Origin: a virus
Lineage: Duplodnaviria > Heunggongvirae > Uroviricota > Caudoviricetes
Virus record (IMG/VR): IMGVR_UViG_2671180724_000008
Reading direction: 5' to 3' (one strand)
Length of the DNA stretch: 64,000 nucleotides
Shown here: positions 1-64,000 of the stretch, piece after piece
Layout: each line of letters begins with the position of its first letter
Position numbering within the stretch: position 1 is the stretch's first letter
The notes under the pieces: model-generated
Database searches by the model: none
What the model was told of the DNA's origin: nothing
Seen by the model: the letters and a program-made list of their open reading frames with translations, nothing else
Translations under genes and position numbers: made by a program

Positions 1-1
1 T

Positions 2-265
2 GGCGCAAAAATCTGGGCCGGTCCATTAATGCGAACAGGTGATGTAAGAATTTACAACGCAAAAACTGAGACGTTCGAGGATGTGTTAGGCGAATATGGG
101 ATGGGAAAAGAAACCGGCTTTTTGCCGTGGAACAGAGGATTGTTACTTGATCCAGAATTAAGCTCTTGGTTTCCAAATAAGGTGCAAGTTAACGTTGAGA
201 AATTTATCGTACTTATCATCTCCCGCAAAACAAGAACCCCAGTTGGTTTATATCTAAAAGATTAA
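2..265 (+). CDS. Hypothetical protein, C-terminal part of a gene starting upstream of the window
   Basis: Frame open from position 2 with no upstream stop; followed by hairpin plus T-run at 267-294. Confidence 0.35.
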   Translation, partial: GAKIWAGPLMRTGDVRIYNAKTETFEDVLGEYGMGKETGFLPWNRGLLLDPELSSWFPNKVQVNVEKFIVLIISRKTRTPVGLYLKD

Positions 266-266
266 C

Positions 267-294
267 AATTAGGCGACTTCTGTCGCCTTTTTTG
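267..294 (+). terminator. Rho-independent terminator (GGCGAC-ttct-GTCGCC then TTTTTT)
   Basis: GC hairpin followed by T-run directly after stop codon. Confidence 0.7.
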
Positions 295-390
295 TTAACA
301 GCCATTGATTCTCGCCTAAAAATTCTAAGGCAGCACCTACCATTTAACCTTTACACAGCAGCCGTAGGCATTTAGGCTATATCACATATA

Positions 391-409
391 AGAAAACAAG
401 TTGTTTCAG
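391..409. promoter_or_regulatory. Copy of recurring palindromic motif AGAAAACAAgTTGTTT upstream of parA
   Basis: Same motif recurs upstream of at least eight other genes in the window. Confidence 0.4.
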
Positions 410-441
410 ACAATAATAATAGACGCAAAGGGAACTCTCCA

Positions 442-1110
442 ATGACCAAGATCTTTGTGGTTGGCGGCACAAAGGGCGGGCCTGGCAAATCCACTGTTGC
501 CCAGCAAATTGCCGTTTGCCTGAAAGTCAAAAAGAAGAAGAAGGTTTATATCACTGATATAGATATTCAGCGCACGACAACAAGCTGGTGTGAAGACCGT
601 CGACAGAACGAAGACCTTGAGCTGATTCCTTTTGCCTACGTTCAGGATGACATCATTAAGCACCTAAAATCGCTTCAGGGTAGAGCTGAGTTTGTAGTGG
701 TAGATGCTGGTGGCTTTGACTCCGAAATTCAGCGACAAGCGATGCTGATGGCCGACGTTATCATTATCCCGCTGCGTCCTAAGCGTCGTGATTTGAAATC
801 TCTGCGTGACATCGATCCTATTATCGACAATGTTCGTAATGTAAACGATAAAGTGAAGGTCCGCGCGGTCATGAACCAGTGCCCGGCTTTGCCATCACAA
901 GTGTCTCGCATTCTGGCGGCTAAAGAGATTGTCGAGACGTTTGGCATCGAGTCTGCGCCAGTCAATCTATATAACCGCAACGTCTACGATGATGCGGAAG
1001 AGTCTGGTCGTTCTATCTTCGAAATGACCGGTAGCGAGCGCGACAAAAAGGCTGAAGCCGAGTTTGAAGAATTTGTAGATTATCTGTTGAGTCTGGAGGA
1101 AGAAGAATAA
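442..1110 (+). CDS. parA: ParA/MinD-family partition ATPase
   Basis: Deviant Walker A GGTKGGPGKST near N-terminus; about 220 aa; followed by overlapping small gene. Confidence 0.8.
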   Translation: MTKIFVVGGTKGGPGKSTVAQQIAVCLKVKKKKKVYITDIDIQRTTTSWCEDRRQNEDLELIPFAYVQDDIIKHLKSLQGRAEFVVVDAGGFDSEIQRQAMLMADVIIIPLRPKRRDLKSLRDIDPIIDNVRNVNDKVKVRAVMNQCPALPSQVSRILAAKEIVETFGIESAPVNLYNRNVYDDAEESGRSIFEMTGSERDKKAEAEFEEFVDYLLSLEEEE

Positions 1111-1469
1111 TGTCCATGAAAATGGGTGACCTAGCAAAGCGCAAAGAGCCTGATGCACCGGCTAAGAACACAACTCCTTTGCGCCAACCAGTCAGACCAC
1201 AGGGACGCCCGACTCGTGGCAAAGAGAAAATTAAGAGCCGCACGATGTCACTGGAGGACGAATACTTCGAACTGCTGGAGATGATGAAGTTCATCCCTCG
1301 TTTCGAGAAATTCACCCGTTCAGACGTGATTCGCGCAGCCATTTTCCATCTGGCAGAGAAGTCACCGCAGGAAATCGAGGACATCGTGAAACTTAACGAG
1401 GCGATCACAGCTGCCGATGTCACGATGCGTACCGATGAAATCAAACGAGAGTTGATGAAAAAAGGTTAA
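1110..1469 (+). CDS. Small basic protein, putative partition partner (ParB/ParG-like centromere-binding protein)
   Basis: Start overlaps parA stop (ATGA-type coupling); basic N-terminus; no motif recognised. Confidence 0.4.
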   Translation: MSMKMGDLAKRKEPDAPAKNTTPLRQPVRPQGRPTRGKEKIKSRTMSLEDEYFELLEMMKFIPRFEKFTRSDVIRAAIFHLAEKSPQEIEDIVKLNEAITAADVTMRTDEIKRELMKKG

Positions 1470-1475
1470 AAATCA

Positions 1476-1508
1476 TGCATTGGCGCAATGTACGCGCCAA
1501 TGCATGAC
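1476..1508. terminator. Strong 13-bp hairpin (CATGCATTGGCGC-aatgtac-GCGCCAATGCATG) between convergent genes; possible bidirectional terminator
   Basis: Perfect inverted repeat between the parA-operon stop and the stop of the minus-strand GIY-YIG gene. Confidence 0.55.
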
Positions 1509-1521
1509 TACAGTGTCAGCT

Positions 1522-2289
1522 TTATGCCGCGCTAACACTATGTTCAGTCCTAACCACCCCAACCTTCACAAAAGGGCTACCGTAGCTTGGTGGCTTCTTG
1601 ATTAATTTGCCTACATACAGTTTTCTAATATGCTCATCGGCTATTCTGCCAACAAATTCATAACGTTTTGTGTCGGGGCCAAGAGCTATATCCCTTGTAA
1701 AGTACTGCTGAGAACCGGCTTTGACCCAGCATTCAATCCGATAAACTTCCATTATCAGCCCACCATATGTAGCGTAGGCATATTTGAGATTCTCGTCTCT
1801 TGGAACCTTTGCCCATACGCCACGCGTAGCTTCATATAATGCCAGAGCGGACATTCCTGACTTGTAGGTGCTGTTTAGCAGGAAGGCAAGACCGGCGTGC
1901 TCAGGAGCAATTTCAGTTTCCTCTTGCAGCACTAAGTGATGGTAGGCGTCCAGTGATATTCTGCCCATCATGGAACCACTTCCTCGTACCTTATTCGTAA
2001 GCTCTCCGACCCCCATAAGGTCGATGCATGTCGCCTCAACAAGTTTGGCTGTGGTTTCATCCATACCATGACGAAGTATATCTATGCCTAATTTTTTATT
2101 AGCCAAAAGTTCTTTGATCCGCATGGATTTGGGAGAGTCATCGGGATACTTGATGTGATCGAGACAACGAGTCGATTTGCCTTTTCCTATGTAAAACGGT
2201 CTTTTCATCTTGTCTTCTGTATCATAGAGACAGTAAACATAGTATTTAGCCTTATCCAATGATCTCGCGTATACCGATAAATCGTCCAT
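1522..2289 (-). CDS. GIY-YIG nuclease-domain protein, possible free-standing homing endonuclease
   Basis: N-terminal YVYCLYD...PFYIGKGK...R...H matches the GIY-YIG signature; encoded opposite to the surrounding genes. Confidence 0.55.
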   Translation of the reverse strand: MDDLSVYARSLDKAKYYVYCLYDTEDKMKRPFYIGKGKSTRCLDHIKYPDDSPKSMRIKELLANKKLGIDILRHGMDETTAKLVEATCIDLMGVGELTNKVRGSGSMMGRISLDAYHHLVLQEETEIAPEHAGLAFLLNSTYKSGMSALALYEATRGVWAKVPRDENLKYAYATYGGLIMEVYRIECWVKAGSQQYFTRDIALGPDTKRYEFVGRIADEHIRKLYVGKLIKKPPSYGSPFVKVGVVRTEHSVSAA

Positions 2290-2400
2290 TATTGCATCTC
2301 TTAGCTACTGACTAATGCGTTCTATTTTACACATAAGTTTTTAATCAATTTAACAGGCTCAAAGTGTAGAGCTTCTGGGCGTCTAAGACGACAAGTTATG

Positions 2401-2458
2401 CCTGCTTCCGTATATATAAATAATAAGTAACTTATTAAATATATACAGAAGCAGGTCT
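2401..2458. repeat. Long hairpin element (CCTGCTTCCGTA, AT-rich loop about 35 nt, TACAGAAGCAGG) with T-run; similar copy at 49095-49153
   Basis: 12-bp stems in two related copies; loop of this copy contains the ATAAGTA..CTTAT palindrome. Confidence 0.5.
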
Positions 2459-2562
2459 TTTAAAAGACACCACCAGAACAACTCCCTTCCGTTTCCACTT
2501 CCAAAAACTGCCACCAGTCGCTATCATCCGCCCATTGTGATAAGTAAGTAACTACCTACCAG

Positions 2563-3312
2563 GTGAGCCACATGAGCCAAATCTTTTTCGACACCATCGA
2601 CAACGACCAGTACGACTTCATGACAGAGTGGAATACCGCTGTTATGGATAAGTGGGTTGCTGAAAACATTGGTTTGTCGCGTTGCAAAGACGAGGCTGAA
2701 CTCTTCGATACGAAGTGGTTTGATTACCGCGACATGCATCCTCTTATGGCCACCTGTCTGTTTACAGAGGCATACAAACGTCAGTACTCAAATATCATGC
2801 TGACGCACGGTCGAGAACACTTTGAAACAGCTCCGTTCACCACCGGGTTAAAACGCCTGCCTTATCAGGAGTTGTCGACTGCCAATAAAACGTCGCTATG
2901 GAAAGCACGCCAGTTTGCTGACCGCTATTGCTGCTCATACGACTACTTTATTTCCACCGTTCTTTCCGCAGCTGCACGACGACTGTGGGACAAGCTGCCG
3001 CGTCCGCAGCATTTGTGGCAGCCAGAACTGATTGAGATATTCGAAGATAAATTAGCCAGACGCGCAACAACCCGTCTGGATGACTCTCTGGTTAGCTTTA
3101 AGCATATGGGAGACATGCAGTTCAACCCGATTCAGGAAAGCTATTTTGAGTGGATTCTGGAGCGTTTACGCGCCATCCCCCGCAGCAAGCGCATACGCGC
3201 AATTTTCTCCGCTATCTGGCTAATGGAAATCGTTCCAGAGCGCCTTATTTCCGCCCACTTTCCAGAAGAACTGGAAGAAGCACGGCGGTTTATTGATCCC
3301 CTATCTAATTAA
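2563..3312 (+). CDS. Hypothetical protein (directly upstream of the helicase)
   Basis: 249-aa ORF; no motif recognised. Confidence 0.5.
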   Translation: MSHMSQIFFDTIDNDQYDFMTEWNTAVMDKWVAENIGLSRCKDEAELFDTKWFDYRDMHPLMATCLFTEAYKRQYSNIMLTHGREHFETAPFTTGLKRLPYQELSTANKTSLWKARQFADRYCCSYDYFISTVLSAAARRLWDKLPRPQHLWQPELIEIFEDKLARRATTRLDDSLVSFKHMGDMQFNPIQESYFEWILERLRAIPRSKRIRAIFSAIWLMEIVPERLISAHFPEELEEARRFIDPLSN

Positions 3313-3355
3313 CTAATACTAGAAAACAATTTGTTTAAAAAACAAAGGAAAGCAC

Positions 3356-4696
3356 ATGACCGAACTTTGCCATACAGGACGCGGGCTGTCCGAAGAGTTT
3401 GATGAAGATTTCCAGAACAGACTGACGGCATATTTTTGTCGTGATCACGAGTTTCTTACTCGTGCGGGAGATCTGGTTGTGCCTAGCCAATTTGCCAATG
3501 CGGCCAATGCCATATTGGTTAATATGGTTTCGGGCTATTACCGTATGTACAAGAGCGCGCCCTCTTCATCTGCAATTCTGGATATGCTTAAGCGTGCGAA
3601 ACGCGATAAGACTATCCGTGAGGAACTATTCGCCGATGTTGTTGCTGCGTTTAAGCGCATCCTTGCAGAAAAATTGTCCGATACCTCGTACATGGTTGAC
3701 CAGGTATCAACCTTCGCAAAAAGCGTAGCGTTTGATGATGCTCTGATTAAGGCTGCTGAACTGAAAGAGAAGGGCGACTTTCAGGGGGCGATGGCAATCA
3801 TGGCCAAGGTTCAGCAGATTGGATCGAATGAAGCGACCGGAATCTATGACTACTACACCTCCGCAAGTGAGCGATTGAAAGCGCGTGAATATGAGGCTTC
3901 AGAGGAGTATGTACCAAACAGTATTACAACTGGACTCCCTCTTCTCGATAGGTTGCTGTACCAAAAAGGCTGGGCAAAGCGCGAAATGGTGCTCTTCATG
4001 GGGTTCGCTAAATCCGGTAAATCGACCGCAATGGGTGAGTTTTCCATAAACGCAACGCTTGCCGGCTACAATGTTCTGTATCTCTCGCTGGAGGTTCACA
4101 CCAACATTTTGTCCGACCGCTTTGATGCAAGATTGTCGGAGACGGAAATGTCCAAGCTGGTGGAACGGCGCGATGAAGTTCATCGTAAGTTGGCAGAGTT
4201 GGGAGCCACGAAGGGGATTGGTAGTTTGTGGGTTGTTGAGCGTCCGTCAGGAAGTATGTCACCGGCCGATCTGGACCGTATGCTTAACAGTATGAAAGCC
4301 AATGGCATGGTGCCTGACATGGTTGTTGTCGACTACGCAGATTTGATGCGTGCCAGTTATGACCTTCGTGATGATCGCGCCAATATTCGTAGTATCTACA
4401 CCGATTTACGTGCTCTTTATGACAAACATAACGTTGCTGGGATCACGGCATCGCAGACAAACCGTGAAGGTGGCGCGTCAGAAGTTGCCACAATGATGCA
4501 CGCTGCCGACAACATCGAAAAAGTACGTATTGCTGACCTGGTAATAACGATCAACAAAACCGAAGAAGAAGAAGCGAAAGGAGAGGCTCGTCTCTACTTT
4601 GCTGGTTCGCGTAACCAGCAGGGAGGGATCAGCATTCGCGTTAAACAAAACCTCGAACAAATGCGCTTCATTGAGCGAATCTTAGACGTTACCTAA
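3356..4696 (+). CDS. DnaB-family replicative DNA helicase
   Basis: RecA-fold Walker A GFAKSGKST and Walker B-like MVVVDYADLM; conserved AAAGGAAAgCACATG initiation context. Confidence 0.8.
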   Translation: MTELCHTGRGLSEEFDEDFQNRLTAYFCRDHEFLTRAGDLVVPSQFANAANAILVNMVSGYYRMYKSAPSSSAILDMLKRAKRDKTIREELFADVVAAFKRILAEKLSDTSYMVDQVSTFAKSVAFDDALIKAAELKEKGDFQGAMAIMAKVQQIGSNEATGIYDYYTSASERLKAREYEASEEYVPNSITTGLPLLDRLLYQKGWAKREMVLFMGFAKSGKSTAMGEFSINATLAGYNVLYLSLEVHTNILSDRFDARLSETEMSKLVERRDEVHRKLAELGATKGIGSLWVVERPSGSMSPADLDRMLNSMKANGMVPDMVVVDYADLMRASYDLRDDRANIRSIYTDLRALYDKHNVAGITASQTNREGGASEVATMMHAADNIEKVRIADLVITINKTEEEEAKGEARLYFAGSRNQQGGISIRVKQNLEQMRFIERILDVT

Positions 4697-4701
4697 AAAA
4701 T

Positions 4702-4726
4702 AAGCGTGGAGAACACCTCCACGCTT
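4702..4726. other. Hairpin AAGCGTGGAG-aacac-CTCCACGCTT in the helicase-primase intergenic region
   Basis: Perfect 10-bp stem; T-run lies on the minus-strand side, so not a plus-strand terminator. Confidence 0.4.
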
Positions 4727-4777
4727 GATTCATTGGTGAAACAACTTTTCTTTTGCCAAACCACAAAAGAAAAACAC

Positions 4778-5959
4778 ATGAGCCTTTATGTTATATCAAC
4801 ATTTAGGTTGGTCACAATATTGCCTGTTAAAAGTGGAATTATCGTGAGCGAGCTGAAAGAGCTAATTACCGAATTAGATTTTGAACAATGGTTGGACACT
4901 GAAGGTATCGTTTATCGACGTGGAGGTGTGAGTGCTCGCGGTCGTGAAGTGAATATCAAGGAGTGTCCGGTATGCGGCAGCTCCAACTGGAAGGTATATT
5001 TCAATCTGACCAGTGGCGTCGGCAAATGCTTCGCTGGTGATCATCCCGAAGAGATTCAGTTCAATAAGCTGGTCTTCCTCAAGCACTACAGCGGTAAATC
5101 ACGACGACAGTTCGAGGAATATGTGCAGAACGCTCTTCTTTCCCAGGGGTGGGCACCAAAGAAAGAAGAGATAGTGCTTGCAAGCACAGTCGAGTTAGAG
5201 GGACCACTTGCACTCCCTCGTCATTACGAGCTTCCTATAGATGGCCGTCTTCCAGACTATCTGGTTGAACGAAACATATCACCTGAAATGGCAAAGTATT
5301 TTGACCTACGATACTGCGTCGAAGGCAAGCACGCTTATGTAGATCCGTATACAGATCAGGTAAAAGGACAGATATTCGATATGCGAGTACTGATACCGGT
5401 TTACGATCTGGATGGGGTAATGAAGACATTTCAGGGACGAGACATTACCGGTACAGCAGACCGCCGCTACCTCTTTCCTATGCAGCTTCCAGCTTCAGGT
5501 AAGTTTCTCTACAACGGCCATAATGCGGTCGGCAAACAGACTGTAGTTGTCTGTGAGGGGGCGTTCGATGTTATGGGGGTTAAACGAGCTATTTTTGATG
5601 AAGAAACATTACGTGATTACGTGGAACCGATAGGAACGTTCGGGATGCATCTATCTGGTAACACCACTCAGGATGCAGAAGATCAGTTAGGCGCGTTCCT
5701 GACGCTCAAGGCGCGTGGGTTACGTAATGTGATCATGATGTGGGATAGTGAAAAGCAAGCTATACGCAACACTATGGCCGCAGCCAGGCGACTGACCAGT
5801 ATCGGTCTTAATGTCAAAGTTGCGTGTTTGGGTGAGGAAGGACTCGACCCAGGCGGTGCAACGCCAGAACAAATTATCAAAGCCTATTATCGGGCAAAAC
5901 CGTATACCAAACAGTTGGAGTTGCAAAGCAAGGTTTTGGGCATTAAGGCTCTATCGTAA
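4778..5959 (+). CDS. DNA primase (zinc-ribbon plus TOPRIM, DnaG-like)
   Basis: CPVCGSS...GKC zinc motif and VVVCEGAFDVMG TOPRIM-like motif; start set at 4778 by the conserved AAAACACATG context. Confidence 0.75.
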   Translation: MSLYVISTFRLVTILPVKSGIIVSELKELITELDFEQWLDTEGIVYRRGGVSARGREVNIKECPVCGSSNWKVYFNLTSGVGKCFAGDHPEEIQFNKLVFLKHYSGKSRRQFEEYVQNALLSQGWAPKKEEIVLASTVELEGPLALPRHYELPIDGRLPDYLVERNISPEMAKYFDLRYCVEGKHAYVDPYTDQVKGQIFDMRVLIPVYDLDGVMKTFQGRDITGTADRRYLFPMQLPASGKFLYNGHNAVGKQTVVVCEGAFDVMGVKRAIFDEETLRDYVEPIGTFGMHLSGNTTQDAEDQLGAFLTLKARGLRNVIMMWDSEKQAIRNTMAAARRLTSIGLNVKVACLGEEGLDPGGATPEQIIKAYYRAKPYTKQLELQSKVLGIKALS

Positions 5960-5973
5960 CAAACGCCGTTAAA

Positions 5974-5994
5974 ATAAGTAGATGATTACTTATC
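5974..5994. promoter_or_regulatory. Copy of intergenic palindrome family ATAAGTA-N-TACTTATC
   Basis: One of about 15 dispersed copies, all intergenic. Confidence 0.4.
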
Positions 5995-6034
5995 TTTCTG
6001 TAAGAATACTTTCATCTGTTAGCTAGGAGTTGGT

Positions 6035-6817
6035 ATGAAAGACGAAATTCAGAAATTAGCCTGCGACATCATTGATAAAACTGGTTTAGAAATCAGCGAG
6101 AGCAATCGACTAGACATCATTGAAAAAGCGGTAAAAACAGCAATGGATCATATCGCCACTCGTTTGGTTGAGATCCCGCTACCAGGGCTACCTTATCTGA
6201 AGGTTGAGTTACACGTATGGGGTGAACCTTCTTGTGCACGGCGTTCTGCATTAGTTGTTTTTATTAGCAAAGAAAACCCGCTCAGTCTTAAAGTGCAGGT
6301 TGGTGCATGGATGGATGGAAAAGTGATCTACACAAATACCGTTTTTTGTGCGCCAAACGACAGTATTATTGAAGAGGCTATTCAGGAATCACTTCTAACT
6401 ATGCATAGCTTAGTTTTGCTGGAAGACAAGCAAAACTACGAAGAGTACTTACGGTCGATAAAAGGTGAGAGAACATTGTCACTTAAAGCCGATTTTGTTA
6501 CCCCGACAAACCTGTTGGAAGTCTTGCTTAATAAAGGGGCTAATGATGCCGTAAATGTAATCAGAGAGAGTGAGTATGCGTCTCTTTGCGACATGTGCAA
6601 AAGCCAGTTGGATCTGGTGCATATCGTTATTGATGCTGGGAAGGCATGTGATGGCGTAATGGCGGAATTTGCTGGGAAGATGGTCAGGATTGCTAACGAA
6701 TTACCGATGATAGAGCAAGAGGCTAAATCATACGCCACCAATCATGTCACAGAGCTTCTTGTCCCCTATCGCTTAGAAAGCAATCAGCGCAAGATGGTTA
6801 GCTGGGGAAGTTGGTAA
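6035..6817 (+). CDS. Hypothetical protein
   Basis: 260-aa ORF with GGAG RBS. Confidence 0.5.
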   Translation: MKDEIQKLACDIIDKTGLEISESNRLDIIEKAVKTAMDHIATRLVEIPLPGLPYLKVELHVWGEPSCARRSALVVFISKENPLSLKVQVGAWMDGKVIYTNTVFCAPNDSIIEEAIQESLLTMHSLVLLEDKQNYEEYLRSIKGERTLSLKADFVTPTNLLEVLLNKGANDAVNVIRESEYASLCDMCKSQLDLVHIVIDAGKACDGVMAEFAGKMVRIANELPMIEQEAKSYATNHVTELLVPYRLESNQRKMVSWGSW

Positions 6818-6872
6818 TCTCTCCGCGCGTCGTTTTTTACGCAAATAACGATAGGTAAGTACAAGATTATTT

Positions 6873-7355
6873 ATGGCGGTAGTTGTGAAAGCTGATTTGT
6901 CAAAAATCCCCTCTATTTCAGGAAATAATGGTTATTCACTTCGTTGTGAGGAAGTAAAGATAAACGGTGAGTCGGCATATTGCAGCTACTCCGTTTGCCA
7001 GCACACCATTCTTGCCTTCAAAGAAAACCGTCTTCCTCGAACTTCATTCCAGTCGTGCGCAACCACTATCAAAGCAGGCAAATGCAAGGCGTTAAAAATG
7101 ATGGTTGAAGAGATTCGTAAAGGAGAATCTCTGTATTTCGAAGATATGACCGCGCTCATTAAGGAGGTTGAAGAACGGAATAAACAAGCCAGAACTATAA
7201 AACGAAAACGTGACAGTGTAACGATTAATAGCATGGTTAAGAAGAGCACCACATCACAAACAGCGATCACTGACGTGTATGCGGCGTTGCTTGAAGAAAC
7301 AACAAAAGAAACACATGAGCAAATCGATCAACATATGGAGGCAAAACAACAATGA
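6873..7355 (+). CDS. Hypothetical protein
   Basis: 160-aa ORF; stop overlaps the ligase start. Confidence 0.45.
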   Translation: MAVVVKADLSKIPSISGNNGYSLRCEEVKINGESAYCSYSVCQHTILAFKENRLPRTSFQSCATTIKAGKCKALKMMVEEIRKGESLYFEDMTALIKEVEERNKQARTIKRKRDSVTINSMVKKSTTSQTAITDVYAALLEETTKETHEQIDQHMEAKQQ

Positions 7356-8674
7356 AAAAGTTGATCGCACTTAAGCATAAGCTGGACGAAATGAAAGCTA
7401 TGGGAACCAATGCAAAAAAAGAGGCATTGGCCAACATGGATGACTTCGAGCAAAGCATGGTTTCATTGATGCTCAACCCTTTCATCCGTTTTGGGGTAAA
7501 GAAATACAAAGTGGCAGAGCCGCTTAGTGAGTCCGTCCCAAGTGACGAAAAAGCCATTGATATACTGAATAAGCTGGCCTCTCGCGAGCTGACGGGGAAC
7601 GCAGCAATAGCTGCTGTTGAGTCTATCGTGGCGTCAATGTGCGCCGATGGGCAGGACGTGTTCCGTCGTTTCCTCTTAAAAGATCCGAAAGCTGGCGTTG
7701 GGATTAGCCTATGCAACAAGGTTTTTGAAAATCCCATTCCGAAATTCGAGGTGCAGCTGGCGTCACCGTATAAAGAAAAAGGCGACAAATACCCCTTCAA
7801 GCCAAATCCTAAAGCAAAATGGCCGATGATTGGCAGCCTTAAGCTCGATGGTTTGCGAGTAATTTGCGAGGTTATTGTTGACGAGGAAGAGGTGAACTTC
7901 CTTTCTCGTACTGGTAATCCAATCACGTCTCTCGATCACCTAAAGCCAGCCATGCTCGAATTAGGCAAACTTTCAGGCCACAAACACATCTTCTTCGATG
8001 GTGAAGGAACAGCCGGTTCATTTAACAAGTCCGTATCTGCATTGCGCAAAAAGAACGTGCAGGCAATTGGCGCTATTTATCATGTTTTCGACTTCTTCCT
8101 ACCGGAATGGCGGGCACAGGCTAAATCCAAAGAGTATGCAAAGACAGGTATGAAGCTGAAAGAGCGCCTGGCTATTCTCGTGGCGTTGTTCAAAAACGAT
8201 CGCAGTGAAGACTACGCGCAAGACATTCACCTACATCCGTTCTACATCATCCATAGCCACGAAGACTTCATCGAACGCTTCATGAAACGCCTGGACGATA
8301 ACGAAGAAGGGGAGATGGGCAAAGATCCGAACTCTGTTTACGAGTTTAAACGTACCCGCAGCTGGTGGAAGTTAAAAGACGAAGATTCAGAAGATGGTGA
8401 AATTATCGACTTTGAGCCGGGCGACCCGGACTCTGGTTTTGCCAACACACTTGGAAAAATTGTTATTCGTCTTGAAAACGGCGTCATCGTTCGTGCGAGC
8501 GGCATTAAGCATAAATATCTGGACGAGATCTGGAACAACAAAGAGAAGTACCGTGGTCGTATTGTCGAGGTTCATTGTCACGAGAAAACACCGGACGGCA
8601 GCTTACGCCACCCACGACTGAAATGGCCGCGTTGCTTACGCGATACAGAAGATCGAATCGGAGATAAAGAATGA
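7352..8674 (+). CDS. ATP-dependent DNA ligase
   Basis: Adenylation motif I KLDGLR and WWKLK-type motif V. Confidence 0.8.
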   Translation: MKKLIALKHKLDEMKAMGTNAKKEALANMDDFEQSMVSLMLNPFIRFGVKKYKVAEPLSESVPSDEKAIDILNKLASRELTGNAAIAAVESIVASMCADGQDVFRRFLLKDPKAGVGISLCNKVFENPIPKFEVQLASPYKEKGDKYPFKPNPKAKWPMIGSLKLDGLRVICEVIVDEEEVNFLSRTGNPITSLDHLKPAMLELGKLSGHKHIFFDGEGTAGSFNKSVSALRKKNVQAIGAIYHVFDFFLPEWRAQAKSKEYAKTGMKLKERLAILVALFKNDRSEDYAQDIHLHPFYIIHSHEDFIERFMKRLDDNEEGEMGKDPNSVYEFKRTRSWWKLKDEDSEDGEIIDFEPGDPDSGFANTLGKIVIRLENGVIVRASGIKHKYLDEIWNNKEKYRGRIVEVHCHEKTPDGSLRHPRLKWPRCLRDTEDRIGDKE

Positions 8675-8850
8675 TGCTCGGCTGGATGATTGCATTTTTA
8701 GCGGTTGGTTTTTTAATCGGTATTGTGGTGATGTCCAGTTGCATCAATGACTACATTAAAAGCGGTGTTATAGAACGACGCGGTCGTATTTATCGCATTG
8801 TAGAAATAACCCACACAGTGAAGGAGATTAAGGATGATCGTATTAAGTAA
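8671..8850 (+). CDS. Small membrane protein (59 aa; below track cutoff)
   Basis: ATG overlaps ligase stop; hydrophobic helix MLGWMIAFLAVGFLIGIVV; C-terminal RRGRIYRIVE shared with next small protein. Confidence 0.4.
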   Translation: MMLGWMIAFLAVGFLIGIVVMSSCINDYIKSGVIERRGRIYRIVEITHTVKEIKDDRIK

Positions 8851-9049
8851 GCGGGAGAAGGAAACGCTTCATGAAATCAGTAAGTGGCCGGAGTTCCCTG
8901 AGTACTGGAAGCCTAAAACGCGGGCTAAGTTAGAGCGGTTAGGGTTGGTTGCAAACGTTTCTGAAACGTGGTGTTCGGCCAACTACCAGTTAACTGATAA
9001 AGGGAAAGTATTGCTACAGCAATTAGTAGAATCAGGAGCGTTCAAATGA
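8834..9049 (+). CDS. Small hypothetical protein
   Basis: 71-aa ORF in a chain of overlapping small genes. Confidence 0.4.
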   Translation: MIVLSKREKETLHEISKWPEFPEYWKPKTRAKLERLGLVANVSETWCSANYQLTDKGKVLLQQLVESGAFK

Positions 9050-9198
9050 TTCCATACATCTCATTAGCTTTTATGGGTGGCTTCCTTATTGGCTTCGGCA
9101 TCTGTCGTGATTTAATTAAGCAGGAACTTAAAACCAAAACACTGTGCATCGGAAAGCGTGTGTATCGGGTAGTTCATGAAACAAAGGTGAAAAAATGA
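9046..9198 (+). CDS. Small membrane protein (50 aa; below track cutoff)
   Basis: Hydrophobic helix plus GKRVYRVVHE motif resembling the 8671 ORF. Confidence 0.35.
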   Translation: MIPYISLAFMGGFLIGFGICRDLIKQELKTKTLCIGKRVYRVVHETKVKK

Positions 9199-9485
9199 GC
9201 AATTTAACTTCTTGGGAATGGTGGTTGGCCACCTATTTCTTAGCGGCCGGAGTCGCATTCGCCTTTTACGTAGGTCAGTTAGTCGTAAAACTGTTGCTGA
9301 TTAAATTTGCTAGTCATAAACGTATCGATGATGGTCTGTGGCGTCTTGGCACCCTGGTGGAAACTCGCTACGGGCAACTTAAGGAGAACGAAACCATTAC
9401 TATCCAAGCGAAACGATTCACTGCCACCATCACAAGAACACCTAGTCGTAGAGTGGCATTGATCAAAAAAGTCACAACCGAATAA
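9195..9485 (+). CDS. Small membrane protein
   Basis: N-terminal TM helix WWLATYFLAAGVAFAFYVGQLVV. Confidence 0.45.
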   Translation: MSNLTSWEWWLATYFLAAGVAFAFYVGQLVVKLLLIKFASHKRIDDGLWRLGTLVETRYGQLKENETITIQAKRFTATITRTPSRRVALIKKVTTE

Positions 9486-9494
9486 AAACATATT

Positions 9495-9516
9495 GATAAG
9501 TATTTACTTACTTATC
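9495..9516. promoter_or_regulatory. Copy of palindrome family GATAAGTAtttacttaCTTATC followed by TTTT
   Basis: Perfect 8-bp AT-rich arms. Confidence 0.4.
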
Positions 9517-9875
9517 TTTTGTGTATAAGATGACTTTGTTTTCGTTGAGACGCGACTGTTTGAACTTAAATACAAGTGCAAACGAAGAAGTCTATCTGGC
9601 AGTAGCCTAATAAGCCAAACACCAGCGAGGTCAGTTTCCAGCCTCGTTACCGAAATGGGACACACTGAGCGAGTGTGATTGCAGAACGCAGGAGGGAACA
9701 TTCATGTTCCCTCCGATGAAGTAACAGAATGGGCGGTTGGTATATTTTCAACTCCATATGACTCCCGGATTCTTAGCCACTGACCGCCCATCCTGTTACG
9801 TCATTTTGTTCAATTATGTCGTTTATACTGGGTTAAAAAGCGGCGACGTAGCCCGGCTGGTATGGTTAGCCAGCA

Positions 9876-9997
9876 CACAACGTTGAGGCCATTACATTTT
9901 TATCAATTCTAAGGTTCTATTCACAGAGATACCGGCGAGCGTTGATATGTAACATGTTGGGCAAACATTCAATCGGAGTAGTGGCCTCAACGTTGTG
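9876..9997. repeat. Stem-enclosed element: 16-bp inverted repeat CACAACGTTGAGGCCA / TGGCCTCAACGTTGTG around about 90 nt
   Basis: Perfect long-range inverted repeat; stem related to elements at 10519 and 11268. Confidence 0.55.
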
Positions 9998-10263
9998 AAG
10001 ACGGGATTGTTGTGTAGGTTTAACCACTGTTGCCATTGGTGCCTGTTTTCACAACAAATGATTCCATACATCACATTGTATAAATTACAAAGTAGGTGCT
10101 GTCCTCAGAAACATCATCTACTTAAAGATTTTGCCTTCTACTATTGAGCGAAGTCGAAAGCGTCTGGCACTAACGAAAAGTGCAAGTAGCGGTGCGTTTC
10201 CTGGCAGAAACTAAACCGTCGCGATTGGCACTGTTGAGTAATAAATACTGGCAGTGCTGAATT

Positions 10264-10339
10264 GATGGTGTAGCTCAGCGGTAGAGCAGTTGGCTGTTAA
10301 CCAACTGGTCGGTGGTTCGAATCCACCCACCATCGCCAA
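10264..10339 (+). tRNA. tRNA-Asn (anticodon GUU)
   Basis: Cloverleaf by hand: acceptor GATGGTG/CACCATC, anticodon stem GTTGG/CCAAC with loop CTGTTAA, T-arm GGTGG-TTCGAAT-CCACC, 3' CCA. Confidence 0.8.
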
Positions 10340-10343
10340 TTTA

Positions 10344-10430
10344 GGGGAGTTAGTCCGTAGAGGTAGCGGTGTAGACTGTAAATCTACTGTCATTGCGACT
10401 CGGGTGGTTCGACTCCATCACTCCCCACCA
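10344..10430 (+). tRNA. tRNA-Tyr (anticodon GUA), long variable arm
   Basis: Acceptor GGGGAGT/ACTCCCC, anticodon stem GTAGA/TCTAC with loop CTGTAAA, T-loop TTCGACT, 3' CCA. Confidence 0.7.
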
Positions 10431-10434
10431 AATT

Positions 10435-10510
10435 GCCGGTTTAGCTCAGTTGGTAGAGCGCCTGCCTTGTAAGCAGGATGTCAGCGGTTCGTGTCCGTTA
10501 ACCGGCACCA
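10435..10510 (+). tRNA. tRNA-Thr (anticodon UGU)
   Basis: Acceptor GCCGGTT/AACCGGC, D-arm GCTC-AGTTGGTA-GAGC, anticodon loop CTTGTAA, T-arm AGCGG-TTCGTGT-CCGTT, 3' CCA. Confidence 0.8.
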
Positions 10511-10518
10511 ACATAATA

Positions 10519-10598
10519 TTGAGAACATTGGCGTAACGGGGTCATATCCCAATCTATGAATAAATGTTACGTTGCCGCGTGACAACCAGTGTTCTCAA
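10519..10598. repeat. Stem-enclosed element (TTGAGAACATTGG / CCAGTGTTCTCAA) with nested CGTAAC/GTTACG stem
   Basis: 13-bp inverted repeat; same CACAnnGTTGAG stem family in inverted orientation. Confidence 0.5.
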
Positions 10599-11178
10599 CA
10601 TTGTGGTGAATGCACAGGCTGATGTGCCGCAACTACAGTAGTGCGCGCTTTGCGGGGCTTGCTACAACCCTGTGTCGGAGATCAGCGCCGACCATCACAA
10701 TTTGGCTCTCTTGCAACAGCATAACGCTGAAATATGTCCAACCTGGTGCGGCCTGTTCACCCGCCGTTAGCTCCACGAAACGGAGCGCACAACAGATAAG
10801 AGAACTTCCCATATGGGGCTTGGCTTAAATGCATCGAGTTCTCTTATCGCTGTGTCACAGACAAATTTCCGACAGCCCTGTTTATCATCGGACGCAACCT
10901 AAAAGGTCGAGGCAAAGCCAGGTAATAGCGGAGGGAGTGACACAGCACACAACAGGTAAGAGCATTTGTAGAGTTCGACTCTCTACCGTGGGCTTTTTCC
11001 CGCGATGCGAGCCATAAATGCTCTTTCCGTTGTGGTGGATTCGCAGACTGATGCGATAGCTTTCTTGGATGTTAGGGAAATGCGGCCGCAAATCTTCCCT
11101 TTCGCGAGCGGTGATCGTCCGTAGTCCTAATTGGCTGCACCGTATGCCGGAGATTCAGTACCGGCCACCACAACGGCC

Positions 11179-11265
11179 GGAGAGTAGGGAGCATGGTGCT
11201 CAAGCGGTCTTGAAAACCGTCCCATTGTGCAAACGATGATGGTTCGATTCCATTACTCTCCGCCA
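11179..11265 (+). tRNA. tRNA-Ser (anticodon UGA), long variable arm
   Basis: Acceptor GGAGAGT/ACTCTCC, anticodon stem-loop GGTCTTGAAAACC as in enterobacterial tRNA-Ser(UGA), T-loop TTCGATT, 3' GCCA; D-arm atypical. Confidence 0.65.
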
Positions 11266-11267
11266 GA

Positions 11268-11345
11268 CACAGCGTTGAGCGGTTTGGCCTTTTAATCAAC
11301 TCGATTAAGACTCCGCTAACATAAACCAGACCGCTCAACGCTGTG
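11268..11345. repeat. Stem-enclosed element directly 3' of tRNA-Ser (CACAGCGTTGAGCGGT / ACCGCTCAACGCTGTG)
   Basis: 16-bp perfect inverted repeat around about 45 nt. Confidence 0.55.
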
Positions 11346-11420
11346 ATAGACAATTACGGCAGACGTTCTTAACCATAGCTTGCTAACATCCTAGCAACAC
11401 TTTTTTTCAGCGCAAAATTC

Positions 11421-11443
11421 AAAGGGGCTTCGGCCCCTTTTTT
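11421..11443. terminator. Bidirectional rho-independent terminator (GGGGC-TTCG-GCCCC flanked by A-run and T-run)
   Basis: GC stem with tetraloop; T-run on both strands; just past the stop of the minus-strand gene 11461-12795. Confidence 0.8.
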
Positions 11444-11460
11444 GAAAGCAATGGGCAAGT

Positions 11461-12795
11461 TCATGCCAAATTATCCAGATTTCTTTTCTTTTTTTCAATT
11501 ATATTTCTCGCGCCAGAAAAAATTTTACTCAAAATAATTGATTTGCTTGCTCTATTATTAAGATGTAACAACGCGCTATAAAATACATAGTTATCTATTT
11601 TACTATTTAAAGTATTCCCAAGCTTCCCGTTATATGTGCTATTAATAGTATTAAAATATACATGTTCAGGACCTATATTACAAATACCCCTATCAACTCG
11701 CTTTAAATAATGTTTAACTAAAGAAATAGCATCTTCCTTATCATTAATAACATAAAGTCCTGAGCGTTTACCTAGCTTGCTGTCCGAGAATAATTTATAA
11801 CCAACAAGTTCATTTAACGTATTATCCACTTTTGTCAACTCTTTGTTGGCAATCTCCAAATAATACTCAATCTCTTTCTCCATATTACTTATTAAAGAGT
11901 TAAATTCTGCTCGTAACAAATCACCACCAGGTGATTTATAACTCCATAAAATTGAATTGGTAATACGTACTACGTCAGATACTTCTGGTTTCTCTGAATA
12001 GTTTTTGTATCTAGTGCAAATAATGCTGTGCTTTATATATTCTCTAACTAATGATCGATAATCCCTTTCGAAAAGGTTTTTGACATCTAGTCTTCCATTG
12101 CTTGTTGTTATTAAGGTGGTGTTTAAAACTGGGTCGCCTTCAAAAAAATTATATTTATTTAGTAATCGTTTTAGCTTGTGTGAATTATGTGATGTTTCGC
12201 CATAATAATTTATCCCAAAAATAGCAATTATTAGCATAACATCAGGAGTGATGAAATGTCGTAATTGCTCGGCATAAACTTTTTTATCTTCGATTTTCGA
12301 AGATGGAGAGTAAAAACCTTTGTCTATATATTCTAATATTGAAACAATATTACTAACATAACGTATAAAAACTTGATTCATTACAACGGAATCATAAACC
12401 TGATGCAAATAATCTACTCTCAAGTTGTTTTTTATTTTTTCCCCTGTACTAGATGATAACTCTTCTTTTACCTGCCCAAGTAGCTTTTCGTGGTGCTCCA
12501 GCAATGTTTTAAACCATTGTTCAAATGATGATTTTCTTGCCTCAGTTAATGAATCTGATGTTATCTGGACAGCTTTCATAGCTGCTTTCGCACTTTTCTT
12601 TGCTTCATAAGCGTTCCATGCTGAAGCACAAAAAGCTGCCGCCGTGATGCAACTGGTAAAAATAGAAATCCTATCTGCAACATTCAAGCTCCAGAACCAA
12701 TCAGACGATGAAATCAAAACCACAGATATTACGGGAACAATGAAAATCAAAACAGGCATGTATGTACTCGCTCTAATAGTTATTAGTCGAGGCAA
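11461..12795 (-). CDS. AT-rich membrane-anchored protein of unknown function; candidate superinfection-exclusion, abortive-infection or defence gene
   Basis: Gene visibly much more AT-rich than neighbours; two N-terminal TM helices then about 380-aa soluble region; own AT-rich promoter region and terminator; opposite strand. Confidence 0.6.
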   Translation of the reverse strand: MPRLITIRASTYMPVLIFIVPVISVVLISSSDWFWSLNVADRISIFTSCITAAAFCASAWNAYEAKKSAKAAMKAVQITSDSLTEARKSSFEQWFKTLLEHHEKLLGQVKEELSSSTGEKIKNNLRVDYLHQVYDSVVMNQVFIRYVSNIVSILEYIDKGFYSPSSKIEDKKVYAEQLRHFITPDVMLIIAIFGINYYGETSHNSHKLKRLLNKYNFFEGDPVLNTTLITTSNGRLDVKNLFERDYRSLVREYIKHSIICTRYKNYSEKPEVSDVVRITNSILWSYKSPGGDLLRAEFNSLISNMEKEIEYYLEIANKELTKVDNTLNELVGYKLFSDSKLGKRSGLYVINDKEDAISLVKHYLKRVDRGICNIGPEHVYFNTINSTYNGKLGNTLNSKIDNYVFYSALLHLNNRASKSIILSKIFSGARNIIEKKKRNLDNLA

Positions 12796-12854
12796 ATATT
12801 ATATAAATCTCGTTATGATTTACAGACATGTATACGTATTGCTAATTATCACCA

Positions 12855-12888
12855 ACAAATGATAGGTGTGTACATATCTATCATTTGT
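12855..12888. promoter_or_regulatory. Palindrome ACAAATGATAG-N12-CTATCATTTGT in promoter region of the minus-strand gene
   Basis: Perfect 11-bp inverted repeat; half-site related to the GATAAGTA family. Confidence 0.45.
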
Positions 12889-12937
12889 TGTAAAATTAAT
12901 GTATACGCTATGAATACACTAATAATATGAGGTAATC

Positions 12938-13183
12938 ATGACTATCGTTATCTACGGACGAGATAACTGTTCATACTGCAAACGTGCGGTCGAGCTGGCG
13001 AAGCAACTAAAGGGACATGGCTACGGTGATTATGAGTACATCGACATCACTACTACCGGTATCGATAAGGAAAAACTTAGCGAAATTGTTGGTAAACCGG
13101 TAGAGACTATACCCCAGGTACTGATCGATGGCCAGCCGATTGGCGGATACACAGAACTGGCTGCATACGTCAGCACCCTCTGA
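12938..13183 (+). CDS. Glutaredoxin (NrdH/Grx-like redoxin)
   Basis: CSYC active-site motif near N-terminus, 81 aa. Confidence 0.75.
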   Translation: MTIVIYGRDNCSYCKRAVELAKQLKGHGYGDYEYIDITTTGIDKEKLSEIVGKPVETIPQVLIDGQPIGGYTELAAYVSTL

Positions 13184-13187
13184 TTTT

Positions 13188-13211
13188 AACGGCTCACAGG
13201 AGCCGTTTTTA
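13188..13211 (+). terminator. Rho-independent terminator (CGGCTC-acag-GAGCCG then TTTTT)
   Basis: Hairpin plus T-run after glutaredoxin stop. Confidence 0.7.
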
Positions 13212-13349
13212 TTCCCACCAAACTCACTCCCGTTTCCCTTAAAATTCAAAAAACAACGTCAAAATGATTCCATACCTACTATGTATGGAATCATTCGTGA
13301 AAATGAGTTACTTTTACTCTTGATCCTATAAGAATCTATGCCTAATATA

Positions 13350-13365
13350 CTGTTTACTTATACAG
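13350..13365. promoter_or_regulatory. LexA (SOS) box CTGTTTACTTATACAG, about 29 bp upstream of the recombinase start
   Basis: Matches CTGT-N8-ACAG with AT-rich spacer. Confidence 0.6.
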
Positions 13366-13393
13366 TGAATCGGCGTAACTCGGTGATTGTCAT

Positions 13394-14497
13394 ATGAAAA
13401 ATAGCTTTGACAGAGCACGCGCTGCGGAGAACACCTCAAAAGAGGCGATTGAGTATCTCGAAAGAGCATCTCAAATGCAGGCCGTTATGATCTCGCAGGT
13501 TAGCAATGACATGAGATTCTCGGACGCATTCATGTTATTCACTCGCTTATCTCTGCTTATAACCAGACGTCGGCCAGAGATCGCTGTTCATTGTATTTTG
13601 ATACATGTTTTGCCGCACATTGCTGATGTAAAAGTAAGTGACATTAATAGGTTCATGGTGAACCAACTGGTAAACCCACTAATACTGGATGGCAAAATTG
13701 TTATGGGCCGCCGCGTTTTCTCTCTGATGAAGCAGTTCCTTAGCTGGTGCGCCTTCCAGGGGATGATAGACGTGTCACCGTTAAACGATATGTCACTAAA
13801 CAAAGTTGCCGGTGGCGCAAAGCCCACACCTCGCGAGCGGAAGCTGACCGACGCAGAGGTATGGGTGTTCTGGAATATATGGGACTACTTCAATGTGTGC
13901 GCTGGTACAAAATGGGCGGCCAGGCTGTGTCTTGTATCAGCAAGACGACCTGACGAAGTACTGCGGGCTAAAAAAAGTGAGTTCAATCTTAAGCGTGGGG
14001 TTTGGAATCAAGGCAAGAGAAACAAGTCAGCACGTGAGCATTCGCTGCCTTTAAGCACATTAATGCGCACATGCATTGAAGAGTTGTTCGAATACGGTAA
14101 AGACAGCCAGTGGCTCGTGCCTTCGAATAAAAAAATCGGGAAAGACCTTCCTATGTCTAAAGTGGCAATAGCCCAGGCATTACGTCGTATTCTGGAACGA
14201 CCAGAACTGATGGAGCTTGAGCCATTTACACCCCGAGATTTGCGCCGTACTGCGCGTAGTTACTTCCCAGCATTAGGCATAAGCCAGGAGGTATCACGCA
14301 AAATCATGAACCACAGTCTTGAGGGGATAGATCGGGTCTACGACCGGCACGATTATATGGACGAGATGCGAGACGCCTTAGAAAGTTTCTCGACGTACAT
14401 CGCATCAATCGTAGAGCAACCGGATTTAGACGAAATTGACCACAAATTCAAGGGAGATCGTCTATCAACAGAGCTTATTCGTGTAAATTTTTCATAG
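13394..14497 (+). CDS. Tyrosine recombinase (phage integrase family); integration versus dimer-resolution role unresolved
   Basis: C-terminal motifs RDLRRTARSY and HSLEG...RVYDRHDY resembling P4-type integrase R/H-x-x-R/Y signature, recalled from memory; no obvious N-terminal arm-binding domain. Confidence 0.65.
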   Translation: MKNSFDRARAAENTSKEAIEYLERASQMQAVMISQVSNDMRFSDAFMLFTRLSLLITRRRPEIAVHCILIHVLPHIADVKVSDINRFMVNQLVNPLILDGKIVMGRRVFSLMKQFLSWCAFQGMIDVSPLNDMSLNKVAGGAKPTPRERKLTDAEVWVFWNIWDYFNVCAGTKWAARLCLVSARRPDEVLRAKKSEFNLKRGVWNQGKRNKSAREHSLPLSTLMRTCIEELFEYGKDSQWLVPSNKKIGKDLPMSKVAIAQALRRILERPELMELEPFTPRDLRRTARSYFPALGISQEVSRKIMNHSLEGIDRVYDRHDYMDEMRDALESFSTYIASIVEQPDLDEIDHKFKGDRLSTELIRVNFS

Positions 14498-14878
14498 AGA
14501 CTTTATGGCCTCAACAACCTTTTGTGATGCGCCTTTCTCTTTACCGAATCGCTCGTTATATGCAGCAAGAACCTGTTTTTCGTCCTCGTTAAGAGGAGCG
14601 GTGCCTTCTTTGTATAAAAATGCTGCGAGTTCAGGTTGGCGTTCTTCCAGCACCATCATCATAAGACGACTTGGCTCAATACCCAGCGCCAGCGCCAGCG
14701 GACGAACCTTATCGATAGGCAAAGGAATTTTGCCACTTTTAATTAAAGAAAGGTTGTTGGCATTTTTATAACCAATAAGTCTGGCTATTTGGGCCTGACT
14801 CATAGGTGAGGATTCAATCAGCCCTGCGATAAAAGCAGCATAGCGACTTTCTATAAATTCAATCTTGTTGTCAGACAT
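14492..14878 (-). CDS. XRE-family helix-turn-helix transcriptional regulator
   Basis: HTH region SQAQIARLIGYKNANNLSLIKSG; divergent from downstream plus-strand genes. Confidence 0.7.
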   Translation of the reverse strand: MSDNKIEFIESRYAAFIAGLIESSPMSQAQIARLIGYKNANNLSLIKSGKIPLPIDKVRPLALALGIEPSRLMMMVLEERQPELAAFLYKEGTAPLNEDEKQVLAAYNERFGKEKGASQKVVEAIKSL

Positions 14879-15129
14879 TGTTACAACCTTTGCGCGTTTA
14901 ATTCTCTCTGGTAAGTGCTTACCGATATTACATCAAAGGTTAGGGTTGTAAAGCTATTATCATTTTTTTCGGCAGGCACTTGTAAGACCGAGCAAAGGTC
15001 CATGCATGGAGAAAAACTAGCCCAAAATAGGTAAGAAAATTAACTTGCATCTGATATAGATGTATTCAGTATTGATACAAATTTTAGTAGTATTCCTTAC
15101 CATAGTATAAGTTAGAATGGATTGATTGA

Positions 15130-15342
15130 ATGAAAACCACTATTTCCAGCCTAATCGCTCTTGAGATCGGACACGTACAGAAATTAGCTGATGAGTGTGT
15201 AGCTGACATCCTCACCGATCTACCGAATGAGCAGATTCAGGTTGGTGTGAATGACACAACTGGCTTTATATTCGAACTTAACAACAAACGCTTCACGCTT
15301 CTCAATACCGGCTCCGGGTCTTTAGCCGTCAGAATCTGTTAA
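15130..15342 (+). CDS. Small hypothetical protein
   Basis: 70-aa ORF divergent from the XRE regulator. Confidence 0.4.
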   Translation: MKTTISSLIALEIGHVQKLADECVADILTDLPNEQIQVGVNDTTGFIFELNNKRFTLLNTGSGSLAVRIC

Positions 15343-15440
15343 CCCCTCTTCTCCCTGCGCGAATGGCTTAGTTCCCTGTTCGCGCAGTGCTACATTAAAC
15401 ACACTAGTAAATAATTTGTTTTCATAACAAAGGATTAGCC

Positions 15441-17549
15441 ATGTCTAAAAAACGTTCCATCAAAGAGGTTCAGGACTTCCGTGACAGTGTAAAACGAGTA
15501 GTCGCTCTCCTTTCAGGTAAAAACATCCCTGTTGCAGAACGAGGGGACGACGCTTATGTACGCTATAACGATGATGGAGAGCCAATTCTCGTAAACATCC
15601 CATCAATCCCGGATAACGCAACACCGGCATTGATGAATGCTGTGCGCGGATTTCTCGATCATGAGGTTGCTCACATTTTGTTTACCGATATTCGTGTGTC
15701 CAACAAAATGAGAGAAAAAGGACGCGTTCCTTCCTGGTCGCTATGGAATGCCTTAGAAGACGTGTTCATCGAGCGAAAAATGGGGCAGGTCTTTAACGGA
15801 ACAAGACGTAATCTGATGGCAACTCAGCGCCTTATAATCGAAAAAGTCTTTAAACCAAAGGCTTCAGAGGCTATTGCTTATTGTGGCAAAGATCAGCGCG
15901 CGCTTTTTCTAAACTTCTTTCTCTGTCCGGTTGTAAGAGCCTGGGATGGCCAAGCACCGTTCGTAGATTTCATGGATGAATACTGGCCTGTCATTGAGAA
16001 ACCAATTTCATTATTAAAAGAACATGGTATCGATGTGGCCGTGCGTAACATGTCTTGCACCGAGGATTGTGTAAAGGTGGCTGCGACCATAGCTAAGATC
16101 CTCAAAGACACTGAAAGTGAAAGCAAAGGTAAGGAGTCAGCTCCGGGAAAAACTTCCGATCCTTCAGACGCTGACCAGACGGATGCCTCTGGAGAAAACA
16201 ATGAAGACAACGAAGATCATGAGACACCCTCAGCGTTAGATAATCACAAATCTATCGAATCAGAATCACACAGTAAGCACAAACATGATAATAACGACAG
16301 TGATGATTCAGATAATTCTGAATCATCAGAAACAATATTCGATGATACAGAAAATGATAAAGAGGTATCAGATTCTGATGCTTCTGATAACGCGGCGTCA
16401 GAATCATTAACCGCTGGCCACGAAAAAAGAAAAACGACAGAAGACGGCTCTTCAGATATTCCAACTCCGTCAAAAATGAGTCTGGAAGAGGCTTTAGAGG
16501 AGCTGGATAGCATAGAAGATGAAGTCGGAGGCATGACAGAAGATGCTCTATCCGAAACGATTAAAAGCGAGTTAACAGAAAGCTCGAAAAGCGAATACAG
16601 GCCATACAATCGCTCATACGACTTCATCGGCTCGATTGATCAGGCAGAAGCCCATATCAAACGGCTTATTAAAACATTCTCCGATATTGATTTAGGAGGA
16701 TATCCAATCAGCCGCTATCGCATCGTTCCTGAAGGCAACCAGCTCTTCGACAAATATATTGAAAAGCATCTTTCGTCAGGTGTTTCGTCGACGCTGGCAA
16801 AAGACCTGGAGCGAGCAATAGCAAGCAGAAACAGAGTTCAGTTTATACCGGGCCAGCGTCGGGGGCGCATTCATGGTTCTAGTATCTACAGATTAGCAAT
16901 GAATGATGATCGCGTGTTTCGTAAAAAAGAAGAATCTAAAGCCGTTAACGCCTGTGTTCAACAAGTGATTGATTTATCAGGTTCAATGAGTGGCGAAACG
17001 ATAAAACTAGCTCTTGCAAGTGCATATACCATCGCCGATGCTCTTGATCGAATAAATGTTCCCAACATTATCACCGGCTTCACTACATTTGGCAGTCATC
17101 TGGCAGCGATAGAACTTAAGGCTATCAAGTATGAGTTCTCTCGCTTTGAATCTTTAATGCTACCTATCATCAAAAATTGGAATGAAAAAGCAAATTCTCG
17201 CGAAGTTCGCTCACGTATGGGGTGCGTAGGCTACACATTCCCACTTCTTAATAACGTGGATGGTGAAAGCATAGCCAGCCTTGCATCGTTATTTTCCGGT
17301 CGCATGGAGGACAGGAAGATCATGCTTGTTCTGAGCGATGGCGAGCCGCTGGCTGTTGGGAGAGGTTTTGACGCTCATTTGCGTTCGGTTGCGAAGCAAA
17401 TTGAAACGCAGACTGACATTGATTTGATGGCAATTGGCATCATGACTGACGCACCGGAGAGATTTTACGCAAATCATGCCCTGGTAACGAGCGTTGATAG
17501 TCTTGGTTCATCTGTAGTTACTGAACTATCTCGTATCATTTTGAAGTGA
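15441..17549 (+). CDS. CobT-like protein with C-terminal vWA domain and acidic Ser/Asp-rich linker
   Basis: MIDAS-like DLSGSMSG motif in C-terminal third; long low-complexity acidic insert; adjacent to AAA ATPase. Confidence 0.6.
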   Translation: MSKKRSIKEVQDFRDSVKRVVALLSGKNIPVAERGDDAYVRYNDDGEPILVNIPSIPDNATPALMNAVRGFLDHEVAHILFTDIRVSNKMREKGRVPSWSLWNALEDVFIERKMGQVFNGTRRNLMATQRLIIEKVFKPKASEAIAYCGKDQRALFLNFFLCPVVRAWDGQAPFVDFMDEYWPVIEKPISLLKEHGIDVAVRNMSCTEDCVKVAATIAKILKDTESESKGKESAPGKTSDPSDADQTDASGENNEDNEDHETPSALDNHKSIESESHSKHKHDNNDSDDSDNSESSETIFDDTENDKEVSDSDASDNAASESLTAGHEKRKTTEDGSSDIPTPSKMSLEEALEELDSIEDEVGGMTEDALSETIKSELTESSKSEYRPYNRSYDFIGSIDQAEAHIKRLIKTFSDIDLGGYPISRYRIVPEGNQLFDKYIEKHLSSGVSSTLAKDLERAIASRNRVQFIPGQRRGRIHGSSIYRLAMNDDRVFRKKEESKAVNACVQQVIDLSGSMSGETIKLALASAYTIADALDRINVPNIITGFTTFGSHLAAIELKAIKYEFSRFESLMLPIIKNWNEKANSREVRSRMGCVGYTFPLLNNVDGESIASLASLFSGRMEDRKIMLVLSDGEPLAVGRGFDAHLRSVAKQIETQTDIDLMAIGIMTDAPERFYANHALVTSVDSLGSSVVTELSRIILK

Positions 17550-17565
17550 TTAAAACAGCCTTAAC

Positions 17566-17587
17566 GATAAGTAACTACTTATGATAG
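17566..17587. promoter_or_regulatory. Copy of palindrome family GATAAGTAACTACTTAT
   Basis: Intergenic. Confidence 0.4.
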
Positions 17588-17644
17588 TTAATGATATATT
17601 TATATAAGAAGTTGAACGCTCATTAGAGAACAAAGGAAAAACGC

Positions 17645-18880
17645 ATGACTACTACTGCACTGCAAAATGAAAAAAATCCTTCTGATTACCTTGTTTGCAA
17701 GTGGTGCGGAAAATCATTTCACTATTTTAAGTCCCATGTAGCCTATGGTAATTGCGAGGGCATTCCTGAGTCGGTAAAAGATGCCGATCCTGACACCGTA
17801 CTGAAAATGTACACAACGCAGTTTCCAGATGAACCAACGCTATCGAAAAAGGCACTTGATGCAATTCAAGCTAAACGTGCCGAGCAAAAAAGCGAAATGG
17901 CCAAATCTTCTGGTGTGACCAGTAGCCCAGGCTACATAGGCACAGTTGAGTACAAGACAGATCTGGTCGCAGCTCACGAACTGCTAGACGTAACGGTGGA
18001 AGAACTCGGAACAAAACGTGGGACGCCGCTCATGGTTAGCGTCAACGTCAATACGCCGTTTCCAGAGTTCGTTCCTGAAGTGAAGAAGGGCTACGTATAT
18101 GGCGACTTCGAACTGATCAAAGACATTTTCATGATGCTTGAACTTGGCATACCAGGCTATTTGTGGGGACATGCAGGAACAGGCAAATCGTCATTGCCTA
18201 CACAGCTATGTGCTTTGCTCAATCGTCCGTTGATCCGTGCCCAACATACAGCATCAATGGAAGAAGCTCATGTTACGGGTCAAATTCTGGCGCGTGATGG
18301 CTCTACGTATTTCGAGCCAGGCTTGCTTGCGCTCGCAATGAAGCATGGCTGGGTTTACCTCGCGGATGAATACGACTTTGCGTTTCCACAAATTCTTGGC
18401 GTGTATCAGCCAGTGCTGGAAGGTGAAGCGTTGGTCATCAAAGAGGCGACACCAGAATGGCGTCGCATTACTCCGCATAAACGGTTTGCTTTTATTGGCA
18501 CTGGCAACACGAACGGATCTGGTGATGAAACCGGCTTGTACCAGGGTACAAACATCCAGAACGCCGCGAACTTTTCGCGTTTTGGCATCGTTTCGAATGT
18601 GAAATACATGAGCAAAGAGGCAGAGATCAACATGTTGATAAATGCCGGCATTGTGGATGAGTACGCTGAAAAGATGGTTAAGTTTGCCGGTATCGTTCGC
18701 GATGGTTACGAAGAACACAATATCAGCCAACCGATTGGGCCTCGTGAGCTTTTGTTGTCGGCCAAGATTGGAATGATGCGAGGCGACTTTGTGACAGGTA
18801 TTGAGCGTTCTTTCATTAACAAACTCCCTTCAGCTTCTGCACAAGCGGCTCGTGAAGTTGTTCAAAAAATATTTGGTTGA
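17645..18880 (+). CDS. CobS/MoxR-like AAA+ ATPase with N-terminal zinc-ribbon
   Basis: Walker A GHAGTGKSS; N-terminal CxxC...C motif; paired with vWA protein. Confidence 0.65.
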   Translation: MTTTALQNEKNPSDYLVCKWCGKSFHYFKSHVAYGNCEGIPESVKDADPDTVLKMYTTQFPDEPTLSKKALDAIQAKRAEQKSEMAKSSGVTSSPGYIGTVEYKTDLVAAHELLDVTVEELGTKRGTPLMVSVNVNTPFPEFVPEVKKGYVYGDFELIKDIFMMLELGIPGYLWGHAGTGKSSLPTQLCALLNRPLIRAQHTASMEEAHVTGQILARDGSTYFEPGLLALAMKHGWVYLADEYDFAFPQILGVYQPVLEGEALVIKEATPEWRRITPHKRFAFIGTGNTNGSGDETGLYQGTNIQNAANFSRFGIVSNVKYMSKEAEINMLINAGIVDEYAEKMVKFAGIVRDGYEEHNISQPIGPRELLLSAKIGMMRGDFVTGIERSFINKLPSASAQAAREVVQKIFG

Positions 18881-19060
18881 TCGTGCGTAAAGGATGTTTC
18901 GGCTCTCTTATCGCTGCTTCTGAAACTGGTAAGGCTTGTCTGGTGTGTCCAGACAAGCCCGATTGTCACCAATCAGCAAAAGAAGTTGCGATTTCGATGC
19001 ACGGGAAGTTCGTAGGCTTCCCAAATGACAAAATCAAAAAAACCAGAAAGGTAAAAACAC

Positions 19061-22000
19061 ATGAAGGCACTGATGGTTCGAACTGACTTCTCACTTGGGG
19101 AGTCGGCTTTAAAAGCGGAAAACGCGGTGAAGATTGCCAGAGAAGCTGGCTACACCGCTGTAATTTCAGCAGATAGCATGAATATTGCGAGTGTTATTCC
19201 ACTACAACGTGCCGCTGGTGACGACATGGCGGTTATTTGTGGTGTGAAACTAAATATCGTTGATGATCCCACATACGAGTACCGGGCTAAACTTGCTAAA
19301 GAGTCTAAGGGATGTATGGAATCATTAGAGCGAGGACGTAACTACTCGTTTACCGCTCTAATTAAAAATGAGCAAGGATATCGCGACATCTGCGAACTAA
19401 TGACGGTGGCCAACACACGAGAACAGTTCTACTTTGTACCGCGTCTCTCGCTCGAACAGTTGGTTTCTACATATGCCAAAGGCAACATCATCCTGCTCAC
19501 TTCCGACATCGGTAGCGTGTTCCAACGCAACGATTTTGCAAAAATCATAAGCACACTGATTACAGCGGGTGGAAAAGACAACTTCTATAGTGTGGTTTAT
19601 CCGCACCCTACCCCATTCTACGACCAGATTAACGTCCGGGCGATGAAAGTCGCCAGCGCATTGAAAATAGAGCCAGTGGCGTTCTATCCCGCTTATTACG
19701 AATCGATCGACGATGCAGACATTAAAGACATTGCGCACATGGTTACGAACAACATCAAAATCGACCAGCCGCATCGTCTGCGTATCCCCCACCAGCGAGA
19801 TAACGCCGTCAATGGTCGCCGCCATCTCCTTGAGGCTCTTAAAGCCTTCTCCGTTCGCATGGATGTGCCGGTAACAGCTGCAATGGCCTCAACAACGCAG
19901 GATACCATTATCGATGCCTGCACATGGCGCTGGCATGAATTGCCGCCAGCACTGCCAAAGATGGCAGACGACGAGCCTGCAACGCTTATGAAACTGGCTG
20001 TTGCAGGGCTGCGTAAACGTCTTACCACAAAAGAGTTTGGCTACACACCACCTGCTTCTGAGAACAGGGTTTATGTTGAGCGGCTAAAGTACGAAATGGA
20101 CACGCTGACTCGCCTGGGATTTTGTGGTTACTTCCTGATGGTACGCGATCTGATGAATCACAGCCGTGAAACTGGCATTCCTGTCGGGCCTGGTCGTGGT
20201 TCCTCCGCTGGATCTCTGGTGGCATGGTGCATAGGCATAACCAACGTCGACCCAATCCGTCACGGTCTTCTGTTTGAACGTTTCATCAACCCTGAGCGTC
20301 TCGACTTGCCGGATGCGGATTTGGACTTCAGCCAGGCACGTCGCCATGAAGTGATCGAGTATTTGAATGAACGCTACGGCGAAGATTACGTTGCGGGTAT
20401 TCCGAACTTCACATATCTGGGCGCAGCCTCTGCACTACGTGACACCGCTCGTATTTATGGTGTGGAGTCCGCAGATATGGCGGTATCAAAAGAACTGAAG
20501 AACGTCGAGGATGATAGCCTTCCATTGGAAGAACTGCGCGAACAACTGGCAAGTCTCGACAAATACGCAACAAAATATCCTGATGCATTCAATGCAGCCT
20601 GCAAGTTACAAAGCCTTATGCGTGGCTTTGGTAGACATGCGGCAGGGATGATCGTAGCAGGTGTTCCTCTGACAGAACGTACACCGGTTGAGCGCCGTGG
20701 TGACGCGCGTTGTATCGCATTTGACAAGCGTTACTGCGAGGCTATGGGCCTAATTAAGCTGGACGTGCTTGGCCTGGCAACTCTCGATTTGCTCGATAGT
20801 GCAAAACGCTACATAAAAGAGAACACAGGTGAAGATATCAATCTTGATGCCATTTCTCTTGAGGATCGCAAGGTGCTGGATGGTTTTGCTGCTGGGTACA
20901 CTCAAGGTGTTTTCCAGCTTGAATCAGGCCCAATGCGCAAGCTGCTTAAAGATTTAGGTGGTGGAATTGAGCCAATGAGCTTTAAAACGGTTGTTGCTAC
21001 GACTGCGCTCTTCCGGCCGGGGCCAATTCAGTCAGGCATGTTGGATGATTATGTTTCTGTCGCCAAAGGCTTTATGACGCCGGAATCATTACACCCCGTT
21101 CTTGATGAACTTACCGCAGAAACAAATGGCGTGATTCTCTATCAGGAACAGACGATGAACGCGACTCGATTGCTTGCTGGCTTCACAATGGCTGAAGCTG
21201 ACGGTGTTCGTAAAGCGATCGGCAAAAAAGACATGGAAAAAATGAAGAGCATGGGCGAGAAGTTCATCGTTCAGGCTCAAGCTGGCTGGATAGACGTTGA
21301 GCTGGAAGATGGCACTACACAGCGCATTCACCGTGCGGAACATTTTAAATGCGAAGACGGAACTCTGAAAACTGTCGAAGAGGCACTTGAGTACGGCGCA
21401 AAACTACCTATAAACGCAGTACGCGTTACAGCGTCACATCCAGGGCTATCAGAGATGAAAGCGAAGGAGATCTGGACCGCATTCGAAAAGAATGGTGCCT
21501 ACCAGTTCAACAAATCACACTCTGTTGCTTACTCCTTAATCAGTTATCAATCTATGTGGTTGAAAACTCATTATCCCGCAGAGTTTTTCGCTGCTGCTCT
21601 CACTATTCTTGGCGAAGATAAACACCAGGGGCTGGTTAAAGATGCGCTGACCTATGGTATTCGCGTATTGCCACCAGACGTTAACGTGTCATCTAACCGA
21701 ATCGAGATCCGCACGCTTGAAGATGGCAGCCAGGTGCTGTATGCGCCCTTCTCTGCTGTGAAAGGTTGTTCTGAGAATGGCTGCCAGGCCATCATGAGAG
21801 CGCGAGAAAAAGTTGGCGGCAAATTCGAGTCACTGGCGCAATTCGAAGAAGCTGTCGAGAAACGTGCCTGTAATAGTCGAGTGCGCGAATCACTGCAAAA
21901 AGTAGGGGCGTTTGCATCCATCGAGCCAGGTAGTCTGCCAGCAACTGATCCAGAGCGTCTCCGCGACCAAGCTGAATTGATGGGAAACCTTGTCATAGAC

Positions 22001-22579
22001 GCAGTTAAAGCCTCACGTCCGTTTGAGATGAACCCCAAACGTTCGGCTGAGATTAACGTGCTCATGACACGGATGGCGGCTGAAATGGGATTAGGTGATG
22101 AACTAATCCGCCCTAGCATTGGCATTAAGCCGAAAATCATGATCATTCTGGACAATGCAAACGGCAATGATGCTCGAACCGGTTACTTTATGGAGAACGG
22201 ATACGACGATTTTAAGGCCAAGCTGTTGACGGCTGGGGATTTGCGCATGGGCGATCTCTATGTCACAGGCGTTTGCAAAAAGGTGAAAGACAAAGAAAAG
22301 GACTACACCAAAGACGAGATCGGCCAGTTCACCGACTTTATGCGTGAAGAGATCAATCTGGTGCGCCCGACCTATGTGCTGACGTGTGGCAGCCGGGCAA
22401 CGGCATTGTTTAACAACAAAAACAAGCCATCCGATTTGGTCGGCAGGAAGGAGTACCTTCCAGACCTTGACGTTACTGTCTTTTACGGGTTTAACCCCAA
22501 CATTCTTTACTTCAGACCTGAAGAGGGAGAACGACTAGAAGCGATATTAGCCGACGTAGCAGAAACCATTAAGACGTGA
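19061..22579 (+). CDS. dnaE: DNA polymerase III alpha subunit (DnaE-like replicative polymerase)
   Basis: 1172 aa; core motifs GPGRGSSAGSLVAWCIGIT and NPERLDLPDADLDF typical of DnaE. Confidence 0.9.
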   Translation: MKALMVRTDFSLGESALKAENAVKIAREAGYTAVISADSMNIASVIPLQRAAGDDMAVICGVKLNIVDDPTYEYRAKLAKESKGCMESLERGRNYSFTALIKNEQGYRDICELMTVANTREQFYFVPRLSLEQLVSTYAKGNIILLTSDIGSVFQRNDFAKIISTLITAGGKDNFYSVVYPHPTPFYDQINVRAMKVASALKIEPVAFYPAYYESIDDADIKDIAHMVTNNIKIDQPHRLRIPHQRDNAVNGRRHLLEALKAFSVRMDVPVTAAMASTTQDTIIDACTWRWHELPPALPKMADDEPATLMKLAVAGLRKRLTTKEFGYTPPASENRVYVERLKYEMDTLTRLGFCGYFLMVRDLMNHSRETGIPVGPGRGSSAGSLVAWCIGITNVDPIRHGLLFERFINPERLDLPDADLDFSQARRHEVIEYLNERYGEDYVAGIPNFTYLGAASALRDTARIYGVESADMAVSKELKNVEDDSLPLEELREQLASLDKYATKYPDAFNAACKLQSLMRGFGRHAAGMIVAGVPLTERTPVERRGDARCIAFDKRYCEAMGLIKLDVLGLATLDLLDSAKRYIKENTGEDINLDAISLEDRKVLDGFAAGYTQGVFQLESGPMRKLLKDLGGGIEPMSFKTVVATTALFRPGPIQSGMLDDYVSVAKGFMTPESLHPVLDELTAETNGVILYQEQTMNATRLLAGFTMAEADGVRKAIGKKDMEKMKSMGEKFIVQAQAGWIDVELEDGTTQRIHRAEHFKCEDGTLKTVEEALEYGAKLPINAVRVTASHPGLSEMKAKEIWTAFEKNGAYQFNKSHSVAYSLISYQSMWLKTHYPAEFFAAALTILGEDKHQGLVKDALTYGIRVLPPDVNVSSNRIEIRTLEDGSQVLYAPFSAVKGCSENGCQAIMRAREKVGGKFESLAQFEEAVEKRACNSRVRESLQKVGAFASIEPGSLPATDPERLRDQAELMGNLVIDAVKASRPFEMNPKRSAEINVLMTRMAAEMGLGDELIRPSIGIKPKIMIILDNANGNDARTGYFMENGYDDFKAKLLTAGDLRMGDLYVTGVCKKVKDKEKDYTKDEIGQFTDFMREEINLVRPTYVLTCGSRATALFNNKNKPSDLVGRKEYLPDLDVTVFYGFNPNILYFRPEEGERLEAILADVAETIKT

Positions 22580-22586
22580 TCCCATA

Positions 22587-22612
22587 AACATGGCCTCTAT
22601 GGCCATGTTTTC
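22587..22612 (+). terminator. Rho-independent terminator (AACATGGCC-tcta-TGGCCATGTT then T-rich)
   Basis: Hairpin after dnaE stop. Confidence 0.6.
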
Positions 22613-22704
22613 CCTTATCCCCTCATATCCCCTATCCTCGAACTCCTTGCCTTATCATCACAATGATATAATCAATATAAAATGATAAGTAAAAAGGAAA
22701 GCAC

Positions 22705-23136
22705 ATGATCACCGATATTTACGAGAAAATAATGTCTGATCTCGAGTTTGACCGAGACAATCTGGAGGAAGTCTGGCGTAGACAACCCCGCCTTTTAATG
22801 GAGTATGGCTCAAAACTCGCTCATGCAGAAAGAAGTGTCGCAGAGGCAAAACTTAACCTTGAAGCTGTTGAAGCAAAGCTATACGACACAGAGCGTAAGA
22901 ACTTGAGTATGAACGGCATTAAGTTCAACGAGTCTGTACTGGACGCTAAGGTTAAAACAAACCCACAGTATCTGTCTAAACGGCAGAAGTTGGATGAAGC
23001 ACGGCACATCGCAGACATATACAAACATGCTGTCGCCGCCTTTTCGCATCGCCGAGACATGATCGTTCAGGCGTCGAAGATGGCCATCGTTGAGTTAGAT
23101 CGATTAGGCTCTGAACGCTTTATTACTCCCCGTTGA
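22705..23136 (+). CDS. Hypothetical coiled-coil protein
   Basis: 143-aa ORF with conserved AAAGGAAAGCACATG context. Confidence 0.5.
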   Translation: MITDIYEKIMSDLEFDRDNLEEVWRRQPRLLMEYGSKLAHAERSVAEAKLNLEAVEAKLYDTERKNLSMNGIKFNESVLDAKVKTNPQYLSKRQKLDEARHIADIYKHAVAAFSHRRDMIVQASKMAIVELDRLGSERFITPR

Positions 23137-23253
23137 TTTTTGATAGATAATAAGTAAGTACTGATCTATCATTTAACAGCTCGAAAGAGCCACGAATGAA
23201 CGAAAGCCCAACGCGCATAGCGCCATCGGCCAAATCACAACAAGGAGAAACAC

Positions 23254-24276
23254 ATGTCTAAGACATTACTTGATTTGCTTAACAAAACTCGTGAAGACAT
23301 TGCCGCCAAACGTGGCAAAAACACTGATTTGACCCGCTTAAAAGACGGCATCAACTATATCCGCATCTTCCCTAATAAAGACGACCCGAATGGTAAGTTC
23401 TTCCAGACTTTTGGTATGCACTACATTAAGTATCAGAACGAGGAAGGTAAAGAAGCAACCAATGCTTATATTTGTGAGCAACATACTCACGGTCGCGCTT
23501 GTCAGCTATGCGAAATGGTGATGGAAGGTCGCGCTCGTCACAAGGGTAACAAAGCAATGGAAGAGCGCATCGGTCAAATGCGTGCAACCCCTCGCTACCT
23601 GGTAAACGGCATTCTTTCAACTCGTGAGGATTTCTCCGATGCAGAGAAATGTCAGTTAATCGAACTGCCTTCCACTGTGTTCGATGATATCTGCAAAGCA
23701 ATCACCGAAGACATCGCTGACGATATCGGCAATCCATTAAGCAAAGAGGAAGGTTACGCATTTCAAATTAAGCGCACAGGCTCTGGTCGCGATACAGAAT
23801 ATGACGTTTCACCAAAACGTAAAGTCTTCAAAGGTGATATCGAAGATAAATTCTGGAACAACCAACATGACCTGATTGCTTATGTGAATCAGGCCGATGA
23901 AACTCGCCTTCTTGCGACAGTTCGCACTATGGGTCGTCTGATTGGCATCGCTGCACCAACTGCCACTGCATCGGCACCAGCAATTTCCTCAACAGCGAAA
24001 ACATCGGCCTCTGCACTGCCTGGATTTGGCTCGATCACTGGTCATACGGAAGGAGCGACGGCTGTAGCAACCGCCCACACTCCAGCTTCTGAACCAACCA
24101 GTCTGGTTGATGAAGAAGTCCTGCGAGCAATGGAATCTGAATTTAAATCAGAAACAAGTTCTGCTGCCACATCAGCCAAAGAGTCTGAAGCAGACGCAAC
24201 GACATCTGTAGCAGCCGCATCTGCGGCGGAAGATGAAGGTATTGATGACCTGCTGAAAGAACTGGAGTCTCTGTAA
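23254..24276 (+). CDS. Putative single-stranded DNA-binding protein (gp32-like)
   Basis: Cys/His cluster CEQHTHGRACQLCE and acidic Ala/Ser-rich C-terminal tail; position between polymerase and recombination genes. Confidence 0.4.
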   Translation: MSKTLLDLLNKTREDIAAKRGKNTDLTRLKDGINYIRIFPNKDDPNGKFFQTFGMHYIKYQNEEGKEATNAYICEQHTHGRACQLCEMVMEGRARHKGNKAMEERIGQMRATPRYLVNGILSTREDFSDAEKCQLIELPSTVFDDICKAITEDIADDIGNPLSKEEGYAFQIKRTGSGRDTEYDVSPKRKVFKGDIEDKFWNNQHDLIAYVNQADETRLLATVRTMGRLIGIAAPTATASAPAISSTAKTSASALPGFGSITGHTEGATAVATAHTPASEPTSLVDEEVLRAMESEFKSETSSAATSAKESEADATTSVAAASAAEDEGIDDLLKELESL

Positions 24277-24292
24277 TCCCATTACGTGACCA

Positions 24293-24321
24293 GTAAGGCG
24301 TCTACGGACGCCTTACTTTTT
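24293..24321 (+). terminator. Rho-independent terminator (AAGGCGTC-tacg-GACGCCTT then TTTTT); member of AGGCGTCC hairpin family
   Basis: Hairpin plus T-run; lies inside the 5' end of track ORF 24286. Confidence 0.7.
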
Positions 24322-24336
24322 GGAAGGAATGTACCG

Positions 24337-25281
24337 GTGAATTATCTCTTCGTAGATGGCAATAGCCTGGGTTATTACCACCAACAATCTGACAAATTGC
24401 ACAACGGCGAAATGGAAGTACAGGCTGCTTTCGGCTTTGTTAAGAACGTCCGTCGTTATGCCTCCATCCTCCATGCCCGACCTATGATTCTTTGGGATGG
24501 ATTTAGTGACAAGCGTCGCGACTTTTACCCGGACTACAAAGCAAATCGCGACGACGATCCTGATATGAAAAAGATGAAGGAAGGCTTTGCTGTCCAGAAG
24601 CCATACATCCTCAAAATGATGACCGCGCTTGGTGTTAACCAAATCATTGCAAAAGATGCAGAAGCGGATGATCTGGCCGGGCTGCTGGTATCCCGCATGG
24701 CACCGCAGCCAACCGTTGAACACATCTATCTGTTAACAGGCGATAGCGACTGGCTTCAGTTAGTTCGCGAAAACGTAAGCTGGGTAAGCCTGCGTGAAGA
24801 CGCCAAAAACAAGCAGGTTAATTTTGAGCAATTTGCGGAGCTGACAGGATTCGCCACGCCTCGCGCATTTTTGGAAGCAAAAGCATTACAAGGCGATAAC
24901 TCGGACAACATTAGCGGTGTTGGTGGCATTGGTGCTGGCGGCGCGAAAGAGCTGCTGCATGAATGGGGAAGTGTCGCAACGATGGTACGCGGCATCAACG
25001 ACGGCTCAATCGTGGTTAATAAAGGGCGTCATAAGACCGCCTTCAACAAACTAGCGAAGAATGCCTTCAACGAGAAAACAGGCTGTCGAATGCTCGAAGC
25101 GTTCAAGAGAAACATCACGCTAATGAACCTGATTGAGACGAAGTTTCCGCCTACCGAAATCGAAACAATCAAAGGCAATCGTGACGTGAAAGCATTCGAG
25201 CAACTGTGCTACGAGCTGAATTTCCGTTCGTTCCTTGAAGACCTTGAAGTGTTTGTTCTTCCATTCGAAAGGTATTGCTAA
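24337..25281 (+). CDS. 5'-3' exonuclease / flap endonuclease (FEN family)
   Basis: H3TH-type motif GDNSDNISGVGGIG; start reassigned to in-frame GTG at 24337 after the terminator with GGAAGG RBS. Confidence 0.8.
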   Translation: MNYLFVDGNSLGYYHQQSDKLHNGEMEVQAAFGFVKNVRRYASILHARPMILWDGFSDKRRDFYPDYKANRDDDPDMKKMKEGFAVQKPYILKMMTALGVNQIIAKDAEADDLAGLLVSRMAPQPTVEHIYLLTGDSDWLQLVRENVSWVSLREDAKNKQVNFEQFAELTGFATPRAFLEAKALQGDNSDNISGVGGIGAGGAKELLHEWGSVATMVRGINDGSIVVNKGRHKTAFNKLAKNAFNEKTGCRMLEAFKRNITLMNLIETKFPPTEIETIKGNRDVKAFEQLCYELNFRSFLEDLEVFVLPFERYC

Positions 25282-25547
25282 TGCTTAAATCGATTATTAA
25301 TGGCGCTACCACCACCCCTACCCAACTGGCAAAAGAGATTGTCTTTTATCACGGTGAGTACGCTGTCATCGCACTGCCGTCAATTCTAGGCGCTGCCGGA
25401 ATGAAAGCGACAGATCGCGAGTTTGGATTAGTCAGCGAGCAGGTCGTAAAAATCCTCGCTCGTGTATCCAAACACCTTAACCACGATGCGATTGTATTCG
25501 ACGAATCCGCCGCTTTAAAACGAATCAACAAAACAAAAGGAGCCTGA
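25275..25547 (+). CDS. Hypothetical protein
   Basis: 90-aa ORF coupled to flanking genes. Confidence 0.4.
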   Translation: MLMLKSIINGATTTPTQLAKEIVFYHGEYAVIALPSILGAAGMKATDREFGLVSEQVVKILARVSKHLNHDAIVFDESAALKRINKTKGA

Positions 25548-25549
25548 TC

Positions 25550-26623
25550 ATGGCAAAAGGAAAATCCGCACTGGCACTTGCTCTGAAAAAGAAAATCGGT
25601 AGCAACGACGAAATTCAGAAAGTAACCCATTGGATTGACACAGGCTTTCCTCCGTTAAACAAAGCTATTTCAGGTCGTTACGATGGCGGTTTCCCATGTG
25701 GTCGTATCGTAGAAGTATTCGGGCCGCCAAGCGCGGGGAAAACCTTTTTGGCAACAGCAGCAATGATCTCCGCTCAGAAACAAGATGGTCTGGCGGTATT
25801 CCTCGATCATGAGAACAGTTTTGACGTTGGCCTGGCGGTAGCCAATGGCCTGAATGCAGATGAGGATGACGGCCAGTGGGTATACAAGCAGCCTGATACC
25901 TTCGAAGACTCTGTAGAGTTGATCGGCACAATACTTAAATTGGTACGTGATGAAGAGCTTATCCCTGAATCAGCACCTATCTGTATCGTGGCTGACTCAC
26001 TTGCGTCTATGGTTCCGAACTCCAAAGCCGAGAAGTTCGAAAAGATGGCTGAAGGCACTGCCAAAGACAAAGATCAGCTAAACATGAACGACAATACGGC
26101 GCTTGCTCGTGCGACGAGCGCGAACTTCCCCACTCTGGCTTTGTGGGCACGCAAATATAACGCCTGCATCATCTTCTTGAATCAGGTTCGCACAAAAATC
26201 GGTGTAATGTTTGGCGACCCTACGACGTCACCAGGCGGCGATTCACCGAAGTTTTACGCTTCTGTGCGCATCCGTCTCGGTGCATCGGTGATGAAGGATG
26301 GTAAAGAGAAGATCGGTCAGGACGTAGGCGCAGAGTGCATCAAAAACAAAGTTGCACCACCGTATGGCAAATGCACCTGGAAATTCTACTTCGATCCTAC
26401 TCGTGGCCTCGACGTTATCGAGTCGCTCGTCGAGTACATGCTGGAAGAAGGATACCTGCCAAAGAACGCCAGCGGGCGCGTAGAAATTGGTGACAAGAAA
26501 TACACCAAATCACAGATCGTCGAGATGTATCGGGAGAAGCCACTAGCTGAAATCATTGCGGCTTTACAGGCAATCGACGACCGGAGATCAAAAGACAATC
26601 CCACCGAGTCAGTAGAAGAGTAA
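25550..26623 (+). CDS. RecA/UvsX-family recombinase
   Basis: GRIVEVFGPPSAGKTFLA closely resembles the RecA Walker A region. Confidence 0.85.
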   Translation: MAKGKSALALALKKKIGSNDEIQKVTHWIDTGFPPLNKAISGRYDGGFPCGRIVEVFGPPSAGKTFLATAAMISAQKQDGLAVFLDHENSFDVGLAVANGLNADEDDGQWVYKQPDTFEDSVELIGTILKLVRDEELIPESAPICIVADSLASMVPNSKAEKFEKMAEGTAKDKDQLNMNDNTALARATSANFPTLALWARKYNACIIFLNQVRTKIGVMFGDPTTSPGGDSPKFYASVRIRLGASVMKDGKEKIGQDVGAECIKNKVAPPYGKCTWKFYFDPTRGLDVIESLVEYMLEEGYLPKNASGRVEIGDKKYTKSQIVEMYREKPLAEIIAALQAIDDRRSKDNPTESVEE

Positions 26624-26628
26624 ACACA

Positions 26629-26652
26629 AGGCGTCCACAGGACGCCTTTTTT
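26629..26652 (+). terminator. Rho-independent terminator (AGGCGTCC-acag-GACGCC then TTTTTT)
   Basis: Hairpin plus T-run. Confidence 0.75.
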
Positions 26653-26665
26653 ATCTCTTGAAAAT

Positions 26666-26686
26666 ATATAAGTACTTACTTATCAT
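26666..26686. promoter_or_regulatory. Copy of palindrome family ATAAGTACTTACTTATC
   Basis: Between terminator and next start. Confidence 0.4.
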
Positions 26687-26715
26687 TTTCACATAACAAC
26701 CACATAGGAAAACAC

Positions 26716-26916
26716 ATGATCAAAATCTATCTATTGGCAGTAGCCACAGGCCTTTCAGTGGCTCTCATCTACGGATTACTGGTTCCGTCGCTGATTTCTG
26801 CAAAGAGTGATTTGGCCGTCATGCTTGGAGTTCTCGTTGGTTTTGGTACTCCTGTAATCGGTCTTATTGCTGGTCGTAAGTTTATTAACTCATTAATCAA
26901 AGCAAAGGGGAAATAA
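26716..26916 (+). CDS. Small two-TM membrane protein (possible NfeD-like partner of the SPFH protein)
   Basis: 66 aa, two hydrophobic helices; stop 4 bp before SPFH gene. Confidence 0.5.
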   Translation: MIKIYLLAVATGLSVALIYGLLVPSLISAKSDLAVMLGVLVGFGTPVIGLIAGRKFINSLIKAKGK

Positions 26917-26919
26917 GTA

Positions 26920-27750
26920 ATGAAGAAACGTTTACCTGTAATTGCTCTGGCGGCTATTTGCACAATGGGTATTATTGGCTATGACCGCGTAGAACCTGGA
27001 TTTGTTGGCATCAAAGTAAACAAAGTAGGTGAAGATAAAGGGATTGGTGAAGTTGTTGGTGTTGGCCACCAATGGGTAGGCATTAACACTGAACTTTATG
27101 TATTCCCGACCTTCAAACAAATGAAGATCTACGACGAGCCGTTCACATTCCAGATGAGTGACGGTACTGCTATCGGTCACAAAATTGGCGTTACGTATCT
27201 GGTTAATCGTGACAAGGTAACGACAGTGTTCCAGACCTATCGCAAAGGCGTAGACGATATCACCGAATCAGATCTGCGTCAGAAAATTGCCGACTCTCTA
27301 AACCGTTTGGCCAGCCGTATGACCACTGACTCATTTATCGACGGTGGTAAGGCACAATTGCTGGACAACGCACTGAAAGATATTCAGAAAGAGATGTCTC
27401 CGGTTGGTATTGAGGTACTGAGCCTGTCATGGGTTGGAAAACCTGATTACCCAAAAACCGTCATTGAATCCATCAACGCCAAAGTAACGGCTAACCAGCG
27501 TACTCTGCAACGTCAGCAGGAAGTCGAACAACGTAAAGCTGAGGCGAATATGCTGCGTGAACAGGCTAATGGTGAAGCTGATGCTATCCGTGCTCGTGCG
27601 CAAGCAGAAGCAGACGCCATTCGTCTGCGCGGTGAAGCTCTGCGTCAAAACCCGAACGTTATGGAACTGGAAGCCATCAATAAATGGAATGGCCAGTTAC
27701 CGCAGTACATGACTCAAGGGGCTAACACTCCTTTCATTACCGTGAAATAA
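26920..27750 (+). CDS. SPFH/band-7 (prohibitin-like) membrane protein
   Basis: N-terminal TM helix, SPFH core and C-terminal Ala/Glu-rich coiled coil. Confidence 0.75.
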   Translation: MKKRLPVIALAAICTMGIIGYDRVEPGFVGIKVNKVGEDKGIGEVVGVGHQWVGINTELYVFPTFKQMKIYDEPFTFQMSDGTAIGHKIGVTYLVNRDKVTTVFQTYRKGVDDITESDLRQKIADSLNRLASRMTTDSFIDGGKAQLLDNALKDIQKEMSPVGIEVLSLSWVGKPDYPKTVIESINAKVTANQRTLQRQQEVEQRKAEANMLREQANGEADAIRARAQAEADAIRLRGEALRQNPNVMELEAINKWNGQLPQYMTQGANTPFITVK

Positions 27751-27767
27751 CTCTCTTTGAGAAGTTC

Positions 27768-27791
27768 AGGCGTCCAGTTGGACGCCGTTTT
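27768..27791 (+). terminator. Rho-independent terminator (AGGCGTCC-agtt-GGACGCC then GTTTT)
   Basis: Hairpin plus T-run. Confidence 0.7.
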
Positions 27792-27845
27792 ATTCTCGTT
27801 ATTATCACATACAAGAAAACAATTTGTTAAAAGGTTAAGTTAATT

Positions 27846-28670
27846 ATGCCCAACCACATTACAAACGAAATCCGAGTCATAGGTGGCACAAATAAACAAC
27901 GCTTAGATTTCATACGTGCCATAACTAACAAAAAAGGTCTAATTGACTTTAATACCATTTGCAGACGTCCGAAAAGTATAGAAATGGAAGAAAACAATCA
28001 TATCAGGCGCATGGCCTCTGCAATGGCGGGCGAAACAGTTTACGACTACATGTTCGGTGAATTAAAGACTCCAGAACAGCTCGAATTAGCTATGCGTGAA
28101 TCAGGAATGACACGCAAGGAAATTCGCAAAATCAAAGAGCAGGCTCTTATGCGGCTTGAGAATTATCGTCGCTATGGCTATTACTCATGGTTTGACTGGT
28201 CGCGAGCTAATTGGGGAACAAAATGGAATGCCTACAACATCGAAATGCCCGTAAAACGTATCCCTACACGTATTAAGTACGGCCATAATTTCCGCCATAC
28301 ACACGTTCGAGCATATGCAAAACGAATCTATAAAAAACGTCTTGCAAGACATGCCGCAACTGGTGGTGAGTTGGTGATTCGCTTTGAAACAGCCTGGTCT
28401 ATGCCAAAACCAATTTATCAAGCGATGGCTAGAAAGTTCCCGCACCTTGAGTTTGTAATACGTTATGCAGACGAAGACTTCGGCAATAACTGCGGATTCA
28501 TTTTACTTCGCAACGGCAAATGGGAATATGACTACATTGCACCGGCGAATAACGAACAATCGTCAGAAGAAAAAATCAAATGGCGCAAGTTCGCCTTTGA
28601 GTTATGTTGTCCTGGTATCACTCCACAAGAATACGGTCTAAATGAAGAATACGAATACGCCGGATATTAA
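27846..28670 (+). CDS. Hypothetical protein
   Basis: 274-aa ORF preceded by the AGAAAACAATTTGTT motif. Confidence 0.5.
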   Translation: MPNHITNEIRVIGGTNKQRLDFIRAITNKKGLIDFNTICRRPKSIEMEENNHIRRMASAMAGETVYDYMFGELKTPEQLELAMRESGMTRKEIRKIKEQALMRLENYRRYGYYSWFDWSRANWGTKWNAYNIEMPVKRIPTRIKYGHNFRHTHVRAYAKRIYKKRLARHAATGGELVIRFETAWSMPKPIYQAMARKFPHLEFVIRYADEDFGNNCGFILLRNGKWEYDYIAPANNEQSSEEKIKWRKFAFELCCPGITPQEYGLNEEYEYAGY

Positions 28671-28716
28671 AAAAATTGTCATTTAGCTTTACGCATGAAG
28701 CATAGAGGTTAATAAG

Positions 28717-29457
28717 ATGAAAAGAAAAATTGAAGAACCAAAAACGACCCTTAATAAACATGGGGAAAAAATTCAAACACATCCAGCGTTCGGTCTTGTG
28801 AAAACAAGCCGTGTTAGCACAACTGGCATTCGCCTATTTGATTCAGAACTGGAACATAGAGACTATATTGAAATAGGCGTTTACGAGGCGGAACTGTCCT
28901 TAGACAATGAACGAACCCGGCCACAAAGAAGTAGCAATAGACGGCCTTTAGTTGAAATCAGACTTAGTCAGGCACAATGGGCTGCTATGGTTAGCAGTTT
29001 TGGTGTGGGCGAAGGTGTGCCATGCACTATTTCATATAAAACCATTGGCGACTCAATTAGAGTTCATGATATTGCCGAGCAAAAAAGTATTCGGCAAAAA
29101 TTCAACGATCAAATAAAGGCAGCTACGAATAGTGAGATTGATCGACTTAATCAGCAAGTTTCAGAGCTAGGTGAGCTTGTGAAAAAAGGAAGAGCTGGAA
29201 AACGTGACCTTGAAGAACTATATAGAAAACTTGCATCTGCTGTAGCTAACCTTCCTGAAAATCTGTGCTTTGCTACCGAATTAATGCAGGAGCAAATGGA
29301 TGAAATTGTCTCATCTGGAAAGGCGGAGATTGAGGCGTATGTTGCGGGCACGGTTATGCGTAAAGGGTTAGCAGCATTAGGCACAGAATCATGCATTAAC
29401 GATGATCCTACTGTCTCTATCACCAAAATGGAAAGCGGTAAAGAATTACTGCCATAA
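28717..29457 (+). CDS. Hypothetical protein
   Basis: 246-aa ORF. Confidence 0.5.
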   Translation: MKRKIEEPKTTLNKHGEKIQTHPAFGLVKTSRVSTTGIRLFDSELEHRDYIEIGVYEAELSLDNERTRPQRSSNRRPLVEIRLSQAQWAAMVSSFGVGEGVPCTISYKTIGDSIRVHDIAEQKSIRQKFNDQIKAATNSEIDRLNQQVSELGELVKKGRAGKRDLEELYRKLASAVANLPENLCFATELMQEQMDEIVSSGKAEIEAYVAGTVMRKGLAALGTESCINDDPTVSITKMESGKELLP

Positions 29458-29477
29458 ATGCATCTGAGGTACTGACA

Positions 29478-29867
29478 ATGCTTTTAATTCAACCTGGGTT
29501 CGGTTTAAAGATAAAAAAAGGGCATATGTTTGGTGAGCGAGATTCCAAACGAAAAATTCTGTCTATTCGATTACCATTTATCACCATTCATTGGTTAAAC
29601 AGAGAGTCAACCGATTATTGGTATAAATGCGCAAGAGCAGCATTTAACGACCCTGACTGGTTTGTAGAAAATCACCACGCGGTTCGTCAGGCAAAAAGAA
29701 AGGCTAATACGACATATATGAAGGCATATCAGGATGCCTGGGAAGAACATCGTGGCCGATACCAAAAAAACATTGAAAAACTTGAATCAGAAAATATGGA
29801 CCTAAGAAGAAAACTTGGTGAAGCACGTCGAGACATCGAAGCATATAAACGTCTTGTATCGGAGTGA
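29478..29867 (+). CDS. Hypothetical protein (basic, coiled-coil C-terminus)
   Basis: 129-aa ORF; start uncertain. Confidence 0.4.
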   Translation: MLLIQPGFGLKIKKGHMFGERDSKRKILSIRLPFITIHWLNRESTDYWYKCARAAFNDPDWFVENHHAVRQAKRKANTTYMKAYQDAWEEHRGRYQKNIEKLESENMDLRRKLGEARRDIEAYKRLVSE

Positions 29868-29929
29868 ATATATCTTTGCTTTATTTTTTCAAAGGTGATT
29901 ATTTTCCTATTTATAAGGAGAAGTAAAAC

Positions 29930-30355
29930 ATGGCAGCAATTAAGAAACTCTACGATGCCGCAAACGCGGCTCTGGATGTTATTGATGATGAAGTATCAAA
30001 AGGCTTTCCTGAACCTGATTGGGCGCATCAGCTACGAAACGCTATCGCCGAAATGAATCCACCAGATCCGACCACCGACGAGACAGACTGGCAGCGATTT
30101 ATCCGTATGTACGCTCAGGAAATAGGTCCAACGCCAACGGCAGAGCAAGCAATGCTGCTGAAATACTTCAAAGAGGCGGGAGAGGATTTACCAATTGATG
30201 ACTCAGCATATTGGTTCCACTGCGCATGGCGTAAGTATGACGTGATATTCACACAAGGCATGGGGAGCAAAGATATGGTTGTGTGGCATCTACTCCATAT
30301 AGACACAGCCGTTGACAGAGTTATTGAACAGTTTTTCCCTAAACAAGAAGATTGA
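29930..30355 (+). CDS. Hypothetical protein
   Basis: 141-aa ORF. Confidence 0.5.
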   Translation: MAAIKKLYDAANAALDVIDDEVSKGFPEPDWAHQLRNAIAEMNPPDPTTDETDWQRFIRMYAQEIGPTPTAEQAMLLKYFKEAGEDLPIDDSAYWFHCAWRKYDVIFTQGMGSKDMVVWHLLHIDTAVDRVIEQFFPKQED

Positions 30356-30410
30356 TCGCCTATTCATAACTAACAAAATAAGTAAACACTAACCACAAAA
30401 GGAAAAACAC

Positions 30411-30686
30411 ATGAGAGTTTTAGTTCGAATCGTTACCAGCACTGTCTATGACGTGTTTCCGCTTTTTATGGTCAAAGCCGATGGTCTTAACGACGAAGAA
30501 ACTGACGCGCTGATCCAGCGTATTCTCGTTGAATATACAGGTCATGACGCTGATTCAGTGATGGTTGATGATGATGGTGTTTGTTGGCATAACGGCAACT
30601 GTTGGTACGTAGAAGAGACTCAACAAATCAGTGATGAAGATGCCGCACATCTTGAGCGTATTTTAAGCATCAGCACTTTTGAGTGA
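30411..30686 (+). CDS. Hypothetical acidic protein
   Basis: 91-aa ORF with conserved initiation context. Confidence 0.5.
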   Translation: MRVLVRIVTSTVYDVFPLFMVKADGLNDEETDALIQRILVEYTGHDADSVMVDDDGVCWHNGNCWYVEETQQISDEDAAHLERILSISTFE

Positions 30687-30725
30687 GTTTACAGTAAAAT
30701 TTATATAAGTTAGTATCTACCTATC

Positions 30726-30905
30726 ATGAAGATTTTTATTGAATACTTGTTACTCATCGTGTCAATAGCTTTTGTCATCGACTGCATTTTCACTGGTGTC
30801 ATTCGTAAAGTCTTTTCCCCGGTGAACGACGTAGTAATAAACGCTTTGGCTATCGTGCTCGTATTTAATTCAGCATTTGATGTAATCAAAGAGGTGGCAG
30901 CATGA
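30726..30905 (+). CDS. Small membrane protein (59 aa; below track cutoff)
   Basis: Two hydrophobic segments; stop overlaps next ATG. Confidence 0.35.
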   Translation: MKIFIEYLLLIVSIAFVIDCIFTGVIRKVFSPVNDVVINALAIVLVFNSAFDVIKEVAA

Positions 30906-31237
30906 AGGCCATCCCATTCGCGCTGTTGTTCCTTTCTTCGATCGTTGTGGCCGACACCACTGTTTATCAGTGTGAAATGTCTGTAGCCGACGTTAAGAAT
31001 GGCGCTCTTACCGACGTCATAAAAGCACCATATGGAGCGATGGTCGTAGACAGCGGCGACCAGTTCTATGTTGTGCGTGACGATCGAGTATTGTCATCCC
31101 CATATCTCACAAACCGTAATGGCAAATTAACCGGCGTTGGAGAAGACCACTTCGTATACAACAAATACAAGGGCTTCTATGGCGTTCACGCTTCTCAGCA
31201 AAGCTACCTTTTCGATGACTGCAAGGAGGTTGGATAA
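30902..31237 (+). CDS. Secreted/periplasmic protein with N-terminal signal peptide
   Basis: N-terminus MKAIPFALLFLSSIVVADTT resembles a Sec signal peptide. Confidence 0.5.
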   Translation: MKAIPFALLFLSSIVVADTTVYQCEMSVADVKNGALTDVIKAPYGAMVVDSGDQFYVVRDDRVLSSPYLTNRNGKLTGVGEDHFVYNKYKGFYGVHASQQSYLFDDCKEVG

Positions 31238-31449
31238 TGGCATTAACACTGGCAGGTCTGGAAATCGAGAAAACAAGCGGCTACTGGCGTGCTAAGGGTT
31301 TCAAGCAGCCAGGCATTCTTGAGCGTCTGGAACGTGAAGATGGGTATATCGTCCACCAGCGGCGTGAATGGCGTATGTACGATCCAGAAACAGGAAAACT
31401 GACTACAAAAGCCGGAACACTCTGGGGTCTGTTGAAGAAAATACACTAA
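31237..31449 (+). CDS. Small hypothetical protein
   Basis: 70-aa ORF coupled to upstream gene. Confidence 0.45.
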   Translation: MALTLAGLEIEKTSGYWRAKGFKQPGILERLEREDGYIVHQRREWRMYDPETGKLTTKAGTLWGLLKKIH

Positions 31450-31496
31450 ATGCAAACTGACTGCGGCTCGTTCCGCAGTCATATTTCATAGTCGTC

Positions 31497-32029
31497 ACCG
31501 CTGACAGCATACACAATCAACTACCGCTGATAGCATATCGAGAGTCTATCTTACCGCTCACAGCATACTTTACTCGATTTTTTACCGCTGACAGCATACT
31601 TAAGACATTGCATGAATAATGTGTACCGGTATGGGTATAACCAGAACAAAATTACCGCTGGCAGCATACGAAGGTCTGACATATACCATTAATTACCGCT
31701 GATAGCATATCCAAACAAAAATTCCTCAATAAAACACCGCTGACAGCATACGTTCTATCAGGGAGCAGCAGGCAATAAATGCCTTTCACTACAAGCAATC
31801 AGCGCAATAGCAATAGAATGTTAGTGAGCGCAAACCTATATGGAATGCACTCTTCGAGGTTAGTAACCACTGGGGAGGTATGACAGAGCATTGAGTGGTG
31901 ATAGATGATTTACCGCTCACAGCATACGTTCATCTCACTATACCGCTGGTAGCATATCTTTAACCGTTCACAGCATACTTTTCAGAAAAATAGCCGCTGA
32001 TAGCATACATTTCACCGCTGACAGCATAT
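31497..32029. repeat. Iteron array downstream of repA (incA-like): about 12 copies of 17-bp TACCGCTGACAGCATAC in two clusters
   Basis: Direct imperfect repeats at roughly 31497, 31522, 31553, 31583, 31653, 31694, 31735, 31911, 31941, 31962, 31991, 32013; irregular spacing. Confidence 0.85.
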
Positions 32030-33123
32030 CAAAGCAGTTTGAGACTATTGGAAAGGATCTCAATCATCTTGATATTTTCAGGCGTCAAATTCTGCGAAAG
32101 TTCGGTTATCTTGTTGATAATGTTCTGTTTAGCATCAATTTCCCCGGCTTTCTCATCTGGTTTTTTGGGTTCGATGTCTTCAGGTTTTGGCGGTGCGACT
32201 TTAAGTTTTGGATTACGGCTGTGAATCTGGATATAGATCGACCGCCCTCGCTTAATCTCGCTGTATTCGAGATAGCCCAAATCTTGGAGAGCTTTTAAGC
32301 CGTTACGTATAGTCTGATTCTGCGAGCTGACATTCCTGCTACTCAAATTGAGTCGCGCACGCAATCGAGCAAGCGATACCGGCGCAGGCTTGGTTGGAAG
32401 ACTTTCGATGAAGGTGTACAGAGCCTGTGCTGTTTCTTTGCGTGGTAGCTTATTGATAACCTTTAACTGCAAAAGAACCTTATGGTCAAAGCGATATAGT
32501 TCGGCCAGCTTCGGTTCTGCATAGAACACCACCGTATCTTTCTGCTCGTTGTAGTCCACGCTATTGATGAGGTGCACCATCAGAAGCGAGATCTTGTTAG
32601 AGCCGTCGACGTTCTTTTCTTCATACGTTCTCTGGAAAGACAGAGTTGTACGCATGATCTTCAAAAGACTGTTTGTAAGCCGGTCGCGGAGTGTTTTGCG
32701 GATCTGTGACGATGGATAGCCACAAAACTTCGCAAATTTCGTGATGCTTAACTCGACACGACCGTTAGGTTCGCCGTATTCTGCCAGCGAACGCACAACG
32801 CCCACCCACGTTTTGAAATCATGATCCATGTCGAGACGAGGACCGGTTATCTTGATGTCGGAATAGCCTTCAGAACGGGCTACTTCGAGCTGAACAAGCT
32901 CCTTTGAAGCATCGATTTCATTTGGCTTGTTACGCTTGCTGTATTTTGTCCCCTTGAGCGTGGGCACGAACAACCCCAGCCGCATCAACGCAATTGGTTG
33001 GACTGTATTGTTGCTATTAGGGACAAGTTCCCCTGTGTACAATTCAAGGGAACCTTCTTCAAAGTTGTCGAGATTATCTTCTACTTCTTTGTTATTTTTA
33101 CCTTTTTTATTTTTTGTGGACAT
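32029..33123 (-). CDS. repA: Plasmid replication initiator RepA (P1/RepFIB-type)
   Basis: Iteron arrays on both sides; motifs NSNNTVQPIALMRLG, ITGPRLDMD, ALYTFIESLP, HSRNPKLK resemble P1 RepA as recalled; start placed at 33123 so the gene does not overlap upstream iterons. Confidence 0.85.
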   Translation of the reverse strand: MSTKNKKGKNNKEVEDNLDNFEEGSLELYTGELVPNSNNTVQPIALMRLGLFVPTLKGTKYSKRNKPNEIDASKELVQLEVARSEGYSDIKITGPRLDMDHDFKTWVGVVRSLAEYGEPNGRVELSITKFAKFCGYPSSQIRKTLRDRLTNSLLKIMRTTLSFQRTYEEKNVDGSNKISLLMVHLINSVDYNEQKDTVVFYAEPKLAELYRFDHKVLLQLKVINKLPRKETAQALYTFIESLPTKPAPVSLARLRARLNLSSRNVSSQNQTIRNGLKALQDLGYLEYSEIKRGRSIYIQIHSRNPKLKVAPPKPEDIEPKKPDEKAGEIDAKQNIINKITELSQNLTPENIKMIEILSNSLKLL

Positions 33124-33141
33124 GTGGACACCTTTGTCATT

Positions 33142-33245
33142 CAACCGCTGACAGCATACTTGATTTGCCGCTGGCAGCATACAAAAAACAGTTGGCAGCA
33201 TACGGCGAACCGTTGACAGACTATCAATTACCGCTGACAGCATAC
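33142..33245. repeat. Iteron array upstream of repA (origin/incC-like): about 5 copies
   Basis: Copies at about 33142, 33166, 33190, 33209, 33229, between repA start and GATC cluster. Confidence 0.8.
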
Positions 33246-33279
33246 ATGAACATGGCTTCAGACCAGTCGTGGCGCGGCT

Positions 33280-33361
33280 TACAGCGATCGGGGATCTTAT
33301 TTGATCTATACAAGGATCTATCTATGGATCTCTTTATTAGGATCTATCCTGTGGATATGTG
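33280..33361. promoter_or_regulatory. Putative plasmid origin core: six GATC sites in GGATCTA-like repeats plus DnaA-box-like TGTGGATAT
   Basis: GATC at 33286, 33293, 33303, 33315, 33327, 33341; DnaA-box-like 9-mer at 33351-33359; layout matches P1 oriR as recalled. Confidence 0.6.
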
Positions 33362-33444
33362 AATAATTAAAACAGGCATTTACTACCTTCGGCGCACCTG
33401 GTGGGTTATCGTTGCCTCGGCTAACAATCACAGAAAAATGACAT

Positions 33445-34089
33445 ATGGATCTAAAACGCACGCGCTGGGTTCGTCGTCTTGAAGACGGCTCATACACTAT
33501 CGAATCAAATTCCAACCTGAATAAGCAGAAGTTGCTTTGTGACATCTGCGGTATAGCGGCGAAGTGCCCGATCTACGAAACCAGAATAAAACTTGATAAG
33601 GCTGGTGTGAATTTTCATTTAAACAGTTGCATCAGGTACGTTCCATTGCTCGCATTTCGTAAACCGATCATCGGATTGGATGCCCCCTACTTCAACACAC
33701 TCCGTTCAGGTGTGACGTGGCGAGATCGTTTATCACCAGACAAGCTGATTTGCCTTGTATCCGCAGACACAGGGAAAATCATCCGTTTTGGGAAAGTAGA
33801 CAAGGTTTACTCAGGTCCAGTAGACGAAATGTTGCGGAAACACAGCCGGTTTAATCATCTCTGTATGGGTGGTGAGAAAATCGAAAAGGTGGAAGAAGTG
33901 ATCCGTAAATCCTACGGACACTTTCTGACCAAAGATAGCCTGCTCACCGCAATCTACATCAGACATGTAAAACGTGAGTTCGACCTCGAATACCACAGCG
34001 AAGAAGAGCTTAACCTTGTTGACCCACGTCCAAAAGCTGGCGTCATAAGCATAAACGCAGCGCGTAAAAAGCCCACTGACGCGCTGTAA
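33445..34089 (+). CDS. Hypothetical protein
   Basis: 214-aa ORF. Confidence 0.5.
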   Translation: MDLKRTRWVRRLEDGSYTIESNSNLNKQKLLCDICGIAAKCPIYETRIKLDKAGVNFHLNSCIRYVPLLAFRKPIIGLDAPYFNTLRSGVTWRDRLSPDKLICLVSADTGKIIRFGKVDKVYSGPVDEMLRKHSRFNHLCMGGEKIEKVEEVIRKSYGHFLTKDSLLTAIYIRHVKREFDLEYHSEEELNLVDPRPKAGVISINAARKKPTDAL

Positions 34090-34343
34090 CCCTCCAGATC
34101 GTATATTGGCGTAGATAGAATCTACGCCCCCTCAAAATAGCTCTCATAGCGTTCTACAGTGATCCTGTCTTATTTTTAGTCATACAGGCAAGCAAAGTTG
34201 CGCCACAACAAATAGGTATATACTTACTTATAAATTTTGTATATTAAGACGCTCGTTTCATTCCTAACATACCGTTATGCATAGTTGTTTACCTTCTCAT
34301 TGCTCTTAAAATTTGTATCAAAATAACCACAAAGGAAAAACAC

Positions 34344-35429
34344 ATGACTTTGCCATACGGCGTCATTTCTGACTGCCACTACCACAAATGGGATGCGTTC
34401 TCCACGACGAACGCTGAGGGGCTTAACTCCAGACTTGAAATACAGTTGGAAGCAACGAAAGAAGCAGCCATCGCCATGAAGAAGGCCGGTTGTAAGTACA
34501 TGTTGGTTGCCGGTGATACATTTCACGTCCGAGGAACTGTGTCCCCTTCTGTTTTGCATTACGTAACTGAAACGTACAAGTGGATTATCAACGAGCTTGA
34601 TCTGACAGTAGTAATGCTGGCCGGTAATCACGATCTTGAAACCAACGATTCAGTATATAGCGCCAACGCAGCAGCATCGCTGAGTTCTATCGGCGTGGTA
34701 ATCGTATGTGGCAAGCGCCCACACTCAATAAAAATTGGTGATGTGACTGTCCACCTGATTAGCTGGCGTAACAATCATGCGGAGCTTATCAGCGATCTGA
34801 AAGCATTACGTAAGAGCGTAGAAGGTGATAATCATGACGTTGTTATCCATACATCCATTAACAAAGCCATTCCAACAATGCCTGACGTCGGTATCGATGC
34901 GCAGGAGTTAAAGGATATCGGCTTTCGTCTCGTGCTTAGTGGGCATTACCACAACCACAAAGAGGTCATTCCTGGTGTTATCAGTGTCGGTGCGCTGACC
35001 CATCAAAATTGGGGAGATGTTGGATCTCTGGCTGGTTACATGATCGTAAACCCGGACGGCAGTTTCAGTCACTACGAAACCAGTGCGCCTAAATTCATTA
35101 ACCTGGAAGATTATGTTGCCGATGACCAAATTCGCGGCAACTACGTGCGTTTCCGCGCCGTAATTGAGAACGATGAAGAAGGCATTAAGTACCAGAATAT
35201 CCTCAAAACAATGGGCGCAAAAGGTGTCGTGTGCAACTTCATCCGTAAGTCATCAATGATGGAAGGGACAGCAAGCACAACGGAAACCAGCAAAATCGAT
35301 AGCTTGGGAGAGTCGGTATCTGCTTATTGCAAGATTGTCCACGATACTGACGGCGGATTTGATCTGAGCAAGTTGGATATTTTGTGTCAGGAAATCCTCA
35401 CCGAAGCGGAGAGTTCGGAGGCTGTGTGA
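34344..35429 (+). CDS. SbcD/Mre11-family nuclease (calcineurin-like phosphoesterase)
   Basis: Metallophosphatase motifs SDCHYH, VAGDTFH, LAGNHD, SGHYH. Confidence 0.8.
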   Translation: MTLPYGVISDCHYHKWDAFSTTNAEGLNSRLEIQLEATKEAAIAMKKAGCKYMLVAGDTFHVRGTVSPSVLHYVTETYKWIINELDLTVVMLAGNHDLETNDSVYSANAAASLSSIGVVIVCGKRPHSIKIGDVTVHLISWRNNHAELISDLKALRKSVEGDNHDVVIHTSINKAIPTMPDVGIDAQELKDIGFRLVLSGHYHNHKEVIPGVISVGALTHQNWGDVGSLAGYMIVNPDGSFSHYETSAPKFINLEDYVADDQIRGNYVRFRAVIENDEEGIKYQNILKTMGAKGVVCNFIRKSSMMEGTASTTETSKIDSLGESVSAYCKIVHDTDGGFDLSKLDILCQEILTEAESSEAV

Positions 35430-35658
35430 GGCAAAGTCGTTATGGGAGCTTTCGAGACTTTGCCATCACGATGAAAAGACTTGAACGAGGCCAGACGGTG
35501 ATGTTTCACAAGCCCTACCCGCCACAAGGAAATCCCGTAGCGTTTTATCTTGGAAGGTTAACAAGAAAAGGCGTATTGAGACGCAGATCCTTCCCGGCGC
35601 ATACGGAGTTCAGATTGAAAGAAGGTCAAAAGCTAACACACGGTATCAAAGGTGTTAT

Positions 35659-37575
35659 ATGAAGTTTTTAAAGCTCCAGGTTGAGAATTTTATGGCTATC
35701 GCCAGCGCGGAGGTCGAGTTAGATCAGCGTGGTTTAGTGCTAATTCAGGGCGTTAATAGTGATGATAGTTCCGCATCAAGTAATGGCTCTGGAAAGTCAA
35801 CTCTAATGAATAGCCTGATGTGGTGTCTTTATGGCGAAACAGCTCATGGTGTGAAGGGTGACGATGTGTTGTCTACCGACCATGAAAAGAACTGTCGTGT
35901 TGCAGTAACCATCGAGGATGAAGGCAAGAGATATGCGATCATTCGTCACCGTAAACACAAAGAGTTCAAAAATCGTCTTATCGTTCGTGGTGAAGATGGC
36001 GATATGACGAAAGGCAAAGATGCGCTGACGCAGGAGTTCGTCGAGCGTCTGATCGGTGCATCTAAAGAGGTTTTCATGGCTTCCATCTATGCGAGCCAAG
36101 AAGCTATGCCAGATTTACCTGGAATGTCCGACAAAAACCTCAAAACCATCGTAGAAGAAGCCGCTGGCGTTGACAGACTGACACGCGCCTACGCTATTGC
36201 TCGTGAGCGAGCTAATGCAGCTGCCGCACGTATGGATGTGGTTAAAACCAAATTGGAGTCGACAATCTCGACCATTGAGGCAACACAGTCAGAAATTGAG
36301 TCCGCGAAAGCCTCCTCTGAATCATGGGAACAAGAGCGTTCTAAACGTTATGACGATGCCTTGGCTGGGCTGGCAAGTGCCGAAGTTGAGTTAACGGAAG
36401 TTGAACTTGAGATCCGCACTCTTCCCGAACAGATCCGTGATACCGAGAAGGCAATCGAAAGTGAGCGCAAAAAGTTAGCCTCAAAAGAAGAACATGACGC
36501 CAAGTTGCTCAAAGTGCGTGGTGCGATAACTGATATTCGGGCAAGCATCAAAGCTACAGAAAATAGTCAGGCTGATGCAATGAGCCGCGCGCGCAATTTT
36601 AAGACTAAAGCAGAAGAGGTTGGTACTAAAGTGGGATCGCCATGCCCTACTTGTGGCAAAGCCTACTGCGAAGAAGATCTATCAACGGTGAAGGAGAATT
36701 TCATTGAACAAGCACGTCAGGAAATTGGTCAGGCGAAGACACTTGCAGAGGCAATGGCTAAACACAAAACGAATCTTGAGAAAGCGTTAAGCATTGAGTC
36801 TGCCCTTGTTAAAACGACACCTGATGTAACGGCTATCATTGCACGGATTGAAGAGCTTACTAAACAACTCTCATCTTTGCGTCATCGTGAGAAGGAGGTT
36901 GTTGCTATTGAGTCTCTTGTTACTCGTGCTCGTGCAGAGGTAGATCGTATCTCAAAAGAGGTTAATCCGTTTATTGCACTTATCGCCAGACACGAAGATA
37001 ACCTGGCATCCAGTAAGTCTACCTTCAAGTCCTTAAAAGATGAGTTGAAGGCTATTCAGGAACAAACGTTGCTATTGGAAAAAGCTCGTCAGGTCTACTC
37101 TCCTGCCGGGGTGCGTTCTCATATTTTGACGTCTGTTACGCCTTTCCTGAATACACGTACAGCTGAGTATCTCAATACGTTGTCTGACGGGAATATTACT
37201 GCTGAGTGGTCGACGATGGATGTCACTAAAAAAGGTGAGTATCGCGACAAATTCAACATTAGTGTGCAGAAGAAAGGTTCAAGTAAGTCGTTCCAGACCC
37301 TCTCTGGTGGTGAGAAGCGGAAGGTTCGCATTGCGTGTTCTTTGGCATTGCAGGATCTGGTTAGTAACCGGGCGAGTAAAAACATCGATTTGTTTATCGG
37401 CGACGAAATTGACGATGCACTCGATACAGCCGGTCTTGAACGCCTCATGGGTATTCTGGAGTCCAAAGCTCGCGAGCGAGGTACTGTGCTGATTATCTCC
37501 CATAAAGAGATGAAGTCATGGTTCCGGGAAACTATTACGCTGGAAGTTAAAGAGGGGCGCAGCTATGTCGTTTAA
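35659..37575 (+). CDS. SbcC/Rad50-family ATPase
   Basis: N-terminal Walker A GSGKST, long coiled-coil middle with CxxC hook-like motif, C-terminal signature LSGGEKRK and Walker B. Confidence 0.8.
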   Translation: MKFLKLQVENFMAIASAEVELDQRGLVLIQGVNSDDSSASSNGSGKSTLMNSLMWCLYGETAHGVKGDDVLSTDHEKNCRVAVTIEDEGKRYAIIRHRKHKEFKNRLIVRGEDGDMTKGKDALTQEFVERLIGASKEVFMASIYASQEAMPDLPGMSDKNLKTIVEEAAGVDRLTRAYAIARERANAAAARMDVVKTKLESTISTIEATQSEIESAKASSESWEQERSKRYDDALAGLASAEVELTEVELEIRTLPEQIRDTEKAIESERKKLASKEEHDAKLLKVRGAITDIRASIKATENSQADAMSRARNFKTKAEEVGTKVGSPCPTCGKAYCEEDLSTVKENFIEQARQEIGQAKTLAEAMAKHKTNLEKALSIESALVKTTPDVTAIIARIEELTKQLSSLRHREKEVVAIESLVTRARAEVDRISKEVNPFIALIARHEDNLASSKSTFKSLKDELKAIQEQTLLLEKARQVYSPAGVRSHILTSVTPFLNTRTAEYLNTLSDGNITAEWSTMDVTKKGEYRDKFNISVQKKGSSKSFQTLSGGEKRKVRIACSLALQDLVSNRASKNIDLFIGDEIDDALDTAGLERLMGILESKARERGTVLIISHKEMKSWFRETITLEVKEGRSYVV

Positions 37576-38308
37576 ATTAAGCCGCTCGCAGTTTTTGCAG
37601 GTATTTGCAGTGATGCAGTCGATAAAACTGATCAATGGGCATACTTCCAATAGTGCGGCTCCACGTATTCTGTGGGGCAGCAATAATATTGACAAAGCAC
37701 AATTCGCCCCGTTGCTTGGTCTAATATCCGAGACACCATTGATGCAAAGTTTGGAATCACTACCGTCTGGATGTATTGCGCCGATCTTGATTAATCCTTT
37801 TGTTGAGGGGGGATATCTTCCCAACGTCGGACCTGGGTTTATCGCAACCCATGAAACTGAAGATCTTAACATTAATAGCGAAGGGTTCTTTGGGGCAATG
37901 GATGCGCATCTCTGTATGGCTTTCACGAACCTTATTCGACTTGCCAATAAGCGGGCGGATAGTTTGGCATCGCCAGGTGATGCTTTTACTGGTTTCCTTA
38001 TCCAAAGGAGGGATAAAAAGTACAGTGCGGACAAACTACAGTTTGTTGGTAAGTATGGAGAAATGGTAGAAATCGAACTTCAGCTCCCTCATGTTTTAGC
38101 AAACGATAGTGCAGACAGTCGGAGGCTGTTGGGCATCATGCGTCATTTCATAGCAAGTGGCGTTAAACATGCCGTAGATAAACGTGTCACGCAGGAAAAT
38201 GAGTATTCAGACTTTGCAAGCTATCCCCAACCAACGTTGCAAACGGCAATAGTAGCCAATTCGTTGGAGGCGAGATTATTGGAAAACCCTATATGGGGAA
38301 CATGGTAA
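37565..38308 (+). CDS. Hypothetical protein
   Basis: 247-aa ORF overlapping SbcC-like stop. Confidence 0.5.
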   Translation: MSFKLSRSQFLQVFAVMQSIKLINGHTSNSAAPRILWGSNNIDKAQFAPLLGLISETPLMQSLESLPSGCIAPILINPFVEGGYLPNVGPGFIATHETEDLNINSEGFFGAMDAHLCMAFTNLIRLANKRADSLASPGDAFTGFLIQRRDKKYSADKLQFVGKYGEMVEIELQLPHVLANDSADSRRLLGIMRHFIASGVKHAVDKRVTQENEYSDFASYPQPTLQTAIVANSLEARLLENPIWGTW

Positions 38309-38317
38309 GGAGACTAT

Positions 38318-38887
38318 ATGAGTAAAAAAATCAGCGTAGTTGGTGTTGATCCCTCAATGAGCAACTTTGGGCTTGCTGTGGGCACTTTAGACCTTGAAAC
38401 GGACGAACTTGAGATTCACGGCCTTACTCTTGTTGAGACTAAAGCGGGGAGTAACAAAAAGACAGTTCGTGTGAACAGTGACGATCTGCGCCGTGCCAGT
38501 GAAATATGGCGTGTTGCGAAGCCAATCATTGATAAGGCAAATATGGTTTTTTGTGAGCTACCGGTTGGGAGCCAAAACTCTCGTTCGCAGACGTCTTACG
38601 GTATTTGTATCGGTGTACTTGCGTGTGTGGATAAGCCATTGATCCAGGTCACTCCAAACGAAATTAAGCATTTTGTCGGCAATAAACTTACTACATCGAA
38701 AGAAGAGATTATCCAGTGGGCTACGAAAAAACACCCTAAAGCACCGTGGCTGCGTCGTAAGCAATCTGGACAGGATGTTCTCGTGAACAAAAACGAACAT
38801 TTGGCTGATGCGGTGGCTGCCATCCATACCGGTATGCAAACGGATCAGTTCCGCCAGGTGCGCGATGTTCTTAAGTCTCTCATTTGA
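38318..38887 (+). CDS. RuvC-family Holliday-junction resolvase
   Basis: N-terminal VVGVDPS and C-terminal EHLADAVAAIHTG resemble RuvC catalytic regions. Confidence 0.6.
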   Translation: MSKKISVVGVDPSMSNFGLAVGTLDLETDELEIHGLTLVETKAGSNKKTVRVNSDDLRRASEIWRVAKPIIDKANMVFCELPVGSQNSRSQTSYGICIGVLACVDKPLIQVTPNEIKHFVGNKLTTSKEEIIQWATKKHPKAPWLRRKQSGQDVLVNKNEHLADAVAAIHTGMQTDQFRQVRDVLKSLI

Positions 38888-38893
38888 TTTCAT

Positions 38894-38917
38894 TGATAGG
38901 TAAGTGCTTATCTATTA
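38894..38917. promoter_or_regulatory. Copy of palindrome family TGATAGGTAAGTGCTTATCTA
   Basis: Intergenic upstream of nrdA. Confidence 0.4.
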
Positions 38918-38960
38918 ACATGGGCCACTATATTTAGTGGCCCTCTTTATTTGGTGATAC

Positions 38961-41276
38961 ATGATAAGCATCGTAAAACGTAACGGCCAAACAGAGCCGT
39001 TATCCGAAGAAAAATACAACCGCGTCGTAATGTATGGCGTAGAAGGCATTCGTGGTGTAAGCGCATCCGCTGTAGCAATGGGAGCTGCGGCCAGCATTTT
39101 TGATGGGATTACCACCAGCCAGTTGCATGAGGCTTTGGTTAAATCTGCCGCTGATTTGATCTCACCAGATGCACCAAATTACTCGCAGGTGGCTGCCCGC
39201 CTGAACATTTTTAAAATCCGCAAAGATGCCTTCGGTCGTTACGACTATCCGAACTTCTACCAACACATTGTCAAGAACGTTAACAAGGGCGTCTATGACA
39301 AGGATTTGCTGACACATTATTCATTTGAAGAGATCGAAGAACTCGGCAATTACATTAAGCCTAAACGTGACGATCTTTTTGGCTATGCAGCTACGGTGCA
39401 ATTGCAAAGCAAATATCTCGTTCAAAACCGTGTTACTGGTGAGATTCATGAGGGGCCGCAACATATCTATATGCTGGTAGGCATGTGTCTGTTCCAGAAT
39501 TGGGAAGACGACTGCGCTGGCAAAACACGTATGGAGATGGTCAAAGGTTTCTATGACGTTACAAGTACGTTCAAACTGTCTCTGCCCACACCAATCATGG
39601 CCGGCGTCCGTACTCCAACCCGTCAGTTCTCCAGTTGTGTGCTGATTGAGTCTGGCGATAGTCTGAAAGGTATTAGTGCAGCTTCAGCCGCAATTATCGA
39701 CTACGTTTCACGTCGTGCTGGAATTGGTATTGGTTTTGGCCGTATCCGTGCGCTGGGCAGCGAGATCCGCAATGGTGAAGCCACCCATACCGGAGTTATT
39801 CCATTCCTGAAGCATTTCCAGACGGCTGTTAAATCTTGTTCGCAAGGTGGTGTTCGTGGTGGCGCAGCAACAGCGTTTTACCCGATCTGGCATCTTGAAG
39901 TTGAAAGTCTGCTGGTGGTGAAAAATAACCGTGGTATTGATGAAAACCGCGTTCGCCATCTTGATTACGGCGTCATGAGTAACCGTCTAATGTACCGTCG
40001 ACTCGTCAGAAGCGAGAACATCACTCTGTTCAGCCCGCATGATGTGCCTGATATGTACGAAGCCTTCTTCACAGACCAGGATCTGTTTGAAAAGCTGTAC
40101 CATAAATACGAAGCCGATGATTCAATTCGCAAGAAGTCAGTACCTGCCATTGAGCTGTTCTCATCTCTGATGCAGGAACGAGCGTCCACGGGCCGAATTT
40201 ATATTGCGAACGTCGATCATATTAATGAGCATGGCGCTTTCATTCCTGCTCTTGCACCTGTCCGCCAGTCAAACCTGTGCATGGAGATCACTCTACCCAC
40301 TCGTCCACTGGCATTTACCGACGACCCGAACGGTGAGATCGCGCTATGCACTTTATCCGCTTTTAACCTCGGAGCCATCCGTTCACTGGAGTCTCTTAAA
40401 GAGGTGGCGTTCTATGCCGTTGCTGCACTGGATTCGTTACTGGATTATCAAGACTATCCGATGGAGGCAGCCGAAGTGCCTGCCAAAGCTCGTCGTAGCC
40501 TGGGAATCGGTGTAACCAACTTTGCTTATTACCTGGCAAAGAATGGCGTTCGTTATTCTGATACCGCTGGCAATAAACTGGTGCATGAAACGTTCGAAGC
40601 TATCCAGTATTACCTTCTTGATGCCAGCTGCCGACTTGCTGAAGCAAAAGGTGAGTGTGACTGGTTTGAGCAGACCAAGTACGCAATTGGTCAGTTGCCG
40701 ATCGACCATTACCGTTCTTCATTAGACGAAAGTGACGAAACCAACTTTGAGTTAAAGATGCCGTGGGAAGAACTGCGTGAACGTATTGCGAAATACGGCC
40801 TTCGCAACTCCACACTGACGGCACAAATGCCATGTGAGACTTCCAGCCAGATCACTAATTCCACCAACGGCATCGAACCGCCTCGTGGCCCGGTGTCGGT
40901 GAAATCTTCTAAGGACGGCATCGTTAAGATGGTCGTGCCTGAGTTTGAAAAACTGAAGGAACAGTATGAATACCTGTGGGATATGCCGGACAACCGCGGC
41001 TATCTGACAAAGGTGGCGATCATCCAGAAGTTCTTCGACCAGGCTATTTCAGCCAATACCAACTATGACCCTTCTCGCTTTGAAGGCGATAAAGTCCCAA
41101 TGATGACGCTACTGTCAGATTTGCTTCTCGCCTACAAGATGGGAGTTAAAACGCTTTACTACCACAACACCAGAGATGGGGCAGGAAAGCGTGATGACGA
41201 CGAACCGCAGAATCCACTGACGCAAGCTGTAGCCGTCGAGCCAGAAGATGAGTGCGACGGAGCCTGCAAAATCTGA
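38961..41276 (+). CDS. nrdA: Ribonucleotide reductase large subunit (class Ia, NrdA)
   Basis: 771 aa with N-terminal ATP-cone-like segment; followed by NrdB. Confidence 0.9.
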   Translation: MISIVKRNGQTEPLSEEKYNRVVMYGVEGIRGVSASAVAMGAAASIFDGITTSQLHEALVKSAADLISPDAPNYSQVAARLNIFKIRKDAFGRYDYPNFYQHIVKNVNKGVYDKDLLTHYSFEEIEELGNYIKPKRDDLFGYAATVQLQSKYLVQNRVTGEIHEGPQHIYMLVGMCLFQNWEDDCAGKTRMEMVKGFYDVTSTFKLSLPTPIMAGVRTPTRQFSSCVLIESGDSLKGISAASAAIIDYVSRRAGIGIGFGRIRALGSEIRNGEATHTGVIPFLKHFQTAVKSCSQGGVRGGAATAFYPIWHLEVESLLVVKNNRGIDENRVRHLDYGVMSNRLMYRRLVRSENITLFSPHDVPDMYEAFFTDQDLFEKLYHKYEADDSIRKKSVPAIELFSSLMQERASTGRIYIANVDHINEHGAFIPALAPVRQSNLCMEITLPTRPLAFTDDPNGEIALCTLSAFNLGAIRSLESLKEVAFYAVAALDSLLDYQDYPMEAAEVPAKARRSLGIGVTNFAYYLAKNGVRYSDTAGNKLVHETFEAIQYYLLDASCRLAEAKGECDWFEQTKYAIGQLPIDHYRSSLDESDETNFELKMPWEELRERIAKYGLRNSTLTAQMPCETSSQITNSTNGIEPPRGPVSVKSSKDGIVKMVVPEFEKLKEQYEYLWDMPDNRGYLTKVAIIQKFFDQAISANTNYDPSRFEGDKVPMMTLLSDLLLAYKMGVKTLYYHNTRDGAGKRDDDEPQNPLTQAVAVEPEDECDGACKI

Positions 41277-41281
41277 CATAT

Positions 41282-41308
41282 GGTGGGGGGTATCCCCACC
41301 TTCTCTTT
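41282..41308 (+). terminator. Rho-independent terminator (GGTGGGG-ggtat-CCCCACC then T-rich)
   Basis: Hairpin after nrdA stop. Confidence 0.65.
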
Positions 41309-41381
41309 GATTTGTAAGCCTTGTTTAAACAAATAAGATAACAACTTGTTTAAACACATCAAAAAGCAAAAGGAAAAACAC

Positions 41382-42524
41382 ATGTCATATTCAACGTTCC
41401 GTTTGGGTGCTAATGATGCAACCAAAGAGCCTATGTTCCTCGGACAATCTGTCAACGTGGCACGTTACGATCAGCAAAAATACCGTGATTTTGAAAAGTT
41501 GATTGAACGTCAATTGTCTTTCTTCTGGCGGCCGGAAGAAGTTGATATTTCGAGCGATCGCATCGACTTCAATACGAAGCTGCGGGACCACGAACGCCAC
41601 ATTTTCCTGAGTAATCTCCGTTATCAAACGTTGCTCGATTCAGTTCAGGGACGTAGCCCAAATGCAACGCTGCTGCCGCTTATCTCTATTCCTGAACTGG
41701 AAACGTGGGTTGAAACGTGGTCTTTCTCTGAGACTATCCATAGCCGTAGCTACACCCACATTATTCGTGGCATGGTGGACGATCCGAGCATTGTTTTTGA
41801 CGGTATTGTTACGGATGAAGAAATCATCAACCGAGCGATCAGTATCTCTGCTGAATATGACAGGCTTTATGGGATGACATGCGAGCGCCAGTCGTTAGGT
41901 GAGAAGGAGTTTGAACGTCTGTACGTAAATGAATATGGCTGGGAGCCATACCCTTTGCACCGTCAGCTTTTCCGCACGTTGGTGTCCATTAATGCGCTTG
42001 AGGCGATCCGTTTCTATGTAAGTTTTGCATGTACGTTTGCCTTTGGCGAACGGAAGTTGCTTGAGGGTAACACCAAAATTATGCGCTTTATTGCCCGTGA
42101 TGAAGCTCTGCATTGCGAAGGAACTGAACGCATGATCCGCTTCATGCGTACCGGTCGAGAAGGTTTATTGTGGAAAGAGATTGCTGCTGATGAAGAAAAC
42201 GTCATTTACGACACCATGAAATCAGTCGCCGAACAAGAAATGAACTGGGCAGACTATCTCTTCAAAGACGGTTCGATGATTGGTTTAAACGCGGATATTC
42301 TCAAAACCTATGTAAAATACCGCACCAATCTGGCTATGAATCGTCTTGGCCTGAAGGCTTTATTTCCAGAAGTTACCACTGATCCGCTGGTCTGGATGAA
42401 CAAGTGGTTGTTAACCGACACACTGCAAATTGCACCACAAGAGGCAGAGCAAAGCACATATCTGGTAGGTCAGATCGATTCTACCGTGGATAAGGCTTCT
42501 CTAAGCCAGTTTGCAGACCTGTAA
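41382..42524 (+). CDS. nrdB: Ribonucleotide reductase small subunit (NrdB)
   Basis: Ferritin-like di-iron protein directly after nrdA; start set at 41382 by AAAAGGAAAAACACATG context. Confidence 0.85.
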
Positions 42525-42601
42525 ACCGATACAAAGCATTATGTGGCCTGGCAACGCTGGGCCACAATGGATCACAAGAATTAAGAAGGAACAAAACTAG
42601 C

Positions 42602-43471
42602 ATGAACTTTACCAAACTGACTGACCACCTGAAACTTGCCACCGATCGACTCATTGGATTTAAGCCAGAACCATATGAGTTGCATGAAGGTCATGGTGTA
42701 GCTACTGAAAGTATTTACAAGATGGTCGATCAGTTTCATGAACTCTTCCAGCATCCGAGACGCGTTATGCCGACACCAGAGCTGCTTCGTCTCCGTGCAA
42801 GCCTGATTCATGAAGAAGCTGTAGTGGAAGGTATTCCAGCCGCAATGAATGGGGATATTGAGCAACTGCTGGATGCAATGGCCGACTTTTTATACGTTGG
42901 TGTTGGTACGATGGTCGCCATCAAAGGTGGTATTTCTACCGGCATGACCTATTACACGCAGGAACAGAGCATTGATCGCTTTATGCAGACAATTTTTGTG
43001 CCTGGTAACACTGTTTTCGATGATATGGCAATGCCATTTCAGGAAGCTCGTGAGGCGTCATGTATGCTCGAAGAGCTGGCAGATAAACTTGAGAACAAGA
43101 CTGTTAAGGATTCTGAGCTGATTCAGGAACTGCGCCGTGTAATGAACAAAATCTATGTGGCGTGCATGATGACCTATCGACTGGCTGATTTCCTCGGTAT
43201 CAATGTCGTCGAGCTGGTTGGCGAAATTCATCGGTCCAACATGACAAAATTATGGCCTGCAGATGCCGAAGAGCGTCGCCATGCTGTGGCCAACTGCAAA
43301 TACGACTCTTCTGACCTGGGATTTCGCCATGCTGATGGCACCGATAAGATGATCGGTTTTCGAATTTCCGATGGAAAGATTCTGAAGTCTCCAACCTATA
43401 GTGATGTCGATTTATCCTCCTTTGTTGAGCAAGCTAAAGCCTCAGCAATGTACGGAATGATCAAAAAATAA
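42602..43471 (+). CDS. Hypothetical protein, possibly MazG-like nucleotide pyrophosphohydrolase
   Basis: Weak match to MazG EExxE...D pattern (LIHEEAVVEG ... DAMADFLYVGVG). Confidence 0.3.
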   Translation: MNFTKLTDHLKLATDRLIGFKPEPYELHEGHGVATESIYKMVDQFHELFQHPRRVMPTPELLRLRASLIHEEAVVEGIPAAMNGDIEQLLDAMADFLYVGVGTMVAIKGGISTGMTYYTQEQSIDRFMQTIFVPGNTVFDDMAMPFQEAREASCMLEELADKLENKTVKDSELIQELRRVMNKIYVACMMTYRLADFLGINVVELVGEIHRSNMTKLWPADAEERRHAVANCKYDSSDLGFRHADGTDKMIGFRISDGKILKSPTYSDVDLSSFVEQAKASAMYGMIKK

Positions 43472-43540
43472 TTGTAGGTAGTTATCTATCTGTGTATATT
43501 GCATTGGCGCGTTAAATTTCTGAAACAACTATTCGTTTTT

Positions 43541-43566
43541 GGTGGCCTATGGCCACCATTTTTTTA
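43541..43566 (+). terminator. Rho-independent terminator (GGTGGCC-tat-GGCCACC then TTTTTTT)
   Basis: Hairpin plus T-run. Confidence 0.75.
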
Positions 43567-43642
43567 TCTATCTGGTCTTGTTCGCTCAATAAATGTAAAC
43601 TCACATAATGAATAAGTAGTTACTTATCTTTGTGAGGTTTTT

Positions 43643-44746
43643 GTGTCACTCCTTTTGAATCGTGAGCATACGAACGGTCAGGTAACAAACGCATCGTATG
43701 CAAAAGTTATTGAGACGGTGCTTAAAAGCGGCGTGCAGGCTGATGATCGCACAGGCACTGGTACTTTAAGCACCTGCTACGTTCCCTCTTACTACATGCT
43801 TACTGGTGGGACTGTGCCGCTTATTTCTGGAAAGGCGGTAAATCTTAAGCCACTACTTGTCGAACTTGAGTGGTATCTGAAAGGCACGGGCAACATCCAA
43901 TTTCTCAAGGATAACGGCGTTAAGATTTGGGATGCATGGGCCGATGAGAATGGCGATTTGGGGCCGGTTTACGGTAAGCAGTGGCGTCGCTGGGAAGATA
44001 CCCGCATCGTGAGCCATAGTGAGTATCTGAGCAAGATCGATACGTTCCGTGAACGCGGGTACAAAGTCGAGGGATACCTGGGTATCAGTGAAGATCGCGT
44101 AGTGCTGTCCCGTGAAATCGATCAGCTACAGCGTATTGTCGATACACTGCGCACGAACCCTACCGATCGTCGCATCATGCTTAACGCATGGAACGTAGGC
44201 GAGCTTGAGGATATGAAACTGCCACCTTGCCACTTTGTCTTCTCTTTGTGGAGTCGTGAGCTTGATTTTGAAACCCGTTTAACGATGGCAACTGACATTG
44301 GTCTTCAACACAGTCGCCTCGGTTACGAGTCTATCTACACCAAGATGCTATACGATCTGGAGATGGTCGGCAGTGTTACTGAAACTGAACTGGATGAACT
44401 TGGAATCCCCAAACGCATCCTCAACTCCTGCCTCGTACAGCGTAGCGTAGACACTTTTGTTGGTATGCCATTCAATATTGCTGGTTATGGCATTCTCACT
44501 CATTTTCTCGCGAAGATTACGGGTCACATGGCCGGTGCCTTTGTGCATTTTGGCTTTGACGTGCATTTGTACAATAACCACATGGAAAGTGTGTGTGAGC
44601 TAATGAAACGACAGGCTCCAGAGCATTCAGATCCGGTCGTTATTTTCCCTCATGAATGGTCTGAGCTGGATGATTTCAAATGGGACGATATTCTGATTCT
44701 TGGCTATGACCCTCTACCGTGGATCAAGGTTCCAGTGGCGGTGTGA
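43643..44746 (+). CDS. thyA: Thymidylate synthase (ThyA) with two insertions
   Basis: Motifs DRTGTGTLS, LPPCHF, QRSVDTFVGMPFNIAGYGILT; about 100 aa longer than E. coli ThyA. Confidence 0.9.
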   Translation: MSLLLNREHTNGQVTNASYAKVIETVLKSGVQADDRTGTGTLSTCYVPSYYMLTGGTVPLISGKAVNLKPLLVELEWYLKGTGNIQFLKDNGVKIWDAWADENGDLGPVYGKQWRRWEDTRIVSHSEYLSKIDTFRERGYKVEGYLGISEDRVVLSREIDQLQRIVDTLRTNPTDRRIMLNAWNVGELEDMKLPPCHFVFSLWSRELDFETRLTMATDIGLQHSRLGYESIYTKMLYDLEMVGSVTETELDELGIPKRILNSCLVQRSVDTFVGMPFNIAGYGILTHFLAKITGHMAGAFVHFGFDVHLYNNHMESVCELMKRQAPEHSDPVVIFPHEWSELDDFKWDDILILGYDPLPWIKVPVAV

Positions 44747-44747
44747 T

Positions 44748-45161
44748 ATGGCAAGAGGTATGTATGTCTTATGCGAAATTGAAGGTGTGCTGGCAAATAC
44801 CAGCCATCGTAAATCTGTATCTGACGCGGATGCAGGCCAGCTCATTGCCGGTGATGAACTCATTTTCCCTACCAGCCGTATGTTGCGTGGTTTTGCTCGC
44901 TCAGGGGCTGAAGTGGTGCTTATCAGTAGCCGCTCTGAAACCCTTGAAGCGCCCACTAAACGATGGCTGAAAGATTTTGGTGTTGATTACGACTGGCTTC
45001 ATCTCGTACCGAATGGCATCAGTTATGAGAAGCATATTAAGCGCACATTAGCGGAGCATAAAGGCGATCTGCTTATCGCTGCGCTGGTGCACGATCCTCG
45101 ACTCCGTGCCGCTTTAGCTGACTCTCATCATAGACCGGTCATCTATGAGGTGGGCAAATGA
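44748..45161 (+). CDS. Hypothetical protein
   Basis: In-frame ATG at 44748 just after thyA stop; stop overlaps DHFR start. Confidence 0.45.
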   Translation: MARGMYVLCEIEGVLANTSHRKSVSDADAGQLIAGDELIFPTSRMLRGFARSGAEVVLISSRSETLEAPTKRWLKDFGVDYDWLHLVPNGISYEKHIKRTLAEHKGDLLIAALVHDPRLRAALADSHHRPVIYEVGK

Positions 45162-45634
45162 AGATGATAGCTGCTGTTGGCCGTAATTATGAGATCGGTA
45201 GAGCGAACGAACTGCCCTGGCGTTGCTCTACCGATCTGAAGCTATTTAAGAGACTCACCAAAAACGCCACTGTCGTTATGGGACGTAAAACGATGGAAAG
45301 TCTCAAACGCCCTCTTCCAGAGCGTCATAATCTCGTTTTGACGCGCTCTCATGGCTTTGTACCAAATGGATTCTACCCTGCTGGTGTGGATGATGTGTTG
45401 CGATTACCAGAGCCTGTGTGGGTGATTGGCGGGGAACAAATTTACTCGCTATTCATGCCGCATGTTGAAGAGATTTGGCTCTCCCACATCGGCGTTGATG
45501 TACCAAACGCTGATGCATTCTTCCCGGCAAGCATGATGCGTAACTTAGGCTTTGTGCCTGTTGAAACAGCTTATACCCAACGAGCCAGCGAGGAAGAGCC
45601 TGGCTTTTCGCAGATCGTATACAGAAGGTCGTAA
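45158..45634 (+). CDS. folA: Dihydrofolate reductase
   Basis: N-terminus MIAAVGRNYEIG...LPW and VVMGRKTMESL resemble FolA. Confidence 0.85.
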   Translation: MKMIAAVGRNYEIGRANELPWRCSTDLKLFKRLTKNATVVMGRKTMESLKRPLPERHNLVLTRSHGFVPNGFYPAGVDDVLRLPEPVWVIGGEQIYSLFMPHVEEIWLSHIGVDVPNADAFFPASMMRNLGFVPVETAYTQRASEEEPGFSQIVYRRS

Positions 45635-46278
45635 TGGATTACCGGATTGGGATCACTGGTGCTCAGGGCAGTGGGAAAACAACCCTGGCTAAATATATCG
45701 ACAAACATTACGGAATCCCTTACGTGGATGCTGGTGTCGGAAGTTTGATGAGCCGCCTCGGTGTTCGAGTAGGTGAGTCTATGCCTCTATATGAGCGGCT
45801 TCAGATTCAAATGGAAATAGCAAAGCATATAGAGCTACTTACGCGTGGTGTTGAAGGCTTTGTTATCGATCGTACACCTGCTGATGTTATGGCCTACACG
45901 TTGGATTTGGTCGGCCATACAAATGAAGAGCGGTGTATTGAGTTAGCCCTCGATATCGAAAAGTTTTGCCACAAAACTGCCATTTCAAACTTTAACGCCA
46001 TTGCTGGCTTACGCCCGGGAGTCGCTCTCTCAGAGCGAGATTACTTGCGATCACAACGAGCATCATTAGACCGTCTGTATGTTGCTCGTATTGATGCGTT
46101 GATGTGCGGGGAACTGACAAAAATTCACCTGCATCCGCAAAGGGGAGATCTGCAAACCTTCGTCGTTTCCAACCGATATCGCACGGTTGAAGCAAGAGCC
46201 AGATCAGTGATGAGAATGCTAGATAACGCTGTAGAAAAGATAGAAAACCGGTTCTGTGGCCGAGTGACCGTTCATTAG
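45634..46278 (+). CDS. P-loop NTPase, putative (deoxy)nucleoside monophosphate kinase
   Basis: Walker A GITGAQGSGKTT at N-terminus; context among nucleotide-metabolism genes. Confidence 0.5.
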   Translation: MDYRIGITGAQGSGKTTLAKYIDKHYGIPYVDAGVGSLMSRLGVRVGESMPLYERLQIQMEIAKHIELLTRGVEGFVIDRTPADVMAYTLDLVGHTNEERCIELALDIEKFCHKTAISNFNAIAGLRPGVALSERDYLRSQRASLDRLYVARIDALMCGELTKIHLHPQRGDLQTFVVSNRYRTVEARARSVMRMLDNAVEKIENRFCGRVTVH

Positions 46279-46339
46279 AAATTGTTCGCCTCTTCTACAT
46301 TGCGACAATAAAACTCTCAAAATGGGTTAAGGATAAAAA

Positions 46340-46759
46340 ATGTTTAGTGAAATGTTGCTTGAAGATGAACTGGATCGGAAAACAACAGAGGCTTTGATTC
46401 GTGTGGCGGACGAACATTCTCGGTCGTTTATGAGCGATCGAGAGGCTCGTCTGGCTATTCGTGCCATATTCGAAACTGCGCAAGGGCTTGTTGGCGCACA
46501 AGTAGGTGAAGCCATTAACATCGCCATGTCTCAGTTCAGTGAAGGCAGTAAAAAGCCTCTGTTTCCTATGCATTTGATGCTGGCTGGTGGCACGGTGCTT
46601 TATATCTCTGTTTGTCTGGATAGCAACCAAATCAATATTCTCAACACTGCGTCAGGTAAGTGGAAAGATCCGATTGTCTGTGAAACCAGTGAAGAAACTT
46701 TGAAAAAAGCGGCTCAATTTGTACGTAGCGCACTACTTAAGGGCGCTAAGAAGTTGTAA
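46340..46759 (+). CDS. Hypothetical protein
   Basis: 139-aa ORF. Confidence 0.45.
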   Translation: MFSEMLLEDELDRKTTEALIRVADEHSRSFMSDREARLAIRAIFETAQGLVGAQVGEAINIAMSQFSEGSKKPLFPMHLMLAGGTVLYISVCLDSNQINILNTASGKWKDPIVCETSEETLKKAAQFVRSALLKGAKKL

Positions 46760-46768
46760 GGAGTTCTG

Positions 46769-47326
46769 ATGACAACGATTGTTGCAGGCATCGATATCGA
46801 GTCTACGGGACTGGATTTCCTTGCTGGTCATAAAATTATTGAAATCGCAATTACCCGCTATGAACTGGAGACACAGAGACATATTGATAGTCTGGAGATG
46901 CGTTTTAACCCTCGCAGAAACATAGATCCGAAAGCTCAAGCCGTTCATGGCATTTCATTGGAACAGCTCGCAGCTGAACCTTTGTTGTCAAATCATGCCA
47001 GCGAAATTGGCGCTTATATGGGGGCATGTAGTGCGTGGATTGCTCATAACGGCGAAGCGTTTGATATACCATTTATTCGGCACGAGTTTTCAGGGTATGG
47101 AGTAAGACTGCCAGACGTTCCTGTTATAGATACTATGTTATCGGGATTGTGGGCCACAGAAGACGGTAAACGCCCCCGCCTTGAAGAGTTGGCCTTCTCT
47201 CTTGGCTTTATATACGATCATGCCAAAGCACATAGTGCCTTATATGACACAAACTTAATGATGCAATGCTTCTTTAAGGCACGTAATAAGTACGGATTTT
47301 TTAAATTACCCTCTGAAATTGTGTAA
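46769..47326 (+). CDS. DnaQ-like 3'-5' exonuclease (DEDD), candidate proofreading subunit
   Basis: Exo motifs DIESTGLD, HNGEAFDIPF, HSALYD. Confidence 0.8.
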   Translation: MTTIVAGIDIESTGLDFLAGHKIIEIAITRYELETQRHIDSLEMRFNPRRNIDPKAQAVHGISLEQLAAEPLLSNHASEIGAYMGACSAWIAHNGEAFDIPFIRHEFSGYGVRLPDVPVIDTMLSGLWATEDGKRPRLEELAFSLGFIYDHAKAHSALYDTNLMMQCFFKARNKYGFFKLPSEIV

Positions 47327-47330
47327 AACA

Positions 47331-47368
47331 AAAGCCTACTTTAAAAAGTTTAAAGTAGGCTTTCTTTT
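47331..47368. terminator. Bidirectional terminator (AGCCTACTTT ... AAAGTAGGCT flanked by A-run and T-run)
   Basis: 10-bp stem with T-runs on both strands. Confidence 0.7.
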
Positions 47369-47484
47369 AAAGAACAGTCGCCTTTCAATCATTTCCTGCC
47401 TGTATTTAATACTTTTCCGCCTGATAGGTTTAGTCAAAATGTAGCCATCGAAACGCAAATGTAACCAAACAGAAGGAGACTTAC

Positions 47485-48294
47485 ATGAGTTCGGTTGAAA
47501 ATGTAATGACAAATGATGATCTGGACGAGCTGACAGCCATGTTGCAATCACTTGATGAACCAGTAAAAAAAGCTGCACAGGTTGAAAATACTGATGATAT
47601 TGACGATCTGCTGCTCGGCCTCGATGCTGGCGTAGCCATGAGTTCTGATGATGTTGCCGAAGAACTGTTCAATGAAGAAAAAGCAGGTGATTTCAGCTCT
47701 GCTTTAAATGAGTTGGAGTTAGCGCATGAGCCTATAAACGTAATTAACGCTGAAAGTGGTGAAGCTGCCGAAAATGAGCCAGAACAGTTGGGGATCATTG
47801 AGGTTGAAGAGTGTGTTGAGGTTAATGATGAATTAAAAGTTCAACAGTCAAATGATAGCAATACAAATAAAAAAACTCGTGCTGCAAGAGGTCCTCGTTT
47901 TACTTTAAGTGATAAAGATGATTCGTTTTTCAATAAAGCAGGCTTAGAAAAAGATATTTTCTTAGACGCTTACGAAAACGCGCCTGTCAAAGCGAAGGAT
48001 AAGATATTAAACCTTCTTAATTGGTTTAGCGGAGGTCCAGATATTAGTGTTTACACGGTAATTTCCATGAGACACCTTCTTACAGAAAAGAAGGCTACAA
48101 GTAATAGTATTAAGATTGCTTTAATGAGCAATCCAGAAAAACCGTATCCGCTTAACACTGCGTCAACTCAGGCTGGGCAAATGATGGCTGTATTTCCAGC
48201 TACAGGAATTGCCGTTAGAGACGGTGGAAATCTAACATTGAACGAAGAATCACCGATCGTTAAGAAGTTTGTCGCGGAGTACACTATTGGATGA
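47485..48294 (+). CDS. Highly acidic protein of unknown function
   Basis: N-terminal about 110 aa very rich in D/E; C-terminal half AT-rich; sits upstream of the Dam-type methyltransferase. Confidence 0.5.
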   Translation: MSSVENVMTNDDLDELTAMLQSLDEPVKKAAQVENTDDIDDLLLGLDAGVAMSSDDVAEELFNEEKAGDFSSALNELELAHEPINVINAESGEAAENEPEQLGIIEVEECVEVNDELKVQQSNDSNTNKKTRAARGPRFTLSDKDDSFFNKAGLEKDIFLDAYENAPVKAKDKILNLLNWFSGGPDISVYTVISMRHLLTEKKATSNSIKIALMSNPEKPYPLNTASTQAGQMMAVFPATGIAVRDGGNLTLNEESPIVKKFVAEYTIG

Positions 48295-48370
48295 CGTTCC
48301 CCTACTGAAAATAAAGCCCATAGAGAGCTTTATAGTGCTGGGTAAGCTAATCACATACCCAGCACCATAA

Positions 48371-48418
48371 AAACGCGCCAGAGAGCTTCTTGTTCGCATT
48401 TCTGGCGCGTTTTATTTG
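48371..48418. terminator. Bidirectional rho-independent terminator (ACGCGCCAGA ... TCTGGCGCGT then TTTTATTT)
   Basis: 10-bp GC-rich stem plus T-run. Confidence 0.75.
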
Positions 48419-48477
48419 ATTGCCATACATAAAATCAAATGCAAAAATAGGTAATCACTTACCTATCGAGAAAGAAG

Positions 48478-49071
48478 ATGATTGCAGCCGAAAAAATCAA
48501 ACAGCGAAAGCGCGACAACTCTCTTCGTGACCTCTGGAGAACACCTGATTGGCTGTTTTCTGCCATTCAACGTTATCTTGGAGTGACATTTGATGTTGAC
48601 GTTGCCTGCAACAAGGACAATGCAAAGCTGCCTAATTTCATAGGCATTGAGCGTGATGCTTTGAAATCTGAATGGGGACAGCCAGGTACAATTGCCTTCC
48701 TCAATCCACCCTACTCCAAAATCTCCCCCTGGATTGATGCGGCTATACGTGAGCAGGCTCGCGGAGTTACAACAGTGATGCTAATTCCTCAATCCCTCGA
48801 TACAAAGTGGTATGAGCGTGCAACAGAGTATGCGAATGAGACGATTATTCTGTCTGGTGGCCGCGTAGCGTTTGTCGAGCCTGACGTCAATTTGGGTCAG
48901 GTAGAAGTAAACATCAACCCCGGTGGCAGTATGCTCGTTGTTTTTCGAGGATTCTGTCAGGACGCTGGGCACTCTATAAGCAAGATCCCTTTGGACGTCA
49001 TGAAAAGTCTGGGAGGGTATGATCCTGCGAATGTGGTCAGGAAAAAAAGACCATCAAAGAAGGCTGCTTAG
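48478..49071 (+). CDS. Phage-type DNA N6-adenine methyltransferase (Dam family)
   Basis: WRTPDWLF, FDVDVA and NPPYS motifs. Confidence 0.8.
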   Translation: MIAAEKIKQRKRDNSLRDLWRTPDWLFSAIQRYLGVTFDVDVACNKDNAKLPNFIGIERDALKSEWGQPGTIAFLNPPYSKISPWIDAAIREQARGVTTVMLIPQSLDTKWYERATEYANETIILSGGRVAFVEPDVNLGQVEVNINPGGSMLVVFRGFCQDAGHSISKIPLDVMKSLGGYDPANVVRKKRPSKKAA

Positions 49072-49094
49072 TTTGTTCTGGCGAGTGTAATTAA

Positions 49095-49153
49095 CCTGCT
49101 TCTGTAAATAAATAACTACATATTAATTATTAATATACGGAAGCAGGCTGTTT
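49095..49153. repeat. Long hairpin element (CCTGCTTCTGTA, AT-rich loop, TACGGAAGCAGG); second copy of the 2401-2458 element
   Basis: Near-identical 12-bp stems. Confidence 0.5.
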
Positions 49154-49256
49154 TGTATCAGAGACTCCCAGACCTGAACACCACTACAGAATCCACTAGA
49201 ACCCCTTCTCAGACGCTTTAAAATCGATTTTATGAACCACTTTAAGGAAAACTAAC

Positions 49257-49487
49257 ATGTCATACCCGACCAATGTTGTTGCGCTCGTAGAGAGCGATTT
49301 TCTGGCTAAGGCTCGTGAAATGATGAAAGATCGCGAGCAGGCTTTCAACTTGTACGAATGGGCAATTAAGTGCTTGCATCTTGGGGAGCATCGCGAACTT
49401 GTTGAACAGCTTTTAGGTGAGTTGATCAACGAGGTGTTTGCCTTGAATGTTCAACTACATGGTCGAGAAAATAATCAATCGAAATGA
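49257..49487 (+). CDS. Small hypothetical protein
   Basis: 76-aa ORF. Confidence 0.4.
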   Translation: MSYPTNVVALVESDFLAKAREMMKDREQAFNLYEWAIKCLHLGEHRELVEQLLGELINEVFALNVQLHGRENNQSK

Positions 49488-50069
49488 TAGATAAGTACAA
49501 ACTATTCATAAGATGAATTGTAAGTGCTAAGATCTGATAGTTTCCAGTCATAGACTGGAGACTCGACCTGATGGGTGGGGGTAAGCGTCACTGGCGTCAG
49601 GTTTAAAAAAGCTCACTACCAGCGTAGAACCGGTGCCGTTTAGGTGTCGGGGAAGGGGGAACCAAAGTGAGCAGAGACAAGGGTCACTTTATGATTGTCG
49701 AGTCTGGGGTGTTTCGAGAGGTTGAATCCAGTACTCCCCTTCATAAAGTGTGGGAAGATCTCGGTTCTGGGGTGCTGTCATCCATAACTTCCCAAGTCTA
49801 AGCTGGCAGTAGACTTAGACCATAGCTTTTCAGGTTATGAAACGACCAGGTTGGTGAGGAATTTTATACTCACCTCCCTGGGAGAGTATTACCTGAAAAG
49901 ACAACCTCTCACTTCGTTCGAGGTGAACTTCACTCACTTCGTTCGTTCAGTTCAGGTTTATAAAAACCTGTACTGGGAAGTAATTTGTTTATTTTAATAA
50001 TTATTACACGCACGCGTGTGCGCACGCGCGAGGAAAAAAATAGGCGCGGCGCTTGATTCAGGAGTTTAT
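49488..50069. other. ORF-free structured region (about 0.57 kb) upstream of rnhA with hairpins, short direct repeats and a 25-nt alternating purine-pyrimidine tract
   Basis: No plus-strand ORF of 60 aa or more; hairpin CCAGTC-ata-GACTGG; repeats CACTTCGTTCG x2 and TCTGGGGTG x2; tract ACACGCACGCGTGTGCGCACGCGCG at about 50008-50032. Confidence 0.5.
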
Positions 50070-50660
50070 ATGACGTCGAAGACACCAGCCCGGTCGCAAG
50101 CAAAAACTCGCAAAAAAGACAAAAACAAAAATTCTCCCCGCACCAATCCCACAACGCCTGTCGTAGAGTTCAATCCCCAGCTTAAAACCGTGAAAATCTT
50201 CAGTGATGGCTCTTGCCTTAAAAATCCGGGTGGCCCGGGCGGTTACGGTATAGTTCTCCAGTATCGTGGTGAGGAACGCGAGTTCTCAGATGGTTTTCAT
50301 AGCACCACCAATAACCGCATGGAGATGATGGGGGCACTTATCGGGCTGGAGCGTTTGAAATATCCATGCAACGTTATTTTGCACTCTGATAGCCAGTATC
50401 TGAAAAACGGCATGACACAGTGGATGAAATGGTGGAAACGCAATGGATGGATGACTTCTGACAAAAAACCGGTAAAGAATGTTGATCTGTGGAAGCGTCT
50501 GGATGAGGCCGCAAGTCGACATAATGTTCGCTGGAAGTGGGTTAAAGGTCACGCCGGGCATCGTGAAAATGAAATATGTGATCGACTCGCGAAGATCGCA
50601 GCTTTTTCAGCAGCAGATATGCCTCACAAGAAAGATATTGGTTTTGTTTATAACAATTAG
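50070..50660 (+). CDS. rnhA: Ribonuclease HI with basic N-terminal extension
   Basis: Near-colinear match to E. coli RnhA motifs [35 protein letters not shown]; start set at 50070 (AGGAG RBS). Confidence 0.9.
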
Positions 50661-50808
50661 TAAGTAAGTATTTACCTATTATTTTAAATCATGTATCTTA
50701 TCGGCGTCAGGATGACAATGTGTCGGTAAGACACAGTTCCAGGATGGAACGAGAAAGGCGGCTGGCAATCGCCAGCCGCAACTCTTTCTGACACTGGATG
50801 GAGTCCAC

Positions 50809-51303
50809 ATGGCACGTCAAACCTATTTCACTTCTGCAACTAAACGTCCTCGTTCTTTACGTCAAATTTTGGCCGAATTATTTAGCGGTCGTGTTATGTC
50901 ACGTCTTGATGAACTAGAGACTACCGTTCGGTTGCTGAATGAACGTTTAGATAATCAAGCGTCAGTTGTTGCGAACGTGGGGGCGATTGTTGCCTCTGGT
51001 TCTTCACGCGAAGCGAAAAATGCACGGCCTTTAGTGAAGGAGAAAAACAACAAGGACAGTTCGAATGGAAAATTTTCAAAGAAAGAGGCTGAAACCAATG
51101 GCCTACGTTCTCATTATAGTTTCACTGGCGACGGTAGCAGTTCCAGCCGGTCAGAGCCTTTTGATGCCGGATTCATCCATCACCACACCTTCGTCGACGA
51201 CAATTACCACCACTCCAGTGGAGCGTCCTGTCACTCTGGATGGGATGGCGGTGGATGCGATACCTCAAGTTCATCCAGTTACTCAGGATCATGCTGTGAC
51301 TAA
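50809..51303 (+). CDS. Hypothetical protein; C-terminal half overlaps an alternative-frame TM ORF, so gene model uncertain
   Basis: Coiled-coil N-terminus then Ser/Gly/His/Cys-rich tail; alternative frame 51098-51316 encodes TM helix plus Thr/Pro-rich tail. Confidence 0.3.
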   Translation: MARQTYFTSATKRPRSLRQILAELFSGRVMSRLDELETTVRLLNERLDNQASVVANVGAIVASGSSREAKNARPLVKEKNNKDSSNGKFSKKEAETNGLRSHYSFTGDGSSSSRSEPFDAGFIHHHTFVDDNYHHSSGASCHSGWDGGGCDTSSSSSYSGSCCD

Positions 51304-51312
51304 GGCGGTTGT

Positions 51313-51501
51313 ATGAACTGGTTTTCAAATCACTTTGGAAAAATTTGGCTGGCAATTCTGGCCCTCATGGCCGCCGGTTGGGTATCGAACATTATAAAAC
51401 TTGTTTGCTCTGGCGATCTCCAGTTTCAGGCTGGCATGACCTTGGCTCGTGTAGTTGGGATTTTTATTTTTCCAGTCGGTTCGGTACTTGGTTACTTCTG
51501 A
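51313..51501 (+). CDS. Small membrane protein
   Basis: 62 aa with two hydrophobic helices. Confidence 0.4.
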   Translation: MNWFSNHFGKIWLAILALMAAGWVSNIIKLVCSGDLQFQAGMTLARVVGIFIFPVGSVLGYF

Positions 51502-51594
51502 CGGTTGTTAGTGCATATGCATTGACCGTCTTTGCGTAAGCAATTTATTTAACTAGAAAACAACTTGTTTTGACAAATAACAAAAGGAAAACAC

Positions 51595-52020
51595 ATGTTA
51601 GGTTTCTTCAAAAAGAAAACTCGTAAAGCAGTTATCGAAGTCAAAAAAATGGAGAACCGTGATGCGGTTGAGGCCACCGTGTGGGGCGCGTACATGATCT
51701 CCTATGCCGACGGCACATGTGACGCAAAAGAAATTGCCATTCTTGAGAAGACAATTGCAGCTCTGCCTGCGTTTTCTCCGTTTGCTGGTGAGATTGCCCA
51801 AATGAGCGCCAATATCCGTGCTCGTTACGAAGCGTCCCCTCGTTCCGCTAATGCACAGGCTATGCGTGAGCTGGCTGATATTGCGGGCACTCCAGAGGCG
51901 GTCGATGTTCTGTGTCTGTGCCTTGATATTGCCGACCAGGACGGCATTGGTGAACAAGAAGAGCAGGCACTGAAAAAGATCGCCCAGGCGCTTCAGTTGT
52001 CACTGGATGCTTATCTCTAA
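51595..52020 (+). CDS. TerB-like domain protein (tentative)
   Basis: Pattern YADGTCDAKEIAILEK ... ALQLSLDAYL reminiscent of TerB/DjlA-N family; conserved promoter and RBS motifs upstream. Confidence 0.4.
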   Translation: MLGFFKKKTRKAVIEVKKMENRDAVEATVWGAYMISYADGTCDAKEIAILEKTIAALPAFSPFAGEIAQMSANIRARYEASPRSANAQAMRELADIAGTPEAVDVLCLCLDIADQDGIGEQEEQALKKIAQALQLSLDAYL

Positions 52021-52178
52021 TGCTTGAGAGATTCCGGCTTGTGACCGTCATTGCTCTTCTGGTGATGGCGGTGTTGGTGGATTTTACGGGAAAGATGATG
52101 TCTGTCATTTCTGATGGCGTCCTCATTGGTCTGGCGATCTACTTCGCTTACCCGCTAGTCCGTAAAGCAACGTGTTAA
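52020..52178 (+). CDS. Small membrane protein (52 aa; below track cutoff)
   Basis: ATG overlaps TerB-like stop (TAATG); two hydrophobic segments; terminator follows. Confidence 0.35.
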   Translation: MLERFRLVTVIALLVMAVLVDFTGKMMSVISDGVLIGLAIYFAYPLVRKATC

Positions 52179-52181
52179 TGA

Positions 52182-52208
52182 CAAGGGCCAAATGGCCCTT
52201 GTGTTTCG
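52182..52208 (+). terminator. Rho-independent terminator (CAAGGGCC-aaat-GGCCCTTG then T-rich)
   Basis: Hairpin plus T-rich tail. Confidence 0.65.
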
Positions 52209-52317
52209 TTGACCGAAATAGAGAGTTTGCACCTTTACGTTTAGCTTGCTCCCCTTTTATGCCACATCACAATAAAGCCAATAAGAAAACAACTTGTTTA
52301 AGCATTAAGGAAAACAC

Positions 52318-52884
52318 ATGTGCGAGAAATGCAAAGCAATAGCTGATGAACAAAACGCCCTATTCGAAGAAATGGATGCTAATGAACTTGTCAAAATGTT
52401 AGGCATTGTTCGGGGAACAGAAGACGTTTCCATATTTGAGAGACTGTTTACAGTACTTAATTTTAATTCCACCTTTGAAGAACCAACTCAGGTTGTAGCT
52501 TTAGCACATCATTTCGGCGTTCATTACCTTGCTGAAAAAGAGAGAGCTGATAAGTTGCAAGCGACTTTGGATATGGTGAGCGAGACTCAAGGAACTCATG
52601 ACGGTAACAAAAGTGAGACGATTATTGCCAGCAAAGATCGTGAAATTGCCGGACTTAAGTCTTCTCTAACGATGTTGATGTCTGCATTCAATCTGATGTC
52701 TTCTAAGGCGGGTTATAAAATGCCGTCACTAAACAGTGACGATCCAATGGCCGTTCGTCAGCTTTTGGGAGCAATGGCCGACCAGCTCGACGACACAAAG
52801 AGTCGCCTTGAAGACATGATGCGGGAGCTCACGCATCGCCATGACTTGAATAAGCAGCCGCACAAAACGCAATACGCACTCTAA
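52318..52884 (+). CDS. Hypothetical protein
   Basis: 188-aa ORF with conserved promoter and RBS motifs. Confidence 0.5.
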   Translation: MCEKCKAIADEQNALFEEMDANELVKMLGIVRGTEDVSIFERLFTVLNFNSTFEEPTQVVALAHHFGVHYLAEKERADKLQATLDMVSETQGTHDGNKSETIIASKDREIAGLKSSLTMLMSAFNLMSSKAGYKMPSLNSDDPMAVRQLLGAMADQLDDTKSRLEDMMRELTHRHDLNKQPHKTQYAL

Positions 52885-52902
52885 TACTGCACCAGTCGAC
52901 AG

Positions 52903-52926
52903 GGGGCGAAAGCCCCCATTTTTACG
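52903..52926 (+). terminator. Rho-independent terminator (GGGGGC-gaaa-GCCCCC then ATTTTT)
   Basis: GC stem with GNRA-like loop plus T-run. Confidence 0.75.
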
Positions 52927-53025
52927 CCTTAAATCTGCTGTAACGCCTATGAATGCAGCTTTTATGCCTTTTCAAGTTTGCGATAATTACACCAATAAGA
53001 AAACAAATTATTTAATGGTGTAATT

Positions 53026-54711
53026 ATGAATACAGCCCTTTCCATCATCGACGATGCCAGCTCAAACACGGCTATCGACTATCGTCAGGAAATGAATGTC
53101 ATCCACGAAATCGTGGCCGAGTGCGAGAAAGAGATCGCCTTCATGTATCAGGTACACGACTTCGTTTATGGCGACGAACGCCACAACATGATTAATCGCC
53201 TGCTGCGACTAAACCATCGACCAGATGAAGATCGCTCGCGTTTAAATCGAGGTTGGTTGGATAAAGTCGATCTGGAATGGGTGAAACAGAATATTTGGGC
53301 CGAGTACTGGAGGAAGGTCACGGACATGACTAACGTTTTGCTGATCATGCCAGCTTCCCGTCGAGATGAGTGGCGCGAGCAGTTTATAGAGGGCAAACAG
53401 GAAGTCATCAAAACTGACAGAACCGGCTACCAGATGAAAGTTAAAGAGTTCGTTGGTGTACCGGAGTTCAAAGCAGAAACGGTCATACCCACGATGCTTA
53501 ATTTGCTGAATGACAGGCACAAATATCTCTCTGAGCGCGTGTATGGCTTGTTTAAGGCGCTGAGTCCTGCGCACAAGACAAATAAGACAAACGGTTTCAG
53601 CGAGCGGCTGATAATCGCTGACTGCATTTCTGATTTCTGGCGGGACAGCGTTAGCGTGAACTATCGCAAAGAGGACTACATCGACGATCTGCGTGTCTTG
53701 CTTCATTTCTTCGCGCACAAAGAATTTATTACCATCAACCGCACTGCTGAGGTGCTATCAGCTGCGTATAGGGCAAACGACTGCCAGACCGGTGACTGGA
53801 TGAACGTCGATGGAAATCTGATGCGCGTGAAGATGTTCAAGAACGGCAACGTTCACTTTGAAATACATCCTGACGTGGCCTGGAAGTTGAATGAGGTGCT
53901 GGCTTACAGTATGCCTGCTGCAATCCCCGCGCCATGCCGCACTGCGCCAAAAACACGGGCACCAAAGCAGTTCGGGTTAATCCAGAAGACGATCTCCGTG
54001 CCGGTTCGCACTGCGCTTCGTGACGGGCGATTGAGCAAAGACAAAGGCGTATGGTACTTCTCTGATTCAGCTCTCCAGAAGTCGCAGGTGGAAGAGCTTG
54101 AGCGCACACTGAGCTTCATTGGCGGCGTGCAGGAGAAAAAGCACTGGCAGTTCCCGTATGACATCGGCCATACGCTAAATACGATTGTGGCTACCGGTTT
54201 AATACCGGATACAAAATCACACCAGTTCTACCCTACCCCACGCTTGATTGCTGAGTACGTTGCCAGAGCCACTGAATTGAAGCCTGGTGAGAAGCTGCTG
54301 GAGCCTCAAGCCGGACGTGGGGATCTTCTGGCCTATATTAACGCCGATCTGGAAGATGTTACCTGCATAGAAATCGCACCTCTCTTCGCTGATATCCTGC
54401 GTGGAAAAGGGTATACGAACACGATTTGCTGCGACTTCATAAAGTGGTCTGAGGACAACGCAGGTTATCAGTTCGACAAAATCGTTATGAACCCGCCGTA
54501 CTCGCTTGGTCGTCATAGAGAGCACACGATGGCTGCGCTGGGGCATCTGAAAGTCGGCGGGCGTCTTGTAGCAGTATTGCCGGGCACTGCGCCAATACTG
54601 GACTGGATGACGATGGATAATTACGTTTATGCCAGAGGGAAGTCGTTTACCAACGAGTTTGAAGACACAGGGATCACAGTCAGCGTATACGTTTTCAAAC
54701 GCGTTAAATGA
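53026..54711 (+). CDS. Two-domain protein: about 400-aa N-terminal region of unknown function fused to C-terminal N6-adenine/N4-cytosine-type DNA methyltransferase domain
   Basis: C-terminal motifs FYPTP, EPQAGRGDL (AdoMet binding) and NPPYS (catalytic). Confidence 0.7.
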   Translation: MNTALSIIDDASSNTAIDYRQEMNVIHEIVAECEKEIAFMYQVHDFVYGDERHNMINRLLRLNHRPDEDRSRLNRGWLDKVDLEWVKQNIWAEYWRKVTDMTNVLLIMPASRRDEWREQFIEGKQEVIKTDRTGYQMKVKEFVGVPEFKAETVIPTMLNLLNDRHKYLSERVYGLFKALSPAHKTNKTNGFSERLIIADCISDFWRDSVSVNYRKEDYIDDLRVLLHFFAHKEFITINRTAEVLSAAYRANDCQTGDWMNVDGNLMRVKMFKNGNVHFEIHPDVAWKLNEVLAYSMPAAIPAPCRTAPKTRAPKQFGLIQKTISVPVRTALRDGRLSKDKGVWYFSDSALQKSQVEELERTLSFIGGVQEKKHWQFPYDIGHTLNTIVATGLIPDTKSHQFYPTPRLIAEYVARATELKPGEKLLEPQAGRGDLLAYINADLEDVTCIEIAPLFADILRGKGYTNTICCDFIKWSEDNAGYQFDKIVMNPPYSLGRHREHTMAALGHLKVGGRLVAVLPGTAPILDWMTMDNYVYARGKSFTNEFEDTGITVSVYVFKRVK

Positions 54712-54772
54712 TAGGTAAATACTTACTTAATTTGTGTAAGAATGTAGTAACTAAACGATAAGAGAAAAACAC

Positions 54773-55477
54773 ATGAACAACCTCCAGTTAGAGCATTTTA
54801 ACGTCACAGGCCATTCTGATTTTCCTTTCAAGTTTACATTGAAAGGTTATGCAGAGGATGCGGTAGGCCAGATCATTATTGATAAAGGCATCGTTAAGTT
54901 TGAGGGGAATTTTGATGAATCCGCGAAAACATTCATAGACTTCGTTGCCAAACGTTGGAGCGAGCAATGGAAAGACCTGGAAAAGCGCGCCAATGAGTTT
55001 GATCGGTTCATGGATGCAATGGATACAGCAAAAGAGGCTCTGGCTGCCGGGACTCCGTTAGATCTGGAGTCACTTTTCAACGGCGAAGTGGCCTCTGCAA
55101 TGTTCGCCACCATGTTCGCGGGTGAGTTCGTCCGCAGCGGTGCCAAAAACTACCTTGAGCTGGATTACAACGTCCCTGCAATTGGCGATTTCGTCGTTAC
55201 CATCCAACGCAAAGAAGGTAAGACGCCAGGTGAACGCGTCGCAGAGCTTGAGGCCGTTGTGGATCAGCGTAACGGAGAGTGTGACCGTTTGATCAACGAG
55301 CTTCATGCACTTCGGGAAGAAAGAATATGCGCGGGTAGCAATACACGTAATGCAGCGGATATCTACTTCCAGTTAGTTGAGGAATGCCAGATTCCACCAG
55401 GTGGCTCTCTTGTCGATTACGTAAGACATTTAATGGCGGAAGTTAGCTCCAGCCATAAAGATGGTGAGGTGCGCTGA
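54773..55477 (+). CDS. Hypothetical protein
   Basis: 234-aa ORF. Confidence 0.5.
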   Translation: MNNLQLEHFNVTGHSDFPFKFTLKGYAEDAVGQIIIDKGIVKFEGNFDESAKTFIDFVAKRWSEQWKDLEKRANEFDRFMDAMDTAKEALAAGTPLDLESLFNGEVASAMFATMFAGEFVRSGAKNYLELDYNVPAIGDFVVTIQRKEGKTPGERVAELEAVVDQRNGECDRLINELHALREERICAGSNTRNAADIYFQLVEECQIPPGGSLVDYVRHLMAEVSSSHKDGEVR

Positions 55478-55857
55478 TGTTTGGCATTGACGCACAGCGT
55501 ATAGCCGCTTTTGCAAAAAGCCCTCTTGATAATCCCTTGTCTCGTAGTGAGCAAATGGAGCTGGCAAGGCTTTTTCTTCATATTCAAAAACAGTCAGACG
55601 TTTTCAATAACATGCCTGATCAACCTATTCTGGATGGTCACATCCAGATGGTCATTAACAGTCATGAGAAAGGCTGGGCTGCAATCGTCCCCAGCACAAT
55701 TACATACAAGTTGGCGAAAGAGGTTCAAGAGTTTCGAAAAGCCAGTGTCGAATCGGAGTCTACCAAAGCCGCAATAAACACTCTTATTCGCATGGGATTC
55801 ACATGGAACGGTGGAGCCTACTGGCAAGCACCTCACCCCATTTTATCCGGCAATTAG
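55477..55857 (+). CDS. Hypothetical protein
   Basis: 126-aa ORF coupled to upstream gene. Confidence 0.45.
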   Translation: MFGIDAQRIAAFAKSPLDNPLSRSEQMELARLFLHIQKQSDVFNNMPDQPILDGHIQMVINSHEKGWAAIVPSTITYKLAKEVQEFRKASVESESTKAAINTLIRMGFTWNGGAYWQAPHPILSGN

Positions 55858-55976
55858 ACGCTACAAATCCTTCTGCGTGAATAAATAAAGGCCATAAGTT
55901 GTGGCCTTAAATAAATTGTTTTCTGCCTTTTCTTATTTGTGAAAATAACCACAACTAGAAAACAACGGAGTTAAGA

Positions 55977-56618
55977 ATGTCTAGTATTTCCGAAGCTCAT
56001 ATGTTCGCCGCTGGCGCTCATGGTGGCGTTGGTCAGAAAAGAAAATATACCGGCGAAGACTACATCAACCACCCGGTTGCTGTCCGAGAGATTGTTGCAT
56101 TGCATGACGGAACCGTGGAGATGCAAATCGCGGCGCTTCTGCATGATGTGGTCGAAGACACCCATGTAACCATAGAGATGGTTCGTGATCACTTCGGTGA
56201 GCGCGTAGCTGAAATGGTTCAGGCTCTGACCAACATTGCAAGGCCAGAAGACGGCAATCGAATACAGCGTTTCATCATCAATGTCCGGGAGCTGGAGCAA
56301 AATCTCGACATGCAGACGCGCATGATCAAGCTGGCTGACCTGCTCGACAATACCTCTTCTATCGTGAGTCGCGATCCCGAGTTTTCAGCTGTCTACCTCG
56401 CAGAGAAAGAACTGATGCTGGACGTACTCTTTCACGGCAAAGAGATTGGTGCCAACGCTGATGTTGTCGAGTACATGGAGAGGAAAGGTATAGAACACCC
56501 GTTGCTATTAAGTGCAATGGCGAAAGTCACTGAAGGTATTGCGCTTCTGAAACCGGTACACATCAAACGTTATGAAAAACACAAATCGCTGATCTGGAGC
56601 GCGTGGGAGGCTGCATGA
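55977..56618 (+). CDS. HD-domain protein resembling the (p)ppGpp hydrolase domain of SpoT/RelA (small alarmone hydrolase-like)
   Basis: AHGGVGQKRKYTGEDYINHPVAV and AALLHDVVEDT match the SpoT/Mesh1 HD motifs as recalled. Confidence 0.6.
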   Translation: MSSISEAHMFAAGAHGGVGQKRKYTGEDYINHPVAVREIVALHDGTVEMQIAALLHDVVEDTHVTIEMVRDHFGERVAEMVQALTNIARPEDGNRIQRFIINVRELEQNLDMQTRMIKLADLLDNTSSIVSRDPEFSAVYLAEKELMLDVLFHGKEIGANADVVEYMERKGIEHPLLLSAMAKVTEGIALLKPVHIKRYEKHKSLIWSAWEAA

Positions 56619-57157
56619 AGGTCGAAAAAATAGATGTTCTTTCCTTTGTGCTGACGGATCTGGAACGCCTCGATCCGGTTCGAGTGATGATTGAAAACTA
56701 CGAACCTGGTAAGGGAAGAATCACCATCACCTGCTACGGAAAAGCCTGGACAGCGGCTTGGTTTGCTATGGGCGGTGATGATGTGCAGACGTTCATTAAG
56801 CGAGTTAGCAACGACTATCTAATCGACAATTTCGACCCTCAACTGCTAAGCACGGTCGACGATGACAACGATGCAAATCTGCTTTTCGTGAAGTCAGAAA
56901 TCATAAAGTTACGAAGAGAGAGAGAAATCGACGCCGTACAGGCTCGCGAAATGTGGGACGAGGCGGAAAACGCTGATGACGTAAAAGAAAGCTGCTGTTG
57001 TTTCGGCGTCGGTAACAAACTGCTGAATCTCTTTGGTGATGATCCGTGGTATGCCGACTGGCCAACTGTACCAAACCCGAAATACCAGTATCTGGAACGC
57101 ATTGTGAACGCGGTACGTGAAGGGCTGAAAGAGTTAGACAAGTTAGAGGCATTGTAA
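56603..57157 (+). CDS. Hypothetical protein
   Basis: 184-aa ORF. Confidence 0.45.
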   Translation: MGGCMKVEKIDVLSFVLTDLERLDPVRVMIENYEPGKGRITITCYGKAWTAAWFAMGGDDVQTFIKRVSNDYLIDNFDPQLLSTVDDDNDANLLFVKSEIIKLRREREIDAVQAREMWDEAENADDVKESCCCFGVGNKLLNLFGDDPWYADWPTVPNPKYQYLERIVNAVREGLKELDKLEAL

Positions 57158-57612
57158 TGAGAGAGAAAATCAAGAACCCGGTCGTCGTATTGTATAAACG
57201 GGAAACCAGCGATTCTTATGCGGTATCCATCACTGATGGAAGCCAGAACATGCACGATGGCCTGCTAATGGCTTCAGTGTCTCCCGATGAGGCAGACAAC
57301 TCTTTTGCCGTTTTCGCTATGGTTGGTTACTACATGGCTGCCGAAATTGAGAAGTTGCGGGCGCAGAGAGATGCATTAGCGGCGGAGAATGCAGCCCTGA
57401 AAGAATCTGAGCGAGCATTCGATGAGATGTGTGCCGAGGAACACGGAGATAATTGGGTTAGCGAATTAACGGAGACTCCAGCCACCGATGCTTTTCTGGC
57501 TGAAGTACGTGCGCAGGGCGTGGAGATGTTTGCTGAGTGCGCATACACATTTGAACATCATGATCACGCAGTAGCTTTTGCCGCTGAGCTTCGTAAAGGA
57601 AATAAACAGTGA
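57157..57612 (+). CDS. Hypothetical protein
   Basis: 151-aa ORF. Confidence 0.45.
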   Translation: MREKIKNPVVVLYKRETSDSYAVSITDGSQNMHDGLLMASVSPDEADNSFAVFAMVGYYMAAEIEKLRAQRDALAAENAALKESERAFDEMCAEEHGDNWVSELTETPATDAFLAEVRAQGVEMFAECAYTFEHHDHAVAFAAELRKGNKQ

Positions 57613-58145
57613 ATGAGATTTACTACCTGACGTTACGTGAACGTTATTTACCAAAACCAGCGCCTAAATGCTCTGTTTGTGGCGAGGAAATGTCAATACA
57701 GCGCATATCTGGTGCACATGTTGTTTATGCCTGTTCCGGTGAGGGTGATGACGGATATTTTAAGATAGGGCGTACTTTTGCAGACGAACATTATGAAAAA
57801 TCACGCGTAACAGTAGTTGATGATTGTGATCCCGATGTGATTGCACTGCTGGACGAACTGGATAAAAGACAGCAACACATCCGACGTCTTGAGCAGGAGA
57901 ACGTAGAGATGGCCCTAACGCTTGAGAAACTGCGTGTTGAGCTGGAGACCGTTAAACAGCGGGAAAAGGATCTGTTTATGGAAAATGTTCGACTTAAGTC
58001 AGGTATAGCAGGTCTGATACACCTCGGTATTCGATATGCGGATGTCGAAGTCATGAAAATAGCTGGAGATGCCCAGCTTTCTACTCCATGCACTGACAGC
58101 ATCATAAACAGCATTGCAGCAGGCATTCGCATTACAGCAGAGTGA
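57609..58145 (+). CDS. Hypothetical protein with N-terminal zinc-ribbon and coiled coil
   Basis: CSVCGEE...YACSGEG motif. Confidence 0.45.
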   Translation: MNEIYYLTLRERYLPKPAPKCSVCGEEMSIQRISGAHVVYACSGEGDDGYFKIGRTFADEHYEKSRVTVVDDCDPDVIALLDELDKRQQHIRRLEQENVEMALTLEKLRVELETVKQREKDLFMENVRLKSGIAGLIHLGIRYADVEVMKIAGDAQLSTPCTDSIINSIAAGIRITAE

Positions 58146-58348
58146 GTGATATGGATAAAAATACCCCTGCTTACTGGAGTTTATCACTTGATACCGAATG
58201 CCCAAAATGCGGTCACAATTTCGATCTGCTTTGTGATGCTGATTTTTGGGAGTTTTCGGGAGCAAAACAGGCGTGTGAAGAAATAGAAGGTTACGAAACA
58301 TGCTGTCCAGAATGCAACCATGAATTTAAAACTGATTTTGTGTATTGA
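58142..58348 (+). CDS. Small zinc-ribbon protein
   Basis: CPKCGH ... CCPECNH four-Cys pattern. Confidence 0.4.
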   Translation: MSDMDKNTPAYWSLSLDTECPKCGHNFDLLCDADFWEFSGAKQACEEIEGYETCCPECNHEFKTDFVY

Positions 58349-58358
58349 AGCATAGCAC

Positions 58359-58880
58359 ATGACCGCCTTTACCAAAGAACAACTAATTGATCATATTAAT
58401 GATCGCAAAGATGTCCGTCAGAGAATGTTGGATACCGCGACGGTTTCTTCTGGATTCCGAGAATATCTTGAAAGAGAACTTGCCACCGATCAGATTGCTC
58501 TGGCGTCGCTGGAAGCTGAACCTGTCCTGTATCAGTCCTGCACTCGCCCCACCTGGAATAGCGGTGTTCCGTGGACGGAATGGAAAGAACGTAGTCGTGA
58601 GGGCTACGAAGACGATTTGCGCTTTACAGACACGCCTGATCATGCCGGTTGGATAAACAAATGTCGAAAACTATATACCACTCCGCCAGCGCCACTGCTA
58701 CCTGATGGACTGGTTAAAGCAGTGCGCTTCTATGAACAGGTTAAGCGTGAAAATCCGCCAGTCGAAACCGGAGCATGGAAAGACGCGGTTGACTGGGTGC
58801 TTAAAGAGGCTTTCCAGGCTGTATCAGTGTTGGAAAGCAGCAGAGAACACGAAGTTATTAGCCAGCAGGAGAAGGCATGA
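58359..58880 (+). CDS. Hypothetical protein, paralog family member A
   Basis: N-terminus MTAFTKEQLIDH shared with the 59075 ORF. Confidence 0.45.
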   Translation: MTAFTKEQLIDHINDRKDVRQRMLDTATVSSGFREYLERELATDQIALASLEAEPVLYQSCTRPTWNSGVPWTEWKERSREGYEDDLRFTDTPDHAGWINKCRKLYTTPPAPLLPDGLVKAVRFYEQVKRENPPVETGAWKDAVDWVLKEAFQAVSVLESSREHEVISQQEKA

Positions 58881-59065
58881 GACAACTTTACACCATTGTT
58901 ATCGCATTTGTTTTTGGTTTTGGCGGCATTTGCGTCGGTGAGAGTGCTGGCTATAACCGTGGATTAAGTGAAGGAGTTGCTATCAGCAAGGGGGATAAGT
59001 GGGATTGTGCTTACTCATACGTGACTGGATTCCTTATGTGTGATCGAACCCCAAAATATAAGTAG
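58877..59065 (+). CDS. Small membrane protein
   Basis: 62 aa with N-terminal hydrophobic helix. Confidence 0.3.
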   Translation: MRQLYTIVIAFVFGFGGICVGESAGYNRGLSEGVAISKGDKWDCAYSYVTGFLMCDRTPKYK

Positions 59066-59074
59066 AGGCTATCA

Positions 59075-59656
59075 ATGACCACCTTTACCAAAGAACAGTT
59101 AATCTCCCATGCACGCGAAAGCGTTAGTTATCTGGAAAACTTGAAAGGACGTGTTAGCAAAGAAGGTGCGGACTGCAAAGTTGTTCTTGAGATGGTTGAA
59201 CAAGATCTAAAACTGGCACGAATTGCACTGTCCTCGCTTGAGGCAAAACCAATAGGTGCATTCCACATTGCAGAACAGCAAGTTGACGGTACAAGTGACT
59301 ACCTCAAGGATGGAGAATGGCCTATTGATAATGGAATTATTGAGGTCTACGCCGCTCCACCCGTTCCAGTAGTACCGGAAGAAAAACTAATGCCGAACCC
59401 TCTTAGCAGATATGCGGTTGATGCGGTTGCAGCTATTGCAGAGGTGAGAGGCTGGAACGCCTGTCGTGCTGCTATGCTTCAGAAGAATGCTAATAACACA
59501 CCAGAATGCGACAACCTAGTTACAGAGTTAGCAATGTGGGTTAAACGGTTAGTCAGCCAATTGAAGAAAGCGAAGCCGGACTGTGACTTACCAGATAAGG
59601 CAATGAACTACCTAGAGCAGCACAGATTGGTGGGCGTGGAGGATGCCCTACGATGA
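59075..59656 (+). CDS. Hypothetical protein, paralog family member B
   Basis: MTTFTKEQLISH and LSSLEAKP motifs parallel member A. Confidence 0.45.
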   Translation: MTTFTKEQLISHARESVSYLENLKGRVSKEGADCKVVLEMVEQDLKLARIALSSLEAKPIGAFHIAEQQVDGTSDYLKDGEWPIDNGIIEVYAAPPVPVVPEEKLMPNPLSRYAVDAVAAIAEVRGWNACRAAMLQKNANNTPECDNLVTELAMWVKRLVSQLKKAKPDCDLPDKAMNYLEQHRLVGVEDALR

Positions 59657-60240
59657 TTGAAATAACAAAAGAAGAACTAACACAGGCAACAAAGGAGTAC
59701 GGGAAAAAGCACATCGCGCATCGTATGGCGAATGTGTTACTGGCCTTGTCTGAACAAAAGCCATCTGCGTTTGTAATGAAAGATGATTTGGCCGATCCGG
59801 CAATTGTTTCGACTCCGGCATATTTAGATATTGAGGATGCGGAACAAAAAACGATTGGGGATATTGTCGCGCTTTATGCCGATCCCTTTCCTGTCATCGG
59901 TGACACTACTGCTCTTGTGGACGATATTTTAAACATTCTCGCGCTTCTTGAGGCTGGCGATTGGTCAGAACATTGCACTAAAACGGAGTTAGGCGGTCGG
60001 CTTGAAAGAGAGATTACACAACTTATTGGTGATGCCCAAAATGATTTGTCACCTGAGCATCTCCCCTGCGATGTAGTCCTTGTGCCAGGGATGAGGATAC
60101 ACGAAGGCGTCAGAACGAAAACATTATTAACCGCATTACAGAGAAGAGCCGAACTAAGCTCGCGGATAAAGTTGATGCCATCCAAAATATTTGATGTCGT
60201 CAAATTTACGCCATCACAACATACTGAGAGAGATAAATGA
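59653..60240 (+). CDS. Hypothetical protein, possibly a distant third paralog
   Basis: N-terminal IEITKEELTQA weakly resembles members A and B. Confidence 0.45.
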   Translation: MIEITKEELTQATKEYGKKHIAHRMANVLLALSEQKPSAFVMKDDLADPAIVSTPAYLDIEDAEQKTIGDIVALYADPFPVIGDTTALVDDILNILALLEAGDWSEHCTKTELGGRLEREITQLIGDAQNDLSPEHLPCDVVLVPGMRIHEGVRTKTLLTALQRRAELSSRIKLMPSKIFDVVKFTPSQHTERDK

Positions 60241-60863
60241 GCACGGTAGCGAAAGATCTCACAGAAGATATTCTCAATGAAATTATTGCTGGTGCGAATA
60301 CCTCGCTTGAGCAACTTCTTGCGTTAGCACTGAGAGCCGAACGTCGAGACAGAAATCGTTTTTATGAGCGATTACCAGGGAAACGACCAGATAGATCAGA
60401 TGAAGATGGTTGCGATATAGACTACATGGAGCCTTCAGAGATTTATCAACTTGGTAAAGATGACGGCTGGAACGCTTATCACGATGCTGTGATGAAGTTG
60501 GATGAAAAAGTTAAACCTCTTTCTCGACCGGTAGATCACGGTTTCCGCGATAACTGCGAATGCTCTAGTTGCCAGACCACGGCCCGTATTTGTTCCGAAT
60601 TGACAGATAAATCCAGCCTAATCTACGAAGTTAATGTAGGCGGTAATACATGGGTCGAATGCACAAGAGCTGCATACGTAAGAGCAAAAGACAAGGGTGA
60701 ATTAACCAGAGTTGTTGCCCATCACCCAAATAATGAGCTTAAAGATCACCAAATTCGAGAACTGGTGAACGAGTTGAGGGATATTGCGGTTCAGTACCAC
60801 GGAACGCAGCAATTGCGGGAGAAGATTGCCAGAGCAGTGAACAACTCAGTCCGTAAAAAATAA
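60237..60863 (+). CDS. Hypothetical protein
   Basis: 208-aa ORF; last phage-like gene before the non-coding junction region. Confidence 0.45.
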   Translation: MSTVAKDLTEDILNEIIAGANTSLEQLLALALRAERRDRNRFYERLPGKRPDRSDEDGCDIDYMEPSEIYQLGKDDGWNAYHDAVMKLDEKVKPLSRPVDHGFRDNCECSSCQTTARICSELTDKSSLIYEVNVGGNTWVECTRAAYVRAKDKGELTRVVAHHPNNELKDHQIRELVNELRDIAVQYHGTQQLREKIARAVNNSVRKK

Positions 60864-61076
60864 GCAATAGTACGATAAAGAGGCCCCATGCTCTTGATGG
60901 GGCCTGTAGCAACTAGCGTTATGGACGCTGGTTTACGTACTCAATGATCGCTTTGATAATCGCGAACATCGGCGGCACGATTTTGAACAGTAAGTTAACC
61001 ATAACAGGCCTCACTTAGTTTTATCGCGCCTAGCTGCAAATACCTTTGGGCTTGCCTTTGCAGTTGCAATATCTGT

Positions 61077-61096
61077 AGTCGCCAGATACTTACGGC
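61077..61096. repeat. 20-bp direct repeat AGTCGCCAGATACTTACGGC (copy 1)
   Basis: 19/20 identical copy at 61250-61269; each copy next to a short hairpin. Confidence 0.6.
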
Positions 61097-61249
61097 ACGA
61101 TTTCGAGTTAAGGTAAGGTTTTAGAGTCACCAAAAACCTGGACTTAAATCTTCTTTGAGAACAACGATGTTTAGTAAATGGTCATTATTACCTGGTATGA
61201 CCACTCAACGTTTCTTGATGAATCCAGTACATTCGGTTAATCTTAATTC

Positions 61250-61269
61250 AGTCGCCAGATACTTATGGC
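61250..61269. repeat. 20-bp direct repeat AGTCGCCAGATACTTATGGC (copy 2)
   Basis: See copy 1. Confidence 0.6.
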
Positions 61270-61302
61270 TCAGGAACAGAGCCGCAAACTCTGTTTCCTT
61301 TT

Positions 61303-61333
61303 AAAAAGCCCAGCCTAGTCAACTGGGCTTTTT
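61303..61333. terminator. Bidirectional rho-independent terminator (AAAAAGCCCAG ... CTGGGCTTTTT)
   Basis: 8-bp GC stem flanked by A-run and T-run. Confidence 0.75.
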
Positions 61334-61631
61334 AATGTCTATTTTTAACCCAATGAACCTTCAATACCGCAACATCAGTGTCTTGCGAATTAAGATAGTG
61401 TGTATAGGTTATACATGCAAGTGCATAACTCTGTGGATAACTCAGGAAGGAAAAAGTAGCTTCCGCGCAATTTAGGCCAGACAAGGCTTTCGCAAAAATC
61501 AACGGAGAGAAAAAAATTTGTTAAAAATAACGTTTGTTGGAATTGTATATATTTATGCCTTTCAATAGTTAGCATCTTATTAACATCTTTTTTAAGAGAT
61601 AGAGTTCAAAAATATATAGCTTCAACATATA

Positions 61632-61647
61632 CTGTATGCATATACAG
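61632..61647. promoter_or_regulatory. LexA (SOS) box CTGTATGCATATACAG upstream of the UmuD'-like gene
   Basis: Perfect CTGT-N8-ACAG within TACTGTATGCATATACAGTA, about 20 bp upstream of ATG 61666. Confidence 0.8.
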
Positions 61648-61665
61648 TATTAAGAGGCGAGTATT

Positions 61666-62055
61666 ATGGGCTTCCCTTCTCCTGCGGCGGATTATGCTGA
61701 GAGCCGTATTTCTCTTGATCAGCAGATAATTAGACATCCTTCAGCGACCTACTTCTTGAGGGCAGCTGATAGCCATCATCGTGAGGGAATATTGCAGGGT
61801 GCATTGCTGGTGGTCGATTCCTCACTCACTCCTGTTGATGGATCTCTTCTTGTATGTGCTCTGGATGGGGAATATCGCGTAAAAAGATACCGGAAGTATC
61901 CACGTCAGCATCTGGAGGATTTAAGAACTGGTAAGAAGGAAGCATTGCCAAAGGATGATGATGGATGCACGGGCAGCAATGCCGTGTTTGGTGTGATCAC
62001 TCACATTATCAACGACGCAAGAAGTGGCGAGTTTGATGATTGTCCTGTGATGTAG
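61666..62055 (+). CDS. UmuD'-like protein: UmuD homolog encoded without the N-terminal pro-peptide, starting at the residues that follow the UmuD self-cleavage site
   Basis: Begins MGFPSPAADY, colinear with UmuD after Cys24-Gly25; retains DS and VKR catalytic-region residues; comparable to P1 HumD as recalled. Confidence 0.8.
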   Translation: MGFPSPAADYAESRISLDQQIIRHPSATYFLRAADSHHREGILQGALLVVDSSLTPVDGSLLVCALDGEYRVKRYRKYPRQHLEDLRTGKKEALPKDDDGCTGSNAVFGVITHIINDARSGEFDDCPVM

Positions 62056-62092
62056 GAGAACTGTTTAGGTGGTGCATTGCACCACCTTTTTA

Positions 62093-63193
62093 TCACACTG
62101 CGCGGAATGCGATTTCGCCAGGTATTACTTCACCTTGCCAATACATTTGGGCAGCAACGCGATCTGCGAGGTCACGATAAATAGCCGTAAATTCGCTATC
62201 TGGACGACTAATAACGGTTGGTGTTCCGTTATCCAGATCCTCACGAAGAGAGATATGAAGTGGCATTTGGCCTAACAACTGCGTGTTGTATTTCTCGGCC
62301 AGTTTCTGTGCGCCACCGGTGCCAAAAATTGGCTCGTGATGACCGCAGTTACTGCAAATATGCACACTCATGTTTTCGACGATACCTAGTACCGGCACTT
62401 CGACTTTTTCGAACATCACAATGCCTTTCTTCGCATCGATCAGCGCGATGTCTTGCGGCGTAGTTACCACAACCGCACCAGTTACAGGAATGTTCTGCGC
62501 CAGCGTCAATTGAATATCACCAGTGCCCGGCGGCATATCGAGAACGAGATAGTCCAGATCAGGCCACAGTGTTTCCTGCAACATCTGCATCAGCGCCTTG
62601 CTGGCCATCGGTCCACGCCACACCATTGCATTGTCGTCGGTGACCAGATAACCAATAGAGTTGGTTGCCAGGCCATGAGACATGATAGGTGCCATGTGAG
62701 TACCGTCCGGTGAGGTTGGACGTTGGTTTTCCGCACCCAGCATGGTTGGAATTGATGGACCGTAGATATCGGCATCCAAAATACCAACTTTCGCACCTTC
62801 AGCAGCCAACGCCAGTGCCAAGTTTACTGCTGTGGACGATTTGCCTACACCGCCCTTGCCTGAGCTGACGGCGATGATGTTCTTAACGCCATTAATGCCT
62901 GGTTGGTTTTTGACGCGCTTAAGCGTGGCAATGTTGTACGACAGCTTCCAGTCGATAGCCTTTGCGCCAGTGATACGGAGCAGATCACCACTACATTGCT
63001 CTTTCAGGTCTTCAAAAGGCTTATTCCACACGAAAGGCATGATTAGTTCGACATGCAGTGTGTCATCCATCAACGCAACATGGTGTAACGCTTTAAGCGT
63101 AGTCAGGTTGTGCTTCAGGGTTGGGTGCTGAAAATTAGCCAGCGTACCGGCTACCATTGCTCTCAGGGCATCCGGCGATTTGGACTCGCTCAT
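62093..63193 (-). CDS. apbC: Fe-S cluster carrier ATPase Mrp/ApbC (host chromosomal)
   Basis: Near-identical over most of its length to enterobacterial Mrp as recalled (SGKGGVGKSSTAVNLA, CxxC motif); divergent from metG as in E. coli. Confidence 0.95.
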   Translation of the reverse strand: MSESKSPDALRAMVAGTLANFQHPTLKHNLTTLKALHHVALMDDTLHVELIMPFVWNKPFEDLKEQCSGDLLRITGAKAIDWKLSYNIATLKRVKNQPGINGVKNIIAVSSGKGGVGKSSTAVNLALALAAEGAKVGILDADIYGPSIPTMLGAENQRPTSPDGTHMAPIMSHGLATNSIGYLVTDDNAMVWRGPMASKALMQMLQETLWPDLDYLVLDMPPGTGDIQLTLAQNIPVTGAVVVTTPQDIALIDAKKGIVMFEKVEVPVLGIVENMSVHICSNCGHHEPIFGTGGAQKLAEKYNTQLLGQMPLHISLREDLDNGTPTVISRPDSEFTAIYRDLADRVAAQMYWQGEVIPGEIAFRAV

Positions 63194-63350
63194 CCCGTCT
63201 CCTTTATTTTAATTTGCGCAATTGTCGCCTTGTAGTGTACTCCAGCTACGACATTTAATCATTTATGAGAAATGCTGTTATCACATGGCAGACATAAGGC
63301 CATTTTGTTACTATCAAGCCCCTTTTCACTACAAAGAAGTAATGCCTACT

Positions 63351-64000
63351 ATGACCCAAGTCGCGAAGAAAATTCTGGTGACGTGCGCGCTGCCGTACGC
63401 TAACGGCTCAATCCACCTCGGCCATATGCTGGAGCACATCCAGGCTGATGTCTGGGTTCGTTACCAGCGAATGCGCGGCCACGAGGTTAATTTCATCTGT
63501 GCCGACGATGCCCACGGTACGCCGATCATGCTGAAAGCACAGCAGCTTGGTATCACACCGGAACAGATGATTGGCGAAATGAGCCAGGAACACCAGACTG
63601 ATTTCGCAGGCTTTAACATCAGCTATGACAACTATCACTCGACGCACAGCGAAGAGAACCGCCAGCTGTCTGAGCTTATCTATACTCGCCTGAAAGAGAA
63701 CGGTTTTATTAAAAACCGCACTATCTCTCAGTTGTACGACCCGGAAAAAGGCATGTTCCTGCCGGATCGTTTTGTGAAAGGCACCTGTCCGAAATGTAAA
63801 GCGCCAGATCAATACGGCGATAACTGTGAAGTTTGCGGCGCGACCTACAGCCCGACTGAACTGATTGAGCCGAAATCGGTAGTTTCTGGCGCTACGCCGG
63901 TAATGCGTGATTCTGAACACTTCTTCTTTGATCTGCCCTCTTTCAGCGAAATGTTGCAGGCATGGACCCGCAGCGGTGCGTTGCAGGAGCAGGTGGCAAA
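63351..64000 (+). CDS. metG: Methionyl-tRNA synthetase, 5' partial (runs off window end)
   Basis: N-terminus [35 protein letters not shown] with HIGH-type motif and zinc knuckle CPKC...CEVC, matching E. coli MetG. Confidence 0.95.

Follow-up and report, generated by a model that had tools for sequence, protein, structure and literature searches.

A probable type I toxin-antitoxin module with a trans-acting antitoxin RNA on Cyrano/pLF82-type phage-plasmids of Escherichia coli

Several type I toxin-antitoxin systems of E. coli rely on a small antisense RNA (sRNA) encoded divergently beside the toxin gene. The dinQ-agrAB locus of the E. coli K-12 chromosome (Weel-Sneve 2013, PMC3567139; Kristiansen 2016, PMC5066626) comprises a terminator, a 27-aa hydrophobic ORF, a long structured 5' UTR and divergent, non-overlapping sRNAs of ~85 nt, two in number, with a complementarity to the toxin mRNA of ~33 nt. 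The dql genes were defined by a toxin 5' UTR strikingly similar to that of dinQ at the nucleotide level (PMC5066626). The dqlB-agrB pair of pOXA-48 is an experimentally validated addiction module (PMC12365149) that kills plasmid-free segregants; it has been reported on conjugative IncL/M, IncI1 and IncX plasmids, not on phage-plasmids, and its complementarity extends over 35 nt. In zorO-orzO of E. coli O157:H7 (PMC5397157) and in tisB-istR-1, a divergent trans-acting sRNA pairs with 18-20 nt of the toxin mRNA, at a site well upstream in its long 5' UTR. The stable maintenance of Cyrano/pLF82-type phage-plasmids has been attributed to the type II systems KacT, RelE and HicAB (PMC9928086), and the published re-annotation of Cyrano names type II toxins only.

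Here we analyzed a short intergenic region within 64,000 nucleotides of viral DNA (IMG/VR record IMGVR_UViG_2671180724_000008; 'the window' designates this whole stretch). The main conclusion is that positions 60876-61336 probably constitute a toxin-antitoxin module of type I, in which the gene for a trans-acting antitoxin RNA diverges from the adjacent toxin gene. The names toxin and antitoxin are used in this putative sense throughout. The features are as follows:

60848-61619, no strand: replaceable mosaic cassette carrying the module (homology with phage PhiR41_1 ends at 60847 and restarts at 61620)
60881-60905, minus strand: intrinsic terminator of the toxin mRNA, a 9-pair stem AGGCCCCAT/ATGGGGCCT and then a U-rich tail CTTTATCGTA
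60919-61002, minus strand: toxin ORF, 27 aa plus stop, MVNLLFKIVPPMFAIIKAIIEYVNQRP, ATG at 61002-61000
60973-60986, minus strand: ORF copy of the CGGCACGATTT motif, coding for K-I-V-P-P
61023-61030, minus strand: 5' UTR element GGCGCGAU, partner of the UTR motif copy and possibly also of the ORF copy
61034-61063, minus strand: hairpin CUGCAAA...UUUGCAG, the most conserved block of the module, used as search pattern
61077-61096, minus strand: predicted sRNA target site (repeat copy 1) in the toxin 5' UTR, ending 75 nt 5' of the AUG
61093-61106, minus strand: the CGGCACGATTT motif copy of the UTR, which contributes one side to a conserved long-range stem there
61116-61141, minus strand: SL1, 5'-terminal stem-loop of the predicted toxin mRNA, CCAGGUUUUUGG...AAACCUU, with A-U to G-C covariation
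61215-61243, plus strand: predicted sRNA promoter, -35 TTGATG (61215-61220), 17-bp spacer, -10 TAATCT (61238-61243)
61250-61335, plus strand: predicted antitoxin sRNA of ~86 nt, with 5' seed, stem-loop and terminator
61605-61649, plus strand: humD promoter TTCAAA-17-TATACT and LexA box TACTGTATGCATATACAGTA (61630-61649), outside the toxin module

The region had drawn attention in an earlier note for its repeats and hairpins, and these are real and beyond chance. The 20-bp direct repeat (61077-61096 and 61250-61269) is identical at 19 of 20 positions; a search of the whole 64-kb window allowing up to 3 mismatches returned only these two matches, with 0.00 expected (100 shuffles). The two copies of the CGGCACGATTT[T/C]GA motif (60973-60986 and 61093-61106) agree at 13 of 14 positions. 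The hairpin reported at 60878-60903 is present, and only on the minus strand is it recognized as an intrinsic terminator; that at 61303-61333 is a perfect 13-nt inverted repeat (61301-61313/61323-61335) followed by a T run, that is, a plus-strand terminator. The short hairpins described beside the repeats correspond to 61069-61089 and 61116-61141, both in the toxin 5' UTR, and to 61272-61299 in the sRNA. The other short direct and inverted repeats (D1, D3, D5-D10, most of I1-I16) are no more than chance would give and show no conservation.

The window derives from a Cyrano/pLF82-type (SSU5-like) E. coli phage-plasmid, a type of element found in ~2% of complete E. coli genomes (115/5426). Plasmid pPSUO78_2 is 100% identical to the window and phage Cyrano 98.5% identical across the region; the two flanks, which had been assigned to a phage-like module and to host genes, belong to one phage-plasmid, and both are phage-plasmid DNA in more than 100 records. 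No RefSeq annotation lies under these 461 bp in any of 116 records. The next gene, humD (61666-62055), owns the promoter and LexA box at 61605-61649; a LexA site is annotated at that place in the homologous stretch of P1. The host-like genes that follow it (apbC/mrp-like, metG) could suggest that the locus is an element boundary or an att remnant, its repeats being the target-site duplication of an insertion between phage and host DNA. Since humD, the apbC/mrp-like gene and metG are all part of the phage-plasmid, the locus is most probably neither an element/host junction nor an att remnant, and only a weaker version of that proposal survives: 60848-61619 is a replaceable mosaic cassette, and phage PhiR41_1 has the same flanks around a different 852-bp insert with a 174-aa ORF. 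However, the repeats (61077, 61250) lie inside the cassette and not at its ends (60848, 61619), the 153-173 bp between the copies hold promoter-like sequence only and no mobile element, and PhiR41_1, otherwise collinear and devoid of the module, has 0 repeat copies and not the single one of an unoccupied site. Moreover, both copies are retained, and co-vary, in unrelated contexts. Of all the explanations considered, a boundary or att remnant is the least probable.

These contexts are E. coli phage-plasmids, Citrobacter and Enterobacter plasmids, where the module sits beside repA, and prophages. The repeat pair keeps the same ~173-bp spacing beside repA of the Citrobacter plasmids and, in prophages, between a cytosine methylase gene and humD/dinI. 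To judge from this distribution, the module is mobile as one unit. The family set comprised 31 distinct module sequences from plasmids and prophages, with 17 distinct sRNAs and 8 distinct repeat pairs. Thirty-seven loci were retrieved with a search pattern built on the invariant 5' UTR hairpin (61034-61063), whose 7 pairs are without variation in 17 distinct UTRs; as all loci after the first four were retrieved by that pattern, this invariance is among them partly by construction.

The absence of credible ORFs, as it had been put, holds for long ones, but a 27-codon ORF on the minus strand (61002-60919) encodes a peptide that is conserved across diverged loci. The ORF was found in 31 of the 31 distinct modules. 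It exists in 13 distinct nucleotide versions, the substitutions of which fall mostly at codon position 3 (1/1/9 at positions 1/2/3 between the window and related locus L010, and 2/1/10 between the window and L035); judged by this pattern, it is coding and under purifying selection. A Shine-Dalgarno sequence, GAGG at 61012-61009, lies 6 nt 5' of the ATG. The toxin mRNA is predicted to measure ~265 nt, from ~61141 to the terminator at 60905-60881, and all related loci have a GC-rich hairpin and a T run at the position of this terminator. Transcription would start near 61141; upstream, in ~61142-61185, no toxin promoter was identified with confidence. A 49-aa ORF on the plus strand (61155-61304) was considered and rejected, because nowhere else in the family alignment are variation and indels as frequent.

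Within the peptide family, lysine 7 and proline 11 are conserved, with Pro-Pro at 10-11 in type A, to which the window belongs; there are two paralogous types, and in some loci two paralogous ORFs stand in tandem under one UTR. The hydrophobic core of the window peptide has a GRAVY of 1.72, against 1.71 for DinQ. Over its whole length the value is 0.86, against 1.6-1.8 for DinQ and DqlB, and the peptide carries K7, P10-P11, K17 and E21. A Pro-Pro in mid-peptide is unusual for a single transmembrane helix. No match was found in Pfam, NCBIfam or PHROGs, where DinQ and DqlB, used as controls, matched their own families; nor did the 27-aa and 31-aa forms of the window peptide and both types of its relatives have any NCBIfam match at E up to 10. 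Exact look-ups in protein collections returned only unnamed or 'hypothetical' entries, and the peptide string was absent from the literature searched. Among the papers examined that mention both phage-plasmids and type I systems, none appears, by its title or abstract, to describe the locus. As the peptide matches no family, its presumed toxicity is deduced from size, hydrophobicity and context only.

One may thus ask whether the locus encodes a toxin at all. The structural evidence would agree equally well with an sRNA that tunes the level of a small membrane protein whose role is non-toxic, for instance in lysis timing or in modulating a membrane protein; the lack of a toxin-family match and a hydrophobicity less uniform than that of DinQ and DqlB are in line with such a role. 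We nevertheless consider it unlikely, given that the architecture is that of the validated toxins dinQ, dqlB and zorO, that the cassette is self-contained and moves among plasmids and prophages, often near replication or other toxin-antitoxin genes, and that some loci have tandem paralogous ORFs under one UTR. Cassette mobility, such an architecture and tandem ORFs are typical of addiction modules.

Turning to the antitoxin side, the suggestion that small RNA genes could lie here proved apt for 61250-61335, which has the anatomy of an sRNA: two conserved hairpins, with a conserved -35/-10 pair in front. It starts with a single-stranded seed at 61250-61269, which is repeat copy 2, continues with a stem-loop (61272-61299) and ends in an intrinsic terminator spanning 61301-61335. 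The two-hairpin fold has a z-score of -5.6, and compensatory changes occur in 6 of the 23 pairs of the consensus fold. The promoter pattern TTGA[AT]G-N17-TAA[GT][CA]T is present in 17 of 17 distinct sequences; the -10 hexamer matches the consensus at only 3 of 6 positions and the whole falls below the threshold of a simple scan, which is why the promoter is called putative. The best Rfam match of the sRNA is AgrB (RF02891), over the full length of the model (61255-61336), at 27.6 bits (E = 0.01-0.03), which is under the gathering threshold of 40. The match rests largely on the terminator and one hairpin loop. The Rfam AgrB model is a narrow one, since the experimentally validated agrB of pOXA-48 itself falls short of E < 1 against it. 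A covariance model (R1) that we built from the window-type sRNA family scores 98 bits on the window sRNA; it picks agrB and agrA of K-12 at their annotated coordinates (21.5 and 21.1 bits) and also finds agrB of pOXA-48 (24.1 bits). For the sRNA of one relative (L004), the best Rfam match is OrzO-P (RF02083), at 26.4 bits for a gathering threshold of 60; OrzO-P is not listed for the window sRNA at E up to 10.

The two repeat copies would be, respectively, the 5' end of this sRNA and its target in the toxin 5' UTR, as predicted from their positions and variation. Complementarity between the toxin 5' UTR and the start of a divergent sRNA shows up in the DNA as a direct repeat. Among the 8 distinct target/seed pairs, standard pairing is observed in 152 of 152 cells, with double-sided changes at 9 of the 19 pairs, a level matched by 0 of 500 shuffles. 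The concerted changes are TCG to CTG, CCAG to CCGG, CTTA versus CATT and, in locus L011, the exchange of a 7-nt block in both copies (GTGTTTT for GATACAT), with a corresponding difference in the 3' arm of its target hairpin (CAGUG). All one-sided differences (7/7) are C/T or A/G, giving G·U. Such G·U pairs form only with an mRNA from the minus strand and an sRNA from the plus strand, so that the direction of the wobble fixes the strands. The asymmetry possibly represents as few as four independent events. Gene conversion can likewise keep direct repeats identical, and the wobble asymmetry alone argues specifically for RNA pairing. The predicted sRNA/target duplex has an energy of -38.5 kcal/mol. 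The pattern of substitutions indicates that selection preserves this antisense pairing to the toxin mRNA.

The same co-variation bears on another explanation, in which the repeats would be binding sites for a protein: iterons, operators or a P1-type parS, with TCGCCA as boxB and an ATTTC-like boxA. TCGCCA is present in both copies, and together with the CACGATTTC that follows copy 1 it resembles the right arm of P1 parS; in addition, the Citrobacter plasmid loci are 0.6-1.6 kb from repA. A P1-type parS adjoins parAB and has boxA and boxB motifs around an IHF site, whereas Cyrano has parA at 29.3 kb and this module ~59 kb away, at 88.5 kb, and the likeness in motif arrangement was judged by eye. 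The copies are only two, in direct orientation and 173 bp apart, one of them exactly at the 5' end of a hairpin RNA that bears a terminator, and the module also occurs in integrated prophages, which need no partition site. Nor would a DNA site need one-sided differences that are all wobble-compatible in one strand sense. In L011, the arm of the target hairpin follows the 7-nt block swapped in both copies. Protein-binding sites are therefore very improbable, if slightly less so than an att remnant.

The toxin 5' UTR is ~140 nt long and predicted to be structured. The target site is partly within the hairpin 61069-61089, whose loop GGCGACUA has its complement in the sRNA 5' end, and the UTR copy of the CGGCACGATTT motif overlaps the 5' edge of the target. 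This copy forms with GGCGCGAU the long-range stem UCGUGCC:GGCGCGA, retained in 14-17 of 17 sequences with one-sided changes only. In the window clade, the ORF copy has the potential to pair with the same element (61030-61023), enclosing the Shine-Dalgarno sequence and the AUG; this pairing is in the minimum-energy fold of the window and is kept in the consensus of the type-A loci without compensatory change, and it is stronger than in shuffled controls for the window clade and loci L005 and L024 only. In a conceivable structural switch, the two GGCACGATTT copies might act as alternative partners of GGCGCGAU, the sRNA flipping the UTR and thereby closing the Shine-Dalgarno sequence; in the consensus fold, it is the UTR copy that pairs. 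The lack of compensatory changes and the few loci with strong ORF pairing count against such a switch. When the target was blocked in silico, the predicted accessibility of the Shine-Dalgarno sequence was unchanged, so simple folding leaves the mechanism of repression unexplained.

The mode of action that we propose is as follows. The unpaired 5' end of the sRNA, AGUCGCCAGAUACUUAUGGC, would pair with 20 nt of the toxin 5' UTR, 75 nt 5' of the start codon, and the target hairpin would probably meet this tail first through its GGCGACUA loop. The resulting duplex (about -38 kcal/mol) would prevent translation by an indirect route, in that it covers a standby or UTR-remodelling site, triggers RNase III cleavage, or both, in the manner established for AgrB, OrzO and IstR-1. 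Provided that the sRNA is shorter-lived than the mRNA, toxin synthesis would be freed once the phage-plasmid is lost, and cured cells would be killed or arrested.

How close is this locus to the described systems? As in dinQ-agrAB, and in the same order and on the same strands, it has a terminator, a 27-codon ORF, a long 5' UTR and a divergent sRNA; the toxin and sRNA genes are adjacent and non-overlapping and have their own terminator each. In both, the 5' end of the sRNA repeats the UTR target, which is 75 nt from the start codon here and 77 nt in K-12 dinQ. The sRNA has the shape of the K-12 Agr RNAs (5' tail, one hairpin, terminator) and shares with them the loop motif AGAGCC.C.AACUC, and the K-12 agr and window sRNA models match each other both ways. 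The differences are that there is one sRNA here instead of two, that the complementarity is 20 nt (up to ~27 nt in relatives), and that dinQ is chromosomal whereas this module is carried by phage-plasmids and prophages. On the toxin side, the block AAGTCCAGGTT..GGTG at the mRNA 5' end resembles the equivalent position in dinQ and dqlB, and MAFFT alignment limits the resemblance to dinQ to ~25 nt at that end. An nhmmer profile of 17 modules gave no match to the K-12 dinQ-agr locus, even with filters off, and the sole match in sensitive blastn, of 15 nt, fell within the loop of the sRNA. The toxin mRNA is therefore not regarded as homologous to dinQ at the sequence level. The peptide has no match to the DinQ (NF041472) or DqlB (NF041473) families, which have signature residues such as ..LELIR.., for controls of 54 bits for DinQ and 73.5 bits for DqlB.

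The dqlB-agrB pair is likewise plasmid-borne, was until recently unannotated and has the same layout; by analogy, its role in killing plasmid-free segregants is likely shared by the window module. DqlB starts with MINLL and the window peptide with MVNLL, but DqlB has 31 aa and is a member of NF041473, unlike the window peptide, and hhalign gives a probability of 7.9%. The zorO-orzO and tisB-istR-1 systems resemble this one in the divergent sRNA, in the short pairing far upstream in the UTR and in a small hydrophobic peptide of 27-29 aa as toxin; no peptide or UTR sequence similarity to the window was detected. Finally, SOS control as in dinQ and tisB was rejected, since the only LexA box (CTGT-N8-ACAG, up to 1 mismatch) in 60000-62000 is at 61632-61647, before humD, and none is at the toxin promoter; tisB is LexA-controlled and the window toxin is not.

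On balance, we lean towards a distinct and so far undescribed family of type I systems, with toxins of 25-28 aa and an AgrB/OrzO-like sRNA, that spreads in cassette form through the temperate phages and phage-plasmids of Enterobacteriaceae and would serve SSU5-like phage-plasmids as an addiction module or possibly an anti-phage one. If so, an RNA-controlled toxin would be a further determinant of maintenance or defence of these elements beside the known type II systems, and would matter for attempts at curing them; hosts of the Cyrano/pLF82 type include the Crohn's-associated strain LF82. The natural variants of the pairing region would be, in effect, ready-made compensatory mutants for studies of sRNA specificity.

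Two direct repeats, at 61077-61096 and 61250-61269, lie in the region between 60876 and 61336. They are identical at 19 of 20 positions, as an earlier note had reported, and with up to 3 mismatches allowed the two copies are the only matches in the 64 kb (0.00 expected). The same note was right about the CGGCACGATTT[T/C]GA motif, whose copies at 60973 and 61093 agree at 13 of 14 positions, and about two hairpins. The first, at 60881-60905, is scored as a terminator when read from the minus strand but not from the plus strand; the second, at 61301-61335, combines a perfect stem of 13 bp with a plus-strand T run behind it. From left to right, the order is the minus-strand terminator (60905-60881), a minus-strand ORF, then repeat copy 1, whose end lies 75 nt upstream of the ORF's ATG, and finally repeat copy 2, with which a predicted two-hairpin RNA begins; this RNA ends in the 61301-61335 terminator.

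Features of the region and its neighbours
60237-60863: upstream gene, hypothetical protein, within a block of ea-like genes
61002-60919, minus strand: predicted toxin ORF, MVNLLFKIVPPMFAIIKAIIEYVNQRP, with GAGG 6 nt upstream
61416-61667: stretch shared with phage P7, containing a perfect DnaA box
61630-61649: LexA box, humD promoter
61666-62055: homologue of P1 humD, downstream of the module, annotated in Cyrano
62093-63193, minus strand: apbC/mrp-like gene, downstream, annotated in Cyrano
To the right of the apbC/mrp-like gene: metG, annotated in Cyrano

On Citrobacter and Enterobacter plasmids, a distant BLAST search of plasmid sequences recovered copies that are 68-83% identical, and a second search, with a pattern from the most conserved block of the toxin 5' UTR, gave 37 further loci from Citrobacter, Kluyvera, IMG/VR viral contigs and L009, a metagenome-assembled contig labelled Bacillota. 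Removal of duplicates left 31 distinct modules and 17 distinct sRNAs. The region had been described as lacking credible ORFs, which is wrong for short ones: every locus has the small ORF. In the window-type ORF, known in 13 distinct nucleotide versions, substitutions fall mostly at third codon positions (1/1/9 at positions 1/2/3 in L010, 2/1/10 in L035 and 1/1/6 in L026, all related loci). A second peptide type, for example MFLLLLKLAHPVAVIIMTLLEYWKDR, aligns with the window type and has K7, P11 and I15 in common with it. Four distinct modules (L005, L006, L008 and L024) carry both types as tandem paralogous ORFs on the minus strand, downstream of one shared 5' UTR and each with its own SD; those of L005 encode MQMLLLFLKLAHPVAVIIMTLLGYWKDR, then MVSLLLKILPPLVAIITTIIDYINKR. 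L015 and L019, otherwise close relatives of the window module, start the toxin ORF with GTG, not ATG.

The two repeat copies change in concert: TCG is changed to CTG in L006 and L008 and CCAG to CCGG in L007, and L011 and L041 carry a substituted 7-nt block in both copies. When the copies are aligned as an mRNA:sRNA duplex, standard pairs fill all 152 of the 152 cells, and 9 of 19 pairs have changed on both sides, a level reached by none of 500 shuffles. All one-sided differences (7/7) are C/T or A/G, and these give G·U only with a minus-strand mRNA and a plus-strand sRNA. Gene conversion alone would also preserve identity between the copies, but this wobble asymmetry would not follow from it.

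The consensus fold of the UTR begins with a 5'-terminal stem-loop showing A-U to G-C covariation, and includes a hairpin, GUAUCUG-GCGACUA-CAGAUAU, whose loop displays the start of the target; in L011 the 3' arm of this hairpin (CAGUG) differs, matching the replaced target block. Another hairpin, CUGCAAA...UUUGCAG, is invariant, partly by construction among loci retrieved with a pattern built on it. The outer stem joins the motif's UTR copy (UCGUGCC) to GGCGCGA, which lies immediately 5' of the SD. The second copy, within the ORF, specifies K-I-V-P-P in the peptide; it could base-pair with this GGCGCGA element as well and so enclose the SD and AUG. A dinQ-style switch between two structures that exclude each other is plausible but unproven: the alternative pairing lacks any compensatory change and is strong only within the clade of the window and in L005 and L024, and blocking the target in silico left predicted SD accessibility unchanged. 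Together, the UTR consensus fold and the ORF, sRNA and repeat evidence account for every feature listed in the earlier note.

In E. coli, AgrB serves as antitoxin sRNA to the dinQ toxin. Systems of this kind have the sRNA and toxin genes side by side in divergent orientation, and the sRNA is complementary to the toxin 5' UTR, a complementarity that shows up on the DNA as a direct repeat. When thresholds were relaxed, AgrB was the highest-scoring Rfam family in the region: the full-length model aligns to 61255-61336 (plus strand) at 27.6 bits, below the gathering score of 40 (E = 0.01-0.03). The predicted sRNA has a fold z of -5.6, and its consensus structure comprises two hairpins with compensatory changes in 6 of 23 pairs. 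A covariance model built from the 17 distinct sRNAs scores 98 bits on the window; once that hit and the one on the opposite strand of the terminator are set aside, K-12 agrB (21.5 bits) and agrA (21.1 bits) rank highest, at their annotated coordinates. The model also picks out, at 24.1 bits, the validated agrB of pOXA-48 (PMC12365149). The best match of one relative's sRNA is OrzO-P, so the likeness is to this antitoxin RNA class rather than to AgrB specifically. The gene order also agrees: in K-12 a terminator, minus-strand dinQ, the target and plus-strand agrA and agrB follow one another from left to right, each agr gene beginning at the repeat, with the target 77 nt upstream of the start codon compared to 75 nt in the window. 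Three membership tests failed: the peptide matches neither the DinQ nor the DqlB model (both controls match), a profile of the complete module has no hit in the K-12 locus, and the sRNA stays below the AgrB gathering score. No LexA box precedes the toxin; the region's only one belongs to humD.

To the right, 61337-61660 comprises about 80 bp without assignment, the P7-shared stretch and the humD promoter. The shared stretch is 82% identical to P7 91683-91917, where overlapping "Upf" ORFs are annotated, followed by IS903 instead of humD; P1 homology begins only at the LexA box (~61629). The perfect DnaA box, TGTGGATAA (reverse complement of TTATCCACA), lies at 61432-61440, and a near-copy, AGTGCATAA, at 61420-61428. 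In L026 and L035, AACTCTGTGGATAA likewise lies 3' of the sRNA terminator, as does TGTGGATAA in L010 and L025, in all four 27-37 nt downstream; the module thus repeatedly has a DnaA box on its right. In 12 other loci on plasmids and prophages (L004 at 3320-3440, L005, L007, L008, L010, L011, L012, L024-L026, L034 and L035), ~110 nt of conserved non-coding sequence, CTATATGGTGAGTATTCTAGTAGGGATTCTTTTCAGTACAAGAGTTGATTTTGAGGTTAAATTGAGGTTG, lie 3' of the module, and most of these loci have a 14-16-bp palindrome, for example CACTACATGTAGTG, in front of this block. The block gave no Rfam match, and the window lacks it. On the prophage contigs L012 and L016, humD-like (MGFPSPAKDYAE...), dinI-like and lexA-like genes lie ~0.6-2 kb to the right, and L012 has a C5 cytosine methyltransferase upstream. 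SOS-related accessory genes are recurrent neighbours of the module (humD in the window), despite the lack of a LexA box at the toxin.

Over the surrounding 1.3 kb, the sequence is 100% identical to E. coli plasmid pPSUO78_2; identity to phage Cyrano (pLF82), which is an SSU5-like phage-plasmid (PMC9928086), is 98.5%. The region had been placed between a phage-like module and host genes, but humD, the apbC/mrp-like gene and metG are all annotated as Cyrano genes; the module therefore sits inside a phage-plasmid, not at an element/host junction. Three consecutive tRNA genes at 10264-10507 have Cyrano counterparts annotated Asn, Thr and Ser. The apbC/mrp-like gene and metG are divergent at 62093-64000, as in Cyrano (CYRAN_99 and CYRAN_100); the E. 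coli chromosome has the two genes in this arrangement, and the phage-plasmid would therefore seem to have captured a segment of host DNA. PhiR41_1 has the same flanks, with 60848-61619 replaced by a different 852-bp insert, and the module is therefore carried on a replaceable cassette. Among 5426 complete E. coli genomes, 115 carry the module, in 116 copies: 106 on plasmids and 10 on chromosome records of ~4.7-5.2 Mb (for example, H102 NZ_CP071954.1 and H105 NZ_CP190018.1). The latter suggest occasional integration of Cyrano-like phage-plasmids, or their assembly into the chromosome. RefSeq has no annotation beneath any of these 116 copies, a re-annotation of Cyrano gives type II toxins only, and the peptide sequence was not found in the literature searched. 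We regard the locus as an unannotated, putative type I toxin-antitoxin module that is well supported by sequence comparison. We conclude that it would work like dinQ/agrB and zorO/orzO, but it does not detectably belong to either family.

Follow-up and report, generated by a model that had tools for sequence, protein, structure and literature searches.

The window analyzed here, a 64,000-nt stretch of DNA, contained at 61666-62055 (+) an ORF of 129 aa, humD, which encodes an S24-family protein in the UmuD′ form with the N-terminus MGFPSPAADY. Residues Ser36 and Lys73 of the product are equivalent to UmuD Ser60 and Lys97, and the protein ends in the C-terminal tail SGEFDDCPVM. The ATG was preceded by a Shine-Dalgarno-like AAGAGG (61652-61657, +; 8 nt 5′ of the ATG, read directly from the sequence), an in-frame TAA stop codon (61651-61653, +), a predicted LexA (SOS) box, TACTGTATGCATATACAGTA (61630-61649), ending 16 nt 5′ of the ATG, and a promoter-like site (61605-61633, +). 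Downstream, an intrinsic-terminator hairpin, AGGTGGTGCA-T-TGCACCACCT, followed by a T run (62067-62092), lay between humD and the convergent apbC. The neighbors were a plasmid-borne apbC/mrp paralog of 366 aa (62093-63193, -), outside the humD unit, and the 5′ part of a plasmid-borne metG (methionine-tRNA ligase; 63351-64000, +), which runs off the window. The gap between humD and the apbC/mrp stop codon (62056-62092) was 37 bp long, as given in the preliminary description. The same description had placed the whole unit at 61632-62055; the features are present there, but position 61632 falls at the CTGT with which the predicted box is written, and the ORF itself starts at 61666.

The start of humD coincided with the start of the processed form of UmuD. 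Among solved structures, HumD matched UmuD′ (1umu_A, E = 6.8e-23), with HumD residue 2 paired with residue 1 of that structure; full-length UmuD (PDB 8gmt_B) was also aligned, and Gly2 paired with Gly25 of UmuD, the residue with which UmuD′ begins. The frame upstream of the ATG read TAA-E-A-S-I-ATG, and the TAA four codons 5′ of the ATG thus excluded an in-frame upstream start that would restore the N-terminal pro-peptide. These results bear out the earlier proposal of a protein synthesized from the outset as UmuD′. When six proteins were aligned, the five from phages all began with M/V-GFPSPA and E. coli UmuD had a 24-residue arm ahead of that motif. Of the 90%-identity clusters, the closest 120 were inspected, and 106 had GFPSP at position 2; in the small number of longer gene calls, Met stood directly before GFPSP (Thr in P0072), and the extensions were unlike the UmuD arm. 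The comparison of the window humD with P1 humD gave dN/dS = 0.05 at dS = 0.90. Thus, humD is under purifying selection, and is neither a chance ORF nor a remnant.

When compared with the 20-bp LexA consensus, TACTGTATGCATATACAGTA showed two mismatches, both in the central spacer. It was the sole match with three or fewer mismatches in the 64-kb window, and no such match was found in 100 shuffles; the bare CTGT-N8-ACAG pattern was found twice versus 1.0 expected, which is not significant alone. The near-consensus SOS box that had been noted just upstream of the gene therefore holds as a predicted site. The box aligned with the annotated LexA site of P1, which lies 19 nt ahead of the P1 humD start, and with the boxes of N15, a lambdoid prophage, and E. 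coli umuDC, and the phiKO2 record carries an annotated LexA site at its humD homolog. Both the LexA box and the Shine-Dalgarno sequence were conserved among the aligned humD relatives. The promoter-like site consisted of a -35 element, TTCAAA (61605-61610), a 17-nt spacer, and a -10 element, TATACT (61628-61633), which extends 4 bases into the predicted LexA box. No other sigma-70-like match was found in 61200-62200; this one agreed at 9 of 12 positions, and the promoter is putative, being a consensus match alone, of which 1.9 were expected in shuffles. The terminator hairpin proper occupied 62067-62087, with a 9-bp stem, and a compensatory change (T>C on one side, A>G on the other) in the Cyrano and lambdoid copies keeps this stem paired.

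The limits of homology around the gene were sharp. DNA homology to P1 (83%) covered 61630-62054, which is exactly the LexA box plus the humD ORF, and homology to the plasmid pMRY16-002_2 resumed at 61628; thus, the box and humD move as one cassette among P1-like, SSU5-like, and N15-like phage-plasmids and lambdoid phages.

The stretch of approximately 770 bp upstream of humD (60864-61629) had no ORF longer than 61 aa. It included 20-nt direct repeats, AGTCGCCAGATACTTA(C/T)GGC, at 61077 and 61250, a 13-bp perfect hairpin with a terminator-like T run (61301-61335), and a segment with 77% similarity to the upfO/hot-promoter region of P1 (61416-61540). Rfam searches at gathering thresholds returned tRNAs only and no family match in the spacer 60864-61629. 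Four phage-plasmid tRNA genes, Asn-GTT, Tyr-GTA, Thr-TGT, and Ser-TGA, were located at 10264-11265.

Protein family searches gave a consistent assignment. HumD matched the NCBIfam equivalog NF051876, “HumD family translesion DNA polymerase,” with 217.7 bits (cut-off 120) from residue 1 to 129 on profile positions 1-129 of 129, and Pfam PF00717 (Peptidase_S24) with 39.8 bits (cut-off 23.3). Assignment to UmuD proper was rejected because the score against NF007621 (UmuD, Pol V autoproteolytic subunit) was 86.6 bits, under the cut-off of 110, and because the protein has no N-terminal arm and no umuC was found. Assignment to the LexA repressor (TIGR00498) was rejected as well, with 29 bits versus 110.95 and a match to the C-terminal domain alone (profile 91-166). 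The window HumD was 99.2% identical to the proteins of Cyrano and PhiR41_1, 90.7% identical to P1 HumD (90.7-91.5% across P1 and P7), and 65-72% identical to N15 gp26, phiKO2 gp23, and HK140 gp28. The suggestion that the gene shares the architecture of P1 HumD agrees with this identity, with the HumD equivalog match, and with the shared start and LexA box. Of the alignments that had been proposed earlier, those with UmuD and P1 HumD were obtained, but MucA was covered only via the N-terminal extensions present in 68 of 150 cluster representatives. Because the HumD alignment was too shallow (45 sequences, at least 67% identity), the AlphaFold2 model (mean pLDDT 45.5) was too poor to use. By sequence, we identify the gene as the humD of an SSU5-like phage-plasmid, orthologous to P1 HumD.

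The assignment to this kind of element follows the matches of the window as a whole. Positions 40000-64000 were 97.3-97.5% identical over 81-85% of their length to the phage-plasmids CMS-2020a, Cyrano, and PhiR41_1 (approximately 108 kb) and approximately 80% identical over 59% to Salmonella phage SSU5, and positions 1-25000 matched E. coli plasmids of approximately 105-115 kb with dnaE, a DnaB-like helicase, and ligase. Cyrano, which is pLF82 of E. coli LF82, has been described as an SSU5-like phage-plasmid; it forms virions, and genotoxic stress induces it (PMC9928086). The gene order in Cyrano is humD, an apbC homolog (annotated as “MinD”), full-length metG, and then more phage genes. In the circular 109-kb plasmid pMRY16-002_2, humD-apbC-metG lies between an early region with nrdB, thymidylate synthase, and dfrA51 and a region of partition, terminase, portal, and capsid genes. 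The Cyrano apbC homolog has been listed as a moron with expression 9-fold above background in lysogeny (PMC9928086), and a phage-plasmid-borne metG was linked to antimicrobial survival in Shigella sonnei in Tam et al. 2024, as that work is cited in PMC12452169.

Two further loci of the element were noted. The 158-aa ORF at 45158-45634 (+) maps by coordinates, within a block of 98.6% identity, to the PGAP-annotated trimethoprim-resistant dihydrofolate reductase DfrA51 of pMRY16-002_2; a recent paper reported the DfrA51 gene from phage-plasmids (PMC12217456). A second LexA-like box, TACTGTTTACTTATACAGTG (13348-13367), was found 26 nt upstream of a tyrosine-integrase ORF (13394-14497, +; Pfam Phage_integrase). 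Klebsiella SSU5-like phage-plasmids, which have an overall identity of only approximately 73%, retain this box in a form nearer to consensus (TACTGTATATAAACACAGTA), and its retention in these relatives suggests that the integrase/resolvase of the SSU5-like phage-plasmid group may be SOS-controlled.

The 793-bp humD region was widespread: of the 5,426 complete E. coli genomes, 814 carried it, with 769 places on plasmids and 165 on chromosomes. One chromosomal place, the lambdoid prophage of E. coli SB0258h1 at tRNA-Thr/proA (L001 10598-12856), matched window positions 59897-62156 at 97.6% identity. There, the humD module adjoins xis/int and holds humD, the terminator, and approximately 62 bp from the 3′ end of apbC, where the similarity ends. 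This fragment of apbC indicates that the humD copy of the prophage came from an SSU5-like phage-plasmid context.

No partner polymerase gene was detected in the DNA that was searched. With E. coli UmuC as the tblastn query, there was no significant hit to the 64-kb window (best E = 0.18) or to a 42-kb stretch of pMRY16-002_2, and PGAP annotated no Y-family polymerase in the pMRY16-002_2 stretch examined. The window represents 64 kb of an element of approximately 108 kb, so the absence of umuC outside it rests on related records. At most two of the 136 UmuC-bearing phage records were from Escherichia phages; HumD was present in 33 Escherichia phage records. Because no umuC was found in the DNA examined, HumD would have to work with host factors.

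The best explanation of these data, to which we give a probability of approximately 0.85, is that humD encodes a LexA-repressed, pre-activated UmuD′ that pairs with host UmuC and skips RecA-dependent cleavage. In the lysogenic or plasmid state, host LexA on the box overlapping the -10 element and the start site would keep humD off; upon DNA damage, RecA-stimulated self-cleavage of LexA would derepress it. HumD would be translated in the UmuD′ form, with the counterpart of UmuD Gly25 directly after the initiating Met, and this start would make RecA-dependent self-cleavage unnecessary. Activation of UmuD itself is delayed by its slow RecA-dependent self-cleavage. A HumD dimer, together with host UmuC (plus RecA-ATP), would then form a Pol V-like translesion polymerase, and lesion bypass and mutagenesis would set in sooner or be increased, plausibly aiding replication of damaged phage-plasmid DNA at induction. 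The P1 protein can stand in for UmuD′ in mutagenesis and UV survival (P1 RefSeq note; PMC7092418), and P1 humD is under LexA regulation (PMC9603915). Within the HumD family, replacement of UmuD′, binding to UmuC and to RecA filaments, and dimer formation are on record for P1 HumD alone (P1 RefSeq note; PMC7092418). From the 91% identity and the identical architecture to P1 HumD, we infer LexA repression, derepression, direct synthesis of the UmuD′ form, and assembly with UmuC for the window gene; LexA binding, dimerization, binding to UmuC and RecA, and an effect on mutagenesis are likewise presumed for its product. In the work of McLenigan in 1999, P1 HumD was reportedly poorly expressed, and good complementation is said to have been obtained only from a high-copy plasmid. 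Given this reported poor expression, the in vivo effect of HumD may be small.

Two features of the protein are not explained by a simple UmuD′-substitute model: the retention of Lys73 and Ser36/Thr36, and the invariant tail. The equivalent of UmuD Lys97, K73, was invariant in 45 of 45 HumD family members, and at residue 36 (codon 61771-61773), the equivalent of UmuD Ser60, 25 of them had Ser, 19 had Thr, and 1 had Ala, with Ser in the window and P1 proteins. The UmuD GDSM motif was degraded in HumD to ADSH and was one residue shorter. This pattern fits a Lys73 kept for a structural or binding role, with relaxed selection for self-cleavage.

The tail GEFDDCPVM comprises HumD residues 121-129 (62026-62052), the full 10-residue extension being SGEFDDCPVM. 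Its tip, E-F-D-D-C-P-V-[M/I/L] (here EFDDCPVM), was invariant or nearly so in the family, and the nearby loop 97-105 was highly variable (n = 45); one relative with 51% identity terminated in EFDDTPF. Full-length proteins starting with MGFPSPA made up 23 of 150 50%-identity cluster representatives, and the acidic tail was found by regular expression in 6 of these 23, with 3 more similar by eye. The tail was found in none of the 68 representatives in the same set that carry N-terminal extensions, most of which end in [A/C]-G directly ahead of GFPSPA. Neither UmuD nor any of the pro-peptide-bearing relatives that were examined had the tail, which occurred only in pre-cleaved family members. The HumD tip resembles the C-terminus of E. 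coli SSB, DFDDDIPF, and PMC5872125 describes the SSB-Ct hexapeptide, DDDIPF. That the 8-residue tip is a short linear motif mimicking the SSB C-terminal tip is a speculative and rather improbable reading of this resemblance, which no paper found in the literature discusses for HumD. If it were true, the SSB-like tip would dock HumD on the SSB-binding pockets of host replication and repair proteins, or compete with SSB for them, and the targeting or timing of the HumD2-UmuC polymerase would differ from that of host Pol V.

Other functions can be considered for a protein of this kind. HumD might mainly modulate RecA filaments and the SOS response, as do DinI or PsiB, rather than mutagenesis; alone or with UmuC, it would then damp recombination, the cleavage of LexA or repressor, or the timing of induction. 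DinI is a RecA-filament-binding protein, and in phiKO2 and HK140 the humD homolog adjoins a dinI homolog, the two genes being divergent or tandem about a shared LexA site. HumD reportedly bound RecA filaments in vitro in the work of McLenigan in 1999, and the conserved acidic tail hints at an additional partner. However, no dinI adjoins humD in the window, and P1 HumD complements UmuD′ (P1 RefSeq note; PMC7092418), so we consider RecA modulation unlikely as the main role, although it and a role in mutagenesis are not mutually exclusive. HumD could also act as an S24 peptidase in trans that cleaves host UmuD or a LexA-like substrate, such as a repressor, through Ser36 and Lys73. The UmuD S60/K97 pair is present as S36/K73, and the Lys never varies in the family, but the variation at the nucleophile (25 of the 45 members have Ser, 19 have Thr, and 1 has Ala) and the shortened, degraded GDSM motif fit relaxed selection on catalysis and make a trans peptidase very unlikely.

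It had also been suggested that the gene sits at an element-host border, so that its ownership was unsure; in that case, it could be a chromosomal gene of the host that borders an integrated element and has the host mrp/metG beside it. The genes apbC and metG are indeed normally chromosomal housekeeping genes, and 5,426 of 5,426 E. coli genomes carry chromosomal apbC-metG, but window positions 62056-64000 were only approximately 87.5% identical to those copies versus 96-99% to plasmid copies (222 plasmid places) and 97.8% to Cyrano. No match above approximately 85% DNA identity that could identify a chromosomal donor of apbC-metG was found among 80 Enterobacteriaceae species representatives, Escherichia being closest. 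Nor was humD universal at this locus in relatives free of the element: it was within 3 kb of chromosomal apbC at 0 of 80 Enterobacteriaceae species loci. These identities, the phage-plasmid genes on both sides of humD in the 109-kb circle of pMRY16-002_2, and the 0 of 80 loci argue that the plasmid apbC and metG are old, diverged paralogs and that humD is, on this comparative evidence, an internal gene of the phage-plasmid. The suggested border was therefore not supported; a position at a prophage-chromosome junction was rejected, and a host origin of the gene is refuted for practical purposes. A functionless, 5′-truncated umuD remnant could be suspected from the missing N-terminal 24 residues and the missing umuC partner. 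This candidate was already refuted by dN/dS of 0.05 at dS 0.9 and by the M-GFPSPA start in 106 of the 120 closest clusters, and it is further opposed by the conserved box and Shine-Dalgarno sequence and by the functional P1 HumD; its probability is negligible.

A LexA-repressed, pre-activated UmuD′ would remove one of the two safety catches of error-prone Pol V, since LexA control stays and the delay of RecA-dependent cleavage is gone. Because humD is so common (814 of the 5,426 E. coli genomes, with plasmids as its main location), it could raise damage-induced mutagenesis in clinical strains, possibly including the mutagenesis provoked by SOS-inducing antibiotics such as quinolones. The principle of a pre-cleaved UmuD′ has reportedly been known since the 1999 work of McLenigan on P1 HumD. 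The gene itself is already known, with an NCBI family model in existence, and the system in the window is not of a new type. The functional reading of the preliminary description is, on our analysis, correct, because the gene matches a curated family with an experimentally characterized founder; the practical correction is that the neighboring apbC-metG is phage-plasmid cargo, not host DNA.

Among known systems, P1 HumD (YP_006569; McLenigan et al. 1999, PMID 10559166) was like the window protein in its length (129 aa), its MGFPSPAADY start, its C-terminal tail, the distance from the LexA box to the ATG, and the absence of a umuC partner. The elements differ: the window belongs to an SSU5-like siphovirus phage-plasmid, and P1 humD has phd-doc downstream, whereas the window has apbC-metG. 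In addition, P1 has the divergent gene lxr, no counterpart of which was found in the window, where the P1 homology starts at the LexA box. E. coli UmuD/UmuD′ (PDB 1UMU, 1I4V, and 8GMT) was 44% identical to the window HumD, with the S24 fold by sequence; the Ser and Lys equivalents and a similar LexA box are common to both. Unlike UmuD, the window HumD lacks the 24-residue pro-peptide, the Cys24-Gly25 cleavage site, and the umuC operon, and it has ten C-terminal residues beyond the end of UmuD. N15 gp26, phiKO2 gp23, and HK140 gp28 had the pre-cleaved start and the tail of the window HumD, but Thr at the position of the Ser nucleophile that the window and P1 proteins retain. Their genes lie between tail-fiber genes and par or int, often adjoining dinI, in linear phage-plasmids (N15 and phiKO2) and a lambdoid phage (HK140). 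The closest systems were Cyrano (pLF82; CYRAN_98) and E. coli plasmids of approximately 100 kb such as pMRY16-002_2 (WP_000506720), with 99.2% amino acid identity. Their early-gene cargo differs from that of the window upstream of approximately 60528 (Cyrano) or 61628 (pMRY16-002_2), but they share the humD-apbC-metG order and the terminator with the window and otherwise show essentially no difference.
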